Assembly: GCA_963795085.1 (NCBI GenBank)
Contig: CAWCFX010000003.1
Span: 259,411 to 323,410 of the forward strand
Length of the DNA: 64,000 bases
Origin: an uncultured Gemmatimonadales bacterium
Lineage (GTDB): Bacteria > Gemmatimonadota > Gemmatimonadetes > Gemmatimonadales > GWC2-71-9
Reading direction: 5' to 3'
Each line of letters starts with the position of its first letter. The stretch's first letter is position 1. A program made the position numbers and the translations under genes. Below are positions 1-64,000 of the stretch, piece after piece. The notes under the pieces are model-generated. The model ran no database searches, was not told the DNA's origin, and saw only the letters and a program-made list of their open reading frames with translations.

Positions 1-293
1 TCCAGCGCCAGCAACTCCCGGAACGGCCCCGCCGCCACTTCCCACACCGTCTCCTCATGCCCGAACGAGCGGTGTTGGTCCAGCACCGTCACGCGCAGCC
101 CGGAATCCCGCACCACCGAACCTCGGCTGGGTTCGAGGGTTCCCATGATGAGGTTGAAGAGCGTGGTTTTGCCGGATCCGTTGCGCCCCACGACGCCCCA
201 GCACTGGCGCCGCTCGACGGAGAAGGACACGTTCTCCAGGAGGGTGGTAGCCCCGAAGATGACGGCAACGCCGCTCAGTGCGAGCTGCGGCAT
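1..293 (-). CDS. ABC-F family ATPase (Uup/YheS/EttA-like), N-terminal part; gene continues past window start
   Basis: Reverse-strand translation from ATG (complement of 291-293) gives MPQLALSGVAVIFGATTLLENVSFSVERRQCWGVVGRNGSGKTTLFNLIMGTLEPSRGSVVRDSGLRVTVLDQHRSF... It has Walker A GRNGSGKTT and the layout typical of the first NBD of ABC-F proteins. It is truncated by the window edge, so it is absent from the ORF track. Confidence 0.75.
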   Translation of the reverse strand, partial: MPQLALSGVAVIFGATTLLENVSFSVERRQCWGVVGRNGSGKTTLFNLIMGTLEPSRGSVVRDSGLRVTVLDQHRSFGHEETVWEVAAGPFRELLAL

Positions 294-294
294 G

Positions 295-642
295 CTACTT
301 CCCCACCCACTGTTTCCAGGTGTCTTCCGCCAGCCCCACGGTGACCTGGTGCTGCTGCCGCACCAGCGGATTCACCAGCAGGCCCGGCTCATCGGCCAGT
401 TTCTCCAGCCAGCGATCCTCGGACAGGCGAGACGCGTGCAACCCCAGGTCGGCAAAGCGCCGCCCCCCCCGGTCCACCAGCGTCTCGACCCCGAACTTCT
501 GGGCAAACCGGCGAAGTTCGCCGATGGATGCCGCCCGCTCGGACAGGTCCACGAAATGCACCTTGACTCTCCGTTCCGCGAAGAACCGGAGCGCCTTTCT
601 GGTGTCGGGGTTTTTCTTGAAGCCGAAAATCTGGACGTCCAT
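295..642 (-). CDS. ArsC/Spx/YffB-fold family protein, Cys-less variant
   Basis: ORF 295..774. The internal Met at 642 gives MDVQIFGFKKNPDTRKALRFFAERRVKVHFVDLSER..., the beta-alpha-beta opening of the ArsC/YffB thioredoxin-fold family. The usual N-terminal Cys position reads KKNPDTRK. The stop lies 1 nt from the ABC-F start. The upstream 44 codons of the ORF look like non-coding extension. Confidence 0.6.
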   Translation of the reverse strand: MDVQIFGFKKNPDTRKALRFFAERRVKVHFVDLSERAASIGELRRFAQKFGVETLVDRGGRRFADLGLHASRLSEDRWLEKLADEPGLLVNPLVRQQHQVTVGLAEDTWKQWVGK

Positions 643-825
643 GCCGGAGCCGAGTGCCGGGAGCGGGGTGCAGGGGTGGTCGGGCCGGAAAGTAATCGCC
701 CCGCGCCACCGGTGAGAATGCCGCGACAGCCGCCGGCCAGGCGATAGGGGACAACCACTTAGCTCCCTGTGCAAGTCTCCCCCCTCCCCGCATCTCCTGC
801 CCGGTCGCCAAACCGGAGGATCCCC

Positions 826-3048
826 ATGCGCCCGATGCTCGTCGCCGCGGCTCTCGCCGCCAGTGTCACCGTCCCGCTCTCGGCCCAGGGATGGATCGAC
901 GTGGAACGCCGGCCCAATCTCACCCTGCCTGCCACCTCGGTGCTCCGGGTGAGCTCCCAGGTGCGGGTCCAGATCGAGGGCCGGGTTGCCCGGGTGGAAG
1001 TGGAGGAACAGTTTCGCAACAGCGGCAGCGGAATCGCCGAGGGCACCTACCTCTACCCCATGCCGGGCGAGGCCGTGTTCACCGATTTTTCGCTATGGAT
1101 GGGAGAACAGGAGGTCCGCGGCGAGATGATGCGGGCGGAGCAGGCGAGGGGTATCTATGAAGAGATCGTCCGCCGCCTCAAGGACCCTGCCCTGTTAACC
1201 CTCGAAGGACATGGTCTGATGCGCGCCCGGGTTTTCCCCATTCAGCCCGGAGAGACCCGGAAGGTCGTGCTCCGCTACACCCAGATGCTGGACCGGTCGG
1301 GTGACGCGTTGCGCCTTCGATACGCCATTGGCAGCCGCGACCGGGGGCGGGACCGGGGCCAGGGCGACGAAATCGCCGGCCAGTTCCGGGACCAGTTCTC
1401 CCTCCGGGTCACCCTGCCGGAGACCGCCGACCTGGGCACCCCGTACTCTCCCACCCACCAACTGACGACCCGGCGGATGGGTGAACGGCTCGTCGTTTCG
1501 CTGGACCCCGAGGCGTCCGGCGACGTCGAACTGTTCATTCCACTCCGCCGCGGCCTGGTCGGGACCAGCCTGGTCACCCACGCGCCCGGAAGCGAGCCCG
1601 GCTTCTTCATGCTGCTGCTGGCTCCACCGGGACGGGAAGAGGCCAGCGTCATTCCGCGGGATCTTTCCCTGGTCGTGGACGTATCGGGCTCGATGTCCGG
1701 TGACAAGATCGAACAAGCCCGGGCGGCAATTCTGCAGACCCTGGGCACGTTGCAGGCGACCGACCGCTTCCGCCTGGTCGCGTTCTCCTCAGCGGTGCGC
1801 AATTTCCGGCCGGGCTTCGTACCGGCGACCGCGGAGAACCTTTCCGCCGCCCGCCGCTTTGCCCAGAACCTGTCCGCCAACGGGGGCACCAATATTGAAG
1901 CCGCTCTCAATGCGGTATTGACCGAGACTGCCGCGGCAGAACGACTTTCCATCATCATCTTTCTCACCGACGGCATCCCCTCCGTCGGTGAGCAGGCGCC
2001 CGACCGGATCGCCGAAGCCGCCGGGAGCCGAATCGGCCAGAACCGGATCTTCACGGTGGGTGTCGGCCACGACGTGAACACGTATCTGCTCGACCGGCTG
2101 GCCCGGGAAGGGCGCGGTAGCGCCGCGTACGTGGCACCCGACGCGGACGTCGAGGTGGCGGTTGGCTCGCTGGCCGCCAAGATTCAACACCCGGCACTCG
2201 TCAACCTCCGGATCGTCGGCAGTCCCGTGCAGCTGGTCCAGTCCTTCCCCGCCACCCTGCCCGATCTGTTCTACGGCGAGGAGCTGGTGATCTTCGGGCG
2301 CTATCGTGGCACCGGGACCGGCAACGTGGTGGTCGAGGGGGAACGGAACGGGCGGCGGGAGCGCTTCACGGCCCGGGCCGTCTTTCCCCTCAGCGAAGAC
2401 GGCAACGAGTTCATACCCAAGCTCTGGGCCTCCCGGCGGATCGGCGAGTTGACCCGGCAGATCCGAATCGAAGGCGCGACCCCCGGTTTGATCGAGCAGG
2501 TGCGGGACCTGGGACTCCGCTATGGCATTCTGACGGAGTACACCTCCTATTTGGTGCTGGAGCCAGGCATGGGGGGTGACCGGCCGATGCGGGAGGAAGC
2601 CCGGGCAGGGGCTGGCGCCCCGGTCGCCGCGGCACCGAGACTGCAGACCGGGGCCAATGCCTTCGCCGCCGCCGATGCCAGCGCGAAGATGTCATCCGCG
2701 GGCACCGTCGCCGAAAGCGATCAGCTCGCCGAACGGCGGATGCGAGACCTGGGCAACGCCGGGTCCCAACCCCTGCGGCGGGCCGGTTCCAAGATGTTCC
2801 GGCTGGTGGGTTCGGTCTGGACCGATGTGGCCCACCGGGACAGCCTCGCGGTGATGGACGTCGCGCCCTTCAGCGACGCCTACTTCGCCCTGGTCCGGGC
2901 ACTGCCGGAACTGAGCCAGTACCTCACCGTTGGCGACGAGATACTGGTCGCCGGGCACCGGGGCAGTATCAGGATTTCCGCCGGCGGGAGAACCCAGTGG
3001 CCGTCCGGCCAGCTGGAACGGGTAGTCCAACTGTATCGGGGTCGATGA
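826..3048 (+). CDS. secreted VIT domain + von Willebrand factor type A (vWA) domain protein
   Basis: ORF 769..3048. ATG at 826 is preceded by GGAGGA (815-820). Signal peptide MRPMLVAAALAASVTVPLSAQG. VIT-like N-terminus (RVARVEVEEQFRN...GTYLYPMP...FSLWMGEQEVRGEMM). vWA MIDAS motif LVVDVSGSMSG, plus GGTNIEAAL and FLTDGIPS. Confidence 0.8.
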   Translation: MRPMLVAAALAASVTVPLSAQGWIDVERRPNLTLPATSVLRVSSQVRVQIEGRVARVEVEEQFRNSGSGIAEGTYLYPMPGEAVFTDFSLWMGEQEVRGEMMRAEQARGIYEEIVRRLKDPALLTLEGHGLMRARVFPIQPGETRKVVLRYTQMLDRSGDALRLRYAIGSRDRGRDRGQGDEIAGQFRDQFSLRVTLPETADLGTPYSPTHQLTTRRMGERLVVSLDPEASGDVELFIPLRRGLVGTSLVTHAPGSEPGFFMLLLAPPGREEASVIPRDLSLVVDVSGSMSGDKIEQARAAILQTLGTLQATDRFRLVAFSSAVRNFRPGFVPATAENLSAARRFAQNLSANGGTNIEAALNAVLTETAAAERLSIIIFLTDGIPSVGEQAPDRIAEAAGSRIGQNRIFTVGVGHDVNTYLLDRLAREGRGSAAYVAPDADVEVAVGSLAAKIQHPALVNLRIVGSPVQLVQSFPATLPDLFYGEELVIFGRYRGTGTGNVVVEGERNGRRERFTARAVFPLSEDGNEFIPKLWASRRIGELTRQIRIEGATPGLIEQVRDLGLRYGILTEYTSYLVLEPGMGGDRPMREEARAGAGAPVAAAPRLQTGANAFAAADASAKMSSAGTVAESDQLAERRMRDLGNAGSQPLRRAGSKMFRLVGSVWTDVAHRDSLAVMDVAPFSDAYFALVRALPELSQYLTVGDEILVAGHRGSIRISAGGRTQWPSGQLERVVQLYRGR

Positions 3049-3545
3049 GCCACGATCTGACCGAGCTGTATCACAGCTATCACGATTCGCTGGTCCGGAT
3101 GGTCTATCGCCGGACCGGCGATCGTGATCGCGCGGAAGACATTGCCCAGGAGACGTTCGCGCGGGCGATGACGGCGCCCCCGGACAACCCGCGCCCCTGG
3201 CTCTTTGCGGTGGCGCTCAACCTGGTGCGGGAGGATGGCCGGAAGTCGGTCCGGCAGGGCCGCCGGCTTCAGTTGTTGAAGGCCGAATCACCCCAATCCG
3301 CGCCGATGCCGGACGCGGAGTTTGACCGGGAGGAGCGCACCCGGTCGGTCCGCGCGGCGCTCGACCAGTTGTCGGAGCGCGACCGGGAGGTCCTGTTGCT
3401 CAAGGCCGAGGGATTCAACTACGACGAGATCGCCGCCACCCTGGGATTAGCCAAGGGGGCGATTGGAACGACCTTGGCGCGGGCGCGCCGCCGGCTGGTC
3501 GAGGCGTACCGCGCCGATGAGAAGGAGAATCATGCCGCATCTTGA
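3045..3545 (+). CDS. ECF-type RNA polymerase sigma-70 family factor
   Basis: MSHDLTELYHSYHDSLVRMVYRRTGDRDRAEDIAQETFARAM... (region 2) and SERDREVLLLKAEGFNYDEIAATLGLAKGAIGTTLARARRRL (region 4 HTH). The ATG at 3045 overlaps the vWA stop (ATGA). Confidence 0.85.
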   Translation: MSHDLTELYHSYHDSLVRMVYRRTGDRDRAEDIAQETFARAMTAPPDNPRPWLFAVALNLVREDGRKSVRQGRRLQLLKAESPQSAPMPDAEFDREERTRSVRAALDQLSERDREVLLLKAEGFNYDEIAATLGLAKGAIGTTLARARRRLVEAYRADEKENHAAS

Positions 3546-4569
3546 TGAAGGCCACCTGATGGCGCTGCTCGACGGCGAACTCGCCGCCCTGGAGGAGCAG
3601 GAGACCCACGCTCACCTGGCGGCCTGTCCGGAATGCCGTGCCCGGCTCCAGGAACTCAGGGGATTTATGGTCGAGGCCGATGGCCTGGTGGGGGGCATTA
3701 CGGTGCCCCCCGCTGCGTCCGCGCCGGCTGCCCCGGTAGCCGCGGGCAGCCGCCGCAGGCTCTCCCCACGGACACTCGCCTGGGCGGCGACGGTTGTGGC
3801 GGCTACCGGGCTGGGTTTCGCGGGGTCCAATCTGCTGAGAAGTCCCGCCACGGAGCCCGCACACCAGGTTTCCGAGGCCAACCGATCTGCCGCCTCCGCA
3901 CCGCCGGCCCCGGCAACCCAGTCTCCCGCCGCGGCGGCACCCCCGCTGGCTCCGCCGGAACAGGAACTTGCGGTCCGGCAGGTTCCCGCCCGCCGGCAGG
4001 ACGAATCAGCCTCCACCTCCGGCCTCGCGGTGGCGGAGACGGACGAGGCAGCCGACCGGGTGGCCGGACAGCGAGCGGGTGTCCAGGCCAACCAGACGCC
4101 GGTGGTAGGACGGATCGGGGAACCGGATACCCGGCCGCTCAGCCTGGCGCCCTCCGAGCCGCAGGCCTTTTCCGCCAAGTCGGCGGAACGCAGCCGCGCC
4201 GAGGCGCCGTCCTTGACGGCTCGCGATCAGGCTACCGTGACCATGGAGGAGGCGGTCCGAAGCCTTTCTGGGGTGATCCGGTTGATTGACGGTCTGACGC
4301 CCGAACAATTCGAGGTGACTGCAAACGATAGCATCACCCCATCCGTAAGGGTCACCTACCGGGTGGGTCCGGGTGAGACCCCCCTGATCCTGGAGCAGAG
4401 CCGCGGAGTCAGACGTACTCCGGATGATGCGGTCTCCGCCGGGGCAGCCATGGCCCCCGTTCAGAGTCCCAATCAGTTGGAGTGGAAGGACTTAGATGGT
4501 TTTTCCCTGCGGCTCATCGGAAATGTGAGCAAAGACTCGCTTAAACTCTTCAAGGCACGGGTAAAATAG
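3532..4569 (+). CDS. anti-sigma factor (zf-HC2 N-terminus, one TM helix, Pro/Ala-rich linker, C-terminal extracytoplasmic domain)
   Basis: ATG at 3532 follows GAAGGAGA and overlaps the sigma-gene 3' end. Opens MPHLDEGHLMALLDGELAALEEQETHAHLAACPECRARLQEL (H-x3-C-x2-C). TM segment LAWAATVVAATGLGFAGSNLL. Positioned directly after the ECF sigma gene. Confidence 0.7.
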   Translation: MPHLDEGHLMALLDGELAALEEQETHAHLAACPECRARLQELRGFMVEADGLVGGITVPPAASAPAAPVAAGSRRRLSPRTLAWAATVVAATGLGFAGSNLLRSPATEPAHQVSEANRSAASAPPAPATQSPAAAAPPLAPPEQELAVRQVPARRQDESASTSGLAVAETDEAADRVAGQRAGVQANQTPVVGRIGEPDTRPLSLAPSEPQAFSAKSAERSRAEAPSLTARDQATVTMEEAVRSLSGVIRLIDGLTPEQFEVTANDSITPSVRVTYRVGPGETPLILEQSRGVRRTPDDAVSAGAAMAPVQSPNQLEWKDLDGFSLRLIGNVSKDSLKLFKARVK

Positions 4570-4730
4570 GTCCCGAGGATTGGGACAAATTCCTGCAGCA
4601 CTTGGCTTTTCCTCACTTTACCTACCCCCCATGGCTCCATATATTGTAGCCGGGTCCGGCGGGGGGGTGGGTATTCGCCGGTTCGAGGCGGGAAAGTCTC
4701 CCGCATCATTCACTCAATCGGAGGTTCCTG

Positions 4731-5297
4731 ATGAAGCGGATCGTGAGAAGCGCTGCGGTTCTGGGCATGGTGGCCATGGTAAGTGTTGCATCCGCCCACG
4801 CGCAGGCTCCAGGTCGGGCCAGCTTCCATGTGGCTGGTGGCGTCACCCTCCCCATGGGTGATTTTGGGGATTTCTTTGGAACCGGGTTCCAGGGTCTGGC
4901 CGGCGTGAACTTCGGGCTGGGCAGCATTCCGTTCGCCCTTCGGGTGGACGGCTTCTATGGCCAGAACAGCGGCGATGAAGCCGTGACCGGTCCGGACGTG
5001 AAGGTCAAGATGTTCGGTGGCATGGCGGGTGGCCAGTTCAACTTCGGCTCCGCCGCTTCGCCGGTGAAGCCCTACATCCTGGCCCAGGTCGGCATGGTGA
5101 ACAACAAGGTCAGCGGCCCGGGTGGCAGCACCGACGGCGAGAGCGACTTCGCGTTCGGCGGCGGCGGCGGCGTCGGGTTCGGTCTCGGCTCCATGGCGGC
5201 GTTCGTGGAGGGCCAGTATGTCTCGGTCCAGACCGAGGGGAGCTCCAGCAACTTCATCGCGGCCCGCTTCGGCATTCGCTTCGGCGGCGGCATGTAA
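4731..5297 (+). CDS. outer-membrane beta-barrel protein (small porin / OmpA-N / OmpW-like family)
   Basis: GGAGG RBS. Signal peptide MKRIVRSAAVLGMVAMVSVASAHAQA. Gly-rich alternating amphipathic strands and a C-terminal aromatic motif (ARFGIRFGGGM). Followed by a strong terminator. Confidence 0.6.
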   Translation: MKRIVRSAAVLGMVAMVSVASAHAQAPGRASFHVAGGVTLPMGDFGDFFGTGFQGLAGVNFGLGSIPFALRVDGFYGQNSGDEAVTGPDVKVKMFGGMAGGQFNFGSAASPVKPYILAQVGMVNNKVSGPGGSTDGESDFAFGGGGGVGFGLGSMAAFVEGQYVSVQTEGSSSNFIAARFGIRFGGGM

Positions 5298-5313
5298 TTC
5301 GTGGCAGTACCAG

Positions 5314-5350
5314 AAAGGCCGGCATCGTCCAGATGCCGGCCTTTTCTTTT
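5314..5350 (+). terminator. Rho-independent terminator after the OM beta-barrel gene
   Basis: Perfect 10-bp stem GGCCGGCATC (5317-5326) / GATGCCGGCC (5332-5341), loop GTCCA, then TTTTCTTTT (5342-5350). Confidence 0.85.
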
Positions 5351-5373
5351 ATGGACCATCTCCCGAGGCATCC

Positions 5374-6936
5374 ATGCGCGGCCTGATGATGAACTACTTA
5401 CTCACCATCCCCGCACTGCTCCGCCGCTATTCCGCGCTCTACCCCGGCCGGGAGATCGTCAGTCTCGGGCCGGATGGGACAGCCATCCGGTCCACCGCGG
5501 CCGCCTGCGTCGAGCGGGCCCTCCGACTGGGGCGAGGGTTGCGGCAGTCCGGGTTGGCCCCCGGAGCGAAAGTGGCTACCCTGTGCTGGAACCATGCTCC
5601 GCATCTTGAGGCATACTTCGGGGTGCCCTCTGCCGGCCTGGTGCTGCACCCGCTGAACCCGCGCCTGCCGAGCGAAGATATCGAGTATATCATGCAGGAC
5701 GCGGGTGACGAAGTGGTCATCGTCGATGCCGACCTCGAGCCGCTCCTCGGCCGGTGGCCGGGGCGGCGCATCATCAACGGCGAAGGCCGGGCGTCTGCAC
5801 CAGAGTCGTACGAGTCATTGCTCGCCTCAGCTCGGCCCGACGACCCCTGCCCCGACCCTCCTGAATCTCATGCCGCGATCCTGGCCTACACATCCGGGAC
5901 GACGGGCCGGCCCAAGGGGGTCGCCATTTCCCACCGGGCAATCGTGCTGCACAGCCTGGGGACCGCCCTGCCCGATGGGTTCAACCTCGGCGAGCGGGAC
6001 ACCGTGCTGGCCGCGGTCCCCATGTTCCACGCCAATGCCTGGGGCCTGCCGTTCACGGCCGCCATGGTCGGCGCACGCCAGGTGCTGGTCCGGAATGCAT
6101 TCGACCCGGTGACCCTTCTCCGCATGATCGAAGCGGAGCGGGTAACCGTGGCAGCCGGAGTTCCCACGATCTGGCTCGGGGTACTGCGGGAACTGGAACA
6201 GAACCCGGGGCAATACGATATCGCGTCCCTCAACACCGTCATTGTCGGCGGCGGCGCTTGTCCGCCCGCCTTGATCAGGGCCTTCGAGGAACAGTACGAT
6301 GTCGCGGTCGTCACCTCCTGGGGCATGACCGAACTCTCGCCGGTCGGAACGGTCGGGCGGCCCGAGGTGACGCGCCCGGTTGCCGAGCGCTGCCGGCCGG
6401 GCCGCCCGCTTCCGCTGGTGGAGTTGCGAATCCGGCAGGATGGCCGCCTGATGCCGTGGGACGGGCAGTCCATGGGTGAACTGGAGGTTCGCGGGCCCTG
6501 GATCGCCATGGAGTATCACGGGGGGGCCGATCCTTCGGCCTTTACCGCCGACGGCTGGTTCCGAACCGGCGACATCGCCACCATAGACCGGTCCGGCGTG
6601 CTGGAAATTCGAGACCGGGCCAAGGACGTGATCAAGTCGGGCGGCGAATGGATCAGCTCGGTCGCGCTGGAACAGGCGCTGCTGGCCCATCCCGGCGTCG
6701 CCGATGCCGCGGTCATCGCGGTGCCCCATCCGCAATGGCAGGAACGCCCGCTGGCCATCATGGTCCTGCGGGAAGGCGCCGAAACAACCGGAGCCGACCT
6801 GAAGGCCAGCCTCGAGAAGCGATTCCCCTCCTGGTACTTGCCGGATGACTTTGTCTTCGTGCCGATGCTGCCGCGGACGGCAACGGGGAAAGTCCAGAAG
6901 GCGCTGTTGCGCCTGCAGTATGGCGGTCAGCGCTGA
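5374..6936 (+). CDS. AMP-dependent acyl-CoA synthetase (long/medium-chain fatty-acid--CoA ligase-like)
   Basis: Part of ORF 5122..6936; ATG at 5374 lies downstream of the terminator. AMP-binding motif YTSGTTGRPKGV, TGD motif (WFRTGDIA), C-terminal GKVQK. Confidence 0.85.
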   Translation: MRGLMMNYLLTIPALLRRYSALYPGREIVSLGPDGTAIRSTAAACVERALRLGRGLRQSGLAPGAKVATLCWNHAPHLEAYFGVPSAGLVLHPLNPRLPSEDIEYIMQDAGDEVVIVDADLEPLLGRWPGRRIINGEGRASAPESYESLLASARPDDPCPDPPESHAAILAYTSGTTGRPKGVAISHRAIVLHSLGTALPDGFNLGERDTVLAAVPMFHANAWGLPFTAAMVGARQVLVRNAFDPVTLLRMIEAERVTVAAGVPTIWLGVLRELEQNPGQYDIASLNTVIVGGGACPPALIRAFEEQYDVAVVTSWGMTELSPVGTVGRPEVTRPVAERCRPGRPLPLVELRIRQDGRLMPWDGQSMGELEVRGPWIAMEYHGGADPSAFTADGWFRTGDIATIDRSGVLEIRDRAKDVIKSGGEWISSVALEQALLAHPGVADAAVIAVPHPQWQERPLAIMVLREGAETTGADLKASLEKRFPSWYLPDDFVFVPMLPRTATGKVQKALLRLQYGGQR

Positions 6937-7529
6937 GGCTGCTGAGCGGGCACCGGGTTGGGAATGGGAGGAGGCGCGGATACGGTCACCGCGGGCATGT
7001 ACCCCGGAAGGGTCGAGCGTCCGGGACGGCAGGGGCGGCCCGCCCCGGGGATGTAGGCCACTTCGTTGCGGGGCTTGAGCACCACCTGGCCCCGCTGGAA
7101 CAGGGCGACCCGCCGAGCGCCGATCGGCGTCTGCAGCATGGTCTGGCCGGTGAGCACGAAGGAACTCCGGCCGGCGCGCCGCACGGAATGCGCGGCCAGC
7201 ACGACGGGGACCGTGAGCTTGGTGCTGTCCCGCGTCTGCAGCATGACGGGCTGCGCCATCCGTACTGAGCCCATGGTGTCGCCATTCATTTGCAGGGACA
7301 CTTCGAAGCCATCGGCCTGGATGGGGAAGTCGTTCCGGTTACAGGCGGTCAGCACCATCTCCAGGGTATCGGCCGGGTTTCCGCTGCCCCGAATGGTCAT
7401 TTCCGAGACCACGAACGTGGGGTCGTCGTACAGCCACCCGCCGAATGGCACACAGGCGGCGAGCCCGCATACGAGCAGACCTGCCGCCGTAAGCCCCGGC
7501 GGTATGAACGTGCGTCGGATGAATGTCAT
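6927..7529 (-). CDS. lipoprotein with LEA type-2 / WHy-like domain (tentative)
   Basis: ORF 6927..7586. Internal Met gives MTFIRRTFIPPGLTAAGLLVCGLAAC (lipobox-like LAAC). The following beta-rich segment (FVVSEMTIRGSG...FPIQADGFEVSLQMNGDTMG) resembles LEA_2/NDR1-HIN1 folds. Family call is from pattern recognition only. Confidence 0.45.
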   Translation of the reverse strand: MTFIRRTFIPPGLTAAGLLVCGLAACVPFGGWLYDDPTFVVSEMTIRGSGNPADTLEMVLTACNRNDFPIQADGFEVSLQMNGDTMGSVRMAQPVMLQTRDSTKLTVPVVLAAHSVRRAGRSSFVLTGQTMLQTPIGARRVALFQRGQVVLKPRNEVAYIPGAGRPCRPGRSTLPGYMPAVTVSAPPPIPNPVPAQQPQR

Positions 7530-7648
7530 CAGGCTGACAGGACCAATGATGGGTTGGGGTATGACGGCAAAATATAACCAGCCCACGGGATATACCTACT
7601 GGTGCACGTCGAACGGGATGGAGACGTCCCACGGCGCAACGCCTGCAC

Positions 7649-9202
7649 TCACTGCATCCCCTGCGCCACCGGGGCCCGCATCCGGTCCAGGCTTCGGTAC
7701 TGGATCGCCTCGCTGACATGTTCGGGGGCCAGGTCTTCGCTGGAGGCGAGATCGGCGACGGTGCGGGCGATCTTGAGGACGCGATGATAGGCGCGGGCCG
7801 ACAGCCCCAGCCGGGTGATGGCCTTCCGCAACAGGGTCTCGACCGGCTCGCTGAGCCGGCAATATCGGCGGAGATCACGCGAGGACATGTGGGCGTTGGC
7901 GTAGATTCCCGGCTGGCCGGTGAAGCGGGCACGTTGCAACCGGCGCGCCGCTTCGACCCGGCGACGAATGTCGGCGCTGCTTTCCTCGGCCTGATCGCCG
8001 GCCAGGTCGCGGTAGGCCACGGCGGGCACCGCGAGGTGGATGTCGATCCGGTCGAGCAGGGGGCCGGAGATCCGCGAGAGATAGCGTTCGACCGTCAATG
8101 CATCGCAGCGGCAGGTGTGCGTCGGGTCGCCGTGGTAGCCGCAGGGGCAGGGATTCATGGCTGCCGCGAGCATGAACCGGGCGGGATAGGTCAGGCTCAC
8201 CAACGCGCGGCTGAGGGTAACGACGCCATCCTCCATGGGCTGCCGCATGACCTCCAGGACGTTTTTGCGGAACTCGGGCAGCTCGTCGAGGAACAGGACG
8301 CCCCCGTGGGCGAGACTGACTTCGCCGGGCCGCGGGTTGGAGCCGCCGCCGATGAGGCCGGCATCGCTGATGGTGTGATGGGGCGCCCGGAAGGGCCGGG
8401 TGGCGCAGAGCGCCTTGCCGGAGGCAAGCACCCCGGCCACGCTGTGAATCTTGGTTGTCTCCAGCGCTTCATCCAGGCTCATGCTGGGAAGGATGGTCGG
8501 AAGCCGCCGGGCCAGCATCGTCTTTCCCGCTCCCGGCGGTCCCAGCAGCAGAATGTTGTGCCCTCCGGCCGCCGCCACCTCGAGGGCCCGCTTGGCGGCC
8601 GCCTGGCTGCGCACGTCCGAAAAATCCACGAGATCGTGGGACCGCTCCGCCATGAGCGCGGCGAGATCCACCTGGGCCGGTTCGATTGCCAACTCGCCGG
8701 TAAGATGGCGGCAGACCTCCGTCAGGGTGCGGGCGCCGCGAACCTCGAGCCCCTCCACCACCGCGGCTTCAGGGACGTTGTGATGGGGCAGGATAATCCC
8801 CCGGCAGCCCGCGGTACGGGCCGCGACGGCCATGGACAGGGCGCCCCGCACCGGCCGCAGGTCTCCCTCCAGCCCGACCTCGCCCAGGATGAAATGCTCC
8901 CGCAGGATGTCAGCGGGGAAATGGCCGCTGGCCGCGAGGATCCCAATCGCGATGGGGAGGTCGAACGCCGAGCCGTCCTTGCGGACATCGGCCGGGGCGA
9001 GATTCACGGTGATGCGCTTGAGGGGAAAGGCGAGGCCGGCGTTGCTGAGCGCGGCGGCGACCCGCTCGCGCCCTTCTTTTACCGCGCCATGGGGCAGTCC
9101 AACGGTGGAGAACGATGGCAGGCCATTGGCGATGTCCACCTCGACATCGACGGGGTAGGCCTCGATGCCCAGGACGGCGGCGGATCGGATACGGGCAAGC
9201 AT
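7649..9202 (-). CDS. comM: YifB/ComM family Mg-chelatase-like AAA+ ATPase
   Basis: 517-aa ORF. Opens MLARIRSAAVLGIEAYPVDVEVDIANGLPSFSTVGLP... Walker A GPPGAGKTM, VLFLDELPEF, and a C-terminal ChlI-like region. Full-length match to the family architecture. Confidence 0.9.
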   Translation of the reverse strand: MLARIRSAAVLGIEAYPVDVEVDIANGLPSFSTVGLPHGAVKEGRERVAAALSNAGLAFPLKRITVNLAPADVRKDGSAFDLPIAIGILAASGHFPADILREHFILGEVGLEGDLRPVRGALSMAVAARTAGCRGIILPHHNVPEAAVVEGLEVRGARTLTEVCRHLTGELAIEPAQVDLAALMAERSHDLVDFSDVRSQAAAKRALEVAAAGGHNILLLGPPGAGKTMLARRLPTILPSMSLDEALETTKIHSVAGVLASGKALCATRPFRAPHHTISDAGLIGGGSNPRPGEVSLAHGGVLFLDELPEFRKNVLEVMRQPMEDGVVTLSRALVSLTYPARFMLAAAMNPCPCGYHGDPTHTCRCDALTVERYLSRISGPLLDRIDIHLAVPAVAYRDLAGDQAEESSADIRRRVEAARRLQRARFTGQPGIYANAHMSSRDLRRYCRLSEPVETLLRKAITRLGLSARAYHRVLKIARTVADLASSEDLAPEHVSEAIQYRSLDRMRAPVAQGMQ

Positions 9203-9295
9203 GGGACCACGATAGCACGAACCCGGGGCCGGTCGTCACCCGAAAAGCCCGATCGTCGCCCGGGAAAACGCGGTTCTCAGCCAGCGGTCAGGTGG

Positions 9296-10115
9296 TCACG
9301 CGAGGAATCCCGCCGGCACCGATTCCACCACCGTCACCGCCTGCCCCACCCGCAGCACGCCCGCCTGCCGGTGCACCACGTTCTGGCCGAAATAGACCTG
9401 GCCGTTCCATTTCCGGAAGGTGGCCAGGGTGCGGAGCGGCTCCTTGCCGGCCACGCCGGTCTGCTGGTCGATGGTGGTCGTCACGCAGCGGTCACAGGGC
9501 TTGACCACGGCGAACTCGACCGCCCCGATCCGGAATTGTTTCCACCGATCCTCGTCGAAGGGCGTGCTGCCGCTCACCACCAGGTTGGGGCGAAACCGGT
9601 TCATCGGCAGCGCCGTCTCCATCCGCTGGTTCAGGTCCACCAGCGAACTCGATCCGATCAGCAGCAAGGGATAGGCGTCGGCGAAGCTGACCCGACGCCG
9701 CGCCGCGACATAGCCGGGATTGGCCCGCCGGAAGGTGGACTCCGGCATGTACACCAGCCGGGCCGGGAAACCCAGGCAGCCGGTGAACCAGGCGGCCGCT
9801 TCCTCGCCTCCGTCCTGGGCCTCGCAGCGATCGCCCCAGATCACGACCGGGACTCGCGGGGCGTGCGCCGGCGGGGGGGCCACCCGGAGCCGGCGGCGTC
9901 GGGCCGATGCCGACCAGCATGGTGTCGCCCTCCAGGGCGACCTCGACCAACGCCATGCGATGGCTCTCCCGCTGGCTCACGAATCTCCCCGCGCCATCGA
10001 CGACCATCCAGCGCCGGTCACCCACGATGCCGAAGTCATCGAGGGAGGCGCTGGCCAGGGGAACGCCCCGGGCCGATTTCAGGGGATAGACCGTGAGCGC
10101 ACTCAGCTCGATCAC
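9296..10115 (-). pseudogene. MOSC domain protein (YcbX-like: N-terminal beta-barrel + MOSC) interrupted by a +1 frameshift
   Basis: N-terminal half is in the frame of ORF 9492..10550, from GTG at 10115: VIELSALTVYPLKSARGVPLASASLDDFGIVGDRRWMVVD... C-terminal half is ORF 9296..9883: ...VIWGDRCEAQDGGEEAAAWF...FADAYPLLLIGSSSLVDLN...FRPNLVV...VKPCDRCVTTTIDQ. Total span is 820 nt (3n+1). The frames meet at the G7 run 9873-9879. Could be a sequencing error rather than a true pseudogene. Confidence 0.7.
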
Positions 10116-10567
10116 GGCGCTTCCTCCCTGGCGTAGACATCGGACCGCTGAATTTCCATGAAGCCCTCCGGATTGGCGACCGCCGTAAATCCCGCTTTCC
10201 GATAGAGCGCGTGGGCATCGCGCGTCACCAGCAGCCAGCGCCGAAGCCCCTGCAGCTCCGGCGTCTCCAGCATGCACTGCATCAGCCAGCGGGCCAGCCC
10301 CCGCTGCCGGTATTCCTCCAGCACGAAGACGTCGGCCACATACGCGAACGTTGCCTGGTCGGAGATCACCCGGCCAAACCCTACCTGGCGCGCGCCATAG
10401 ATACCATAGGCCAGCGAGCCACGGATGGCGCGTTCGATGACCTCCCGCCCGATGCCGGCCGCCCAGTAGGACCGGCGCAGGTAGTCGTGGATTCCCTCGA
10501 CATCGAGGCGGGCCGGATCGGTGCTGATGGTCCACCCACCGCGGACCCACTCGTGGACGGGGCTCAC
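10112..10567 (-). CDS. GNAT family N-acetyltransferase
   Basis: 151-aa ORF. Acetyl-CoA binding core VLEEYRQRGLARWLM (Q/R-x-x-G-x-A). GTG start overlaps the kinase stop (GTGA), and its own stop overlaps the MOSC GTG start (GTGA). Confidence 0.8.
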   Translation of the reverse strand: MSPVHEWVRGGWTISTDPARLDVEGIHDYLRRSYWAAGIGREVIERAIRGSLAYGIYGARQVGFGRVISDQATFAYVADVFVLEEYRQRGLARWLMQCMLETPELQGLRRWLLVTRDAHALYRKAGFTAVANPEGFMEIQRSDVYAREEAP

Positions 10568-13500
10568 GGCGCCGGCGGTTTGGCGACAGGAATGGTGATC
10601 ACCACCTGGGTGCCCTGCCCCACCTCGCTCGCGACTGTAACCTTGCCGCCCCAGCTCTCCACCAGCCGGCGCACAATGGGCAGACCCAGTCCGGACCCGC
10701 TGGTGGTGGTAGAAAAACGTGGCTCGAAGATCCGGGGCAGCTGGCCGGGCGAGATGCCTGCCCCGTCGTCAATCACCGTAATCCGTCCCTCGGCCACCTC
10801 GACTCGCATCTCCCGGGCGCCGGCGTTCCTGGCATTCTCCAGGAGGTTGACCAGCACTTCCCGGATTTCGTCTCTCCGCGCCACACCCCAGGCCGGGGCA
10901 ACCCCGTGCAGGGTGACCCGGGCTCCCTGGTCGGCGAGTTGGTAGAGCTGGATCACCTCGGCAGCCGCGGCGGTCAGCTCGACCGGTTCCAGCGGAGCGG
11001 TCGGTTCGACCGGTGCGCCATAGCGGCTGAAGGCCCGCGCGATGGTATCCAGCCGGTCGATCTCGGCGAGGATGCGCGCCGAGGTCTCCCCCAGAATGTG
11101 GTCGAAATCGCCCCGCTGGTCCCGGTGCACCCGAAGCAGGTGCTGCACGCCGAGCCGGAGCGGGGTCAGCGGGTTCTTGATCTCATGCGCCACCTGGCGG
11201 GCCATTTCCCCCCAGGCCAGCACCCGCTCGGCCCGGGAGACATCGGTGAAGTCGTTGAGGGCCACCACGACGCCCCGTAACCCCGACTCCAGCCGGCCCA
11301 GCTGCACCCGGATGCGGCGGCCCCGGGCCTCCACCTCCCGCGAGAGGGTACGGTCGTCCTGCCCAGCCAGTTCCCGGGTGACCGCATCGACCAGCGGCCG
11401 CCACTCCACTCCCAGGTGATCGGCGAGCCGATCGCCGGGCCGCACCGTGATGCCCAGCATTTCCTCGGCGCGTCGATTGGCGAGCAATACTTTGCCCTGG
11501 GTGTCCAGCGCGATCACCCCGGTCGCCACCGTGGCCAGTACCGCCGCGGTGCGCGAACGGGAGTCCTCGAGGGCAGCCTGGCTGGTCCGGATGTCCAGAG
11601 CCATCCGGTCGAAGGCGCCGAAGACTTCCTCGAACTCGACGGGCGGATCCTGGGCCGGCAGCGTGACACCCTGTCCCCGGCCGACCGCGAGGGCGGAGCG
11701 GCGCAGGTCGGCCACTGGACGGGAGAGTGCACGGGACGCCGCCTGGGCCGCCGACAGGGCCGCGGCCACCCCGACGAACGTGGCCAGCAGCAGCACGAGA
11801 ATGAGGTCGGTCTGCTGCTCCCCCAGTTCGGGATCGTGCGCCGGTTGCGGCGTGGCCAGAATGCCGACCTCGCCCGGGTCTCCCGGCCGCACGACCCGGT
11901 AACCCATCCGGATCTGCGGTTCATCCAGGGCGCCCTCGCTGGTGACATCGAGCTCGTCCTCGACGGCGAGCTGAAGAAACGCTTCCGGAGGCTGAACCAG
12001 CTGGGGGATGATGCCAAGTTCCACGAGCAGCGGCGCCGAAGAGGCGGCCAGGGTCCCGCCGTAATACAGGCCCAGATCCGCATCGATCCGCCGGCTGAGT
12101 TGCACCAGGGCCTCGCGCACCGAGGCGCTGTTGGGCTGACCCAGGCTGCCGGCGGCCAGGACGGCATCGCGCAGCGTCTGGGTGATGACGATCGTCTGGG
12201 TCCGGTCATCGTCGGCCCGGAGCCGGGCGATGCCCCACCCGGCGAACCCGACCGCGGGCAGAAGAAAGAACCCGCTCAGGGCCAGGGCGAGCCGGAACTG
12301 GTAGGAACGCCGGAGACGGGTCCACTCCGGCAGCTGGACAGCGGACCCCACCAGGAATTCCGTCAGAAACCAGAGAATGAACAGCAGGCCGATATCGGCC
12401 ATCACCACGAGGATGCCCCGAACGAAGATGGGAGCCGGTCCCCGCATGTCCACCACCGCGTGCACATGGCGCACGCCGTCCAGCAGTACCAGCTGCCGCT
12501 CCCCGCGGATTCGCCAGCCATCCCGGTACCAGCGGAGCCGCAGACTGTCCACCCTGGCCCCTGGCTCGGGGAGGGAAAGACTCAGGGCATAGAGGGGCAC
12601 GTCCTCAGCCGGACGGCGCAGCAGGCGTCCCAGCCGGGCCGGCATGATCAGCCGGGTCCGGGGCCCGATCACCACGCTCGCCACCGCGCCATCGGCCAGC
12701 CGCTGGAGAAGGATGGAATGCACGCCGGGCGTGCGCGCCAGCTGGACGGTTTCCCGGGTGTCGGCCGAATCCAGGTTCTGAACCAGCGTCGCCAGCAGGG
12801 AGTGGGGCACATCCATCGAATCGAGCGCCACCTCGACCAGCGGGGTGCCGTCGGGGGACCAGAGGCCCAGGTGGGTGGGATATTCTTCCTGTCCCAGCGG
12901 GCTGGCCTTCCAGCGGGCGTACAGCTCGGCGCCGCTCGCGGGGGGCGGTCCCACGGTCATCGCTTCGCCGAACAACTCGAGCAGCCGGCGGTCCAGTGGA
13001 TCGGCCGCCGACCCGAGACCGCCCACATCCTTGCGGGCGACGTTGAGCCGTCCCTCCAGCACAGCGCCCCAGGTGATCAGCGCCGCGGCGCACCCGGCCA
13101 CGATCGCGATGCCCGCCGTCGCCCCCCGCCGCGGGGCCGGCCGGGTGACCAGGAAGACCGCGGGCGTCCAGAGGAACGTGTACCAGGGCGGCCACCCGAT
13201 GCGGGGTCCCCAGACGTAGATCCCGGCGATGCCGGCGAGGATGGCCATTGCCATGCCCAGCCAGATCGAAGCCGGGGTGCGGGAGATTTCCCGGGTGCCC
13301 CGGAAGAACGCGGCGGCCAGCGCGATGGGCGCGGCGGTCGCGAGGAGGAGCGTCGTTTGCCAGGTCAGCCACAGGCTCAGCGGGACGCCATTGGCGGGGG
13401 GCGTGATGCCCCGTCCCAGTTCCCGCATCGCATACGGCGCTACCAGGAGGAGAGCGGCGCCGGCCAGCGCGGTGTACCAGCGGACCGGGATGCGGCGCCG

Positions 13501-14583
13501 CCAGATGGCAATGGCGGCGATGATGACGAGCGTACTGAAGATCACCAGCGCCCCGGCGGAACTGGAGAGGGGACCCAGCAGGGGGCGATAAAAGGTGGCG
13601 GAGGAAAACCAGCCGGCCAGGCCGAGGTAGTCGCCGGCCGGGGCGCGGAGAAACAGCCAGAGTACGGCCGTCAGGAGCAGCAACCGCGCTACCGTAGAAG
13701 GGGCAAGCAGGATCGCCAGCGCGATGACCCAGAGAAGCAGCGCGGTGACGATCACGCCCGACTCCGCCAGGGCGGCCTCCTTGGAGCGGCCCTGCTCCGG
13801 CGGCAGCGGCTCCGCCGCGAACAACTGCCGCATGCCCGCGGTGGTCGGCTGTTCATACACGAAGACCGAATCGCCGGGCGAAACCCCTGCCGCGGGGTAG
13901 ATCAGGAGGCCAACTTTGGTTTTGTGGCGGAACCGCTCGGCCAGGCTGGCGTCGCGGTCGGGCGCCGAGGGCGCGGCCCAGAGGAGCAGGCTGGCCACGG
14001 CGGTCCGGCCGTCACCCAGGTCGCGGCGGGTTTCCAGCACCACGTAGAACGTGCTGGCCCGGACCTGGAGAAAGTCACCCTCCGCCGACGGGGCGATCCG
14101 GAAGCGACCGGCCCAGGCGAAGGGCACGTCATCCGCATCGAGCACGGCGACGCCGATCTCCGTTTCGGCGGCGGCCACGGCCGCGCGCAGGCGATCGAAC
14201 GCGGCGTTCCGCTCGCGGCCGGCCGCTTCGCCGGCTGCCGCGACCAGAGCCTCGGTCTGCTGCTGGGCGTCGCGGAGTTCGCCGTCCAGCGCTTCGAAGG
14301 CACGGGTGACCAGGGATTCACGTATCTTTGGCCAGGTCTGATCGATGGCCCGAATGCGCAGGAACTGGAGGGAGACCGCGACGGCGAGGAGCAGGATCGA
14401 GATGAGGGCCGCTCGCCGGGCCCGCGTGGCGGCCGGCTGGAGCGACCAGGCCGCGGCGAGGGCCGCCAGCCACACGGCCAGGACGGGGAGAATGCCGGGA
14501 TGGCGAAGCCATTCCGCCGAGGCAACCGCCAGGCCGAGGACAGCCAACACCCAACCACGGGCTCGATGACTCAAGTGGAACAT
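10564..14583 (-). CDS. large multi-TM sensor histidine kinase (HAMP-like linker, PAS, HisKA, HATPase_c; NtrY-like core)
   Basis: ORF 10564..15045, with the start placed at MFHLSHRARGWVLAVLGL (complement of 14581-14583). About 15 hydrophobic helices and two long loop domains come first. Then PAS (AAVLATVATGVIALDTQGKVLLANRRAEEMLG), H-box HEIKNPLTP, N-box LVNLLENARNA, and G-boxes DDGAGI / GSGLGLPIV. No response regulator gene is adjacent. Confidence 0.8.
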   Translation of the reverse strand: MFHLSHRARGWVLAVLGLAVASAEWLRHPGILPVLAVWLAALAAAWSLQPAATRARRAALISILLLAVAVSLQFLRIRAIDQTWPKIRESLVTRAFEALDGELRDAQQQTEALVAAAGEAAGRERNAAFDRLRAAVAAAETEIGVAVLDADDVPFAWAGRFRIAPSAEGDFLQVRASTFYVVLETRRDLGDGRTAVASLLLWAAPSAPDRDASLAERFRHKTKVGLLIYPAAGVSPGDSVFVYEQPTTAGMRQLFAAEPLPPEQGRSKEAALAESGVIVTALLLWVIALAILLAPSTVARLLLLTAVLWLFLRAPAGDYLGLAGWFSSATFYRPLLGPLSSSAGALVIFSTLVIIAAIAIWRRRIPVRWYTALAGAALLLVAPYAMRELGRGITPPANGVPLSLWLTWQTTLLLATAAPIALAAAFFRGTREISRTPASIWLGMAMAILAGIAGIYVWGPRIGWPPWYTFLWTPAVFLVTRPAPRRGATAGIAIVAGCAAALITWGAVLEGRLNVARKDVGGLGSAADPLDRRLLELFGEAMTVGPPPASGAELYARWKASPLGQEEYPTHLGLWSPDGTPLVEVALDSMDVPHSLLATLVQNLDSADTRETVQLARTPGVHSILLQRLADGAVASVVIGPRTRLIMPARLGRLLRRPAEDVPLYALSLSLPEPGARVDSLRLRWYRDGWRIRGERQLVLLDGVRHVHAVVDMRGPAPIFVRGILVVMADIGLLFILWFLTEFLVGSAVQLPEWTRLRRSYQFRLALALSGFFLLPAVGFAGWGIARLRADDDRTQTIVITQTLRDAVLAAGSLGQPNSASVREALVQLSRRIDADLGLYYGGTLAASSAPLLVELGIIPQLVQPPEAFLQLAVEDELDVTSEGALDEPQIRMGYRVVRPGDPGEVGILATPQPAHDPELGEQQTDLILVLLLATFVGVAAALSAAQAASRALSRPVADLRRSALAVGRGQGVTLPAQDPPVEFEEVFGAFDRMALDIRTSQAALEDSRSRTAAVLATVATGVIALDTQGKVLLANRRAEEMLGITVRPGDRLADHLGVEWRPLVDAVTRELAGQDDRTLSREVEARGRRIRVQLGRLESGLRGVVVALNDFTDVSRAERVLAWGEMARQVAHEIKNPLTPLRLGVQHLLRVHRDQRGDFDHILGETSARILAEIDRLDTIARAFSRYGAPVEPTAPLEPVELTAAAAEVIQLYQLADQGARVTLHGVAPAWGVARRDEIREVLVNLLENARNAGAREMRVEVAEGRITVIDDGAGISPGQLPRIFEPRFSTTTSGSGLGLPIVRRLVESWGGKVTVASEVGQGTQVVITIPVAKPPAP

Positions 14584-14601
14584 CCCTGGCGATTGAAAGA
14601 C

Positions 14602-15303
14602 ATGACCCCCGCGGAAGTCCGCAGCCTGCTGGTGGGCCGACCCTGGCTGATCGTGCCGGTGGGCACCACCGAACAGCACGGACCCCACCTGCCCCTCGGC
14701 ATTGACAGCATCATCGTCGAGCGGCTGGCCGATGACCTCTCGGCCCGGTTCTCGATTCCCCGGGCGCCGACCCTCGAATACGGCGTCAACACTTCGACCC
14801 GCTGGACCTTTACCGGCGGGGCAACGCTCAAACGCAAGACCCTCCACCGGGTCATGAACGAACTGGTCGAGTCCTGGGAAAACTTTGCCCAGGTCCGCGA
14901 GTTCGTGGTCCTGACGGCACAGGGCGGCGAGGCCCACCAGGAGGCCCTGAGCACGATCCGGGTGCTGCAATCCCGGGTCCAGGTGGTCGATATCTTTGCC
15001 CTGGACTTCTCCCATGTCCTCGAACGGCCGGGCGGGCCGATTCACGGAGGCGAGGTGGACACCTCGCTTCTATTATACATCGCTCCCCATCTGGTACGAA
15101 TGTCGGACGCCCAGGACTATGCGTTGACGCCGAAACAGCTCACCCGCTACCGCCGGGGCGAGAGCCGGCCCATCCCTACCATCGTCGGATCGCTGGGCTT
15201 CCCCAGCCGCGCCTCGGCCCAGAAGGGGGAGCAACTGTATAGATTCATTCTGGATCGCATCGCCGAGCGGTGTTTCTCGTTCATTCCTGAAGCGGAAGGC
15301 TGA
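14602..15303 (+). CDS. creatininase-family amidohydrolase
   Basis: 3' part of ORF 11416..15303. MTPAEVRSLLVGRPWLIVPVGTTEQHGPHLPLGIDSIIVERLA... matches the family signature (G-x-x-EQHG-x-HLP-x-x-D). An alternative ATG at 14566 would overlap the kinase start by 18 nt. Confidence 0.8.
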   Translation: MTPAEVRSLLVGRPWLIVPVGTTEQHGPHLPLGIDSIIVERLADDLSARFSIPRAPTLEYGVNTSTRWTFTGGATLKRKTLHRVMNELVESWENFAQVREFVVLTAQGGEAHQEALSTIRVLQSRVQVVDIFALDFSHVLERPGGPIHGGEVDTSLLLYIAPHLVRMSDAQDYALTPKQLTRYRRGESRPIPTIVGSLGFPSRASAQKGEQLYRFILDRIAERCFSFIPEAEG

Positions 15304-15307
15304 CCTG

Positions 15308-15955
15308 ATGCGACGTCTTCTCCTCGCAGCAGTCCTGGTCCTCCCCCCCACGGCGGAAGCCCAGTCGATCGACAACGGCACCTTCAGTATTCGGCGGGCA
15401 GGGAGGGAGATCGGCCGGGAGGAGCTGATGATCGAGGAGGGGCGCCGCGGCGTCCCCGGGGGCAGTACCGTCACCTCGAGGGTGCGGATCCCGGCTGTCG
15501 CCCCGACCTTCATCCAGGAATCGGTGATCGAACGCCGGGCGGACGGAAGCTTCGCCAACATGGTGATCAACTCCGCGACGGGATCGGTCTCGACGCGGAT
15601 CATCGCCGAAGTCGCCCGGCATGCGCTCCGCATCCATACGGCCGCCGGGGGCACCGAGCGGATCCGGGAACTGCCGGCCGCGGCCAACCTGCTGGGACTG
15701 GCCGACAGCGCTTTTGCGCTCTATGCGCTGGCGGCCGATCTCGCGACCGCGGAACCGCTCGAGGTGACCGGAGTCTATCCGGCAGCCGCCCGACGGGTTT
15801 CGTTCACGGCCCGACGAGTGAGCGACCCGGCCCAGGGAACCCGCATCATACTGGCCGGGGAAATCGCCGGCACCATCTGGCTCGATTCCGAGGGTCATCT
15901 GCAGCGCATCGCCCTGCCGGATGCCGGCCTGGAAATCATTCGCCTGCGCCGGTAA
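15308..15955 (+). CDS. hypothetical secreted protein
   Basis: 215-aa ORF beginning 5 nt after the creatininase stop. Signal peptide MRRLLLAAVLVLPPTAEAQ. No motif recognised. Confidence 0.5.
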   Translation: MRRLLLAAVLVLPPTAEAQSIDNGTFSIRRAGREIGREELMIEEGRRGVPGGSTVTSRVRIPAVAPTFIQESVIERRADGSFANMVINSATGSVSTRIIAEVARHALRIHTAAGGTERIRELPAAANLLGLADSAFALYALAADLATAEPLEVTGVYPAAARRVSFTARRVSDPAQGTRIILAGEIAGTIWLDSEGHLQRIALPDAGLEIIRLRR

Positions 15956-16095
15956 GCGTTCCCGCCGCAGTCCCCATATAGCATAACCAATTGACGAACA
16001 ACTGTTTACCAGCTGTTCGTCGCAGGGTGAAACCTCCTGGATTGCCCCCCCGTATGGGGGGCTGTCCTACCTTCCCGTTCCCCGAGGAATCTGAC

Positions 16096-17616
16096 ATGGG
16101 TCGTGTGCTTGCTCTCAGCGTGCTCCTGGGTTTTCCATCGGTCGTGGCGGCCCAGGATTCAGTCAGAATGGCGATCCCTGCCCCAGCCGTGACCCTCACC
16201 CTCGCCGAGGCTCTGGAGCGGGCCCGGGGCAACAGTCCCGCCTTTCGCCAGGCCACCAATGATGCCGGCCCCGCGCGGTGGGGGGTCCGCAACGCCTACG
16301 GGAATTTTCTCCCGACCGTGAGCGTCAACGGGGGGGTCGGGTACACCGGGAGTGGCCAGTCCAATTTTGGCGGCGGCTTCATTCGGGAGACGTCGCCGAT
16401 CGTGAATTCCAACTACGGCCTGAACCTGAACTGGCAACTGGACGGTTCCGTGCTGAGCGGGCCGGGCCGGGCCAAGGCCAGCCAGCGGGCCACCGAGGCG
16501 GAAATCACCGGGGCCGAATCCAATCTCCGGTTCGATATCACCAACCAGTATCTCACCGCTCTCCAGGCGACGGCGCAGGTCGCCGTGAACCGGCAGCAGG
16601 TGATCCGGCAGGACGACTTCCTTCGGCTGGCGCAGGCCAAGTACCAGGTGGGCCAGGCCACGCTGATCGATGTGCGGCAGGCCGAGGTGCAGAAGGGGCA
16701 GGCCGAGGTGACGCTGCTGCGGTCGGTGCAGGCGGAATACGATGCCAAGCTGGAGTTGTTCCGCCGGATGGGCCTGGTGCCCCCGGTGTCGGTGGCCCAG
16801 GTCGGGCTGACGGACTCGTTTGCGGTCACCCAGCCGGCGTTCGACCTGCCGCAGCTGCTGGCCCTCGCGGAAGGAGAGAACCCCAGCCTCCGCGCGCTGC
16901 AGGCGCGGGAAGACGCGGCACAGTGGCAGGTGCGCGCGGCCAAGTCGCAGTATCTGCCGACGATCTCGGTCAATGCCGGGTGGGCCGGGTTCACTCAGCG
17001 GGTGACCGATGGGCAGTCGCTGGTGGACCAGGCGTATAACAGTGCCCTGGCCGGAGCCACCCAGTGCGACATCGACAACCAGATCCGGGCCGGCATCAAC
17101 CCGCCGCTTTCCCCGCTCAATTGCGATGCCCAGTTCTCCGATCCGACCCGGACCCAGTTGAACCCGACGCTCCGCAACTCGATTCTTTCCACCAACGACG
17201 TGGGCCTCTTCAACTTCGAGAGCCAGCCGTTCCGGGTCTCCCTGACGGTCTCGCTGCCGATCTTCACCGGCTTCAGCCGGAGCCTGCAGGTCTCCCAGGC
17301 GCGGGCGGCCCAGCTCGACCTCGACGAGAGCGTACGGGCCCAGGGGCTGCTGGTCCGCAGCGATGTCGAGTCGCGCTACCTGTCCATCCAGACCTCCCAC
17401 CAGGCGATCCTGGTGCAGCAGGCCAACCGGCAGGCGGCGGAGGACCAGCTCCGGCTGGCGCAGGACCGCTACCGGCTGGGCAGCGGCAACTCGCTGGAGC
17501 TGTCGACGGCCCAGAGTGACCTGGTTCGGGCGGAAGGCGACTATATCAACGCGGTCTACGATTATCACAAAGCCGTCGCGGCACTGGAAGCCGCGGTGGG
17601 CCGTCCTCTCCGTTAA
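16096..17616 (+). CDS. TolC-family outer membrane efflux protein
   Basis: Part of ORF 15991..17616; ATG at 16096 follows GAGGAA. Signal peptide MGRVLALSVLLGFPSVVAAQ. Two OEP repeats (LTLAEALERARGNSPAF...; NPSLRALQAREDAAQWQVRAAKSQYLPT...) and a C-terminal DYHKAVAALEAAVG. Confidence 0.85.
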   Translation: MGRVLALSVLLGFPSVVAAQDSVRMAIPAPAVTLTLAEALERARGNSPAFRQATNDAGPARWGVRNAYGNFLPTVSVNGGVGYTGSGQSNFGGGFIRETSPIVNSNYGLNLNWQLDGSVLSGPGRAKASQRATEAEITGAESNLRFDITNQYLTALQATAQVAVNRQQVIRQDDFLRLAQAKYQVGQATLIDVRQAEVQKGQAEVTLLRSVQAEYDAKLELFRRMGLVPPVSVAQVGLTDSFAVTQPAFDLPQLLALAEGENPSLRALQAREDAAQWQVRAAKSQYLPTISVNAGWAGFTQRVTDGQSLVDQAYNSALAGATQCDIDNQIRAGINPPLSPLNCDAQFSDPTRTQLNPTLRNSILSTNDVGLFNFESQPFRVSLTVSLPIFTGFSRSLQVSQARAAQLDLDESVRAQGLLVRSDVESRYLSIQTSHQAILVQQANRQAAEDQLRLAQDRYRLGSGNSLELSTAQSDLVRAEGDYINAVYDYHKAVAALEAAVGRPLR

Positions 17617-17628
17617 CAAGGAACGCAC

Positions 17629-18906
17629 ATGTCGCGACGTATGAAGTTGGGTCTCGTGGGTGGCGTGCTCATCGCGCTGATCGGCATTCCGCTCGCCCTG
17701 AGCGCCGCCCGCCGGGGTAACAAGGCGACCGACGTGCGGATCGAAAGTGTGGGACGGCGGGACCTGGTCTCGACGGTGACCGCGAGCGGACGGATCGACG
17801 CGAAGACGTCGGTCGCGGTAAGCGCCGATATCACCGGCCGGATCACCCGGATCGGCGTGCGGGAGGGCGACCTGGTACGGAAGGGCCAGTTCCTTCTTCA
17901 GATCGACCCGACCACCTATGAGGCCGCGGTGGCGCGGTCTCAGGCGCTGGTGGCCTCGAGCCAGGCCCAGATGGTCCAGGCCAAGGCGACCCTGGACCAG
18001 GCGGACCGGGCGCTTACCAGGGCGCAGGAGCTGCAGAAATCCGGCTCCACGCTGATTTCCGTGGAGGCGGTGGAGCAGGCCCAGACCTCGGTGGACGTGG
18101 CGCGGGCCAACTACAACGCCGCCCGGGCCCAGGTGGAGCAGGCCCAGGCGGGCCTCCAGGAGGCCCGCGACAACCTGTCCAAGACCCGCCTGGTGGCGCC
18201 CATGGCGGGCCGGGTGGTGCGGCTGCCGGTGGAGGAGGGGGAAGTCGCGGTGCCCGGCACCTTCTCCAGGGAGACAGCGCTGCTGATGACCATTGCGGAC
18301 CTGTCGGTGGTGCTGGCCAAGGTGAAGGTGGACGAGACCGACGTGGTGCGGCTGCACCTCGGCGATTCCGTCCAGGTGAGCATCGACGCGTTCCCCGACA
18401 CGTCGTTCACCGGCCGAGTCACCGAGATCAGCAACAGCGCCCAGCTCACCGCTACCTCCACCGCCGGCGGCTCCAGTGACCGGGCCGTGGACTTTGACGT
18501 CGAGGTGACCCTCGACAATCCCCCGGCGGACATCCGGCCCGACCTGAGCGCCACCGCCAAGATCATCACCGATACCCGGAAGAGCGTGCTGGCACTGCCG
18601 ATCATCGCCCTGACGGTACGCGAGAACCAGGTGGTGCCCAACGAATCGGCCCCTCCGGCGGCCCCGGCCGATACCGGCGCCCGGAAGAAAAAGGAGACCG
18701 AGGGCGTCTTCGTGGTCCGCAACGACCAGGCCTTCTTCGTACCGGTCCGGGTGGGCATCGCCGGCGAGGAGCATTTCGAGATCCTGACCGGCCTCAAGGA
18801 GGGCGACCGGATCGTGGCGGGCAGTTACCAGGCCATCCGGGAACTCAAGGACAGCACCCGGGTCCGGGCCAGCAACGACAGCGCCCGCGCCGGAGGCCCC
18901 CAGTGA
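17629..18906 (+). CDS. efflux transporter periplasmic adaptor (HlyD/MacA-type membrane fusion protein)
   Basis: 425-aa ORF. N-terminal TM anchor, lipoyl/barrel-sandwich segments ([25 protein letters not shown] ... [18 protein letters not shown]), and a long coiled-coil hairpin between them. Confidence 0.85.
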
Positions 18907-19607
18907 GCGACGCCGTGATCAGCGTCCGCGACCTGGCCCGGCAATACACCATGGGGGGCGAGACCATTCACGCCCTCCGCGGGCTCAGTCTCCAGATCCG
19001 GCGCAACGAGTACGTCGCGATCATGGGGCCCTCGGGATCGGGCAAGTCCACCCTGATGAACCTCCTGGGATGCCTGGACACGCCCAGCGCCGGCGAGTAC
19101 TGGCTCAACGGCCAGGAGGTCTCCCGGCTCTCGGATACCGCGCTCGCCCGGGTGCGGAACCGGGAGATCGGGTTCGTGTTCCAGACCTTCAACCTGCTGG
19201 CCCGGGCCACCGCGCTCCACAACGTGGAGTTGCCGCTGGTCTATGCGGGGGCCAGCGGCGCCGACCGGCGGCAGCGGGCAGTCACGGCGCTGACCCGGGT
19301 GGGGCTGGCCGATCGGATGCACCACCGCCCCAACGAACTGTCCGGCGGGCAGCGGCAGCGGGTGGCGATCGCCCGCGCGCTGGTGAACCAGCCGTCCATT
19401 CTCCTGGCGGACGAACCCACCGGGAACCTGGACAGCACTACCAGCGAAGAGATCATGCGGGTATTCGGGTCGCTCCATGCCCAGGGCCAGACGGTGATCC
19501 TGGTGACGCACGAGGCGTCGATCGCCGCCTACGCCCACCGGGTGGTGGTCATCAAGGACGGGCAGATCGCGAGCGACCTCCCCAACTCCTCCATCGCGGC
19601 GGCCTAG
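18903..19607 (+). CDS. ABC transporter ATP-binding protein (MacB/LolD/FtsE-type)
   Basis: Walker [10 protein letters not shown], signature [15 protein letters not shown], Walker [14 protein letters not shown]-loop VTHE. Start overlaps the adaptor stop. Confidence 0.9.
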
Positions 19608-20850
19608 ATGCGGCTTATCGAAGCGATCCGGATGGCGATGGGGGCGATCCGGGCCCAGAAGCTCAAGAGCTTCTTCTCGCTCATCGGGGTGCTGATCGGC
19701 GTGATGTTCCTGATCGCGGTGGTGTCCATCGTGCAGGGCATGAACGTGTACATCGAGGAACGTTTTGCCAACACGCTGATCGGCCTGAACACCTTCAAGC
19801 TGCGGCAGCGGCCGGACTTCACGCCCGGGAATGTCACCGATGAGCAATGGCTGGAATGGCGGCGGCGGCCCCGGATCAGCTACGCCGATGCCGAATTCGT
19901 GACCGATCGGATCACCATGCCGGTCATCGCCGCCAAGTACTGCCGCGACAACGTGACCGTTACCTACGGGAGCAAGCAGGCCAAGGACATCGACTTGATC
20001 GGCACCGAAGTCAGCTACTTCACGATCAAGGATTACGAGATCACCAACGGCCGGGCCTTTACGGCGCAGGAAGTGCGGGCCGGGATGCCGGTGCTGGTAG
20101 TGGGCAGCGAACTGGGAAGCAAGCTGTTCGAGGGCCAGGACCCGGTGGGCAAGGAAGTGCGGGTCGGCGGGCTGCCCTACCGGGTGATCGGGGTGGTGGC
20201 GGAGCAGGGCAACCTCTTCGGCTTTTCGCTCGACAAGTTCGCCCTGATGCCGTACTCCGCGCAGGGACGCCGGCTGATCTGTCCCATCAACATCCTCGAC
20301 GAGCTGGTGGTGAAGGCCGCCAACACCACCGACCTCCGGGTCGCGATGAACGAGGCCGAGGCCGCCATGCGGGCGCGGCGGGGGCTGCGTCCCGGGGCAG
20401 GAGAACAACTTCTCGCTGGAGACCTCCGAGGGGGTGCTCGATTTCTGGGGCAAGATCTCCCGGGTGCTGTTCATGGCGCTGCCGGGCCTGGTCGCCATCT
20501 CGCTGGTGGTCGGAGGCATCGTGATCATGAATATCATGCTGATGGCGGTCACCGAGCGGACCCGGGAGATCGGCATCCGCAAGGCGCTGGGCGCCACCCG
20601 GCGGGACATCCTGTCGCAGTTCCTGGTGGAATCGGCCACCCTCTCCACGGCGGGGGCGGCCATGGGGATCCTGCTGGGGCTGGGCATGGCCTTCCTGGTC
20701 AAGATGCTCACCCCGCTCCCGGCGGCCGTGGCCCCCTGGTCCATCGCCGTGGGCGTACTCCTCGGCATCCTGGTCGGGGTCACCGCCGGCGTGTACCCGG
20801 CGAGCCGGGCCGCCCGGCTCAACCCCATTGACGCCCTGAGGGCCGAATGA
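19608..20850 (+). pseudogene. MacB/FtsX-type ABC permease, paralog 1, split by a +1 frameshift
   Basis: N-terminal 260 aa are in the frame of ORF 19608..20831 (MRLIEAIRMAMGAIRAQKLKSFFSLIGVLIGV..., MacB periplasmic domain). The C-terminal FtsX 3-TM part is in ORF 20434..20850 (...VTERTREIGIRKALGATRRDIL...YPASRAARLNPIDALRAE). The paralogs read RLRPG-x-PN-x-F across the junction. Here the frames switch at GGGG 20394-20397 and the span is 1243 nt (3n+1). Possibly a sequencing error. Confidence 0.75.
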
Positions 20851-22109
20851 AACCGATTCGTGGCGTAGGCCTGTTCCGCCTCTTCGAAGGGGTGGGGATG
20901 GCGCTGGATTCCCTCGTCGCGAACAAGGTTCGCGCCGCCCTGACCATCCTGGGCGTGGCGATCGGGGTGATGGTGGTCATCGCGATGGCCTCGGTGATCA
21001 CCGGCATCAACCGGAGCGTCACCCAGATGCTGGAGGACGCCGGCCCCAAGACCTTCTACGTGTTCAAGTACTGGCAGTCGGGCCTCCACGTCTCCGACGG
21101 CTCGGACGAACTCTCACCCTGGCGGCGCAATCCCTGGATCTCGGTCGCCGAGGCCAACCTGATCCGGGACCTGCCGGGAATCCGCGACGTCACCGTCCAG
21201 GAGGGCACCGGCGGGCCGGTCAGCTACGACGGCACCACCCTCAGCAGCGTGGATATTGCCGGTTTCAGCCCCAGCTGGATCCTGGTCACCGGCGGGCAGC
21301 TGCGGCAGGGGCGCAATTTCACCGAGATGGAGTATGCGTCCCGCGCCCGGGTGGTGGTCATCAACGACAAAGTGGCGGAGACCCTGTTCCTCAACGTCGA
21401 TCCGATCGGGAAGCAGATCAAGATCTTCGGCCTGCCCTTCCAGGTCGTCGGCGTCCACGTCGCGGCGGCGACCCTGTTCGGCAACGAGGCCAGCCCCCGG
21501 ATGGCGATTCCCCACAGCACCTTCGAGAAGGTGGCGGACTACTGGAAGGGCTGGATGAACCTGGTGGTGACGCCCCACGACGAGGTCACCGTCGCCGAGG
21601 CGCAGGACCAGGTGACCGCGGCGCTCCGCACCAGCCGGGGGCTCAAGCCGTCGGCCGACAACAACTTCACCGTGGTGACCCAGGACAAGTTCCTGGAGAG
21701 CTGGAACTCGATGACGGCGGGGTTCTTCGCGGTCATGTTCGCGCTTTCCAGCGTGGGCCTCATGGTGGGTGGCGTCGGCGTCATCGCCATCATGATGATC
21801 TCGGTGACCGAGCGGACCCGGGAGATCGGCGTCCGCAAGGCACTGGGGGCCACCCGCCGGGAGATCATGTTCCAGTTCCTGGTGGAGGCCGTCACCCTGA
21901 CGCTGGTGGGCTGCCTGGTCGGCATGGCGATCGGGGTCCTCATCGCCTGGACGATCCGGACCCTGATCCCGGTCCTGCCGGCCGCCGTGCCGCTCTGGTC
22001 GGTCGTTGCGGCTCTCATCTCCGCCACCCTGACCGGGGTGCTCTTCGGGCTCTACCCGGCCAACAAGGCGTCGAAGCTGGACCCGGTGGAGGCGCTGCGG
22101 TACGAGTAA
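20847..22109 (+). CDS. MacB/FtsX-type ABC permease, paralog 2
   Basis: 420-aa ORF. N-terminal TM, MacB_PCD-like periplasmic domain, FtsX motif VTERTREIGVRKALGATRREIM, C-terminal YPANKASKLDPVEALRYE. ATGA overlap with paralog 1. Confidence 0.85.
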   Translation: MKPIRGVGLFRLFEGVGMALDSLVANKVRAALTILGVAIGVMVVIAMASVITGINRSVTQMLEDAGPKTFYVFKYWQSGLHVSDGSDELSPWRRNPWISVAEANLIRDLPGIRDVTVQEGTGGPVSYDGTTLSSVDIAGFSPSWILVTGGQLRQGRNFTEMEYASRARVVVINDKVAETLFLNVDPIGKQIKIFGLPFQVVGVHVAAATLFGNEASPRMAIPHSTFEKVADYWKGWMNLVVTPHDEVTVAEAQDQVTAALRTSRGLKPSADNNFTVVTQDKFLESWNSMTAGFFAVMFALSSVGLMVGGVGVIAIMMISVTERTREIGVRKALGATRREIMFQFLVEAVTLTLVGCLVGMAIGVLIAWTIRTLIPVLPAAVPLWSVVAALISATLTGVLFGLYPANKASKLDPVEALRYE

Positions 22110-22111
22110 AC

Positions 22112-22146
22112 GTGAGAGGTGAGCAGTAAGAGGTGAGACGTGAGTG
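22112..22146. repeat. five tandem heptamers GTGAGNN (GTGAGAG GTGAGCA GTAAGAG GTGAGAC GTGAGTG)
   Basis: Read directly from the sequence; begins 3 nt after the stop of permease 2. Contains two AGAGGTGA Shine-Dalgarno-like cores. Confidence 0.8.
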
Positions 22147-22182
22147 GGGTCGGGGCAGCCGGCAATGGCTGGCGCCGACCCC
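22146..22182 (+). other. GC-rich stem-loop between permease paralogs 2 and 3
   Basis: GGGGTCGG (22146-22153) pairs with CCGACCCC (22175-22182). Inner CAGCC/GGCTG stem, loop GGCAAT. Followed by CCTTTCCATTCC, a weak T content, so it is not a classic terminator. Confidence 0.5.
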
Positions 22183-22221
22183 CCTTTCCATTCCGGATTT
22201 CTCCCCCGGTTACATTTGGTC

Positions 22222-23466
22222 ATGCCCCTCAGCGAAGCCCTCCTTCTCGCGCTCCAGGCCATCTGGGGCAGCAAGCTGCGCTCGTTTTTCACCCTCCTCG
22301 GCATCATCGTGTCCGTAGGGTTCCTGGTGGCCGTGGTCGCCATCATCCAGGGCATGAACGCTTACGTCAAGGAGAACATCACCGGCGCGGTGATCGGCAC
22401 CAACGCCTTCCAGGTGCGCCGGACGCCGATTGCCTTCGGGCTTCTCGATGACGAGGCGGTCCGGGCCATCAACAAGCGGCCGCTGGTCAGCCGGCGGGAC
22501 GCCGAGGTGGTGGCGCGGGCGCTGCCGGATGCCCAGGCCGTCGCGTTCCAGTCCGGCTGGCCCACGCCGACCAATGACATGGTCTATGGCAACCGCACCG
22601 TGGGCGACGTGCTGGTCTTCGGGATCACGCCTCCGTTCCAGATCGTCCGCGATTACCGGTTCGCGGCCGGCGAGCCGCTGGCCGACCCCGACATCAACGA
22701 GCGACGTTACACCACGGTCATCGGGTTCGACGTCGCCGACAAGCTCTTCGGCGATCCCTACCAGGCGATCGGCAAGCGGGTCCGGTTGGGCGGGCGGGAA
22801 CTGGTCGTGAAAGGCGTTATCGCCCGGAAGGGAAAGGTGCTGGGGCAGTCGTTCGACGGGTTCGCGCTGCTGCCCTACTCCACGTTCGAAGCAATGTATG
22901 GCCGCCGCAAGACGACCGTGGTGTCGGTCAAGATGACCGATGCGGACCAGGTGGAAGCCGGGATGGAGCGGGCCGAGGAGGCCATGCGGATCGCCCACCG
23001 GCTCCGGCCCGGGGAGCCCAATGATTTCACCGTGGACAAGGCCGATTCGCTGGTGGAGTTCTGGCGCAACCTCACCCGGATGCTCTTCACGGTGATCCCG
23101 GCGGTGGTGTGCATCGGCGTCGTGGTGGGCGGCATCGTCATCATGAACATCATGCTGATGACCGTCACCGAGCGGACCCGGGAGATCGGCGTCCGCAAGT
23201 CGCTGGGCGCCACCCGGGCCGACATCCGGCGCCAGTTTCTCATCGAGGCAGTCACCCTGTCCTTCCTGGGGGGCGTCCTCGGCGTGGCGGGCGGCTGGAT
23301 GCTCGCCCTGGGAGTGGCTGCCGCCACGCCCCTGCCCGCCCGGGTCACGCTCTGGTCGGTCAGCCTGGCGCTGGCCCTGGGCGCCGGCACCGGAATCCTG
23401 TTCGGGGTCTATCCCGCCACCCGGGCGGCCCGGCTGGACCCCATTACCGCGCTCCGGGCCGAATAA
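22222..23466 (+). CDS. MacB/FtsX-type ABC permease, paralog 3
   Basis: Part of ORF 22144..23466. The start at 22222 (MPLSEALLLALQAIWGSKLRSFFTLLG) aligns with the paralog 1 N-terminus. An alternative in-frame GTG at 22144 sits just after an SD-like AGAGGTGA. FtsX motif VTERTREIGVRKSLGATRADIR. Confidence 0.8.
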   Translation: MPLSEALLLALQAIWGSKLRSFFTLLGIIVSVGFLVAVVAIIQGMNAYVKENITGAVIGTNAFQVRRTPIAFGLLDDEAVRAINKRPLVSRRDAEVVARALPDAQAVAFQSGWPTPTNDMVYGNRTVGDVLVFGITPPFQIVRDYRFAAGEPLADPDINERRYTTVIGFDVADKLFGDPYQAIGKRVRLGGRELVVKGVIARKGKVLGQSFDGFALLPYSTFEAMYGRRKTTVVSVKMTDADQVEAGMERAEEAMRIAHRLRPGEPNDFTVDKADSLVEFWRNLTRMLFTVIPAVVCIGVVVGGIVIMNIMLMTVTERTREIGVRKSLGATRADIRRQFLIEAVTLSFLGGVLGVAGGWMLALGVAAATPLPARVTLWSVSLALALGAGTGILFGVYPATRAARLDPITALRAE

Positions 23467-24701
23467 TGCTCGACCGGGTGAGCGAGGGGTTCTTCATCGC
23501 CCTCGACGCGATGCGCGCCAACAAGGCCCGCTCCGCCCTCACCGTGCTCGGCGTGGTGATCGGCGTCTCCACCGTGATGACCATGGCCTCCCTCGTCCAG
23601 GGCCTCAAGAACCAGATCCTCGGTACCCTCGAGGTGGCCGGCCCCACCACGTTCTACGTGGTCCGCTTCTTCTCGCAGACCCCACTCAACCCGGACGACC
23701 TGCCCTACGAAGTACGCATCCGCCCGGTGATCAGGGAGGAGGACGCCGAAGCCATTCGCCGAATCCCGGAGATCCGGTATGCCGGCGTGTGGATTCAGCT
23801 CTTTCAGCGGGTCGAGTACCAGGGGATCCGGACCCAGGCGCTCACCGTGTGGGCCGCGGACGACCAGTACATGGAGGTCCAGGGAGGCACCCTGCTGGCA
23901 GGCCGGTTCTTCAGCCGGGCCGAACTCACCGGCGAACCGGTGGCCGTCCTGGAGGACGCCGTCGCCACCCGGTTGTTCGGACAGGTGAACCCGCTGGGTA
24001 AGCTGGTGCGGATCGGGGGCAGTGCCCTCAAGGTCATTGGGATCTACCAGAAACCGGAGAATATCTTCGAGCCCCCCGGCCAGGTGACCGGCGCCATCAT
24101 CCCCTACCAGATGGCGCGGTACAATTACCGGTACGACGAGACCAACGGGCTGTTCCTCACGGTCAAGGGCCGGCCCCTGGTCCCGGTGGACCGGGCCCAG
24201 GACCTGGTCACCGTGGCGCTCCGCAAGGCCCGCCGGCTCCGGCCCGGCATCCCCAATACGTTCGACCTGGTGACCCAGGACCAGATTCTCGATACCATCA
24301 ACAGCCTGACGGGGGCCTTTTTCGGGGTCATGGTCGCGCTCTCCAGCGTGGCGCTGCTGGTGGGCGGGATCGGCGTGATGGCGATCATGATGGTGTCGGT
24401 CACTAATCGGACCAGGGAAATCGGGCTCCGCAAGGCGGTAGGGGCCACCCGGCGGGAAATCCTCTGGCAGTTTTTGGTGGAGGCCGCCACCCTGACACTC
24501 CTGGGCGGGCTCCTGGGCATCGCCGTTGGGCTGGGTGCCGGGCAGATACTCAAGTCGGTCATCGGCCTCCAGTCCGGGGTGCCACTGTGGAGCGCCGTGG
24601 TCGCCTGCCTTGTGAGCGTCGCCATCGGGCTTACGTTTGGCATGTACCCCGCCAACCGGGCCAGCCGAATGGACCCGGTGGAGGCGTTGCGCCATGAGTG
24701 A
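23466..24701 (+). CDS. MacB/FtsX-type ABC permease, paralog 4
   Basis: Part of ORF 23109..24701. ATG at 23466 overlaps the previous stop (TAATG). Opens MLDRVSEGFFIALDAMRANKARSALTVLGVVIGV; FtsX motif VTNRTREIGLRKAVGATRREIL. Confidence 0.85.
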   Translation: MLDRVSEGFFIALDAMRANKARSALTVLGVVIGVSTVMTMASLVQGLKNQILGTLEVAGPTTFYVVRFFSQTPLNPDDLPYEVRIRPVIREEDAEAIRRIPEIRYAGVWIQLFQRVEYQGIRTQALTVWAADDQYMEVQGGTLLAGRFFSRAELTGEPVAVLEDAVATRLFGQVNPLGKLVRIGGSALKVIGIYQKPENIFEPPGQVTGAIIPYQMARYNYRYDETNGLFLTVKGRPLVPVDRAQDLVTVALRKARRLRPGIPNTFDLVTQDQILDTINSLTGAFFGVMVALSSVALLVGGIGVMAIMMVSVTNRTREIGLRKAVGATRREILWQFLVEAATLTLLGGLLGIAVGLGAGQILKSVIGLQSGVPLWSAVVACLVSVAIGLTFGMYPANRASRMDPVEALRHE

Positions 24702-24705
24702 GACA

Positions 24706-24806
24706 GGGGCAAGGGGGCAAGGGGGTATGGGGGTATGGGGGTATGGGGATATGGGGGGATGGGGGGATGGGCTGGACCACTGGACCACTTGACCACTTGA
24801 CCACTT
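24706..24806. repeat. 8-nt-phased G-tract tandem array, about 12.5 units
   Basis: Units read directly from the sequence: GGGGCAAG x2, GGGGTATG x3, GGGATATG, GGGGGATG x2, GGCTGGAC, CACTGGAC, CACTTGAC x2. It fills almost the whole gap between the permease 4 stop (24701) and the bshB1-like start (24814). Confidence 0.9.
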
Positions 24807-24813
24807 ATGACAA

Positions 24814-25530
24814 ATGCCCGTTGACATTCTGGCCATCGCGGCCCACCGGGACGACGTCGAGCTCACCTGCGCCGGTACCCTGATCAAGGCGGTGGATGCC
24901 GGCTACCGCACCGGAATTCTGGACCTGACCGCCGGAGAGAGTGGCACCCGGGGCAGCGCCGCGCTGCGGGCCGAGGAAGCCGGGCGGGCGGCGACGATCC
25001 TGGGCGCGAGCGAGCGGAGAAACGCCGGCCTGCCGGACGCGCACCTGCAGAACACCGAGGAGACCCGGCGGATGGTGATCGAGCAGATCCGCCACTTCGC
25101 GCCCCGGGTCGTCATCCTGCCGTTCGCGGTGGGCCGGCACCCCGACCACCGGGTCGCGTCGGAACTGGGACGGGACGCCTGTTTTCTCTCGGGACTCGCG
25201 CGCTACCCCGCCGACGGGACGCCGCACCGTCCCCACAAGATTCTCTACGCCCTGTCCTACCGTGAGGACCCGCTCAAGCCCACCTTCGTGGTGGACATCT
25301 CGGCGGAATTCGACCGGAAGCTCGCCGCGATCAAGTGCTACGCCAGCCAGTTCGACGGCGCCAAGGCCGCGGGGGAGATCTTCCCCACCGGGCAGGACCT
25401 CTACGGCCTGGTGGAGACCCAGAACGCGCATTACGGGTCGCTGATCCGGCGGCGCTACGGGGAACCGTTCTACACCCACGAAACGGTGCTGGTGGAGGAT
25501 GTCGTGACGCTGGACGTTCAGAGCATGTGA
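24814..25530 (+). CDS. bshB1: PIG-L/LmbE family N-acetylglucosaminyl deacetylase, BshB1-like
   Basis: MPVDILAIAAHRDDVELTCAGTLIK... (AHxDD motif), HPDH motif (GRHPDHRVASEL), and length about 238 aa, typical of bacillithiol biosynthesis deacetylase BshB1. The subfamily call is tentative. Confidence 0.7.
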   Translation: MPVDILAIAAHRDDVELTCAGTLIKAVDAGYRTGILDLTAGESGTRGSAALRAEEAGRAATILGASERRNAGLPDAHLQNTEETRRMVIEQIRHFAPRVVILPFAVGRHPDHRVASELGRDACFLSGLARYPADGTPHRPHKILYALSYREDPLKPTFVVDISAEFDRKLAAIKCYASQFDGAKAAGEIFPTGQDLYGLVETQNAHYGSLIRRRYGEPFYTHETVLVEDVVTLDVQSM

Positions 25531-25599
25531 CGCTGCGCTCTGTATCCAGCACGGGGTCCTGAGTCTTACCCCCGCCCCCCCGCCGGGCTATTTTCCAGC

Positions 25600-26778
25600 A
25601 TGTCCCGAAAGCCGGTTTACCTCGACCACGCCGCCACCACGCCCGTCCGCCCCGAGGTGCTGGAGGCGATGATGCCGTTTCTGACCGACTCGGCCTTCGG
25701 AAACCCCTCCAGCGCCCACCGGTTCGGGCGGGCCGCCCGGGCAGGAATCGAGCAGGCCAAGCGGCAGGTGGCAGCGGCGGTCGGCGCCGAGCCCAACCAG
25801 GTGGTATTTACCTCCGGCGGCACCGAGGCCGATAACCTGGCGATCATCGGGGCTGCGCTGGCGGCCCGCGATGCCGGGAAGCCGATGCTGGTGGCGGTCT
25901 CGGCGACCGAGCACAAGGCGGTGCTGGCGGCGGCGCACGCGGTGAAGCGCATGGGCGGCGAAGAGGAGATCCTGCCGGTGGACCGCCAGGGTATCCTCGA
26001 CCCGGCGTCACTGGACCGGGTGCTGGCCCGCTCCCCCGCGGCGGTATCGGTCATGTGGGTGAACAACGAGACCGGGGCCATTCAGCCGATCCGGGAGATC
26101 GCGGCGCGCTGCCACGACGCCGGGTGTTACTTCCATACCGACGCCGTCCAGGCCTTCGGCAAGATCCCCACCGCGATCCGGGACCTCCCCTGCACTCTCG
26201 TGACCATTTCCGGCCACAAGATCGGCGCTCCCAAGGGCATCGGGGCGCTCATCGTGCGCGACCGCAAGGCGGTCGAGGCGATCATCCACGGCGGCGGGCA
26301 GCAATTCGGGATCCGGCCGGGGACCGAGAACGTGGCGGGTGCAGTCGCCCTGGGCCGGGCCGCCGAGCTCGCCGCGGCGGAACAGGATAGCCACGCCAGG
26401 CGATTGGGGGAGCTCCGGGACGGCCTGGCGCGGCGTTTCCGCGAGCTGGTGAGCGACGTCATCGTGAACTGCGAGGACAGCCCCCGGGCGCCGCATGTCC
26501 TCAGCATCATCGTGCCGGGCGCCGACAGCGAAGCCCTGCTGATGCATTTCGACCTGGCTGGCGTCGCCGTCTCCAGCGGCAGCGCCTGCTCCACCGGCGC
26601 CGTGGAGCCCTCTCATGTCCTGACCGCGATGGGCGTGCCCCGGGAACTCGCGCTGGGCGCCATCCGCTTCAGCCTGGGGCACGAGACCACCGAGGCGGAC
26701 ATCGACCGCGCGGTGGAGGTGTTCCCGTCCGTGGTGGAGAAGGTTCGCAAGCTGGCGGGGGTGCTGGGACGTGCCTAG
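25600..26778 (+). CDS. cysteine desulfurase (NifS/IscS class V aminotransferase)
   Basis: [10 protein letters not shown] opening, PLP-lysine motif [14 protein letters not shown], catalytic loop SSGSACSTG. Confidence 0.9.
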
Positions 26779-27907
26779 CCAGTCGAGCGCAGGGGCGGAC
26801 GCTCCCCGGCGGGTCCTCGTGGCCATGTCGGGCGGGGTGGACAGCTCGGTGGCGGCCGCGATCCTGGTCGAGCAGGGATACGATGTCGTCGGCGCCACCA
26901 TGAAGCTCTTCTGCTATGGCGACGAGGTGCCGGACCGGCCCTGCTGCTCGCTCGATTCCATCAACGACGCCCGCGACGTGGCGCACCGCCTTGGCATTCC
27001 GCACTACGTGCTCAACCTGGAGGACCGGTTCAGCCGGTTCGTGATCCAGGATTTTGTCGGCGAGTACCGGCAGGGGCGCACCCCGATTCCCTGCGTGCGG
27101 TGCAATTCGTTCACCAAGTTCCGCGACCTGCTGGCCCATGCCGACGCATTGGGCTGCGACTATATCGCGACCGGGCACTACGCGCGGGCGGTGGACGGCG
27201 CGCTCCGCCGGGGACAGGATCGCAACAAGGACCAGAGCTACTTCCTGTGGGGAGTCGGCCGCGAGGTGGTGGCGCGGATGCTCACGCCGGTTGGCCATCT
27301 GACCAAGGAGGAGACCCGCCGATACGCGCGGGACCTGGGCCTCACCACCGCCGACAAGCCGGAGTCGGTAGAGATCTGTTTCGTTCCCGATGGCGATTAC
27401 GTGGCCGTGCTGGAGCAGCACCTGCCCGCGGACGATCCCGCGCTCACGCCAGGCCCCATCGTCACCACCACGGGCGCGGTGATCGGCCAGCACCGGGGGT
27501 TTGCCCGGTACACCATCGGCCAGCGCCGGGGGTTGCCGGGGGGCGGCACGAAGCCGCAGTACGTGGTCGCGCTCCACCCGGAACGGCGTGAGGTCGTCGT
27601 CGGCAGTCTGGAGGATCTGGCCGGCCATACGGTCCACCTCGACGAGGTGAACTGGCTGGCCGATCCGCTCAGCGCCGGCGATCCGTGCGAGATCCAGATC
27701 CGCTATCGTTCCCGGCCCCTGCCGGCCACCGTCATCAGCGCGGACGGCGCCTCGCTCTCCCTGGCCCTCGGGGTACCGGGGCGCGCCATCACGCCGGGCC
27801 AGTCGGGTGTCCTCTATCGCGGGGAATCCATGCTGGGCGGCGGGGTGATCGCCAGGGCCGGGGAGCCGGGCCGGACCCGGACCCTGCCGGTCATGCAGTC
27901 GGCCTGA
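26771..27907 (+). CDS. mnmA: tRNA 2-thiouridine(34) synthase MnmA
   Basis: GTG start overlapping the desulfurase 3' end. PP-loop [11 protein letters not shown], then [25 protein letters not shown]. The classic desulfurase-mnmA pairing. Confidence 0.9.
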
Positions 27908-27930
27908 ACGCTCCTCTCACACCGGTCACC

Positions 27931-29964
27931 ATGGCCTCAAACCCAGGCGCCCTCACGAGCATCGGTCTAGCCTGCCTCCTCCTGGTGCAAGGGGCGGGCA
28001 CCCTGTGGGCCCAGGGCCGGCGCGCGATCACGGTAGACCAATTCCTGGCCCTCAAGACTGTAAGCGATCCCCGGCCGTCGCCGGATGGGACACTGGTCGC
28101 CTACGTGGTCTCGGACGTGTCCCTGCCCGAGAACCGGACCGTTTCGCGCATTCACCTGGTGGAAGTGGCCAGCGGCCGAAGCCGCGAACTACCGACGGGC
28201 GCCGGGAACGCGCGGGCGCCGCGCTGGTCCGCCGATGGCAAGACCCTGGCCTTCGTGTCCACCGCGGAGGATGGATCCCAGGTCTGGCGCATGGCGATCG
28301 ACAGCGCGAGGCCGGTCCGGGTCACCCGGGATTCCGGCGGGATCGGGGAGCTGGTGGCCGCTCCGGACGGCCGGTCGTTCTATTTCACGAGGGACGTGAC
28401 ATGGCCGGCGGTCCAGGAGCTGGACCGGCGGCATGGCGCATTCCCCACCAGCGCCCGGATCTGGACCGATCTTTTCTACCGCCACTGGAATGAGTGGCGG
28501 GTGGGGACCCGGCAGCACCTGTTCCGGGTCACGCTCGCCGACGGGAAGGTCACCGACCTCACCCCGATCGACCGCGACGTCCCGACCCTGGCCCTGGGCG
28601 GCGCCGACATCGCCCTCTCCCATCCAGGCACCGAGCTGGCAATGGTGTTCAATCCTGACTCGGGCGTGGCGACCAGCACCAACAACGACATCTTTGTCGC
28701 CGGGCCCGACGGCAGCGGCCGGCAGCCCATCACCACCAATCCCGCCAACGATCATAGCCCCGCCTACTCGCCGGACAGCCGGTACATTGCCTACCTGGCG
28801 ATGGCGGTCCCCGGATTCGAGGCGGACCGTCAGCAGATCTGGCTCTACGAACGGGCGACCGGGCGCCGATCGGCGCTGGCGACGGACTGGAACGCGAGCG
28901 TCGCCGCGATCACCTGGAGCAACGACTCCCGCAGCATCATCGCGGAGACCGAGGAGCGCGGGGAGCACGTGTTCTACCGGGTCGAGGTGCCGAGCGGGGC
29001 CCGCACCCGTATCCTGAGCGGCGGGCTCAATACGTCGCTGGCGATCCCCCGGCGGGCGGACCTGCTTGTTTTCCTGCGGCAGACCGCAACCCAGCCTGCC
29101 GAGGTGTATGTGGCCAACCCGGATGGCGGCGGCGTACGCCCGCTGACCTCTGTCAACGGTCCGGCGATGGCCCAAGTGGCGGTCAATCCGCTGGAGCCGT
29201 TCGCGTTTGCCGGCGCCTTGGGCGACAGCATCCATGGCTGGCTGATGAAGCCGCCCGGCTTCAACAGCCGCGAGCGGTATCCGGTGATTTACCTGATCCA
29301 CGGCGGGCCCCAGGGGTCCTGGCTGGATACCTGGCACGCCCGATGGAACTACGCCCTCTTCGCGTCTCGCGGGTACGTGGTGGCCGCGGTGAACTTCCAC
29401 GGTTCGACCGGCTACGGACAGAGCTTCACCAACAGTATCAGCCGCCACTGGGGAGATTATCCATACGAAGACCTGATGAGCGGGGTGGACCACCTCGCCT
29501 CGTTGCCCTTCGTGGATTCCACCCGGATCGGGGCGGCGGGCGCCTCCTACGGCGGGTACATGATCTTCTGGATGGCCGGACACACCAACCGGTTCCGCAC
29601 CCTGGTCGCGCATGATGGCATCTTCAACACCATCAGCATGGCCGGTACCACCGAAGAACTGTGGTTTCCGCTGCACGAGTTCGGCGGCACCCAGCTGTCC
29701 CAGTCGGCCCGCGCCACCATGGAGAAATGGTCCCCCCACAACTACGTGGCGAACTGGGTCACCCCGATGCTGATCATCCACGGACAGCAGGATTTCCGGG
29801 TGGACGTCTCGGAGGGGTTCCAGGCTTTTACCGCCCTGCGCCTTCGGGGCGTACCGGGCAAGTTTCTCTACTTTCCCGATGAAGGGCACTGGGTGCTCAA
29901 GCCCCGAAACCGTCGGCTCTGGTGGGACACGGTCCTGGACTGGATGGATCAGTACCTGAAGTAA
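27931..29964 (+). CDS. S9 family serine peptidase (prolyl oligopeptidase / acylaminoacyl-peptidase-like) with N-terminal beta-propeller
   Basis: Part of ORF 27685..29964. ATG at 27931 gives signal peptide MASNPGALTSIGLACLLLVQGAGTLWAQG. Nucleophile elbow GASYGGYM, and downstream D and H (HGQQDFRV, DEGHW). Confidence 0.85.
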   Translation: MASNPGALTSIGLACLLLVQGAGTLWAQGRRAITVDQFLALKTVSDPRPSPDGTLVAYVVSDVSLPENRTVSRIHLVEVASGRSRELPTGAGNARAPRWSADGKTLAFVSTAEDGSQVWRMAIDSARPVRVTRDSGGIGELVAAPDGRSFYFTRDVTWPAVQELDRRHGAFPTSARIWTDLFYRHWNEWRVGTRQHLFRVTLADGKVTDLTPIDRDVPTLALGGADIALSHPGTELAMVFNPDSGVATSTNNDIFVAGPDGSGRQPITTNPANDHSPAYSPDSRYIAYLAMAVPGFEADRQQIWLYERATGRRSALATDWNASVAAITWSNDSRSIIAETEERGEHVFYRVEVPSGARTRILSGGLNTSLAIPRRADLLVFLRQTATQPAEVYVANPDGGGVRPLTSVNGPAMAQVAVNPLEPFAFAGALGDSIHGWLMKPPGFNSRERYPVIYLIHGGPQGSWLDTWHARWNYALFASRGYVVAAVNFHGSTGYGQSFTNSISRHWGDYPYEDLMSGVDHLASLPFVDSTRIGAAGASYGGYMIFWMAGHTNRFRTLVAHDGIFNTISMAGTTEELWFPLHEFGGTQLSQSARATMEKWSPHNYVANWVTPMLIIHGQQDFRVDVSEGFQAFTALRLRGVPGKFLYFPDEGHWVLKPRNRRLWWDTVLDWMDQYLK

Positions 29965-30020
29965 GCGGGCCGGGCCAGGGAGAGTATGGGCCGGTTGCAC
30001 GGCGTACCCAAGGAGAATCG

Positions 30021-30422
30021 ATGCGCTCGCTTTTCGTGCGCTGGATCATCAACGCGCTGGCACTCTACGCGGCGTTCAACATCATTCCGGGGATCCATTT
30101 CGAGAAGGGGCCGGTAGCGCTGCTGGTGGTGGCCGCACTGTTCGGGATGGTGAACAGCGCGCTCCGGCCACTGCTCACGGTGCTCACCTGCCCGCTGGTG
30201 GTCCTTACCCTCGGCCTCTTCACCTTTGTCATCAACGCCATGCTGCTCCTGATTACGGCGTGGCTCTCCGCACAGCTCGATCTCGGACTCTTCGTGGACG
30301 GGTTCGGTGCGGCATTCGTCGGCGGGCTGCTCATCGGCATCGTCAGCCTGGTGCTGTCGCTCCTGGTCGGCGAGCGGAAAATGGTGGTGCGGCGGGTGGA
30401 ACCGCCGGGAGACCAGCCGTGA
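30021..30422 (+). CDS. DUF360 / phage-holin-4_2 family small membrane protein (YvlD-like)
   Basis: AGGAGA RBS. MRSLFVRWIINALALYAAFNIIPGIHF... with four hydrophobic helices, the typical opening of this family. Confidence 0.65.
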   Translation: MRSLFVRWIINALALYAAFNIIPGIHFEKGPVALLVVAALFGMVNSALRPLLTVLTCPLVVLTLGLFTFVINAMLLLITAWLSAQLDLGLFVDGFGAAFVGGLLIGIVSLVLSLLVGERKMVVRRVEPPGDQP

Positions 30423-30757
30423 ACGCGCTCCTCTACCGTCCCGAACCGCTCCCCGACGCGATTCGCCGCTGGACGCGGCAGGCTCCCGACCACCTGCTCG
30501 GGCTGCTGGGTTGCGCCGGCCTCCTGGGCGCGGTCGCGGCGCTGGCCCTCGATTCTCACCAGTGGCCGGTGGCGACGGGCCTTGCGGCGGCCGGCGGCCT
30601 CGGGATCTGGGGCCGGCTCAGGCATGCCGCCAGCCGGCAACCGAGCCGGTGGCGTGCCGCCGTCGCGACCGCGGTCGGGGCCCTGACCCTCCTCGCCGCC
30701 GTGATCGCGGTGTCGGTGGGACTCCTGGTCTTCCTGGGGCCCGCGCCGCACTTCTGA
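30419..30757 (+). CDS. hypothetical membrane protein
   Basis: GTG at 30419 overlaps the preceding stop (GTGA). Three hydrophobic segments (LLGLLGCAGLLGAVAALAL, VATGLAAAGGLGIWG, AVGALTLLAAVIAVSVGLLVFL). No family recognised. Confidence 0.4.
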   Translation: MNALLYRPEPLPDAIRRWTRQAPDHLLGLLGCAGLLGAVAALALDSHQWPVATGLAAAGGLGIWGRLRHAASRQPSRWRAAVATAVGALTLLAAVIAVSVGLLVFLGPAPHF

Positions 30758-30771
30758 GACGGAGTTCGCCG

Positions 30772-31383
30772 ATGTCTCATCCACCCGTCACCGTCCTGCT
30801 GCTCCTCCTGGCATGGTGGCCCGGCGTGGCAGCCGGCCAGCAGGGCGCCCGGGCCTCCGAAATTCCGGCCATCTCCTGTGCCTACGCCGACGGCGTGCTG
30901 GGCACCGATTGGAGCCGGGGCCCGGTCACCGCGGCACGGCTTCCATCCGGCGAGATGATGATCTCGTCCCAGGCCAGCGGCCGGCTCGCGGGCACCATGC
31001 ATATCAGCGTCACCATCACCCATCACGAGCCCTCGCCGCCCTCGGAACCCCACGGCCAGTTGCACGTCCTGTTTCTCAACGATGGGCGTCTGGCGCAAGC
31101 CATGCTCCATCCCGACACGACCTCGCTGGCGCTGTTCCTGGATGATAGCCTGCACTTTGATCTGGGCACACCTGTTGAGGGCGAGGTCCAGGGCGCCACA
31201 CGTAGCGCACATCTGACGCTGCACACCGCCCTCCCCCGGGGGGCCTTCCTGGCGCTGGCCCGGGCCCGGAAGGGCCGCGTCACCATCGCCGGCCGCTCCT
31301 ACTCCATCGGAAGGAAGCTCCTGGAGCAGGTGTCGCGGGCCTACCGGGCGGTAATCTGTATGGCCCCCGTTGCCTACCCCTAG
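30772..31383 (+). CDS. hypothetical secreted protein
   Basis: Part of ORF 30307..31383. ATG at 30772 gives signal-like MSHPPVTVLLLLLAWWPGVAAGQQ. No family recognised. Confidence 0.45.
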   Translation: MSHPPVTVLLLLLAWWPGVAAGQQGARASEIPAISCAYADGVLGTDWSRGPVTAARLPSGEMMISSQASGRLAGTMHISVTITHHEPSPPSEPHGQLHVLFLNDGRLAQAMLHPDTTSLALFLDDSLHFDLGTPVEGEVQGATRSAHLTLHTALPRGAFLALARARKGRVTIAGRSYSIGRKLLEQVSRAYRAVICMAPVAYP

Positions 31384-31470
31384 CTCCAGGCCCGTGGCGC
31401 ACGACCGGGGCCTGCAGTGGGGTCAGTGGTCCGGGGCCTTTGGTGAATTGGGCCTTGGCCGCCTGTCTCA

Positions 31471-31518
31471 CTTGCCCCCTTGCCCCCCGCCCCTGCCCCC
31501 CTGCCCCCCTGCCCCCCC
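31471..31518. repeat. C-tract tandem array (CTTGCCCC x2, CCGCCC, CTGCCCCC x2, CTGCCCCCCC); reverse complement of the GGGGCAAG family
   Basis: Read directly from the sequence. Lies 48 nt upstream of the ppk GTG start. Confidence 0.85.
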
Positions 31519-31566
31519 GTGACGTACGGCATATCGCCGGGACCTATCCGCGGATAGATTCTCCCG

Positions 31567-33708
31567 GTGACCAACGTCCAGCACCCCCCCGCCACGGCTT
31601 CCGCTGCCCCCCCACCCGTGGACCTGCGGCACCCATCGCTGTACCTCAACCGGGAGCTTTCCTGGCTGGAGTTCAACCGGCGGGTCCTGTGGGAGGGGCG
31701 CGACGCCCGTAATCCTCTTTTGGAGCGGCTCAAGTTCCTGGCCATCTTCAGTTCCAACCTGGACGAGTTCTTCCAGGTGCGGGTGGCGGGGCTCAAGCAG
31801 CAGCTGGCCGCAGGCTACCACGAACGGACCGCGGACGGGATGACACCGGAGGACCAGCTGGAGGCGATCTCGGCGATCGTCCGGGGCATGCAGCGCCAGC
31901 ACAGCGAGTGCCTGCTCGGGGATATCCTGCCGGGATTGTCGCAGGCGGGGATCCAGGTGCTGGACATGGCCGACACGACGGAGGAGGACCGCCAGCACCT
32001 GGACCATTACTTCCACAGCCATGTGTTCCCGGTCCTGACCCCCCTGGCGGTGGACCCGGCGCATCCCTTTCCCTACATCAGCAATCTCAGCCTGTCGCTG
32101 GCGGTGGTGCTCCGGGACTCCGATGGCGATGAACGGTTCGCGCGGGTGAAGGTCCCCAGGATCCTGCCTCGCTGGGTGCGGCTGGCCGAACCCAATCGGT
32201 TCGTCCCCCTGGAGCAGCTGATCGCCGCCAACCTCGAGTCGCTCTTCCCGGGAATCGAAATCCTGGGCTCCTACACGTTCCGGATCACCCGGAACACTGA
32301 ATACGAGATCGACCACGACGAAGCCGAGGACCTGCTGAGCCTGATCCAGGAGGAGGTGCGTAACCGCCGGTTTGGTGAGGTGACCAGGCTGGAAGTGCAT
32401 CCCACCATGCCGGCCGAACTCAGGAAGATGCTCCTCGCCGAATTCGCGGAGGAGCAGGAGTCCCGGGTCCCGTGGCTGACGGCGGACGACATCTTCGATG
32501 TCAGCGGCCCGATGGACGGCACCGACCTCATGGTCCTGGCGGGGACCGATGTCCCGGCACTCAAGGACCCGCCCTATCACCCCACCACGCCGCTCCGGAT
32601 CGCCGGGCTGCGCGACATGTTCGAGGTGATCCGGGAGGGAGACGTGCTGCTGCACCATCCCTTCGAGAGTTTCGGCAACTCGGTCGAGCGCTTCATGCAG
32701 GCCGCGGTGGACGACCCCAACGTGCTCGCCATCAAGCTTACTCTCTATCGCACCGGCGGCGATTCCAGCATCGCCAAGCTGATGCTGCAGGCCGCCGAGC
32801 GGGGCAAGCAGGTCGCGGTGCTGATCGAGCTGCAGGCCAGGTTCGACGAAGAGAGCAATATCATCTGGGCTCAGCGGCTGGAGGATGCCGGGGTGCATGT
32901 GAGCTACGGCGTGGCGGGGCTGAAGACCCACAGCAAGGTGATGCTGGTCGTGCGGAACGAGGACGACGGCATCCGGCGTTACGTCCACCTGGGCACCGGC
33001 AACTATAATCCCAAGACCTCCCGGCTCTACACCGACTTTGGCCTCTTCACTTGTGACCCCCAGATCGGCGCGGACCTGACCGACCTGTTCAACGTCCTGA
33101 CCGGCTTCGCGGCCCCGGCCGGGTACCGCAAGCTGATCGTGGCGCCCAACGGCATGCGGGACGCGTTCATCCGGATGATCCGCCGGGAGGGGGAGCAGGC
33201 CCGGGAAGGCAAGCCGGCCCGGATCCTGGCCAAGATGAACTCCCTGGTGGACCCGGAGATTATCGTTGCCCTGTACGAGGCGTCCCAGGCCGGCGTCACC
33301 GTGGACCTCATCGTCCGCGGAATCTGCTGCCTGCGCCCCGGCCTCCCGGGGGTGAGCGAAAACATCCGGGTCATCAGCGTGGTTGGCCGGTTCCTGGAGC
33401 ACTCCCGCTCGTACTATTTCCTGAACGGGGGGGCGGAAGAACTCTATATCTCGTCGGCCGACTGGATGCCCCGGAACCTGGACCGTCGGATCGAAGTGGC
33501 GGGTCCGGTCGAGAACCCCAACCACCGGGCAACGATCCGGGATATCATGCAGATGATGTGGCGGGATAACCGGCAGGCATGGGAACTGGCCTCGGACGGA
33601 TCGTACACCCAGCGCTCGCCGGAGCCGGGCGAGGAGGAGCGGGCCACCCACCCCATGCTCATGGCCATCTACCGGGATGGCGGCCGGATCCCGCCCCTGC
33701 CCACCTAG
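31567..33708 (+). CDS. ppk: polyphosphate kinase 1
   Basis: 713-aa ORF (GTG start). YLNRELSWLEFNRRVL opening, and the two PLD-like HKD-type modules (HSKVMLVVR..., FLEHSRSYYF). Full-length PPK1 architecture. Confidence 0.9.
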   Translation: MTNVQHPPATASAAPPPVDLRHPSLYLNRELSWLEFNRRVLWEGRDARNPLLERLKFLAIFSSNLDEFFQVRVAGLKQQLAAGYHERTADGMTPEDQLEAISAIVRGMQRQHSECLLGDILPGLSQAGIQVLDMADTTEEDRQHLDHYFHSHVFPVLTPLAVDPAHPFPYISNLSLSLAVVLRDSDGDERFARVKVPRILPRWVRLAEPNRFVPLEQLIAANLESLFPGIEILGSYTFRITRNTEYEIDHDEAEDLLSLIQEEVRNRRFGEVTRLEVHPTMPAELRKMLLAEFAEEQESRVPWLTADDIFDVSGPMDGTDLMVLAGTDVPALKDPPYHPTTPLRIAGLRDMFEVIREGDVLLHHPFESFGNSVERFMQAAVDDPNVLAIKLTLYRTGGDSSIAKLMLQAAERGKQVAVLIELQARFDEESNIIWAQRLEDAGVHVSYGVAGLKTHSKVMLVVRNEDDGIRRYVHLGTGNYNPKTSRLYTDFGLFTCDPQIGADLTDLFNVLTGFAAPAGYRKLIVAPNGMRDAFIRMIRREGEQAREGKPARILAKMNSLVDPEIIVALYEASQAGVTVDLIVRGICCLRPGLPGVSENIRVISVVGRFLEHSRSYYFLNGGAEELYISSADWMPRNLDRRIEVAGPVENPNHRATIRDIMQMMWRDNRQAWELASDGSYTQRSPEPGEEERATHPMLMAIYRDGGRIPPLPT

Positions 33709-33744
33709 TGGACGGTCTCACATGTTTCGATATTCGCTGTCGAA

Positions 33745-33880
33745 CAGCTCACCACGGAGACACCAAGCACACGGGAGGTAGCACGGAGCACCGGCTCAAG
33801 AGCCGCAAATCCCAATACCTTGGTGGCAGCATGAAGCTTCTTCGTGCTGCCTTCGTGAACTCCGTGACTCCGTCGTGAAT
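33745..33880. repeat. imperfect inverted-repeat element built from CACGGAG (left) and CTCCGTG/CTTCGTG (right) heptamers, with a central 12-bp hairpin
   Basis: Left: CACGGAG at 33753-33759 and 33782-33788, CACGGGAG at 33770-33777. Right: CTCCGTG at 33860-33866, CTCCGTC at 33868-33874, CTTCGTG twice (33841-33857 region). TCACCACGGAGACACC versus the reverse complement of CGTGACTCCGTCGTGA matches 13/16. Central hairpin GGCAGCATGAAG-CTT-CTTCGTGCTGCC (33825-33851). Sits in the 212-nt gap between convergent ppk and dnaJ. Confidence 0.7.
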
Positions 33881-33920
33881 CAGTTCCTTCCCGCCTGATC
33901 GGAACTCTGGATACAGTCCA

Positions 33921-35021
33921 CTAGTACTTGAGGCCGGCCGCGTCGGCGAAGTCCTTTAGTTTCTCTTCCGCTTCCGGCGTCAGTGTTTCCGGCATGGTCA
34001 CCTGGATCTGGACCAGCTGATCGCCCTTCTGCCCGGCCTTTTGAATCCCCAGTCCCTTGATCCGGAACTTCCGCCCCGGTTGCGTTCCCGCGGGAATTCT
34101 GAGCACCACTTTCTGGCCATCGAGGGTGCGGACCCGGAGCCGGGTACCCAGGGCCGCCTGGGCCAGGTTGATGGGGACTTCGCAGATCAGGTTGAGGCCG
34201 TCCCGCTGGAAAAAGCGGTCTTCCTGGACCTGAAATGTGATGATCAGGTCGCCTGGTGGTGCGCCGGCCCGCCCCGGCTCGCCCTGGCCCTTGAGCCGCA
34301 CCTTGTTGCCCGTCTCGGTGGCGGAGGGAACCGTGATCATGATTTCGCGCTGAACGCGGAGTTCGCCGGCGCCCTGGCAGACCGGGCAGCGTTCGGACGG
34401 GATCTTACCGCGGCCGCGGCACTTGGGACAGGGCCGGCTGACCGCGAAGCCGCCCTGTCCGAACGAGACCGTTCCCCGGCCGTGGCATTCATCGCACACG
34501 ATGATCTTTGCCCCGGGCGCGGCACCGCTGCCGTGACAGTTGGAACAGCTTTCAGTCATAGGGAGGATCACCGGTACCTTGCCGCCCAGCGCGGCGACCC
34601 GGAACGGCACTTCGACCACCGCCTCCAGCGATTCGCCCCGGGACTCCTCCTTGCGGCCCCGGCCGAAGATGGAGGAAAAAATGTCGCCGAGCCCGAACCC
34701 GTTGATATCGCCGTAGTCGAAAGCCTCCTCCGCCCCCGGCTGGCCGGCCGGCCGGCCGGGACCCCGCGCGCCCGCCCCCTGGCGGCGAAACGTGTCGAAG
34801 GCACCCAGTTTCCTCATCTGGTCATACTGCTTCCGCTTGTCGGCGTCGGAGAGCACGCTGTGCGCCTCCGAGATCTCCTTGAAGCGGTCGGCGGCCTGGG
34901 TGTTGTTCGGATTGGCATCCGGATGGTACTGCTTGGCCAGCCGCCGGTAGGCCTTCTTGATTTCGGCCGGCGAGGCGGTTTCCGGGACGCCCAGGACCTG
35001 ATAGAAGTCCTTGTCGGCCAC
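33921..35021 (-). CDS. dnaJ: molecular chaperone DnaJ
   Basis: J-domain with HPD (KQYHPDANP), G/F-rich region, four CxxCxGxG zinc-finger repeats (CSNCHGSG, CDECHGRG, CPKCRGRG, CPVCQGAG). GTG start overlaps the grpE stop (TAGTG). Confidence 0.9.
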   Translation of the reverse strand: MADKDFYQVLGVPETASPAEIKKAYRRLAKQYHPDANPNNTQAADRFKEISEAHSVLSDADKRKQYDQMRKLGAFDTFRRQGAGARGPGRPAGQPGAEEAFDYGDINGFGLGDIFSSIFGRGRKEESRGESLEAVVEVPFRVAALGGKVPVILPMTESCSNCHGSGAAPGAKIIVCDECHGRGTVSFGQGGFAVSRPCPKCRGRGKIPSERCPVCQGAGELRVQREIMITVPSATETGNKVRLKGQGEPGRAGAPPGDLIITFQVQEDRFFQRDGLNLICEVPINLAQAALGTRLRVRTLDGQKVVLRIPAGTQPGRKFRIKGLGIQKAGQKGDQLVQIQVTMPETLTPEAEEKLKDFADAAGLKY

Positions 35022-35683
35022 TAGGACTGGCCCTGGTCGGAGTAGACCTGCACCCGGGCCGGCCGGATCAGGGTGCCTTTAAACGAGTAGCCGGATTGGA
35101 AGGTCGCGCTGACCGAGTGGTCCTGTTCCGGGCTGGGCGGCGGGAGCGTGGACACGGCCTCATGCCTGGTCGGATCGAACGGCTGCCCCGCCGGGTCGAT
35201 CCGTTCCAGTCCGCTGGATTCGAGTTCCTTGCGCAGTTTCCGGTTGATCATCACGGTGGCATCGTAAAGCGGGCCGGTCTGCTCGGCGCTGGCTTCGCCC
35301 GCGACCAGCCGGTCGAGGTCGTCCAGCACATCCAGCATCCGCATCACGAACGCCGCCTGAGCCCGGTCCGTCAGCTCGACCCGCTCCCGGGCGACCCGCT
35401 TCCGGAAGTTGTCGAACTCCGCCGCCAGCCGAAGCAGCTTGTCCCGGCTATCATCGAGTTCGCGGGTCAGCCGGGCCGCCCGTTCCTCGAGCGGTTCCAT
35501 CGGCAGACCGCTGCCCCCTGTCGAAGGCTGGTGCAACTCCCCAACCTCCGCCACTTCGGCATCAGCCGTCACGGTCCGGTCGTCGGTCGCCCCGTCGGCC
35601 TGGACCACTTCTTCGGTAACCTTATGTTTGTTCTTCACTTGGCTTGCTCTCTTCGAGGAAGGCGAGTCGAAAGATAATAGCAA
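35021..35683 (-). CDS. grpE: nucleotide exchange factor GrpE (start uncertain; alternative GTG at 35638)
   Basis: LLRLAAEFDNFRKRVARE, and FDPTRHEAV with a C-terminal beta domain (YSFKGTLIRPARVQV). Confidence 0.85.
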   Translation of the reverse strand: MLLSFDSPSSKRASQVKNKHKVTEEVVQADGATDDRTVTADAEVAEVGELHQPSTGGSGLPMEPLEERAARLTRELDDSRDKLLRLAAEFDNFRKRVARERVELTDRAQAAFVMRMLDVLDDLDRLVAGEASAEQTGPLYDATVMINRKLRKELESSGLERIDPAGQPFDPTRHEAVSTLPPPSPEQDHSVSATFQSGYSFKGTLIRPARVQVYSDQGQS

Positions 35684-35719
35684 CCGTCGTACCGCCCACG
35701 TCAGCCACCATGGCAGTCC

Positions 35720-36955
35720 CTAACCTGCGATCATCCCGTATAGCTGGAACAGCGCCGCCTGCGCGGCCCGGGTCCGGATTTCTTCCCGGGAGCCGGGGAA
35801 GACATAGGAGCGGGCCTGAATTTCGCCGCCGGCAAGGCTGGCGTACCAGACCAGGCCAACCGGCTTTCCCGGGCTGCCGCCGCTGGGACCGGCGATCCCC
35901 GTGATCGCCATTGCCAGGGTAGCGCCAAAGCGCTCCGCCACGCCGTGAGCCAGCGCCCGGCAGACCGGCTCGCTCACGGCGCCGTGCTCCCGGATCAGGG
36001 CCGGATCGACGCCCAGGTGGGCGGTCTTCACGGCATCGCTGTAGGCGATGACGCCTCCCTCGAAGACATCGGAACTGCCGGGAATCGCCGTGAGCCGGCC
36101 CCCCAGGAGCCCGCCGGTACAGGACTCGGCCACCGCGAGCCGGTTTCCCGTGGCGCGGGCAGCGTCGAGCACCCGGGCCGCCAGGTCTGCGGTCCCTTCG
36201 GCATAGATGTACCGGCCCGCCCTCTCCTGGACCCGGTGGGCGGCGGCGGCCAGGCATTCGGCCGCCCGGTCCGGTCCCAGGTCCCACGCGGTGAGGCGCA
36301 GGTCCACCCCCAGGAGACCGGGGAGGTAGGCCAGGGACACCGGCGCGATCGGGGCATCGATATCATCCAGCAACTCGGCGAGCGTCGACTCTGCGATCCC
36401 GGTGGTCCGGAGGGTGCGCGACTGGATGACCGACCCTGAGGCCCTGGCGGCCAGCCGGGGAACCACCTCGCCGGTCATCAGGCCCCGCATTTCCACCGGA
36501 ACGCCGGGCAACAGGATGGCCAGCCCCGGTTTGCCCTCGAGCCAGAGTCCGGGCGCGGTTCCGCGCGGGTTGGGCAGCACCGTGGCGCCCCGCGGAACCT
36601 CGGCCTGGCACCGGTTGCTCACGGCCAGGGGACGGCCGTAGCGGGCGAAACGTGCCTCCAGTTCCTGCCAGATCTCGTCCCGGAATTCCAGGGGGAGCCC
36701 GAACAGGCCGGCCACGCTTTTCTTGGTGATGTCGTCGCGGGTGGGTCCCAGCCCGCCGGTGGTAATGACGGCCCCGGTGCGGGCCAGCGCATCGGCGAGG
36801 GCGGACTCGATAGTGCGGGGGTGGTCGGGGATGGCGGTGCGGCGGGCAACCCGGACGCCGGCGGGTGCCAGCAGCTGGGCGATCTCGGCGCTGTTGGTAT
36901 CGACGGTGAACCCCAGCAGCAGTTCAGTGCCGATCGTGAGGATTTCTATATCCAT
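35720..36955 (-). CDS. cinA: CinA: N-terminal MoCF-biosynthesis-like domain + C-terminal nicotinamide-nucleotide amidohydrolase (PncC)
   Basis: MDIEILTIGTELLLGFTVDTNSAEIAQ..., GGLGPTRDDITK, and C-terminal AVAESCTGGLLG. Confidence 0.85.
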   Translation of the reverse strand: MDIEILTIGTELLLGFTVDTNSAEIAQLLAPAGVRVARRTAIPDHPRTIESALADALARTGAVITTGGLGPTRDDITKKSVAGLFGLPLEFRDEIWQELEARFARYGRPLAVSNRCQAEVPRGATVLPNPRGTAPGLWLEGKPGLAILLPGVPVEMRGLMTGEVVPRLAARASGSVIQSRTLRTTGIAESTLAELLDDIDAPIAPVSLAYLPGLLGVDLRLTAWDLGPDRAAECLAAAAHRVQERAGRYIYAEGTADLAARVLDAARATGNRLAVAESCTGGLLGGRLTAIPGSSDVFEGGVIAYSDAVKTAHLGVDPALIREHGAVSEPVCRALAHGVAERFGATLAMAITGIAGPSGGSPGKPVGLVWYASLAGGEIQARSYVFPGSREEIRTRAAQAALFQLYGMIAG

Positions 36956-37012
36956 GCATCCTGGCCGCCCCTCGCGGGGCCATGGCAGCGCCCGGGTCTG
37001 TCGTGCGTTCCG

Positions 37013-37645
37013 TTATTTTTCGGAGAACAACGAGCGATACCGGTAGATGTACACGAAGAACGAATACACCGTCAGCGCCGCGGCGAGGGCGAGCGCCACC
37101 GCCACGAAGCCCCCGTGGAAATCATTCCACCAGGCGGCGAAGCGGTTGTGCTCCCACCCCATGGGTTTGCGGGCATCGCGGAAGGCGAACCAGAGCATGA
37201 CCGCGCCGATGAAGACGTTCTGGATGACGGTCTTGAGCTTGCCGGGCCCGGCGGCGGTGATGACCACGCCGCGGCGGCGGGCCCACCAGCGGAACCCGGT
37301 CATGGCCAGCTCCCGCCCGATCAGCAGGCCGCAAACCCAGAGCGGAATGCTGCCCCAGAATGGTATCCCGTAGTCCTCCTGGCGGGCCCGGCTGATGAAG
37401 TAGATGGGGATCAGGGTGGCGAAGAGCAGCAGCTTGTCGGCGATGGGATCCAGGAACTTGCCCAGGTCGGTGATCTGGTTCCGGCTGCGGGCGATGTAAC
37501 CGTCGAAGACATCGGAGATCGCGGCAGCCAGGAAAATGACGAAGGCAATGAGCTTGGGCCAGTATCCGGCGATAAACGGCAGGAGCGCGATGACCGGGGT
37601 GAAGGAAATCCGGATCAGCGTAATGACGTTGGGAAGGTTCCACAT
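37013..37645 (-). CDS. pgsA: CDP-diacylglycerol--glycerol-3-phosphate 3-phosphatidyltransferase
   Basis: NLPNVITLIRI opening. CDP-alcohol phosphatidyltransferase motif DVFDGYIARSRNQITDLGKFLDPIADK. Multiple TM helices. Confidence 0.85.
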   Translation of the reverse strand: MWNLPNVITLIRISFTPVIALLPFIAGYWPKLIAFVIFLAAAISDVFDGYIARSRNQITDLGKFLDPIADKLLLFATLIPIYFISRARQEDYGIPFWGSIPLWVCGLLIGRELAMTGFRWWARRRGVVITAAGPGKLKTVIQNVFIGAVMLWFAFRDARKPMGWEHNRFAAWWNDFHGGFVAVALALAAALTVYSFFVYIYRYRSLFSEK

Positions 37646-37750
37646 AGCCGCAATCTAAGCGGGACCGGGATGGAAGCCAGATAAGCAGCAGCGAGGCGGT
37701 GCGCGGCAGGCCGTGGGCAGTTCCTCCCCAGGCCCACCGCGTTCGGATGG

Positions 37751-38425
37751 CTAGCCCAGGCTCTTCAGTACCAGCTTGCTGATGGACTTGAGGGTGTCAA
37801 AGACCCCGTCCCCGTTCAGGGCGACGGCTTCGTAGAAAGGCGCCCGCTCGATCCACTCGCCGTCCTGCTGGTAGACCAGGAACTCTCCCGGCACGTTGGG
37901 ATCGGGCATCGTCCGCTGCCGAACCGGGTCGCTCACCGGCCAGCCGGGATTGAGCGCGGCCTGCAGTTCGCCGATCGGGGCAGCGTTGGGGAGGTCGCGC
38001 TTGTTGTACTGGATGACGAAGGGCATCCGGGTCAGATCGTACCCGTGTTCCGCCATGTTGTCGTAGAGGTTCTGCATGGACTCGATGTTGGCTTCCATCC
38101 GCTCGATCTGGCTGTCGGCGACGAACACCACGCCGTCCACGCCCTTGAGGATGAGCTTGCGGCTGGCGTTGTAATACACCTGGCCCGGGACCGTGTACAG
38201 GTGGAACCGGGTCTTGAAGCCGCGGATGGTGCCGAGATCCACCGGCAGGAAGTCGAAAAACAGGGTCCGCTCGGTCTCGGTCGCCAGCGAGATCATCTTG
38301 CCGCGGGCGCCGGGGGCAACCTTCCCGTAGACGTGTTCCAGGTTGGTCGTCTTACCGCCCAGCCCGGGGCCGTAATAGACCAGCTTGCAGTTGATCTCGC
38401 GGGCCGCGTGATTGATCATCGACAT
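37751..38425 (-). CDS. mglA: Ras-like small GTPase MglA (with about 30-aa C-terminal insertion)
   Basis: [70 protein letters not shown]. These are near-identical blocks to Myxococcus MglA as I recall it. It lies directly downstream of an MglB-like gene. Confidence 0.85.
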
Positions 38426-38443
38426 GAGAAGCGGAGTCCTTTC

Positions 38444-38932
38444 TCAGCCGAACAGCTTGTCAATTTCATCTTCAGCATCACCCAGGAAGCCGGTTTCCAC
38501 ATGGGATCGTCCAGCGCCGTCCTGGCTGAACATCCCTTCGAAGACCTTGTTCAGTTCGCCCACGGTATTCTTGACCCGCAGCTTGACCAGCCCGAGCGTG
38601 GTACGGTTGTCGAACAGCACGACCAGGATGACCCGGCGGGCGATATCCGCCAGGTACATGGATTCCTTCTCTCCCTGGTGAAACAGGGCCCCGAACTCGG
38701 GCTCCCCGATCATCTTGGCCAACTGGTCGTTGGCGCTGAAGTCGGCGGCGGTAAGGGAGGCGAACGCGGTCGGATCGAAGGTGGGAGGCTCGCCGGCGGT
38801 GGTGATCATCTGCCCGGTGCGGTCAACGATCAGCGCGGTCCGGGCCCCGGACTCACGCAGGAATTCGACCAGGATGACCTGGATGCTCCGGGCATCTTCT
38901 TCACGGAAGGACCAACTGGAAGCGCCTGACAT
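38444..38932 (-). CDS. mglB: Roadblock/LC7 domain protein, MglB-like GTPase-activating protein
   Basis: Part of ORF 38444..39253. ATG at 38932 follows GGAGGGTG. IQVILVEFLRESGARTALIVDRTGQMITTAG...ADFSANDQLAKMIGE...LVVLFD is typical Roadblock/LC7. Followed by an acidic C-terminal tail. Confidence 0.8.
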   Translation of the reverse strand: MSGASSWSFREEDARSIQVILVEFLRESGARTALIVDRTGQMITTAGEPPTFDPTAFASLTAADFSANDQLAKMIGEPEFGALFHQGEKESMYLADIARRVILVVLFDNRTTLGLVKLRVKNTVGELNKVFEGMFSQDGAGRSHVETGFLGDAEDEIDKLFG

Positions 38933-39219
38933 CACCCTCCTGCCTTGGTAGTTCCGAGCATGGTTTCCATCCGGCGCAGGACCGCGGCGGCGCGCCGGCG
39001 CAGCATCGGCTGCGTCTCCCAGGCGAGATAGTCCCGCAAAAGCCGAACCGTGTCGATCTCCACCTGCCCCTGGAGGTAGGCCAGGGCCGAGAGCCGGCGC
39101 AGCGGCTGCCCGCTGAAGAGGTCGTTCCGACTGCGAACCAGGTGGTGCCGCCCGGCGAACCAGCCGGCCGTGAGTCCCAGCAGGCCCGCGCCAAAGAACA
39201 GGAAACTGCGGGAGCGCAT
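38932..39219 (-). CDS. hypothetical 95-aa protein with N-terminal TM helix and HEAT-like C-terminal helices
   Basis: Part of ORF 38932..39645. ATG at 39219 lies 2 nt after the recR stop, and its stop overlaps the mglB ATG (TGATG). MRSRSFLFFGAGLLGLTAGWFAG...LRRLSALAYLQGQVEIDTVRLLRDYLAWE. Confidence 0.5.
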   Translation of the reverse strand: MRSRSFLFFGAGLLGLTAGWFAGRHHLVRSRNDLFSGQPLRRLSALAYLQGQVEIDTVRLLRDYLAWETQPMLRRRAAAVLRRMETMLGTTKAGG

Positions 39220-39221
39220 GG

Positions 39222-39812
39222 CTAGCGAACCTCCTGCCGCTCGAGCAGGGCATGTGCCAGTGTCACCCCATCCACGAACTCCAGGTCGCCGCCCATGGGA
39301 AGCCCCCGGGCCAGGCGGGTCACCTTGACGCTCATACCGGACAGCAGTTGCTGGATGTAGGTGGCGGTGACCTCGCCCTCCATGGAGGGATTGGTCGCCA
39401 GGATGATCTCCGTCACGCCATCGTGCTGAACCCGGTGCATCAACTGCCGGATCCGGAGCGCCTCCGGGCCCACCCCGCTCAATGGGTCCAACCGACCGCC
39501 CAGCACGTGGTAGCGGCCCCGGAACCCGGTAGCCCGGTCCAGGACCCCGACGGCGGACGGCTCCTCGACCACACAGACCACCGCCGGATCCCGGCGGGGA
39601 TCCTGGCAGAATTCGCAGGTGTCCGTTTCGGCCGGTGTCCCACACACTCCGCAGGGCCGCACCCGCTCGGCCACGGCCGCGAGGACCGTGGCCAACCGCA
39701 CCGCTTGTTGTGGAGACTGCTGCAGCAGGTGAAAGGTCAGGCGCTGGGCCGTCTTCCGGCCGATGCCTGGCAACCGGGCAAATTCGGTGATCAGGTCCTC
39801 AATCGCGGGCAC
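39222..39812 (-). CDS. recR: recombination protein RecR
   Basis: LPGIGRKTAQRLTFHLL (HhH), Cys4 zinc finger (CGVCGTPAETDTCEFC), Toprim (VCVVEEPSAV...ILATNPSMEGE). Confidence 0.9.
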   Translation of the reverse strand: MPAIEDLITEFARLPGIGRKTAQRLTFHLLQQSPQQAVRLATVLAAVAERVRPCGVCGTPAETDTCEFCQDPRRDPAVVCVVEEPSAVGVLDRATGFRGRYHVLGGRLDPLSGVGPEALRIRQLMHRVQHDGVTEIILATNPSMEGEVTATYIQQLLSGMSVKVTRLARGLPMGGDLEFVDGVTLAHALLERQEVR

Positions 39813-39815
39813 CGG

Positions 39816-40124
39816 TCAGAGCGGCATGTTGAAAGGGAACGGCTGCACCTTTCGCATTTCCGCCTGGAGTACTTCCTGGGCCCGGCGCTGCGCCTCGGCC
39901 ACCGCGGAGGTGACCAGATCGGAGAGGAACTCGGCATCCCGGTCCTCGAAAGCCGCCGGATCGATGGTGATGGACCGGACGGTGCCCCGGCCGTCGGCCG
40001 TGACTTTGACCAAACCCGCCCCCGCCGAAGTCTCGATGGTGCGGGATGCAAGTTCGGTCTGGATCTCCTGCAGCCGGCCCTGCATCTGCTGGCCCAGCTG
40101 AAACAACTGCTGTAGGTCTGCCAT
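39816..40124 (-). CDS. ybaB: YbaB/EbfC family nucleoid-associated protein
   Basis: Part of ORF 39816..40178, start at 40124. MADLQQLFQLGQQMQGRLQEIQTELASRTIETSAGAGLVKVTADGRGTVRSITIDPAA... The conserved dnaX-ybaB-recR order supports the call. Confidence 0.85.
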   Translation of the reverse strand: MADLQQLFQLGQQMQGRLQEIQTELASRTIETSAGAGLVKVTADGRGTVRSITIDPAAFEDRDAEFLSDLVTSAVAEAQRRAQEVLQAEMRKVQPFPFNMPL

Positions 40125-40242
40125 GAATCCGTAAGTTCCTGTCAAATCGTAAAATAGGCGCGCATCCGGAGGGGGCAAGTGGTCCCGTGAGCCAAGGCGC
40201 CAGGGCTGGATGCACCACCGGACCCCTGGCCCCCGTTGCCCC

Positions 40243-41973
40243 TCAGTCCACGATCTCCAAATCTAACTCATCGGCGGCGGCATCGAGGGCCGGATCCTTC
40301 TTCCGCAGCGTCTTAAGCCGCTCCGCCCTGGCCCCGGCATCCGACATCCGCTTTGGCCGGGGTGCGGAATCCTCGGGTAATGGAGTAGCCGAACCCACCT
40401 GGAAGGTGACCGGGGCCGCGACGAAGCGGACCAGGATTGCCTCCACGATACCGCGCTGCCGATTGAGCCGCTCGGCGATCAGGGGATTGGGGTCCAGCAA
40501 CTCCACCGTGAGCCTGGGAGGAGCCGCCTCGATCGGTCGGCTGGCGCCCAGGGCCTCGCCCAGGAAGGGACTTTCCTTGCGGGCCTCCGCCACCACAGCG
40601 CCCCACGCCTCCTCCAGGGCGGACACGGTGAACGGCACCGGGTCGGCCGACAAACCCGGTCCCGGGGGCGGGGGCAGGGGAACCGCCTCCGGCGCCTCGG
40701 TGGGCACCGGCGGGGTGGGCGCGGGCTCCCGGGTCGCTCGGGGCTCGGGCCGGGCAGATGGCGCGGGAAGGATGGGCCGGCGGGGCGCGTTCGGTTCCCC
40801 GCCGGTATTCCGAGCGGGCGGAGTGGCCCCATCCCCCAGCTGGGCCAGGACCCGTTCCAGGTCCACGACCTGATCCATCAATGTCCAGCGAAGCAGGAGC
40901 GTCTCAACCATCAACCGCGGGTTCGCGCTGCGCCGGATCCCCTGCTCCTGGTCGGCCAGCAGCTTGAGCATCCGCAGGACATCGCCGGCGGCCAGCCGGG
41001 TGCGATAGTGGTCCAGCTGCTGGCGCATGGCTTCGGTGAGACCCTCCGGGTCCGAGCCCAGCTGGAGCATCAACAGCGACCGCAGCATCTCGGCGGCCCC
41101 GTTCATGAACTCGCCCAGGTCGGCGCCACCCTGGGTCAGCCGCTCGACCAGCGGGAAGACCGCCTCGGGGCGGCGCTCGGCGACCATCGCCAGGACTTCG
41201 CCGTAGAGTTCGTCGTCCACCAGGCTGAGAATGGACCGGACGCTTTTCACGGTCAGCTCGCCGTCGCCGAAGCTGAGACACTGGTCGAGCACCGAGAGGG
41301 CATCCCGCATCCCGCCATCGGCGCCCCGGGCAATGAGGGTCAGCGCATCGTCCTCCGCCCGGATTCCCTCTGCCCGGGCCACCTCCCGGAGGCGCTCGCG
41401 AATGGCGGCCGGCCCGATCCGGCGGAAATCGAAGCGCTGCAGCCGCGACATCACCGGGGCCGCCGCCTGCGCAATCTTCTGCGGCTCGGTGGTGGCGAAG
41501 ACAAACACCACGCCGGGCGGCGGCTCTTCCAGGATCTTGAGAAGGGCGTTCCACGCCTCCCGGGTGAGCATGTGGGCCTCGTCCACGATGTACACCTTGT
41601 AGTGGCCGGGCTGGGACGCCGCGTACATCGCCCGCTCGCGCAGTTCCCGGGCATCGTCCACCCCCCGGTTGCTGGCGGCGTCAATCTCCACCACGTCCAG
41701 GTTGGCGGACCCGGCCCAGATCCGGGCACAGTTGACGCACTCGCCACAAGGCTCGCCGGGCGGATCCATCTCCTCTTTCCGCTCGCAGTTCAGGGCCATG
41801 GCCAGGATCCGCGCCGCGGTGGTCTTCCCCACCCCGCGAGGGCCGGTCAGCAGGTATCCGTGCCCCACCCGGTTTCGGGCGATGGCACCGCGGAGCACGT
41901 TGGCCACGTGGTCCTGCACGATGAGATCGGAAAATTTCCGGGGACGGTACTTCCGGGCGAGCGCGATTGCCAT
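40243..41973 (-). CDS. dnaX: DNA polymerase III subunit gamma/tau
   Basis: ALARKYRPRKFSDLIVQDHV, Walker A GPRGVGKTT, Zn module CGECVNC, KVYIVDEAHML, Pro-rich linker, then a C-terminal tau-like region. Confidence 0.9.
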   Translation of the reverse strand: MAIALARKYRPRKFSDLIVQDHVANVLRGAIARNRVGHGYLLTGPRGVGKTTAARILAMALNCERKEEMDPPGEPCGECVNCARIWAGSANLDVVEIDAASNRGVDDARELRERAMYAASQPGHYKVYIVDEAHMLTREAWNALLKILEEPPPGVVFVFATTEPQKIAQAAAPVMSRLQRFDFRRIGPAAIRERLREVARAEGIRAEDDALTLIARGADGGMRDALSVLDQCLSFGDGELTVKSVRSILSLVDDELYGEVLAMVAERRPEAVFPLVERLTQGGADLGEFMNGAAEMLRSLLMLQLGSDPEGLTEAMRQQLDHYRTRLAAGDVLRMLKLLADQEQGIRRSANPRLMVETLLLRWTLMDQVVDLERVLAQLGDGATPPARNTGGEPNAPRRPILPAPSARPEPRATREPAPTPPVPTEAPEAVPLPPPPGPGLSADPVPFTVSALEEAWGAVVAEARKESPFLGEALGASRPIEAAPPRLTVELLDPNPLIAERLNRQRGIVEAILVRFVAAPVTFQVGSATPLPEDSAPRPKRMSDAGARAERLKTLRKKDPALDAAADELDLEIVD

Positions 41974-41992
41974 GGCAAGGAAGATAGACGGT

Positions 41993-42050
41993 CCGGGGGG
42001 AGGGGGAAAGAAAAAGGGGGTGGCAGGGATCCCCCCCTCCCTCCCCCCGG
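41993..42050. repeat. G-run / C-run inverted repeat in the dnaX / ubiB-like divergent region
   Basis: CCGGGGGGAGGG (41993-42004) is the exact reverse complement of CCCTCCCCCCGG (42039-42050). The interior contains further G5/C7 runs around a GGATCC centre. Confidence 0.75.
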
Positions 42051-42134
42051 GCCCCTCGCCGCTTTTGCGTAAGCCCCATCACGGACAGCCTAACCGGCAC
42101 TTCGCAACATCCATACGTCTCCAGCGAGGATCGT

Positions 42135-43820
42135 ATGAGCATCTCTCTCAAGGCGGCCCACCTCAAGCGATACCGGGACATCGCCCGGTTGTTCATCAAG
42201 TACGGGCGTTCCGACCTGGTCGCGTCGGCGGGCATGAATGGCGACCTGGTGCCGCCGGTCCCGCAGGACGTCCCGGTGCCGGCCGCCGAGGAACTGGCGA
42301 CCGACCTGGAGAAAATGGGGCCCACGTTCATCAAGCTGGGCCAGCTGCTGTCCAGCCGGGGGGAGATTCTGCCGCCGGCCTACCTTACCGCCCTGGAGCG
42401 GCTGCAGGACGACGTGGAACCCTTTCCCTTCTCCGACGTGGAGAAGATCGTCACCGAGGAACTGGGCGCCCGGCTGTCCAAGGCCTTTTCATTCTTCGAT
42501 TCAACCCCGCTGGCCGCCGCCTCCCTGGGCCAGGTGCACCGGGCGGCGCTCCGGGACGGCCGGGCGGTGGTAGTCAAGGTCCAGCGCCCCGGCATCCGGG
42601 AGCGGGTGGTCGAGGACCTCGACGCCTTTGACGAGATCACCACGCTGCTGCTCAAGCATACCAGCCTGGGAGAGCGCTACGACCTCGCCGGGATCATGGA
42701 CCAGTTCCGCAAGTCGCTGCTCACCGAACTGGATTACCGGCGGGAGGCGGCCAACCTGCTCCGGCTGGGACAGAACCTCCGGTCATTCGAGCAGATCGTT
42801 GTCCCGGCCGCGGTGGATGACTACACCACGACCAGGATCCTCACCATGGACTACGTGAGCGGCAAGAAGATCACCGCGCTGAGTCCTCTGACCCTGATCG
42901 AGGTGGACGGCGAGGAACTGGCGGAGAGCCTCTTCCGGGCCTACCTCAAGCAGATCTTCGTGGACGGGTTTTTTCATGCCGACCCTCATCCGGGCAACGT
43001 CTTCCTGACCGAGGACTACCGGATCGCGCTGCTGGACCTCGGCATGGTCGCCACCATTCCGCCCCGGATGCAGGAACACCTGCTCCAGATGGTGCTGGCG
43101 ATCGCGGAGGGACGCAGCGACGAAACCGCCGACTTCGTGCTCAAACTGGGCGAGACGACCGAGCACCTGGACGAGCGGGAGTTCCGGCGCCGGGTGGCGG
43201 AGCTGGTCAGCGCCAGCCATGGCGCCAGCATCGGGGAACTCAAGGTGGGCCGCATATTCCTCGAGATGTCCCACTATTCGGCCGAGACCGGGGTGCGGCT
43301 CCCGCCGGAACTGACCTTGCTCGGCAAGGCGCTCCTCAACCTGGATGGCATCGGCCGCACCCTGGCTCCGGAGTTCGACCCCAATGCGTCCATCCGGAGA
43401 AACTCGGCCCGGCTGATGAACCAGCGGATGATCAAGAGCCTGTCGCCGGGCAGCATTTTCAGCAACGTGATCGAAATGAAGGAAATGGTGGACCGCCTGC
43501 CGGGACGGGTGAACAAGATCCTGGACCACGCGGCCAACAATCAGCTGGGGCTCAAGATCGACACGGGAATCGACTCAGCCCAGTTCATGGTCGGGCTGCA
43601 GAAGGTGGCCAACCGGATCACCATCGGCTTGATCCTGGCGGCGCTGATCGTCGGGGCGGCGTTGCTGATGCGGATCGAGACGAGCTTCAGGATTTTCGGC
43701 TATCCGGGGCTGGCCATGCTGTGTTTTCTCGGGGCGGCCGGCATCGGGCTGGCCCTGTTGCTGCATATCGTGTGGCAGGACGTGTCGGAGAGCGAAAGCA
43801 GGAAAGGACGGAGACAATGA
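42135..43820 (+). CDS. ABC1/UbiB (AarF) atypical kinase family protein with C-terminal TM helices
   Basis: 561-aa ORF. GPTFIKLGQLLSSR, AASLGQVHRA, VVKVQRPG, HADPHPGNVF, LDLGMV. Two C-terminal hydrophobic helices. Confidence 0.85.
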   Translation: MSISLKAAHLKRYRDIARLFIKYGRSDLVASAGMNGDLVPPVPQDVPVPAAEELATDLEKMGPTFIKLGQLLSSRGEILPPAYLTALERLQDDVEPFPFSDVEKIVTEELGARLSKAFSFFDSTPLAAASLGQVHRAALRDGRAVVVKVQRPGIRERVVEDLDAFDEITTLLLKHTSLGERYDLAGIMDQFRKSLLTELDYRREAANLLRLGQNLRSFEQIVVPAAVDDYTTTRILTMDYVSGKKITALSPLTLIEVDGEELAESLFRAYLKQIFVDGFFHADPHPGNVFLTEDYRIALLDLGMVATIPPRMQEHLLQMVLAIAEGRSDETADFVLKLGETTEHLDEREFRRRVAELVSASHGASIGELKVGRIFLEMSHYSAETGVRLPPELTLLGKALLNLDGIGRTLAPEFDPNASIRRNSARLMNQRMIKSLSPGSIFSNVIEMKEMVDRLPGRVNKILDHAANNQLGLKIDTGIDSAQFMVGLQKVANRITIGLILAALIVGAALLMRIETSFRIFGYPGLAMLCFLGAAGIGLALLLHIVWQDVSESESRKGRRQ

Positions 43821-44002
43821 AGGAAGAGTGCCCCAGGCACCCCGAAGCGACACCAGACATCGCTTAGCGCTGCTACCGGCAAGGTCCTGACGCGATTCGC
43901 GCGCCAGCGCCCTTCGGACCTGGGGCGAGGGAAAAGTAACGGCCCAGGGGGCGATCGGCCAGTGGTCCCCAGCGGGTTAGTGCCCCACACCCCTCAATTC
44001 GC

Positions 44003-46408
44003 TCAATCCGCCACCTGCTCGAACCGCAGATTGAGCACCGGGTACTCCCGCCACCCGTCAAAGTCGAAGTGCCACCACTCTTCCGCATACACGGTAAAGC
44101 CCTGGGCCTCCATCGCGGTACGCAGCAGCTCTCGATGCCAGCGCTGCCGTGCGGTGCCCCCGGGGTACCCCGGCAGGCTGCGGGGGGTGGCCTCGTCGTA
44201 GGTTCCCACCATTTCCACCGGCGCGCCAGTCTCGAGGTCGTAAAGGGTCAGGTCCACGGCCGCGCCCCGGTTGTGCCGCGATCCGTTGGCCGGATCAGCC
44301 ACCAGCCAGCGGAGGGAATCGGGGGTGGCATCCCAGAACACGCGGGTGACGTACCAGGGCCGGTAGGCATCGTGAATCAGCAGGCCGTAGCCCTGGTCCC
44401 GGAGCCAGCGGTGGGCCCGGAGCAGGGCTTCCCCGGCCGGCCGCTGAAGTAATGCGCGCGCAGCGGAGTAGAACGTGGTGCCCAGGAAGTTGTTGGTCGT
44501 GGCGTATCTGATGTCGAACCGGATGGTCGCGTCCAGGGTGGCGAGGTCCACCAGGTCCGGCGCCCGAAGACCGCCGGGCTGGACCGGCGGAGTGGCGGCC
44601 AGCGCCTCCTGCAACAACATGGGCACCGGACGAACCGGGGTGACCTGGAGTTGCCCGTTCGCTTCGGGGCCGACCGACCGGCGGGGAAACTCGATGCCAT
44701 TCAGGCTGACCGATATTCCCCTGCCCTCCGCGTCCCGGCGAACCACGAGGCGCTCCCCGGCGTATAAGCCGCGGGGTGGCAATCGGAAGACCGAATCGGA
44801 CAGCTCCTCGAGCGGGAAGGCGAAAAACCACTCGATCAGCACCCGGAGTCGCCCGAGGTCCTCGTAGAGGTAAAGGACGTTGTGGTCCCACCCGTATTCA
44901 CCGATGAGTCCCGCCCAGCGGGCGGGGACCTCGGGAGGAAACGGGGGGGGCGCCCTGGTGAAGAATTGCTCTCCGAACGCGATGGAGCTGTCGGTGAGCG
45001 GCGAAAAGGCGTTACCGAACTCCCGGACATCGTCCACCACGAGGTCGGGACCGGAGGCGCGCAGCGCGACCGCCACTCCGCCCGCCGGGACCAGGGCCAG
45101 GCCATCGGGCCGCTCCAGCAACTCGAAACGCCGCTGGCCGTGGAAATAGTGGCCTCGCATGGCACGGGCGCGCCCGGGCGGAATCGGCTCGGTCTGCAGC
45201 GGTTCGGGAAGCGGACCCCCGGCCCGCTCCGCCCGCATGGCGCGCAGCGCGAACGCGCCGAGGCGCTCCAGCACCTGGTTGGAGAACTCGAGATTGGCAA
45301 TGACCACGACGCCGAGTTTTTCCGCGGTCAGGCCGTGCAGCTCAGTGGAGAAGCCGTAAACCGCCCCGCCGTGGCTCACGTGCGGGCTGCCTTCGAAAGG
45401 GCTCACCCCGAACCCCAGTCCAAAAAAGGAGCCGGCCTCGAACTGGGGCCGCCACATCTGCTCCAGTGCGGCCGAGTCCACCAGCGGGGTATCCGCCACG
45501 GTCCCCCGGCGAAACAGGAAGCTGAGGAAGCGGGCCAGGTCCACGGCGGTGGAACGCAGGCCCGCCGCAGGCTCGATTCCCCACTCGAAGTCAGGCGCCC
45601 CGAAGCGGCGTCCGTCCACCGTCCACATCGTGCCGGCAGCCGCCTCGCCCGGCAGGACCGGGGGCCCGAAGGCCGACCGGCTCATCCCGATCGGCCCGAG
45701 GAGGCGTTGGGCCATGACCCGGTCAAACGGGGCCCCGGCGGCCACCTCGAGCACCCGCCCGGCGACGGCGTAACCGGCGTTGGAGTACTTGACGGTGCTC
45801 TCCGGAGGAAACACCAGGGTGGTGCCGTTGAGACTGGCCACGGTCGCGGCGAGCGTCGCGGGCGCCGGGGTGAAGTAGTTGCCCACCGGGGGTTCGTGCA
45901 CCAGGCCGGAGCGATGCGCCAGCAGTTGCCGCAATGTTACCGGGCGCGACCCAGGGTTTCCGGGGTTGAAGCCAGGGAGATAGTCCGTAACTGGCCGGTC
46001 GAGGCCCAGCCCGCCCGTTCCCACCTCCTGCATGACACCGAGCGCGGTAAACAACTTGGAGACGGACCCTACCCGGTAGATGGTCTGGGCGGTCGCGGGA
46101 AGGCTGTCGGCCGGGCGGGCGGTCCCGAAACCGCGCGCCCACACAATCCGCTGGTCCTCCACCAGGGCGATGGAGAGACCGGGGATCGCCTTGTCGGCCA
46201 TTTCATGGACGATGAACCGGGTGACCGCCGCCGCAGTCTGGGAGTAGGACGGGGCCGCCGGGATGGAATCCTGGCCGCCCGCCGGCCCGGCGCTTGCCAG
46301 CAGGATGGACACCAGGGCGAAACACCGGCGGCGGCGGGGGCCGCACGGCGCCCTGTGATGGCCGCCACACACCGGGCGCGCCCATCCGGGGTAGGTTGGG
46401 ATCATCAT
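44003..46408 (-). CDS. secreted fusion protein: beta-lactamase-fold serine hydrolase (PBP/DD-peptidase-like) + middle domain + C-terminal VanX/DdpX-like D-Ala-D-Ala dipeptidase (M15D)
   Basis: 801-aa ORF. N-terminal hydrophobic leader. SxxK (GSVSKLF, about residue 115), YxN (YSNAGY). C-terminal 200 aa: RFDIRYATTNNFLG..., LLIHDAYRPW, SRHNRGAAVDLTL, EWWHFDF (VanX Zn and catalytic residues). Confidence 0.75.
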   Translation of the reverse strand: MMIPTYPGWARPVCGGHHRAPCGPRRRRCFALVSILLASAGPAGGQDSIPAAPSYSQTAAAVTRFIVHEMADKAIPGLSIALVEDQRIVWARGFGTARPADSLPATAQTIYRVGSVSKLFTALGVMQEVGTGGLGLDRPVTDYLPGFNPGNPGSRPVTLRQLLAHRSGLVHEPPVGNYFTPAPATLAATVASLNGTTLVFPPESTVKYSNAGYAVAGRVLEVAAGAPFDRVMAQRLLGPIGMSRSAFGPPVLPGEAAAGTMWTVDGRRFGAPDFEWGIEPAAGLRSTAVDLARFLSFLFRRGTVADTPLVDSAALEQMWRPQFEAGSFFGLGFGVSPFEGSPHVSHGGAVYGFSTELHGLTAEKLGVVVIANLEFSNQVLERLGAFALRAMRAERAGGPLPEPLQTEPIPPGRARAMRGHYFHGQRRFELLERPDGLALVPAGGVAVALRASGPDLVVDDVREFGNAFSPLTDSSIAFGEQFFTRAPPPFPPEVPARWAGLIGEYGWDHNVLYLYEDLGRLRVLIEWFFAFPLEELSDSVFRLPPRGLYAGERLVVRRDAEGRGISVSLNGIEFPRRSVGPEANGQLQVTPVRPVPMLLQEALAATPPVQPGGLRAPDLVDLATLDATIRFDIRYATTNNFLGTTFYSAARALLQRPAGEALLRAHRWLRDQGYGLLIHDAYRPWYVTRVFWDATPDSLRWLVADPANGSRHNRGAAVDLTLYDLETGAPVEMVGTYDEATPRSLPGYPGGTARQRWHRELLRTAMEAQGFTVYAEEWWHFDFDGWREYPVLNLRFEQVAD

Positions 46409-46447
46409 TGCCGTCCGCCGTTTTCTGCCAAATCAGGAGTGAAGAAC

Positions 46448-46645
46448 ATGCCCAGGGAAGTGCCGCGCCGTCGCGCCAGTGATCGGGACCAGCACGCCGA
46501 ACCGGGACTCATGTTCGGGCTGGATTGGGCTCGCGAGGACGAGTCGCCGGCCAGCTTCGACCCGCAGGCGCCGACCCCCGACCGCCGCGAACGCAGTCTG
46601 GACTGGGCCGGAGATGACCGCCGGGCCCGGCGGACAGGCTCCTAG
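46448..46645 (+). CDS. possible small charged protein (65 aa) with internal LDWA repeat
   Basis: Tail of the long shadow ORF 44882..46645. The ATG at 46448 is preceded by AGGAG (46434-46438) at 9-nt spacing and sits in an otherwise 233-nt gene-free gap. Third-codon-position G+C is about 80 percent by hand count. Sequence: MPREVPRRRASDRDQHAEPGLMFGLDWAREDESPASFDPQAPTPDRRERSLDWAGDDRRARRTGS. No family recognised. Confidence 0.35.
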   Translation: MPREVPRRRASDRDQHAEPGLMFGLDWAREDESPASFDPQAPTPDRRERSLDWAGDDRRARRTGS

Positions 46646-49341
46646 CGGCCGGTCCCCAATAATACCGCGTTGGTCACCAGCCTGGCGGTCCCGCGCCAGA
46701 ACCCCCGGAACAGGGGGTTCTCCGCGAAAACTACCACCGATCCGCGACCGACGTTTTCGACCGCGGCCCACACCGAGCCACGAAGCAGCTTCTCGGTGTT
46801 TCCGGGCCACGTGAACCCGGCAAGGGTCAGGTCGGAGCCCACAAAGACGACCGGGTTATCTCCCTTCTCCGAGGGCTTGAGCAGCCGGCCGGTATCCAGG
46901 AACACGGGAAGCACATCCCGGGCATACCCCATGGTGAGCCAGTGGGTCTGGTCGAGGGAGGCCCGGAAGATGGCGCCGGGAATGCGGACCGGGGTGCGGC
47001 TCGCCCCCGCGCTGGGCGACACCAGCGGGGGCGCCGGCCGGCTGCTCAGGCTCACCGTCGTATCGGCCCCGGGCAGCTTGGTCTTATCGGTTTCGTCCTC
47101 GCCCAGCGGCACCACGGTGGTGAGGGAGATCTCCTTGCGGCTCAGCACCTCGACCGCGCCCCCCACGGCGAGAATGCTGCCGCCGCTTCGCACCCAACTC
47201 TTCAACCGTTCTGCCCCGCTCTCGCCGAGTTCCCGCCAGATCCGGCTGGAAGACCCGCCCGGAAGAATCAGGACGTTGTATCGGTCGAGGTCCATCCCGC
47301 TGATGGCCGAGAGCCGCACCGGCGTGACCGGGTAGCGCAGCTCCTGCTCGAAGTAATACCAGAAGTCTCCAAAGGTCGTCTGGTCGAGTCCATCATCCGC
47401 CGCGAGCAGGACCCGGGGCGTCCGCAGGCTGACGACGCTTTCGCTGCCCACCCCGGTGTTGCCGGTATCGGCGAAGGCCGACTGCACGGCGGTCACCTGG
47501 GCGCCGGTCTCCATGGCCAGCGCCGCGATCCGCTCGTGGATGCCCACAGGATTTCGTTGCAGCCGCACCACGAACGTACCCCGCGGCCAGGCGGCGCCAT
47601 CGGCGACGAGAGGCGCGGTGGCGACGGCGACCTTGAAATCCTCGCGCAGGAGCTGCATCGCGAGCCGGGCACCCGCCTCCGATCCGTTGGTAAACACGTA
47701 GGCCGAGCGGGCCCGCCCGGTTACGGTCCCCGGCGGCAGGCTGTCATCCACCGCCACCCGACGCCCGCTGACCGGCGCGGCCTCGTCGGTGTGCCAGGCG
47801 TCGAGACCCAGCGTCAGCGGCAGCGCCCATGCCGTGATGTCGTAGAATTCGTAGCCTTCCTGGGCGGCTTCCTCGCCCCGGATCCGGTTGCGTTCGAAGC
47901 GGCCCAGCTGACGCTGGGCGAACCCGCTGTCCATCAGCGGCCGCGGTTCCAGGATGGCGGTGGCCAGCCGGGCCTCCGGCTGGTCGAGATCCACCACGTA
48001 GCTGCCGGCCGGAATGACCTGCCGTCCCGCCGGACCGCCCAGGTAGGACGTGGCCCGGGCCAGGGCGACCGGGGCCTCGGTGCGTATCACCTCGATGTGC
48101 TGGCGGGACAGCAGGCTTGCCAGCCAGTGGGCGCGAGCCGGGTCGCCGGCGCCGCCAAACACGATGCGCCGGAGCGGCCGTCCCCGCGCCTCCGCCATGC
48201 CGGTGGCGTGGAAGGCGTGGTAATCCTGGAGCAGCGCCGCCCGGTTGGCCGCCGCCGTGGCCAGGGTGGCCAGGGAAGCGACATAGTGATGCGCGATGCC
48301 CATCTCGAAGCTGGTCCAGGTCCCGTCGTCCTTGCGCTTCCGAAGCTCCGGCCCCCCGTCGGTCTCATACGTCATCCCGATGGCCCCGCTCAGGGTGGGC
48401 CATTCGTCCACGTAGCCGGGGTAGAAGAAATCGAACACGTCCCGCACGTAGTACTGCCAGCCGTAGCGGTCGAAGGCGTTCCCGTTGTTGCGGCCAAACC
48501 GTTCGAACCACTGAAGGGTCGATGCCGGCAGGTTGCGGTTGGTCGGCTGGGTGACCGGGGGGAAGAAATATTGACTGGTCGTGCTGTGCAGGTCCACGAC
48601 TACCTGGGGCCGCCACCGCGTCATCACGCCGGCGAGGGCACGCGATTCCAGCTGCGACTGGGCCAGCAGGTCCCGGTTCATGTCGAACCGGTAATGGTTG
48701 TACCGGCCCCAGATGCTCCAGGGTTCGGTCTGTTCCAGCGCCGCCGGCTCGTCGGTGTTGACGGCGACCGAATTGTACCACGCGGCGAACCGCTCGTGCC
48801 CATCGGGGTTCTGCGACGGATTGATGAGGACGAGGGTCTGCCGGAGGATCTCCAGGGTCGCCGGCTCGTCGCTCGCCAGCAGTTGATACGCGGTCTGCAT
48901 GGCCGTCTCGAAGCCGGCCGGTTCATTGCCATGCACCGAGTGGGACAGCAGGACCACGGCGGGCAGCCCCTCGGCGACGGATCGGGCGTCAGCGGCGGTC
49001 GTCGCCCGCGCATCGGCCAGCCGGGCCAGCCCGGCGCGGATCTGGTCCAGCCGGGCCAGGTTTTCCGGCGCCGAGATGATCAGCAGCCGCATCACTTTCC
49101 CCTCGGCGGTCCGGCCCATCACCTCGGTCCGGACCCGCTCCGGCGCCGCCGCCATCATCCGGTCCAGCACCCCCTGCTGCTGGTGATACATCGTGTGCCG
49201 GGCGCCAATCCGGTATCCCAGGAGGCTTTCCGGGCGAGGCACGGCGGCGCGGTAGGGACCCCGATCGTAGAAATCGAACTCCTGGGCCGCCAGCGGGGTG
49301 GCCAGGGAGAGGGCGATGGCGAGGGCAATGAGTCGGGGCAT
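46642..49341 (-). CDS. large secreted M14 family zinc carboxypeptidase with C-terminal extra domains
   Basis: ORF 46642..49359. ATG at 49341 gives signal peptide MPRLIALAIALSLATPLAAQ. M14 Zn motif HSVHGNEPAG, and downstream HS/HST and E residues. The C-terminal region contains a GATase1/DJ-1-like stretch (YNVLILPGGSS...GGSILAVGGA). Confidence 0.8.
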   Translation of the reverse strand: MPRLIALAIALSLATPLAAQEFDFYDRGPYRAAVPRPESLLGYRIGARHTMYHQQQGVLDRMMAAAPERVRTEVMGRTAEGKVMRLLIISAPENLARLDQIRAGLARLADARATTAADARSVAEGLPAVVLLSHSVHGNEPAGFETAMQTAYQLLASDEPATLEILRQTLVLINPSQNPDGHERFAAWYNSVAVNTDEPAALEQTEPWSIWGRYNHYRFDMNRDLLAQSQLESRALAGVMTRWRPQVVVDLHSTTSQYFFPPVTQPTNRNLPASTLQWFERFGRNNGNAFDRYGWQYYVRDVFDFFYPGYVDEWPTLSGAIGMTYETDGGPELRKRKDDGTWTSFEMGIAHHYVASLATLATAAANRAALLQDYHAFHATGMAEARGRPLRRIVFGGAGDPARAHWLASLLSRQHIEVIRTEAPVALARATSYLGGPAGRQVIPAGSYVVDLDQPEARLATAILEPRPLMDSGFAQRQLGRFERNRIRGEEAAQEGYEFYDITAWALPLTLGLDAWHTDEAAPVSGRRVAVDDSLPPGTVTGRARSAYVFTNGSEAGARLAMQLLREDFKVAVATAPLVADGAAWPRGTFVVRLQRNPVGIHERIAALAMETGAQVTAVQSAFADTGNTGVGSESVVSLRTPRVLLAADDGLDQTTFGDFWYYFEQELRYPVTPVRLSAISGMDLDRYNVLILPGGSSSRIWRELGESGAERLKSWVRSGGSILAVGGAVEVLSRKEISLTTVVPLGEDETDKTKLPGADTTVSLSSRPAPPLVSPSAGASRTPVRIPGAIFRASLDQTHWLTMGYARDVLPVFLDTGRLLKPSEKGDNPVVFVGSDLTLAGFTWPGNTEKLLRGSVWAAVENVGRGSVVVFAENPLFRGFWRGTARLVTNAVLLGTGR

Positions 49342-49444
49342 GGGGGGCAAAGGGGGCAAAGGGGCAAAGGGGCAAAGGGGGCAAGGGCAAGGGGCCAGAG
49401 GGTATGGGGGTACGGCCCGCTTGCCCCCTGTCCCCCTGGCCCTC
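49342..49444. repeat. G-tract tandem array (GGGG(G)CAAA x4, GGGGGCAA, GGGCAA...) followed by an imperfect G/C palindrome
   Basis: Read directly from the sequence. Nine G-tracts of 3 or more lie between 49342 and 49412. GGGCCAGAGGGTATGGGGG (49392-49410) pairs imperfectly (15/19) with CCCCCTGTCCCCCTGGCCC (49424-49442). It fills the whole gap between the yihY-like stop and the M14 start. Confidence 0.85.
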
Positions 49445-50377
49445 TTACGTCAGGATCGCCTGCTGCTGCTGCTGACGGGAGCGCAAATCCCAGGTTTCAG
49501 CCACGACGCCGCCGAGCAGGAACACGATGGCGGTGTACCAGACCCAGAGCACGAAGAGAATCATGGCACCCAGGTTGGCATCGAGAGTGAACTGGCTGTT
49601 CTGCACGATGCGCCCAAGGTACAGCCCGAAGAGACGCTTGGCCACTTCGAAGGCGATCGCCGTAAAGCTTGCGGCCACCATGGCGGCCCGCCAGGGCAGC
49701 CGCCGGATAGACGCGTAGCGGTAGATCACGAAGAAGAGGACGATCGAGAATCCTACCGTGAGGACCTCCCCCAGCATCCGGCCCAGGGTGGTGAAAAAGA
49801 ACGCGGTCAGCGGGGTCTCGCCCTCGGCCTGCCGGGGCAGGATGGACAGCAGGGTGCTCAACACGGTGTTGAGCAGGAACAGCAGGATGACCGCCACGAC
49901 CATGGAGACATCGCGCAGCTTGGCGAGAAGGTAGTTTACCAGGAAATGCCGCCGCACGGTCCGCACCGAGACATCGTACAGAAAGTTGAGGGCGGTGCGG
50001 ATGCCGGCGAAGAGGCGGGTACTGAACCAGATGAAACTGGGCAGCGCGTACAGGGTAAGCTTGCCCCGGTTCTCGGTCACCTTGGCCAGCAGCGCCTCGA
50101 CCACGGCGAATGGATCGTTGCCGCCCACCAGGGTGTGGGCGGGCAGAAATGGCTGCAGCAGCTGGTGAATGTCCACCGTGGAGGAGTTGCCCTGCAGCTC
50201 GGCCAGGTAGGTCAGCGCCACCAGGAGCAGCAGGATAAAGGGGACGGCGGCCAGCAACGCGTCGAAGGTCAGCGCGCTGGCCAGGAAGGGGACGTTGTTT
50301 TCGTCGGCGGCCTGCAGAGTGCGCCGGACGAACCCGCGGAGGCTGCGGTGCCAGCCTCCCAGGACGATACTGGTCAG
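49445..50377 (-). CDS. YihY/BrkB (ribonuclease BN-like) family membrane protein; 5' end uncertain
   Basis: The track ORF 49445..50257 starts at a TTG. Family similarity clearly extends upstream in the same frame (WHRSLRGFVRRTLQAADENNVPFLASALTFDALLAAVPF...), with no ATG/GTG/TTG back to the in-frame stop at 50540-50542. A CTG at 50375-50377 overlaps the ytxH stop (CTGA). Six TM helices follow. Confidence 0.65.
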   Translation of the reverse strand: MTSIVLGGWHRSLRGFVRRTLQAADENNVPFLASALTFDALLAAVPFILLLLVALTYLAELQGNSSTVDIHQLLQPFLPAHTLVGGNDPFAVVEALLAKVTENRGKLTLYALPSFIWFSTRLFAGIRTALNFLYDVSVRTVRRHFLVNYLLAKLRDVSMVVAVILLFLLNTVLSTLLSILPRQAEGETPLTAFFFTTLGRMLGEVLTVGFSIVLFFVIYRYASIRRLPWRAAMVAASFTAIAFEVAKRLFGLYLGRIVQNSQFTLDANLGAMILFVLWVWYTAIVFLLGGVVAETWDLRSRQQQQQAILT

Positions 50378-50808
50378 GCGGTGGGCTCCTGGGCGCGGGG
50401 GCCCCGGCGGCGGGCGCGGGCCTGTTCCAGCCGGCGTTCCAGCTCTTCCCGGGCGCCACCCCGCTGCGTGGTCGGCTCCAGGTCGGGCGCGCCGTCCTCG
50501 TCGGCATAATCGAGGTCGTCGGGGGCGTCCACGGCCAGGTCATCCGCGGGGAAGCCCGCGGCCGGGCTGACCCGGTTCCGGCTGGACAACTTCTCGCCCA
50601 GCTCGTCCACCTTCTCTTCGGCCATCGCCCGCACCTTGCGGAGCCGGCGCTTGAGGCCTCGGCGGGTTTCCTCTCCGCTCTGCGGCGCGTACAGCAGGGC
50701 CAGTCCGGCGCCGATCATCGCACCCAGCAGGAGCGCCTTGACCGAGGTCCCGCCCCGCTCCACGAACACGATCTTGCGGCCGTCGTCGTCATCGTCATCG
50801 AAAAACAT
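50374..50808 (-). CDS. YtxH domain-containing protein
   Basis: A single TM (ALLLGAMIGAGLALLYAP), then QSGEETRRGLKRRLRK and a charged helical tail. N-terminal poly-Asp stretch (MFFDDDDDDG). Confidence 0.7.
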   Translation of the reverse strand: MFFDDDDDDGRKIVFVERGGTSVKALLLGAMIGAGLALLYAPQSGEETRRGLKRRLRKVRAMAEEKVDELGEKLSSRNRVSPAAGFPADDLAVDAPDDLDYADEDGAPDLEPTTQRGGAREELERRLEQARARRRGPRAQEPTA

Positions 50809-50814
50809 GGGGAT

Positions 50815-52230
50815 CTATTCTCCAGCTTCGGCGTCGTCCACCGCGGTGACGAGGGCCGGCTTCAGGGAAGCGTGCGGTTGCAGCGGAGCGTGAATGAACT
50901 CGTTCACCAGGGTGATGGTGCCATTGACGTTGAGCTGCTCGAAGAGAAACGCAAAGGTCTTCTCCAGGTCCTTCGCAATGGCGGCGCGAACGTCCTCGGG
51001 CAGCGACCAGAATTCCTGCTTGAAGGGGCCGATCGCCTTTTTCCGCGCCTTGTAGTAAAACTGTTCGTCGGAGTCGCCGGCCTTGAAATCGCTCTGGGCA
51101 TTCTCCTTGACCCACGCCTTGATACGGGAGACCATCTCGGCCGGGAGGCTGGGATGGTCGAACACGATGTTCTGGAAATTGGTGGCGAGGTGGATCTCGG
51201 CGGTCTCGATCCGGGGGAAGTTGCCAAAGGCGTTGGAGGGCAGCGTGCTGGCACCGTGCTGCACCGCGCCGGAGAGGCCGTATTCCTCGCGGGCCACCCG
51301 GGAGAGGGCCGCCAGCGCCTCGAGGTCGAGCTTGACGTCGGCGATGCTGCCGTCCGGCAGCACGACGCCACCGTGGGAGGTGCCGGTCTGCACCGAGATC
51401 TTGGTGATCCCTTCGTAGTCGCCCAGCGCCGCGAGGGCCCGGTTGTAACCCTGCATGAACGCGTGCAGTTCCTCCACGGTGCTGTTCTTGTGTCCGACCT
51501 CGCCGATCTCGGCGCCCACCGAGACGGACACGCCTTCCGGTTCCTGGTCCCGGATGAACTGGGTGATTTCGGCGGCGTGCTGGTAGTTGAGCCGCTGCTG
51601 CTCGTCCAGCGTGGGCCGGGAGAGATCCACCAGGGTGGATGTGTCCACGTCGATGTTGTAGAAACCGGCGCCGACCTCCTCCCCGATCAACTTCTTCACC
51701 TCGCCCAGTTCTCCCGGGGCATCGGCCTGGTATTTCTTGGCGTTGACCTGGCAGTGGTCGCCCTGGATGAAGAGCGGGAGGTGATAGCCCTCGCGCAGCG
51801 CGGCGCCGATGATGACCGCGACGTATTCGGCCGGGCGCTGGTCGGTGTAGGCAATCTCGGAACGGGCGATCTCGAAAATCACCGCGCCGGCCCGCCCCGC
51901 CTTGGCGGTGCGCATGATGGCGCGGGAGGTATCGTAGGTCATCATGCGGACGTTCATCGCCGGCACCGTGAAGCCGGCGCACTCGCCCCGGGCCCGGGCC
52001 TCGTAGATGCCGGTAATCGAGGCCGGCCGCGCGCCCACCGCCTGGCCCAGTTCCCAGAGCAGCCAGCGGGCCGCGTCCCGCCCGGCCGGATCGCCGAAGA
52101 CGGCCTGCCAGACCACCCGGTCGGTGGCCTCCGACTGGAGCTTCGATGCATCCTTCACATGCACGCCGCCCGCCGTCAGGAGCACGGCGCCGGCGTACAG
52201 ATTGACTGCCTGCTGGATCGGATCGGTCAT
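50815..52230 (-). CDS. class II (metal-dependent) ketose/fructose-bisphosphate aldolase, long form
   Basis: 471-aa ORF. FTVPAMNV, LFIQGDHC, FYNIDVDTS, SVGAEIGEVG, VQTGTSHGG, GAVQHGAST. This is the class II aldolase TIM-barrel with the metal His residues, plus a C-terminal extension of about 100 aa. Confidence 0.75.
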   Translation of the reverse strand: MTDPIQQAVNLYAGAVLLTAGGVHVKDASKLQSEATDRVVWQAVFGDPAGRDAARWLLWELGQAVGARPASITGIYEARARGECAGFTVPAMNVRMMTYDTSRAIMRTAKAGRAGAVIFEIARSEIAYTDQRPAEYVAVIIGAALREGYHLPLFIQGDHCQVNAKKYQADAPGELGEVKKLIGEEVGAGFYNIDVDTSTLVDLSRPTLDEQQRLNYQHAAEITQFIRDQEPEGVSVSVGAEIGEVGHKNSTVEELHAFMQGYNRALAALGDYEGITKISVQTGTSHGGVVLPDGSIADVKLDLEALAALSRVAREEYGLSGAVQHGASTLPSNAFGNFPRIETAEIHLATNFQNIVFDHPSLPAEMVSRIKAWVKENAQSDFKAGDSDEQFYYKARKKAIGPFKQEFWSLPEDVRAAIAKDLEKTFAFLFEQLNVNGTITLVNEFIHAPLQPHASLKPALVTAVDDAEAGE

Positions 52231-52329
52231 AGGATTTCCTCGAGCTGGATCAGCGGATTCCTGATTTCAGAATCTAGGCCCGAAACGAGAACGAAGTAAG
52301 TGGGCCGGGCGATCGTGGGACGGTGAAAA

Positions 52330-53727
52330 TCAGGCCACGTCCCCCGTCCTCCGGTTCCTGACCTCCTGCAATTCAAACCCCGGGCGGCCCATGGCGGCGT
52401 AGGTGAGCCGCTTGCCCAGTTCCACCCCGGGCTGATCGAACGGGTTGACCCCGTACCAGACGCCGGCGTACCCGGTGGCCAGCTGGTAGAACATGATCAG
52501 GTGGCCCAGGGATTCCGCGGTGAGCACCGGCAGCTGCACCGTCATGTTCATCCGGCCGGCGCTGGAGAGCGCGGCCGCGGTGGCTTCGAACTCGGCGCGA
52601 AGCAGGCCGCCCAGCGTGTGGCCCGGCAGGTAGGCCAGCTCCGCCGGGAGGGAAGGCAGTCCGGGTATGGTGACGTCCTCGCCGAACTCGTTCACGGTCA
52701 GGAAGGTGACCACCTTGTCATAGGGCCCCTCCATGAACAGCTGCACCTGGCTGTGCTGGTCGGTGGCACCCACCGAGGCAAGCGGCGTGGGGCCGGTGAA
52801 CACCGCGTGCCCGCCCCGGCTTTCCCGCTTGCCCAGGCTCTCGGCCCACAGCTGGCGGAACCACTCGGCGAATTCCCGAAGCCGGTCGGTGTAGGGCATC
52901 AGGACGTGAATCCGGGCGCCCTGCGTCGCGTCCGCCGACCAGAGCAGGGCCGCGTAGAGGGCGGCGCGGTTGTGCAGCAAGTCGGGCTCATCAGCGTTCT
53001 CGACCGCCGTGCGGGCGCCTTCGAGGAGCGCGGCGATATCGATGCCGACCAGCGCCGCCGGCAGCAGCCCCACCGGCGACAGGACGCTGAACCGCCCCCC
53101 CACGGAGGGCGGGACATTGAGCGTGGCGATCCCATCGGCCTGGGCGATCTCCCGGAGGGCGCCCTTCTCAGGGTCGGTGGTAAACACCAGGTGGCGCACC
53201 GCCGCCGAGCCGAGGGCATCTTCCAGCCACTGCCGGATTACCAGATACTGGGCCATCGTCTCGGCGGTGCCGCCCGATTTGCTGATCACGTTCACCAGTA
53301 CCCGCCGGGGATCGATCCGGCGCAGCGCGGCGGCGATGGTCGTCGGATCGACGTTGTCGAGGACGGTGAGCCGGGGAAAGAACTCCCGGCCTTCATCGTC
53401 CAGCTCGTTCCACGCGGGAGGTCGCAGCGCGTTGAGCAGCGCCTTGGCGCCCAGGGCGGAGCCGCCGATTCCCAGGACCACGACGTGGTCATGCGCCTGG
53501 CCCAGCCCCTCGGCGAAACCCGCGATACTCTTCACGGTGGCGTCCTGCTCCGCCAGGCCGTAGAACCCGTACTCCCCCTCGGCGCGGCGAGCCCGGACTT
53601 CGGCCTGGACGTCCCGAAACCGGGACTCCAGCTCCTCGAGGCGGGCGCGAGAGAGTCCGTGCTCCCCGTCGAGGCCGTCCTGCATCATCCGTCCGTAACT
53701 CAGTTTCATCGTCGCGCTCCAGTGCAT
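52330..53727 (-). CDS. pgi: glucose-6-phosphate isomerase (alternative start MKLSYG at 53709)
   Basis: VVVLGIGGSALGAKAL, VNVISKSGGTAET, GGRFSVLSPVGLLPAAL, NPFDQPGVELGK. Confidence 0.85.
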   Translation of the reverse strand: MHWSATMKLSYGRMMQDGLDGEHGLSRARLEELESRFRDVQAEVRARRAEGEYGFYGLAEQDATVKSIAGFAEGLGQAHDHVVVLGIGGSALGAKALLNALRPPAWNELDDEGREFFPRLTVLDNVDPTTIAAALRRIDPRRVLVNVISKSGGTAETMAQYLVIRQWLEDALGSAAVRHLVFTTDPEKGALREIAQADGIATLNVPPSVGGRFSVLSPVGLLPAALVGIDIAALLEGARTAVENADEPDLLHNRAALYAALLWSADATQGARIHVLMPYTDRLREFAEWFRQLWAESLGKRESRGGHAVFTGPTPLASVGATDQHSQVQLFMEGPYDKVVTFLTVNEFGEDVTIPGLPSLPAELAYLPGHTLGGLLRAEFEATAAALSSAGRMNMTVQLPVLTAESLGHLIMFYQLATGYAGVWYGVNPFDQPGVELGKRLTYAAMGRPGFELQEVRNRRTGDVA

Positions 53728-53760
53728 GGGAAGGAGCCAGCCGGCCTGCCGGGTCGCCCG

Positions 53761-54534
53761 CTAGATGGCGACACTGAGCCCATCGTAGGCGGGCCGGACG
53801 CCGGGCGGAAGGCTGGCCGCCAGTTCCGCGTGGCCGGTCTCGTGGGTCAGGTGGGTCAGAAACGTCTTCTCCGCGCCGAGGGCCTGGGCGGTGGCGACCG
53901 CCTCGGGGATGCTCATGTGGGTGGGATGGGAACGCCACCAGAGGGCGTTCAGCACCAGCACCCGGACCCCACGCAGGAGAGCCATCTCGGCGTCGCCCAC
54001 CGCCTTGACGTCCGTAAGATAGGCCAGGTCGCCGAACCGGTATCCGTACACCCGCAGGTGACCGTGGCGAAAAGCCAGCGGCAGCACCGGGATCCCGGCG
54101 ATCGTCACGGCGGTCCCCGGTTCCAGCGGGTGCAGGGCCAGCTGGGGTTTCGAGGTGCCCGCGTAGACCTGGGCATCGGCGTCGAAAATGTACCGGAAGG
54201 TTCCCTGCAGCCGCTCCAGGGTCTCGGGGGGGCCGTAGACCGGGAGCGCCCGGCGCTGCCGCACCGAGAAGATCCGCAGGTCATCGATGCCGTGAGTGTG
54301 ATCGGCGTGTTCGTGCGTGTAGAGCACGGCGTCGGCGCGGTTGACCCCGGCGGCGACCAGCTGGAGCCGAAGCTCGGGCGGGGTGTCAATCAGAATCGTG
54401 CCCGTATCCGTCTCGACCACCGCGCCGGACCGGCTGCGCCGGTCGCGGGGGTCCGGTGAGCCGCAGACCGCACAGGAACAGCCGACCTGGGGAATGCCGA
54501 AGCTGGTGCCGGTCCCCAGAAAGGTCAGCTTCAC
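53761..54534 (-). CDS. MBL-fold metallo-hydrolase (PhnP/GPDQ-like)
   Basis: MKLTFLGTGTSFGIPQVGCSCAVC..., HxHxDH motif (YTHEHADHTHG), C-terminal THLTHE. Confidence 0.8.
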   Translation of the reverse strand: MKLTFLGTGTSFGIPQVGCSCAVCGSPDPRDRRSRSGAVVETDTGTILIDTPPELRLQLVAAGVNRADAVLYTHEHADHTHGIDDLRIFSVRQRRALPVYGPPETLERLQGTFRYIFDADAQVYAGTSKPQLALHPLEPGTAVTIAGIPVLPLAFRHGHLRVYGYRFGDLAYLTDVKAVGDAEMALLRGVRVLVLNALWWRSHPTHMSIPEAVATAQALGAEKTFLTHLTHETGHAELAASLPPGVRPAYDGLSVAI

Positions 54535-54564
54535 GGGGCGGGCAGCCGGCAGGTCGCCCGGCAG

Positions 54565-56028
54565 CTACACATGCTCGACCTTGAGAAGGTTGGTCGTGCC
54601 GGGGACGTCAAAGGGGACCCCGGCGGTTACCACCACGGCCTGGCCCGGCTCCGCCAGCTTGTGCTCCAGGATCCGCTGCCGGGCCACGGTGAGCATGGAG
54701 TCGTAGTTGGGCAGGTGGTCCACGTGGACCGGGATGACGCCCCAGACCAGCGAGAGTTGCCGGAACGTTTCGATCTCCGGTGTCACCGCGAAGATGGGGA
54801 CCGGTGGCCGGTACGAGGAGACCTTCCGGGCGGTGAACCCGCTGCTGGTGAAGCAGACGATAAGCGGCGTGGTGAGCAGTTCGGCCGCCACGCATACCGC
54901 CAGGCCGATGGCGTCCTCGGTGCGAACCGGGGCGGCCCGGGGTGCCGCCACCCGGTCGCCGTCTTCGCCCTTGCGGCGGGAATGGCCGACCGCCGCCTCG
55001 TAGGAAGGGCTCCGCCCCCGCTGGTTGGCTTCCATTTCTCGGGCGATCCGGTCCATCGCGCGGACCGCTTCGACCGGGAATGACCCCACCGCGGTCTCCG
55101 CCGAGAGCATCACCGCATCGGTCCCGTCCAGAATGGCGTTGGCCACGTCGCTCGCCTCGGCCCGGGTGGGCCGGGGCGCGTGCACCATGGACTCCAGCAT
55201 CTGGGTGGCGGTGATCACCGGCTTGCCCTGGAGATTGGCCTCCCGGATCAGCCGTTTCTGCACCAGCGGCACCTCCTCGAACGGCAGCTCGACGCCGAGG
55301 TCGCCCCGGGCGACCATGATGGCATCGGAGGCTTCGATGATGGTGGACAGGTTGCGGACCGCGGTGTCCTTTTCGATCTTGGCGACCAGCCGGATCGACT
55401 TGGGAACCAGGGCGCGGAGCTCTTCCATGTCCTCGGGACGGCGGACGAACGAGAGGGCGATGAAGTCCACTCCCTGGCGCACCGCCCGCTGGACATCCTC
55501 CCGGTCCCGCTCGGTCAGCGCGGGGGCGCTGACCTCGATGCCTGGCAGGTTCATGCCCTTGTTGCTCTTGAGGTCGCCGCCGTACACCACGAGGCCGCGC
55601 ACCTTGTTGCCGGTCACCCCGGTCACCGTGACCTCGAGCAATCCGTCATCCAGCAGGATGCGGGCGCCGGCGCTCACGTCCTTGGCAAGGTCTTCGTACG
55701 TAGTCGGAATTTCGCGGGGACCCGCGCTGCTTTCGGGGGCGAACACCACTTCGCTGCCGGGATCGAGCCGGAGCGGCGCCGGGAGCGTCCCCACCCGGAT
55801 CCGGGGGCCCTGCAGGTCTAGGAGGATCGCCGCCGACGAGCGCCGGGCCTGGAACACGGCCTTGAGATCGGCGATCCAGCTTTCCCGGATGGCCGGCGTC
55901 CCGTGCGACGCATTGATGCGGACCACGTTGACGCCCGCATCGAGCAGCGAGGTGATTTTCTCCTGTCCCGCCCAGGCGGGGCCCAGGGTGGCGACGATCT
56001 TGGTGCGGCGAGGCGCGGTTCGGTTCAT
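54565..56028 (-). CDS. pyk: pyruvate kinase
   Basis: Part of ORF 54565..56508, start at MNRTAPRRTKIVATLGPA (complement of 56026-56028). RINASHG, LLDLQGPRIRVG, MVARGDLGVE, ATQMLESM, and a C-terminal alpha/beta domain. Confidence 0.9.
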   Translation of the reverse strand: MNRTAPRRTKIVATLGPAWAGQEKITSLLDAGVNVVRINASHGTPAIRESWIADLKAVFQARRSSAAILLDLQGPRIRVGTLPAPLRLDPGSEVVFAPESSAGPREIPTTYEDLAKDVSAGARILLDDGLLEVTVTGVTGNKVRGLVVYGGDLKSNKGMNLPGIEVSAPALTERDREDVQRAVRQGVDFIALSFVRRPEDMEELRALVPKSIRLVAKIEKDTAVRNLSTIIEASDAIMVARGDLGVELPFEEVPLVQKRLIREANLQGKPVITATQMLESMVHAPRPTRAEASDVANAILDGTDAVMLSAETAVGSFPVEAVRAMDRIAREMEANQRGRSPSYEAAVGHSRRKGEDGDRVAAPRAAPVRTEDAIGLAVCVAAELLTTPLIVCFTSSGFTARKVSSYRPPVPIFAVTPEIETFRQLSLVWGVIPVHVDHLPNYDSMLTVARQRILEHKLAEPGQAVVVTAGVPFDVPGTTNLLKVEHV

Positions 56029-56053
56029 TTTCGAAGCATCGGTGAACAATAGA

Positions 56054-57622
56054 TCACGCGGCGAACGGGGAATTATACACCACCTCGCCGCCGACCACCG
56101 TGAGCAGCACGGCGGCCTGCCGAAAACCGGCCCCGCCTTCCCCGGACAGTGCCGCCCCGTCCCACACCACCAGGTCCGCGTCCATCCCGGGGGCCAGCCG
56201 TCCCCGCCGCCCGCCCACCCCCGCCGCGATCGCGGGCCCCGCCGTATAGGCGGCGATGGCGGCCTGAAGCGCGATCCTCTCGCCGGGGTACCAGGCCGGC
56301 GCACCAGCCTCGGCCCGGCGTTCGGTGGCGGCGAAAACTCCTTCACGAGGGTCCAGGCTGGCGACCGGGGTGTCGCTGCCAAAAGCCAGAAGCGCGCCTC
56401 GTTCCAGCAGCGAGGCAAAGGCGTATGCCCCGGCGCCCCGACCTCCCCAGTGCCTGTCGGCCAGCGGAATATCCGTGAGCAGGTGAGCCGGCTGCATGGA
56501 AAGGACAATGCCGTGGCGGGCGGCCCGATCGAGGTCGGCGGGGTGGACGCACTGGAAATGCTCGATCCGGTGGGGAATCGCAGTCCGGGGGAGATCCTCC
56601 ATCAGGTCCAGGGCCCGGCGGACGGCGGCGTCGCCGATGGCGTGGACCACTGACGCGAGTCCGCTCCGGGCGGCCAATGCCGTCGCGGCCCGGGCGGTCG
56701 CCTCCTCGCTGATCGGCATGCCCCGTTCCCGGCTGCCTTCGTAGGGGGCCAGCATCCACGCCGTGCGGCTGCCCAGGCTCCCATCGAGAAACATCTTGAC
56801 CCCGCCGTGGGTCAGCCAGTCCCCGCCCGCGCCGCTCCGGACTTGGTCCCGGACCAGGCGCTCCAGGTCGACGACCGGGTGATGGAACAACACCCGCAAC
56901 CGGAGCCGGTCGGTCTCCACCAGGCGGCTGAAGGCCTCATAGGCCAGGTGGTTCTCCACGTCGTGAATGCCGGTAATACCTAACCGGTGGGCCTCGGCCT
57001 GGCCCTCGAGGAGCGCGGTGACCACCCGGTCCAGCGGGGGATCGGGCAGGAGGTCCCGCACCAGGTCCACAGCCCGCTCCAGAAGCAGCCCGGTCGGCTG
57101 GCCGGCCCCATCACGAACAATCTTCCCGCCAAAGGGATCGGGGGTCCGGGGACCAATGCCCGCCAACCGAAGCGCCGCGGTGTTGACCCAGGCGGCGTGC
57201 ACATCAACAGAATGGAGAAAGACCGGGGCTCCCTGGACCCCATCCAGGGCCGCACGCTCGGGCGGCTCCGCCCAGCCGTTCGAATCCCACCCCTGGCCGG
57301 TAACCCAGCCATCCAGGGGAGCGACCAGGGCCACCCGGGCCAGAGCCTCCGCTCGCGTCGAGGCGCCGGCCAGTTGCACCTGGTGACGGCCCAGCGCCCA
57401 CATGGCAAAGTGAGTGTGGCTGTCCACGAACCCCGGGGTCACCAACCCACCGGCAAAGTCGTAATGGGGGGTCCCCACGGGCAGATGTCCCGCCAGGTCC
57501 CTGCTCGACCCAACCTCCACGATCCGGCCGTCCTGCCACCAGAGGCTGTCAACCGGACCCGAACTATCCACTGAGAAGACTCGGCTGGCCCGGATGAACC
57601 CTGTCCTGGGGAAGAATGCCAT
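56054..57622 (-). CDS. amidohydrolase family protein (Amidohydro_3-type metal-dependent hydrolase)
   Basis: Part of ORF 56054..57676, ATG at 57622. GGLVTPGFVDSHTHF (HxH), VHAIGD, IEHFQ, FGSDTPV. Confidence 0.8.
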   Translation of the reverse strand: MAFFPRTGFIRASRVFSVDSSGPVDSLWWQDGRIVEVGSSRDLAGHLPVGTPHYDFAGGLVTPGFVDSHTHFAMWALGRHQVQLAGASTRAEALARVALVAPLDGWVTGQGWDSNGWAEPPERAALDGVQGAPVFLHSVDVHAAWVNTAALRLAGIGPRTPDPFGGKIVRDGAGQPTGLLLERAVDLVRDLLPDPPLDRVVTALLEGQAEAHRLGITGIHDVENHLAYEAFSRLVETDRLRLRVLFHHPVVDLERLVRDQVRSGAGGDWLTHGGVKMFLDGSLGSRTAWMLAPYEGSRERGMPISEEATARAATALAARSGLASVVHAIGDAAVRRALDLMEDLPRTAIPHRIEHFQCVHPADLDRAARHGIVLSMQPAHLLTDIPLADRHWGGRGAGAYAFASLLERGALLAFGSDTPVASLDPREGVFAATERRAEAGAPAWYPGERIALQAAIAAYTAGPAIAAGVGGRRGRLAPGMDADLVVWDGAALSGEGGAGFRQAAVLLTVVGGEVVYNSPFAA

Positions 57623-57668
57623 GGAGCGAAGATAGCGGGGGAAAGGCACTTCCCAACGGTTGTCTACG

Positions 57669-57913
57669 TTTTCCACATTGTTGAACCCACATGGCTCAAC
57701 AGCCCCGAAATCCGCTCACCCGGGTTTGCCGGAGTTTCAAACATCCAAGTTGAAAAATCGAGTTGTCAACATGGAAAAGCCGAAACTCCGTGGAAACCTT
57801 GAATTATCATCTTCTCGCACAAGCGTTTATAGGACCGCCTTATTATCCACTTGAGGTGAGATTCGTAAGCCCTTTATTAACATAGATATCGATGGCACAG
57901 TGAATGTGGAAAA
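57669..57913. promoter_or_regulatory. cluster of five DnaA-box-like 9-mers in an AT-rich intergenic island (candidate oriC / DnaA-binding locus)
   Basis: TTTTCCACA (57669-57677, +). TTTTCCATG (reverse complement of 57770-57778). GTTTCCACG (reverse complement of 57789-57797). TTATCCACT (57843-57851, +). TTTTCCACA (reverse complement of 57905-57913). The consensus used is TTWTNCACA. AT-rich tracts lie at 57811-57826 and 57870-57895. Confidence 0.5.
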
Positions 57914-57940
57914 GCCCCTGGCGACAGTGTCGTCAGGGGC
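57906..57940 (-). terminator. Rho-independent terminator after the ydjM-like gene
   Basis: On the minus strand: GCCCCTGACGAC-ACT-GTCGCCAGGGGC, a 12-bp stem including one G-U pair (57914-57940), followed by TTTTCC (complement of 57908-57913). It lies 29 nt downstream of the stop at 57969. Confidence 0.7.
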
Positions 57941-57968
57941 CGGGCGAATATTCATGATCAGTGAATAA

Positions 57969-58517
57969 TCAGGAAACGGCGTCTTCGACCGCGCTCTTTC
58001 TCTCCCGCCGGGGGAAGAAGGCAAGCAGGGCATACACCAGGAGCGGCAGGAAGATCAGCGTCTCCGTCACCAGGGTCGGAATCGCCTGGACTGTCAGGTA
58101 GTGGGCGGCGTTCAGCACGCCCGGGATGGGCCGCCAGAGAAACTCATAACTCTGGGTGGAAAAGGGCCAAAGCAGCATCGGCCCGTTCCCCAGTTGGCTC
58201 ATGGTATCCAGGAGGCCATGGCTGGCCAGGGCTAAGGCCACAGTGCCCCCGGACCAGAAGCGTGCCCCTGCCCCGCCTCTCGCAACCAGCAGGCCTATGA
58301 TCCCCAGGGTCACCGCGAACAGGATGGAATGGGTGATACCCCGGTGGGCGAGCGGGGTGTTCGGGAGGACCCCGAAGAGGCCGGCCAGGAGGTCCAGGTC
58401 AGGGGCGACCGCCAAGGCGGCAAACCCGATGATTGCGGGCCGGGGGTTCCGGCCCGTCCCACGGCTATACAGGGCGCCGAGGGCGGCCCCCGCGGCGAGA
58501 TGTCCGATGCTTGCCAT
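57969..58517 (-). CDS. membrane-bound metal-dependent hydrolase, YdjM/DUF457 family
   Basis: Part of ORF 57969..58568, ATG at 58517. MASIGHLAAGAALGALY..., PDLDLL, HRGITHS, and several TM helices. Confidence 0.7.
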   Translation of the reverse strand: MASIGHLAAGAALGALYSRGTGRNPRPAIIGFAALAVAPDLDLLAGLFGVLPNTPLAHRGITHSILFAVTLGIIGLLVARGGAGARFWSGGTVALALASHGLLDTMSQLGNGPMLLWPFSTQSYEFLWRPIPGVLNAAHYLTVQAIPTLVTETLIFLPLLVYALLAFFPRRERKSAVEDAVS

Positions 58518-58540
58518 GCCCCACCCTTCAGGTGAAACCC

Positions 58541-58562
58541 CCGGGACACCGAAGTGCCCCGG
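58541..58562 (-). other. 9-bp stem-loop with UUCG tetraloop between the hypothetical gene and the ydjM-like gene
   Basis: On the minus strand: CCGGGGCAC-TTCG-GTGTCCCGG (one G-U pair), followed by GGGTTTC. It lies 75-96 nt downstream of the stop at 58637 and 24 nt upstream of the ydjM-like ATG. Confidence 0.35.
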
Positions 58563-58636
58563 AGTCATGAATCAACCGGCTTCTGGGAGTTTAGGCAGGG
58601 GGAAGAACTGTGCCAATGGGGCCCGGCCCCCCGGGA

Positions 58637-59482
58637 TCAGCGGGAGAAAGTCAGGGTACCGGTACCACCCCAGGATATCGGCCCCACCATCCTGATGGGA
58701 GATGCCCGGAGGCTCTTGGCCAGATCGTCGTTCCCGGCGATCTGCAGGGACCCGGCGACATTCTGCCGTTTCTCGGCCCGAAGATCGAGGCTGCCCCGGA
58801 TCCTGGCCCCCCGCGAATTGAGGCCGAGCCAGATCTGTCCCACCGCCGGGGCAGCTCCTGCGGAATCTCCCGCCAGGTGCCCGTCCCAGGTGATGATCGT
58901 TTTGCCCATGGCGACCCGGTACCGGTCATCGGAATGCTCGGGGACCTTACCCATGGCCGGCTCAGCGTGCTCTACCCTGATGAGGGAGGTCTCGGCCAGC
59001 CGAATCATCCGCCAGTTGGGGCTGCGGAGGGTCGCCATGTAGTAGGCGGGGGTGGAATCCTCACCGGGGCGGCTCCCCGCGGCACCGATCAGCCAGACGC
59101 CGAGGTACTGGCGTTTGTCCGGTTCCGGGTTGGCATCGCCCAGCACCTGGTCGCCGATCTTGACCTGGTCGGAATAGAAGGAACACCAGAGGGCCGGCAC
59201 CCAGGCCTGGAACTCTGGCTCTCCGGCCACCAGGTGGGAGATCGCCGGGGAGAGGCTGGGGAATGCGGCGGCCCTGACGGGCCGGTACTCGCGCGGCAGT
59301 TCCTTGTCGGCGGCCACGGAATCCATCAGGAAATGAACACACCAGGCTGCCCGGATGTTTTGCAGGGTCCATTCCTGCAGCGCCTGGCCGGACTCCTGGG
59401 CTCCCAGCGGCGCGCCCCCCAGGGCCAGCGCGAAGCCCAACAGCAGCGGCCGATACCACCGGTTGGAACGCAACAGAGCCAC
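58637..59482 (-). CDS. hypothetical secreted protein
   Basis: 281-aa ORF with GTG start. Signal-like RPLLLGFALALGGAPLGAQE. No family recognised. Confidence 0.5.
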   Translation of the reverse strand: MALLRSNRWYRPLLLGFALALGGAPLGAQESGQALQEWTLQNIRAAWCVHFLMDSVAADKELPREYRPVRAAAFPSLSPAISHLVAGEPEFQAWVPALWCSFYSDQVKIGDQVLGDANPEPDKRQYLGVWLIGAAGSRPGEDSTPAYYMATLRSPNWRMIRLAETSLIRVEHAEPAMGKVPEHSDDRYRVAMGKTIITWDGHLAGDSAGAAPAVGQIWLGLNSRGARIRGSLDLRAEKRQNVAGSLQIAGNDDLAKSLRASPIRMVGPISWGGTGTLTFSR

Positions 59483-59551
59483 CCGTCCTCCTCGGTTGGA
59501 GATTGTCAGTGAGTAGTGGGGACGAACGAGCGCCGAAACCCTGTACGGTTC

Positions 59552-60130
59552 CTATCCCTGCCGCGCTTCACGAACAGCGGCGGCCAGCTCGTCGTAGGCG
59601 CGGCGATCCAGGGCGCCGAAGCGGAGGTTGCGCCAGCGAACCCGCCCCTCGCGGTCGATGACGTAAACGCTGCGCCGCATGGTCCCCTCGGTCCCATTGC
59701 TGCCATAGCGTCGGGCCACCGCCTGCGCCGGATCGCTCAGCAGCCGGAAGGGAATGCCCAGACTGGAAGCAAACGCCATGTGCGTCTCAAGGCTGTCCAC
59801 GCTGATGCCGACCACCTCGACGTCGGCGCCGAAGAGGCGGGCGAACTGGTCGGTGAAGGTGCGCATCTGGGCGGTGCAGCCGGAGGTAAAGTCCCGGGGA
59901 TAAAACGCCAGCACCACCACCTTGCCGCGGAGATGGCCCAGCCGGAAGGGCTCGGCCCGGGGTCCCACGCTGTCCCGGGTGGCCCAGGGCAGCGTGAACT
60001 CAGGTGCCATCTCGCCCGCCTCGGGGCCGGAGATCAGGCTCGCGGTGGGTTCACCCGGGGGGGTGGCCGTCTGGGCGGCAAGGGGCGTGGACAGGGCCAC
60101 CCAGCAGGCGGCCAGGAGCAGGACGCGCAT
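59552..60130 (-). CDS. bcp: secreted peroxiredoxin, Bcp/AhpC-TSA family
   Basis: ORF 59552..60157. The internal ATG at 60130 gives signal peptide MRVLLLAACWVALSTPLAAQ. Peroxidatic motif FYPRDFTSGCT, plus VVGISVD and FRLLSD. Confidence 0.8.
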   Translation of the reverse strand: MRVLLLAACWVALSTPLAAQTATPPGEPTASLISGPEAGEMAPEFTLPWATRDSVGPRAEPFRLGHLRGKVVVLAFYPRDFTSGCTAQMRTFTDQFARLFGADVEVVGISVDSLETHMAFASSLGIPFRLLSDPAQAVARRYGSNGTEGTMRRSVYVIDREGRVRWRNLRFGALDRRAYDELAAAVREARQG

Positions 60131-60153
60131 GAATAGACCATCTCTCTCTGAAG

Positions 60154-60653
60154 TCATGGATTCTGAGTCACCCGCGCCAGGGCGCTTTCGAAGCGCTGGG
60201 AGGTTCCCAGCCCGGTGTAGGCCACCTTGCCCTGGGCGTCGATGATGACGATGTAGGACGTCTGCGCCGCATCGTATCCGCGCACGCTCACGCCGTCGGC
60301 ATCATAGACCACCAGGAACGGCACCGGGTGCTCCGCCAGCCAGGCCCGAACCTCCTCGGGAGTCTGGCCGACGGCGATGTTGACACCGATAAAGGCCACC
60401 CGGTCACCGTACAGTTGGTGAGCCGCCTCCACCCTGGGCATCAGCGCCTTGCAGACGTCGCACCAGGTCGCCCAGAACTCGATGAAGACCGGTTTGCGGC
60501 CGATGTATTGCCCCAGGTCCACCGGCCGGCCATCCAGGTCGGGGATGGTCACGGCCGGGGCGCTGGCGCCCACCGAGATTCCCTCCACCTGGGCCGCGGC
60601 CGGCAAGGGTCCGAGCAGCAGGGCAGCAATGACCGCCAGGCTGCACCGCCTTG

Positions 60654-60657
<4 letters not shown>
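60154..60657 (-). CDS. TlpA/ResA-like thiol:disulfide oxidoreductase (thioredoxin fold)
   Basis: Signal peptide [23 protein letters not shown]. CxxC active site [10 protein letters not shown]. Start overlaps the ispG 3' end by 4 nt. Confidence 0.8.
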
Positions 60658-61898
<1,241 letters not shown>

Positions 61899-61919
61899 GC
61901 CCGGAATATAAGCGGGCCG

Positions 61920-62798
61920 TTAGCGCCCGGTCGGAAACGCAGCCTCAGCGAGGCGGGCGAGCTCGTCCGCGGTGAGTTCCACGCCGGGCGCGGTGGCCGA
62001 GTCCACGACGTGGTCCACTTTGCGGGCACTGGGGATCGGCACCACCGTCGGCCCCTGGGCCAGGACCCACGCCAGCACGATGGCATGGGGAGAGACCCGA
62101 TGGCGGCCGGCCAGGTCCGTCACGGCGGGAATGGCAGGAATCCGGAGATTGAGCCGGCCGCCGCCCGTTGGACTGTAAGCCAGGAAGACGATGCCTGCCT
62201 GGCCGCAGTGCTCGACCACCCCGCCGTGGAGCGACTCCCGGAAGAAGGGGCTCAGCCGGTTCTGCACGGTGGCGATGGGCGTGATTTTCCGCGCCTGCTC
62301 GATCTGCTCGACCGACACGTTGGAGAGCCCCAGCAGGCGGACCTTGCCACGCCGCACCAGCTCCGCCAGGGCCTCGATGCTCTCGGTAAATGGTACGTCG
62401 GGATCGGGCCGGTGCAGCTGGTAGAGGGCGATCCGCTCCACGCCCAGTGCCAGGAGCGAGCGGTCGCAGGCACGGAAGAGATGCTCGGGTCGGCCGTTGG
62501 TGGTCCACGCGGCGCCCTCGCGGTCCATGCCGCCCTTGGTGCCGACGACGATGGTCTCGCGGGGGCCCTTCCAGCTCTCCAGCGCGGCAGCCACCAGCCG
62601 CTCGTTGTGGCCGAGGTCCCGGTCGGAGAGGCAGTACACGTCCGCCGTATCAATGAACGTGACGCCCTGGTCCAGCGCGGCGTGGATGACCCGGATGCCG
62701 ACATCCTCCGGCGGGCGCCCCTCGATGGAGAGGTGCATCCCGCCGTACCCGATGGCCGAGATCGGCGGGCCATCGGGTCCCAGCCGGCGCTGTTCCAT
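61920..62798 (-). CDS. aldo/keto reductase
   Basis: 292-aa ORF. LGPDGPPISAIGYGGM, FIDTADVY, LYQLHRPD, LGLSNV, VQNRLSP. Confidence 0.85.
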   Translation of the reverse strand: MEQRRLGPDGPPISAIGYGGMHLSIEGRPPEDVGIRVIHAALDQGVTFIDTADVYCLSDRDLGHNERLVAAALESWKGPRETIVVGTKGGMDREGAAWTTNGRPEHLFRACDRSLLALGVERIALYQLHRPDPDVPFTESIEALAELVRRGKVRLLGLSNVSVEQIEQARKITPIATVQNRLSPFFRESLHGGVVEHCGQAGIVFLAYSPTGGGRLNLRIPAIPAVTDLAGRHRVSPHAIVLAWVLAQGPTVVPIPSARKVDHVVDSATAPGVELTADELARLAEAAFPTGR

Positions 62799-62805
62799 CA
62801 GGCGC

Positions 62806-63555
62806 TCACGGCGTCCGCACGGCCTTCTTCACGTACGCGAGCATTTCGTCCCGGACCTCGTAGTACAGGGCCATGCCGTGATCGGCGCCGGGCACCAGGC
62901 GGGCCGTCACGTGGGCCAAATCCGCGCTCCAGGTCCTGACGTTGTCGCCGCCCGAGAAAGGATCGTTCTCCGAGGATGCGAGCAGCACCGGAATGCTGAC
63001 CGCCTGGAGCGCCGCGCGAATCCGCTCCGAGGCGTCCCCGCCGAAAACCGGGGCCCCGGCGGCGCCCAGGGTGATGAGGCCCCGTAACCCGGGCACCCGG
63101 GGCGCGACGAGCAACGCGCCGCACCCGCCCACGCTGGAGCCGACCAGCAGCAGGCGGCTCGAATCGATGAAGTTCTGGGACGCGCCCCAGCACGCGACCC
63201 GGAGGATATCGTCGTCGATACGCTCAAAGGCGAGCTTGGAGGCGCTCTTCATGAACGCGGACCCGAAATCCTCGAGGCCAAACCCGTGGGGGGTATCGAT
63301 GACCACCGGGCCGGCGGGACCCATGATCGACGCGCCGTGACCGCGCTCATCGAAGGCCAGGCAGGCGAGGCCCAGGTCGAGCAGGTCCTCTACCAGGGGC
63401 CCGTAACTGTCCGCGGTCGCGGGATACTGGTGGGCCAGGACCGCCAGCGGGTACCGGGTGCCGGGCGACGCCTCCGGGTACTCGAGGACCCCTTTGAGCA
63501 CCAGTCCGTCGATGGTCACGACCGACATTTCCAGAGGACTGAGCGGCGGCAGCAT
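62806..63555 (-). CDS. alpha/beta hydrolase (dienelactone hydrolase / prolyl-oligopeptidase-fold)
   Basis: ORF 62806..63606. The start was moved to ATG 63555 to avoid a 37-nt overlap with the upstream small ORF. FDERGHG, nucleophile elbow LVGSSVGG, C-terminal GADHG. Confidence 0.7.
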   Translation of the reverse strand: MLPPLSPLEMSVVTIDGLVLKGVLEYPEASPGTRYPLAVLAHQYPATADSYGPLVEDLLDLGLACLAFDERGHGASIMGPAGPVVIDTPHGFGLEDFGSAFMKSASKLAFERIDDDILRVACWGASQNFIDSSRLLLVGSSVGGCGALLVAPRVPGLRGLITLGAAGAPVFGGDASERIRAALQAVSIPVLLASSENDPFSGGDNVRTWSADLAHVTARLVPGADHGMALYYEVRDEMLAYVKKAVRTP

Positions 63556-63569
63556 GACGGGCGCCCGGT

Positions 63570-63842
63570 TCAGCTCAGTCCCAGCTGCTTCTCCAGGCGA
63601 AACCACTCCTCCGGCCGAAGCCGGTTGCCGGCCCGGAGCGGATCCAGGGCGGCGCGGATCTCCTCGCGGGAGCCGCTGATCTTCCGGTCGCGCAGTTCGC
63701 CGACCATGCGGGCGAACCGCTGGTCGAACCCGGTGTGGTCCAGTTCGCCGCTCGCCCGCTTGGCGCTCAGCCGTTCGATTTCTTCGGCCAGCCGGGTCGG
63801 GGAAATCGGCGTAAGGGACTGGTCAGGCTGGTCGGCGCTCAT
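63570..63842 (-). CDS. hypothetical small helical protein (90 aa)
   Basis: ORF with charged, helical composition (LAEEIERLSAKRASGELDHTGFDQRFARMVGELRDRK). Co-directional with and adjacent to the hydrolase. No family recognised. Confidence 0.4.
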   Translation of the reverse strand: MSADQPDQSLTPISPTRLAEEIERLSAKRASGELDHTGFDQRFARMVGELRDRKISGSREEIRAALDPLRAGNRLRPEEWFRLEKQLGLS

Positions 63843-63879
63843 GCGAAGCTCCCGGTGATGTGGTGAGGGTCAGGTGGTT

Positions 63880-64000
63880 TCATGGTACGGGTGCCACGTG
63901 CTGAAAGTCGGCGGTCAGGCGGGTCGTCGGCGCCATCTGGAAGACCCGTTCGAAAATTTCCTGCCCGGTGGCCGCCGCGCCGGCGAGGTCGCGGGCGAAG
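63880..64000 (-). CDS. 3' end of an unidentified gene entering from beyond the window end
   Basis: Minus-strand frame reads ...FARDLAGAAATGQEIFERVFQMAPTTRLTADFQHVAPVP-stop (TGA, complement of 63880-63882). Too short to assign. Confidence 0.3.
   Translation of the reverse strand, partial: FARDLAGAAATGQEIFERVFQMAPTTRLTADFQHVAPVP

What the first reader, a model, noticed from the sequence alone, without database searches (positions are those of the whole stretch)
57623..57968. AT-rich intergenic island with five DnaA-box-like sites: candidate replication origin or DnaA-titration locus
Seen in the sequence:
- The 346-bp gap between the amidohydrolase start (57622) and the ydjM-like stop (57969) is conspicuously AT-rich for this genome (for example gaattatcatcttctc and ctttattaacatagatatcgat).
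- It holds five 9-mers matching the DnaA-box consensus TTWTNCACA at 7-9 of 9 positions: TTTTCCACA (57669-57677, +), TTTTCCATG (reverse complement of 57770-57778), GTTTCCACG (reverse complement of 57789-57797), TTATCCACT (57843-57851, +) and TTTTCCACA (reverse complement of 57905-57913).
- The two perfect boxes are inverted and 228 bp apart.
- The same stretch has five GTTGA/TCAAC pentamers, including the palindrome GTTGTCAAC (57762-57770).

Established knowledge: clustered DnaA boxes next to an AT-rich unwinding element define bacterial oriC. Similar clusters also form datA/DARS-type DnaA control sites and DnaA-regulated promoters.

Inference: this is an oriC or DnaA-control candidate.

Caveats: there is no dnaA or dnaN in the window, the genes on both flanks are on the minus strand (no orientation switch), and one box doubles as the U-tract of a terminator.
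Basis: partly seen in the sequence, partly recalled or inferred. Interest (0 to 1): 0.7.

Follow-up and report, generated by a model that had tools for sequence, protein, structure and literature searches.

The report
Conserved DnaA-box cluster, not the origin
The AT-rich gap holds a real cluster of binding sites for the replication initiator DnaA that is conserved with fixed spacing across an order of soil bacteria, but the strand asymmetries that reverse at a replication origin do not reverse here, so it is most likely a DnaA regulatory site rather than the origin.

Summary
The 346-bp gap is the lowest-GC stretch of this 68% GC Gemmatimonadales window. It carries the only two perfect TTWTNCACA sites in 64 kb.

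The gap is a diverged copy of a roughly 250-bp non-coding module found in at least 74 related genomes, between ydjM and an amidohydrolase/pyruvate-kinase operon. The module has:
- box-like blocks A and B;
- an invariant palindrome, GACACTGTC;
- a 121-124-nt AT-rich spacer, variable in sequence but fixed in length;
- a weak box D;
- an abutting inverted box pair, TTTTCCACA|TGTGGAAAC.

The same inverted pair lies next to dnaA in unrelated metagenomic contigs.

It is very unlikely to be oriC. A KOPS-like polar motif and GC skew keep the same strand polarity on both flanks in about 45-66 genomes. About 87% of genes on both flanks share one strand. No dnaA, dnaN or parS is nearby.

It is not a structured RNA.

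Best reading: a non-origin DnaA-assembly locus, of the kind of B. subtilis DnaA-box clusters or E. coli datA/DARS, in the promoter region of a glycolytic operon. Its exact role is inferred, not shown.

The parts
57623..57968 (.). Whole intergenic gap: the window's copy of the conserved roughly 250-bp module plus the operon promoter. All features below are described in the orientation of the amidohydrolase, which is the window's minus strand.
   Evidence: Homologous gap in L001-L080 and in 15 metagenome loci.
57960..57968 (-). TTATTCACT, a box-like 9-mer at the block A position; it abuts the ydjM stop codon (57969-57971).
   Evidence: The multi-box relatives have nTATnCACA at the aligned columns (L045, L067, L068, L078). 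In the majority type, block A reads TGTCGAAGA|TGTTCATAA, box-like in the opposite orientation.
57946..57955 (-). ATGAATATTC, the window's version of block B (TCTGCATAATTAC in most relatives).
   Evidence: Alignments A1-A3. At this column, 93% of 75 sequences are within 1 mismatch of TGTGNAWAA.
57914..57940 (-). Block C, a palindrome with the invariant core GACACTGTC (57923-57931; it reads GACAGTGTC on the plus strand). In this lineage it is extended to a 13-nt-arm hairpin that could terminate ydjM.
   Evidence: The core occurs once per locus, in 63 of the 80 related loci (L070 at a different position). Flanks show no covariation beyond chance. Hairpin.
57905..57913 (-). Box 1, TTTTCCACA (perfect), directly after the hairpin.
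   Evidence: Aligned to TTATCCACA, TTTTCCACA or TTATCAACA in L001, L002, L006, L015, L045, L067, L068, L078 and L080. Not conserved in the majority type.
57798..57919 (.). Spacer between block C and block D: 122 nt here. In relatives it is 121-124 nt, variable in sequence and 44% GC. In the window it contains boxes 1 and 2.
57843..57851 (+). Box 2, TTATCCACT. The 62-bp distance from box 1 is conserved.
   Evidence: The same 62-bp start-to-start spacing is seen in L002, L006, L048 and L071. Aligned AAGTGGAWAA in A1.
57789..57797 (-). GTTTCCACG at the block D position (ATATTCACT in most relatives).
   Evidence: At this column, 88% of 75 sequences are within 2 mismatches of TTWTNCACA.
57762..57780 (.). 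Degenerate block E: TTTTCCATG (57770-57778, minus strand) overlapping TTGTCAACA (57763-57771, plus strand). Relatives have the abutting inverted pair TTTTCCACA|TGTGGAAAC.
   Evidence: The two columns are within 1 mismatch of the box consensus in 89% and 97% of 75 sequences.
57748..57757 (-). TTTTTCAACT, a box-like site with a TCAAC core.
   Evidence: Aligned to TTTTCAACTT in L002 and L006, and to TCCACA-type boxes in L048, L060, L067, L068 and L080.
57669..57677 (+). Box 4, TTTTCCACA (perfect), 12 bp upstream of the -35-like hexamer. It forms an exact 11-nt inverted repeat with box 1.
   Evidence: L002 and L006 have TGTGGATAA and TGTGGGTAA at the aligned position.
57629..57656 (-). Putative promoter of the amidohydrolase operon: TTGGGA (57651-57656), 16 nt, TATCTT (57629-57634), then 6 nt to the ATG (57620-57622). 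This would give a leaderless mRNA.
   Evidence: Read from the sequence. [C/G]TATCTT lies 5-8 nt before the start codon in L003, L013, L030, L035, L045, L047, L074 and L077, and is kept in L113, which lacks the amidohydrolase. It falls below the consensus scan's threshold, so it is an inference.
56054..57622 (-). Amidohydrolase (Amidohydro_3), first gene of the run amidohydrolase - pyruvate kinase (54565-56049) - MBL-fold hydrolase - glucose-6-phosphate isomerase - class II aldolase-like.
57969..58568 (-). YdjM-family membrane protein, the upstream neighbour, on the same strand.

Best explanation
The gap is a non-origin DnaA-box cluster: a conserved chromosomal DnaA-assembly module that is replicated passively.

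Proposed mechanism:
- DnaA binds the near-consensus boxes. In the window these are 57669, 57843 and 57905. In most relatives it is the inverted pair TTTTCCACA|TGTGGAAAC.
- From there, DnaA recruits further DnaA to the weaker flanking boxes (blocks A, B and D).
- A second, unidentified dimeric protein binds the invariant palindrome GACACTGTC.
- The AT-rich spacer of fixed length (121-124 nt; about 157 bp from palindrome to pair, roughly 15 helical turns) keeps the two protein assemblies in register, so that the DNA between them can be bent or looped.
- The complex sits just upstream of the promoter of the amidohydrolase-pyruvate kinase-pgi operon. I therefore expect it to make that promoter DnaA-dependent and, at the same time, to sequester or modulate DnaA, as the B. 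subtilis DnaA-box clusters and E. coli datA/DARS do.

Shown here: the boxes, their conservation, the fixed spacing, the absence of RNA structure, and the absence of any replichore switch.

Inferred: DnaA binding (about 0.8), a non-origin location (about 0.9), an effect on the operon (about 0.5), and a role in DnaA homeostasis (about 0.35).
For: 1. Box enrichment is real and local.

2. In 80 related Gemmatimonadales loci, nearly every TTATCCACA site with at most 1 mismatch in each locus (up to 13.5 kb) lies in the gap upstream of the amidohydrolase. Several relatives have 3-5 consensus boxes with conserved spacing of 62, 80, 94 and 73 bp.

3. Alignments show conserved blocks A-E. The palindrome-to-pair distance is 156-159 bp in 74 loci, although the spacer sequence varies.

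4. A column scan finds six conserved box positions. Four are within 1 mismatch of the consensus, against about 0.1 expected by chance by my own rough estimate over the conserved blocks.

5. Position 3 of the boxes alternates T and A (TTTTCCACA, TTATCCACA, TTATCAACA), as in the DnaA consensus.

6. The same 17-mer lies beside dnaA, flanked by further DnaA boxes, in unrelated contigs L126, L150, L153, L177 and L188.

7. The module stays with the operon when the amidohydrolase is absent, as in L113 and nine others.

8. Evidence against an origin:
- GGGGNAGG is 82:16 on the left flank and 85:21 on the right, on the same strand.
- Per locus, 42 against 4 on the left and 40 against 5 on the right.
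- The result survives collapsing hot spots.
- The bias follows the DNA strand, not gene sense: 12:2 and 12:3 inside minus-strand genes.
- It agrees with the window, 9:19.
- GC skew is positive on both flanks in 27 of 45 loci, and four-fold-site skew shows no switch.
- About 87% of called genes are on one strand on both flanks.

9. Evidence against an RNA: nothing in Rfam; RNAalifold gives -0.96 kcal/mol with no covariation; no covariation around either palindrome.
Against: - No binding or expression data exist. DnaA binding rests on sequence only.
- The dnaA region of Gemmatimonadales could not be retrieved, so I cannot show that a better origin exists elsewhere.
- The layout has the same orientation logic and size as E. 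coli oriC (from my memory of that sequence): a left array in one orientation, a right array in the other, and conserved spacer lengths.
- The distance from the pair to the start codon varies from about 40 to 210 bp. This argues against a classical phased activator or repressor.
- The window's own copy has a degenerate central pair.
- No E. coli-type IHF site is present.
- The polar-motif argument assumes that GGGNAGGG-type motifs mark the leading strand in this phylum. That is supported but has not been established on a complete genome.
Confidence: 0.62

Rival explanations
1. It is the chromosomal replication origin (oriC) of Gemmatimonadales, located away from dnaA as in E. coli. DnaA would assemble on the two opposed box arrays and open AT-rich DNA within or beside the module.
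For: - Clustered, conserved boxes in the most AT-rich 300 bp of the window.
- Blocks of conserved sequence separated by spacers of conserved length.
- Opposed arrays of strong and weak boxes spanning about 235 bp.
- Blocks A-B are 38% GC and the spacer 44% GC in a 68% GC genome.
- The window's own flanks show a very weak negative-to-positive GC-skew pattern, -0.006 to +0.015.
Against: - The KOPS-like motif keeps the same polarity on both flanks in about 66 genomes, and the bias depends on strand, not on gene sense.
- Total GC skew and four-fold-site GC skew do not change sign. Two dnaA-adjacent control clusters, L188 and L126, do flip within 5 kb.
- Genes run through the site on one strand for at least 20 kb in the window, and about 87% of called genes are on one strand on both flanks in relatives.
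- No dnaA or dnaN in the window or within the sequence held for the 80 loci (up to 6 kb on each side), and no parS (at most 2 mismatches) in about 1 Mb.
- Most relatives have only two strong boxes.
Confidence: 0.1
2. It is an ordinary but complex promoter region whose TCCACA-type repeats and palindromes are operators for transcription factors other than DnaA, for example regulators of carbon metabolism.
For: - It sits in front of a glycolytic operon and keeps that position when the first gene is lost.
- Palindromes without covariation look like sites for protein dimers.
- Block C is clearly not a DnaA box.
- The distance from the pair to the promoter is variable.
Against: - The sites match the full 9-mer DnaA consensus, including positions 1-4, not only the TCCAC core.
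- Relatives have independently acquired perfect TTATCCACA at several positions.
- The identical inverted pair stands beside dnaA, with further DnaA boxes, in other phyla.
- Six box positions are conserved, against about one expected by chance (my own rough estimate).
Confidence: 0.15
3. It is a non-coding RNA gene or a structured 5' leader (riboswitch-like) of the amidohydrolase operon, and the hairpin is simply the ydjM terminator.
For: - A long conserved non-coding region with conserved length.
- A stable hairpin in the window (-22.5 kcal/mol, z=-3.9).
- -10-like CATAAT in block B.
Against: - No Rfam family, even at E up to 10.
- RNAalifold on 75 sequences gives -0.96 kcal/mol, with 6 invariant pairs and no compensatory changes.
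- The hairpin stem is not conserved and does not covary in relatives, whereas its loop sequence is invariant. This is the opposite of a terminator.
- The putative promoter lies downstream of the module, 6 nt from the ATG.
Confidence: 0.04
4. It is a chance clustering of box-like words in AT-rich spacer DNA.
For: Sites with 2 mismatches are common in AT-rich DNA (12 observed against 6.2 expected).
Against: - Perfect sites and sites with at most 1 mismatch are far above shuffles.
- They are the only perfect sites in 64 kb.
- Their positions are conserved in at least 74 genomes whose flanking protein is only 58-66% identical.
Confidence: 0.01

Closest known systems
DnaA-box clusters (DBCs) outside oriC in Bacillus subtilis (Okumura et al. 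2012, PMC3245932)
   Same: Intergenic clusters of DnaA boxes away from the origin. According to the abstract, some regulate the neighbouring genes and together they restrain initiation. Like those, this cluster lies in a promoter-bearing gap and is conserved among relatives.
   Different: A different phylum with no sequence homology. This module has a fixed internal geometry, a partner palindrome that is not a DnaA box, and an AT-rich spacer of conserved length. Its distance from the origin is unknown. No function has been tested.
E. coli DARS1/DARS2 (DnaA-reactivating sequences; PMC6868365)
   Same: The DARS core has three DnaA boxes: I and II oppositely oriented, II and III in the same direction. 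Blocks D, E-left and E-right have that orientation pattern. Like DARS2, the module has additional conserved elements 100-200 bp from the core.
   Different: The opposed boxes abut (0 bp, against 5 bp in DARS). D is 8-9 bp from E. No IHF consensus is present, and Fis was not examined. In the window itself the pair is degenerate. ADP release cannot be tested here.
E. coli datA
   Same: A non-origin cluster of DnaA boxes of oriC-like size, whose function depends on defined spacing and on a second DNA-binding protein (from my own knowledge of datA).
   Different: datA needs an IHF site between its boxes, and none is found here. The partner site here is a perfect palindrome. There is no homology.
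Bacterial oriC (E. coli type)
   Same: Strong and weak DnaA boxes in two opposed arrays over about 235 bp; conserved blocks separated by spacers of conserved length; the lowest GC in the region. The comparison with the E. coli R1...R4 orientation is from my memory of that sequence.
   Different: No switch of polar-motif or GC-skew polarity, no divergence of gene orientation, and no dnaA, dnaN or parS nearby. No 13-mer-type repeats or DnaA-trios were recognised by eye (not rigorously tested).
DnaA operators at dnaA promoters or dnaA-adjacent origins
   Same: The identical TTTTCCACATGTGGAAA pair, preceded by a same-direction box, stands next to dnaA in L153, L177, L188, L126 and L150.
   Different: Here the pair stands in front of an amidohydrolase/pyruvate-kinase operon, with no replication gene nearby.

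Membership tests
oriC (chromosomal replication origin) | A cluster of DnaA boxes | tested here: met
oriC (chromosomal replication origin) | An adjacent AT-rich DNA-unwinding element with repeats or DnaA-trios | tested here: inconclusive
   The region is AT-rich. No 13-mer-like repeats or trios were recognised by eye. No unwinding prediction was run.
oriC (chromosomal replication origin) | Lies at the point where leading-strand asymmetries reverse (GC skew, KOPS-type polar motifs, gene orientation) | tested here: not met
   GGGGNAGG 82:16 on the left and 85:21 on the right, same strand. Per locus 42 against 4 and 40 against 5. Strand-dependent, not sense-dependent. GC skew has the same sign on both sides. 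About 87% of called genes are on one strand on both sides.
oriC (chromosomal replication origin) | Supports autonomous replication; marker-frequency peak | not testable with these tools
   Needs experiments or read-depth data.
DARS-type DnaA-reactivating sequence | Three boxes: I and II opposed, II and III in the same direction | tested here: inconclusive
   The orientation pattern D -> E-left -> E-right (reversed) is present in 88-97% of 75 relatives. The gaps are 8-9 bp and 0 bp rather than the 5 bp between DARS boxes I and II. The pair is degenerate in the window.
DARS-type DnaA-reactivating sequence | Promotes ADP release from ADP-DnaA | not testable with these tools
   A biochemical assay is needed.
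datA-type DnaA-inactivating or titrating locus | A DnaA-box cluster outside oriC | tested here: met
datA-type DnaA-inactivating or titrating locus | An IHF-binding site between essential boxes | tested here: not met
   WATCARNNNNTTR is found in 1 of 75 sequences and not in the window. A different partner site, palindrome C, is present instead.
DnaA-regulated promoter / B. subtilis-type DBC | DnaA boxes in a promoter-bearing intergenic region, outside oriC | tested here: met
   The gap precedes the first gene of the operon. A -10-like TATCTT is conserved 5-8 nt before the start codon. The boxes lie 12-330 bp upstream of the -35-like hexamer.
DnaA-regulated promoter / B. subtilis-type DBC | DnaA-dependent change in transcription or in initiation timing | not testable with these tools
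   Needs genetics or transcriptomics.
Structured non-coding RNA or riboswitch | A conserved secondary structure with covariation, or an Rfam match | tested here: not met
Intrinsic terminator (for the hairpin 57914-57940) | A GC-rich stem followed by a U-tract, with the stem maintained by covariation and the loop free to vary | tested here: inconclusive
   The hairpin is stable in the window, but it has only 4 U and was not called by the scan. In relatives the stem is not maintained, while the loop or core is invariant.

The most novel reading that the evidence does not exclude
The module would be a dedicated DnaA-control locus, functionally analogous to datA/DARS, conserved throughout Gemmatimonadales. 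It would be built from two opposed DnaA-box arrays and a so-far-unknown partner protein bound to GACACTGTC, held about 15 helical turns apart. Through its position it would couple the state of the replication initiator to expression of pyruvate kinase and other glycolytic genes. That would be a direct cis-regulatory link between replication initiation and central carbon metabolism.
Probability: 0.25. Interest if true: 0.7.

Novelty: new variant of a known kind. Interest (0 to 1): 0.5.

Why it matters
DnaA-box clusters outside the origin have been worked out in only a few model bacteria: E. coli datA and DARS1/2, and the B. subtilis DBCs. I found nothing published on the Gemmatimonadota origin or DnaA sites.

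This module is conserved more strictly than the proteins around it. Its invariant 9- to 18-nt blocks and its spacing (fixed to within 1-2 bp) hold across genomes whose flanking enzyme is about 60% identical. That implies a geometry-dependent nucleoprotein complex under strong selection.

If DnaA binds it, it offers:
- a defined, testable non-origin DnaA site in an unstudied phylum;
- a candidate partner-protein site;
- a possible physical link between the replication initiator and a pyruvate-kinase operon. This is of interest because pyruvate kinase is implicated in the metabolic control of replication in B. subtilis (PMC9009071).

The finding also carries a practical warning. Box counting plus AT-richness would have mis-called this locus as oriC. 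Polar-motif polarity across orthologous loci is a cheap way to avoid that.

Tried and rejected
- **Rfam:** the gathering scan of the window and an E up to 10 scan of 57400-58200 found nothing relevant.
- **Promoter and terminator consensus scan:** no call inside the gap.
- **RNA structure:** RNAalifold on 75 sequences, and covariation around both palindromes, found no structure.
- **parS:** none in the window at up to 2 mismatches (one chance-level hit at 3), and none at up to 2 mismatches in L001-L080.
- **dnaA and dnaN:** The same queries did detect dnaA and dnaN in metagenome loci, so they work.
- **GC skew at four-fold sites:** low power because skew is weak in this clade, but no switch.
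- **Source contig:** exact-protein look-ups for two window proteins found no record.
- **Gemmatimonadales dnaA region:** I could not retrieve it. A protein search seeded with a foreign DnaA would be dominated by other phyla, so I did not spend it.
- **IHF consensus:** absent.
- **DnaA-trios and 13-mers:** looked for by eye only; nothing convincing.
- **Other contexts of the inverted pair:** Pfam on the neighbours was uninformative. Family Y was examined as a possible true origin and rejected, because GC skew is strongly positive on both sides and the flanking genes converge.
- **Near-box at 38493:** judged to be a chance match.
- **Literature:** searches for a Gemmatimonadota origin found nothing.
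Full report
**What is there.** The window is from a Gemmatimonadales bacterium of about 68% GC. The amidohydrolase next to the finding is at most 66% identical to its best relatives, all of which are Gemmatimonadales or Gemmatimonadota MAGs. The gap 57623-57968 lies between an Amidohydro_3 gene (56054-57622, minus strand) and a YdjM-family gene (57969-58568, minus strand).

The gap is 48% GC. The stretch 57613-57912 is the lowest-GC 300 bp of the whole window, at 46.3% against a mean of 67.7% (sd 3.6).

Two perfect TTWTNCACA sites occur where dinucleotide shuffles give 0.04, and they are the only two in 64 kb. Three of the window's four TTATCCACA sites with at most 1 mismatch are here. The two perfect boxes are an exact 11-nt inverted repeat. 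GTTGA/TCAAC occurs four times, not five. In relatives, those TCAAC words align with TCCAC box cores.

**Conservation.** I fetched 80 loci encoding relatives of the amidohydrolase, at 57-66% identity. In nearly all of them, every TTATCCACA-like site of the locus (up to 13.5 kb) falls in the few hundred bases upstream of that gene. A subgroup carries 3-6 such sites, including several perfect TTATCCACA, with start-to-start spacing of 62, 80, 94 and about 73 bp. The window shares the first spacings.

Alignments (A1, A2 and A3) show a module that reads as follows in the gene's orientation:
- block A: CATGTCGAAGATGTTCATAATT;
- block B: TCTGCATAATTAC;
- block C: the palindrome GGCGACACTGTCGCC, whose 9-nt core (GACACTGTC, or its GACAGTGTC variant) occurs exactly once per locus in 63 of the 80 loci;
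- a spacer that varies in sequence but is 121-124 nt long and 44% GC;
- block D: CAGATATTCACTTC;
- block E: two abutting, inverted boxes, TTTTCCACA|TGTGGAAAC.

The distance from C to E is 156-159 bp in 74 loci, and 157 bp in 52 of them.

A column-by-column scan of 75 aligned sequences finds six positions where at least 85% of sequences are box-like. Three are in blocks A and B in one orientation. Two are in D and E in the other orientation. One is the reversed half of E. Four of the six are within 1 mismatch of the consensus. My own rough estimate is that about 0.1 such matches would be expected by chance over the conserved blocks.

- block D: 57789-57797;
- the left half of a degenerate block E: 57770-57778;
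- three positions that are boxes in the window's closest relatives: 57905-57913, 57843-57851 and 57669-57677.

**Is it DnaA?** This cannot be shown without experiments, but the case is good. The sites match the whole 9-mer and not only the TCCAC core. Position 3 alternates T and A, as in the DnaA consensus. Different lineages have acquired perfect TTATCCACA at different positions.

A scan of metagenome contigs for TTTTCCACATGTGGAAA found the pair directly beside dnaA, flanked by further DnaA boxes, in five unrelated contigs (L126, L150, L153, L177, L188).

The same scan found the Gemmatimonadales module in 22 more contigs. In ten of them pyruvate kinase, not the amidohydrolase, is the first gene after the module. 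L113 keeps blocks A-E and the TATCTT motif but has no amidohydrolase. So the module belongs with the operon amidohydrolase-pyk-MBL hydrolase-pgi-aldolase-like.

**Is it the origin?** The layout looks like an origin: opposed arrays of strong and weak boxes over about 235 bp, conserved spacer lengths, and the lowest GC in the region. I therefore tested what an origin must also show, which is a reversal of leading-strand asymmetries.

1. Polar motif.
   - In the 66 loci where the module could be placed, GGGGNAGG, GGGNAGGG and GGNAGGGG are the three most strand-biased of 42 composition-matched motifs.
   - They favour the same strand on both sides of the module: 82:16 on the left and 85:21 on the right for GGGGNAGG.
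   - Per locus the counts are 42 against 4 on the left and 40 against 5 on the right.
   - After collapsing positional hot spots the counts are 46:14 and 47:18.
   - In the multi-box subgroup alone they are 17:6 and 21:3.
   - The bias follows the DNA strand and not gene sense. Inside minus-strand genes it is 12:2 on the left and 12:3 on the right.
   - In the window the motif favours the minus strand, 9:19 and 7:19, across blocks of genes on either strand.
   - This is the behaviour of a KOPS-type replichore-polar motif, and it does not flip at the module.

2. GC skew. Total GC skew is weakly positive on both flanks (+0.003 and +0.014), positive on both in 27 of 45 loci, and shows the origin pattern in only 12. 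Four-fold-site skew shows no switch. Two dnaA-adjacent box clusters used as controls do flip within 5 kb: L188 goes from -0.07 to +0.06, and L126 from -0.19 to +0.29.

3. Gene orientation. About 87% of called genes lie on one strand on both flanks. In the window the minus-strand run extends from 44 to 64 kb.

4. Replication genes. No dnaA, dnaN or parS is present in the window or within the sequence held for the 80 loci, up to 6 kb on each side.

I put the origin reading at about 0.1. The remaining doubt is that I could not inspect the dnaA region or a whole-genome skew curve for this order.

**Is it an RNA or a terminator?**
- Rfam gives nothing.
- RNAalifold on 75 sequences gives -0.96 kcal/mol, with six invariant pairs and no compensatory change.
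- Positions flanking both palindromes pair no more often than expected from their column composition.
- In the window, block C is extended to a stable hairpin (-22.5 kcal/mol, z=-3.9) followed by CUUUUCC. It may terminate ydjM in this lineage.
- In relatives the stem is not kept while the core is invariant, which points to a protein site and not a terminator.

**How it probably works (inference).** DnaA occupies the consensus boxes and nucleates further DnaA on the weaker boxes of blocks A, B and D. An unidentified dimeric protein binds palindrome C. The AT-rich spacer of fixed length keeps the two assemblies in helical register, since 157 bp is about 15 turns.

The operon's promoter appears to lie downstream of the module. 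TTGGGA-16 nt-TATCTT ends 6 nt before the ATG, and [C/G]TATCTT is conserved at that distance in relatives. This suggests a leaderless mRNA, although the consensus scan did not call it.

The distance from block E to the start codon varies from about 40 to 210 bp, while the module's internal spacing is fixed. The module therefore behaves as an autonomous unit and not as a phased operator. The closest analogues are the B. subtilis DnaA-box clusters, some of which regulate neighbouring genes and which together restrain initiation (PMC3245932), and E. coli datA and DARS.

DARS shares the pattern of two same-direction boxes plus one opposed box, but has a 5-bp gap between the opposed boxes (PMC6868365). 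Here the opposed boxes abut. No IHF consensus is present.

I commit to a non-origin DnaA-assembly locus that makes the adjacent promoter DnaA-dependent and sequesters or modulates DnaA. My overall confidence is about 0.6. The effect on transcription (about 0.5) and the role in DnaA homeostasis (about 0.35) are unresolved.

**Novelty and score.** I found nothing published on Gemmatimonadota origins or DnaA sites. The element is a new variant of a known kind: a non-origin DnaA-box cluster with an unusual fixed architecture and an unknown partner site, positioned in front of a pyruvate-kinase operon. That position is suggestive given the PykA-replication link in B. subtilis (PMC9009071), but nothing here shows a functional connection. 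Interest is 0.5.

Noticed in passing
Whole window; loci L001-L080: A KOPS-like polar motif (GGGNAGGG / GGGGNAGG) is strongly strand-biased in Gemmatimonadales, independently of gene orientation. In the window it marks the minus strand as the leading strand (7:19 and 9:19), so forks should cross the window from 64 kb towards 1, and the origin lies beyond the right end.
   Followed up: yes
L081, L090, L101, L102, L104, L117, L128, L129, L136, L167, L169, L191, L198, L199 (around the match to TTTTCCACATGTGGAAA): A second conserved element in other bacteria (GC 0.54-0.60). The same inverted box pair is embedded in conserved flanks, ...ACTTACCGGAC-pair-GTTCGTTT..., often 20-40 nt before an ATG. The neighbouring proteins have no Pfam hit.
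   Followed up: partly
L106 3530-3665, L138, L141, L145, L162: A third context. The pair sits inside an extended palindrome, CTTGAG...CTCAAG, followed by TTTCGCATGAATAT (which resembles block B) and an AT-rich stretch about 100-130 nt long where the contig extends that far. It lies between convergent MBL-fold and aminotransferase genes. GC skew is mostly strongly positive on both sides, so it is not an origin, and it comes from a different kind of organism.
   Followed up: partly
window 57629-57634 and 57620-57622; L003, L013, L030, L035, L045, L047, L074, L077, L113: [C/G]TATCTT is conserved 5-8 nt upstream of the amidohydrolase start codon, which suggests a leaderless transcript. The motif persists in loci where the amidohydrolase is missing and pyruvate kinase follows about 100 nt later.
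   Followed up: partly
window 43827-43926 (-), 40243-41973 (-), 39816-40178 (-): Bacterial small SRP RNA (Rfam, 43.2 bits), separated from the dnaX-ybaB gene pair by an ABC1-kinase gene (42135-43820, +); dnaX, ybaB and the SRP RNA often lie close together in bacteria.
   Followed up: no
window 24706-24806, 31473-31517, 49335-49402: Short G-rich or C-rich tandem arrays with 8-9-nt periods (GGGGGTAT, TGCCCCCC, GGGGCAAAG). The array at 31.5 kb inflates raw counts of CCCTNCCC.
   Followed up: no
window 4816-4907 (+): tRNA-Gly(CCC), reported as 92 nt by ARAGORN, which is unusually long for a tRNA-Gly.
   Followed up: no
window 57730-57738 / 57782-57790: A 9-nt perfect inverted repeat, CGGAGTTTC / GAAACTCCG, brackets the degenerate block E. 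It is not seen in the majority of relatives.
   Followed up: no
L188 4300-4500; L126 1300-1450: Clusters of 6-9 DnaA boxes next to dnaA, with a local GC-skew flip. They are probably true origins of unrelated metagenomic bacteria and were used here as positive controls.
   Followed up: partly
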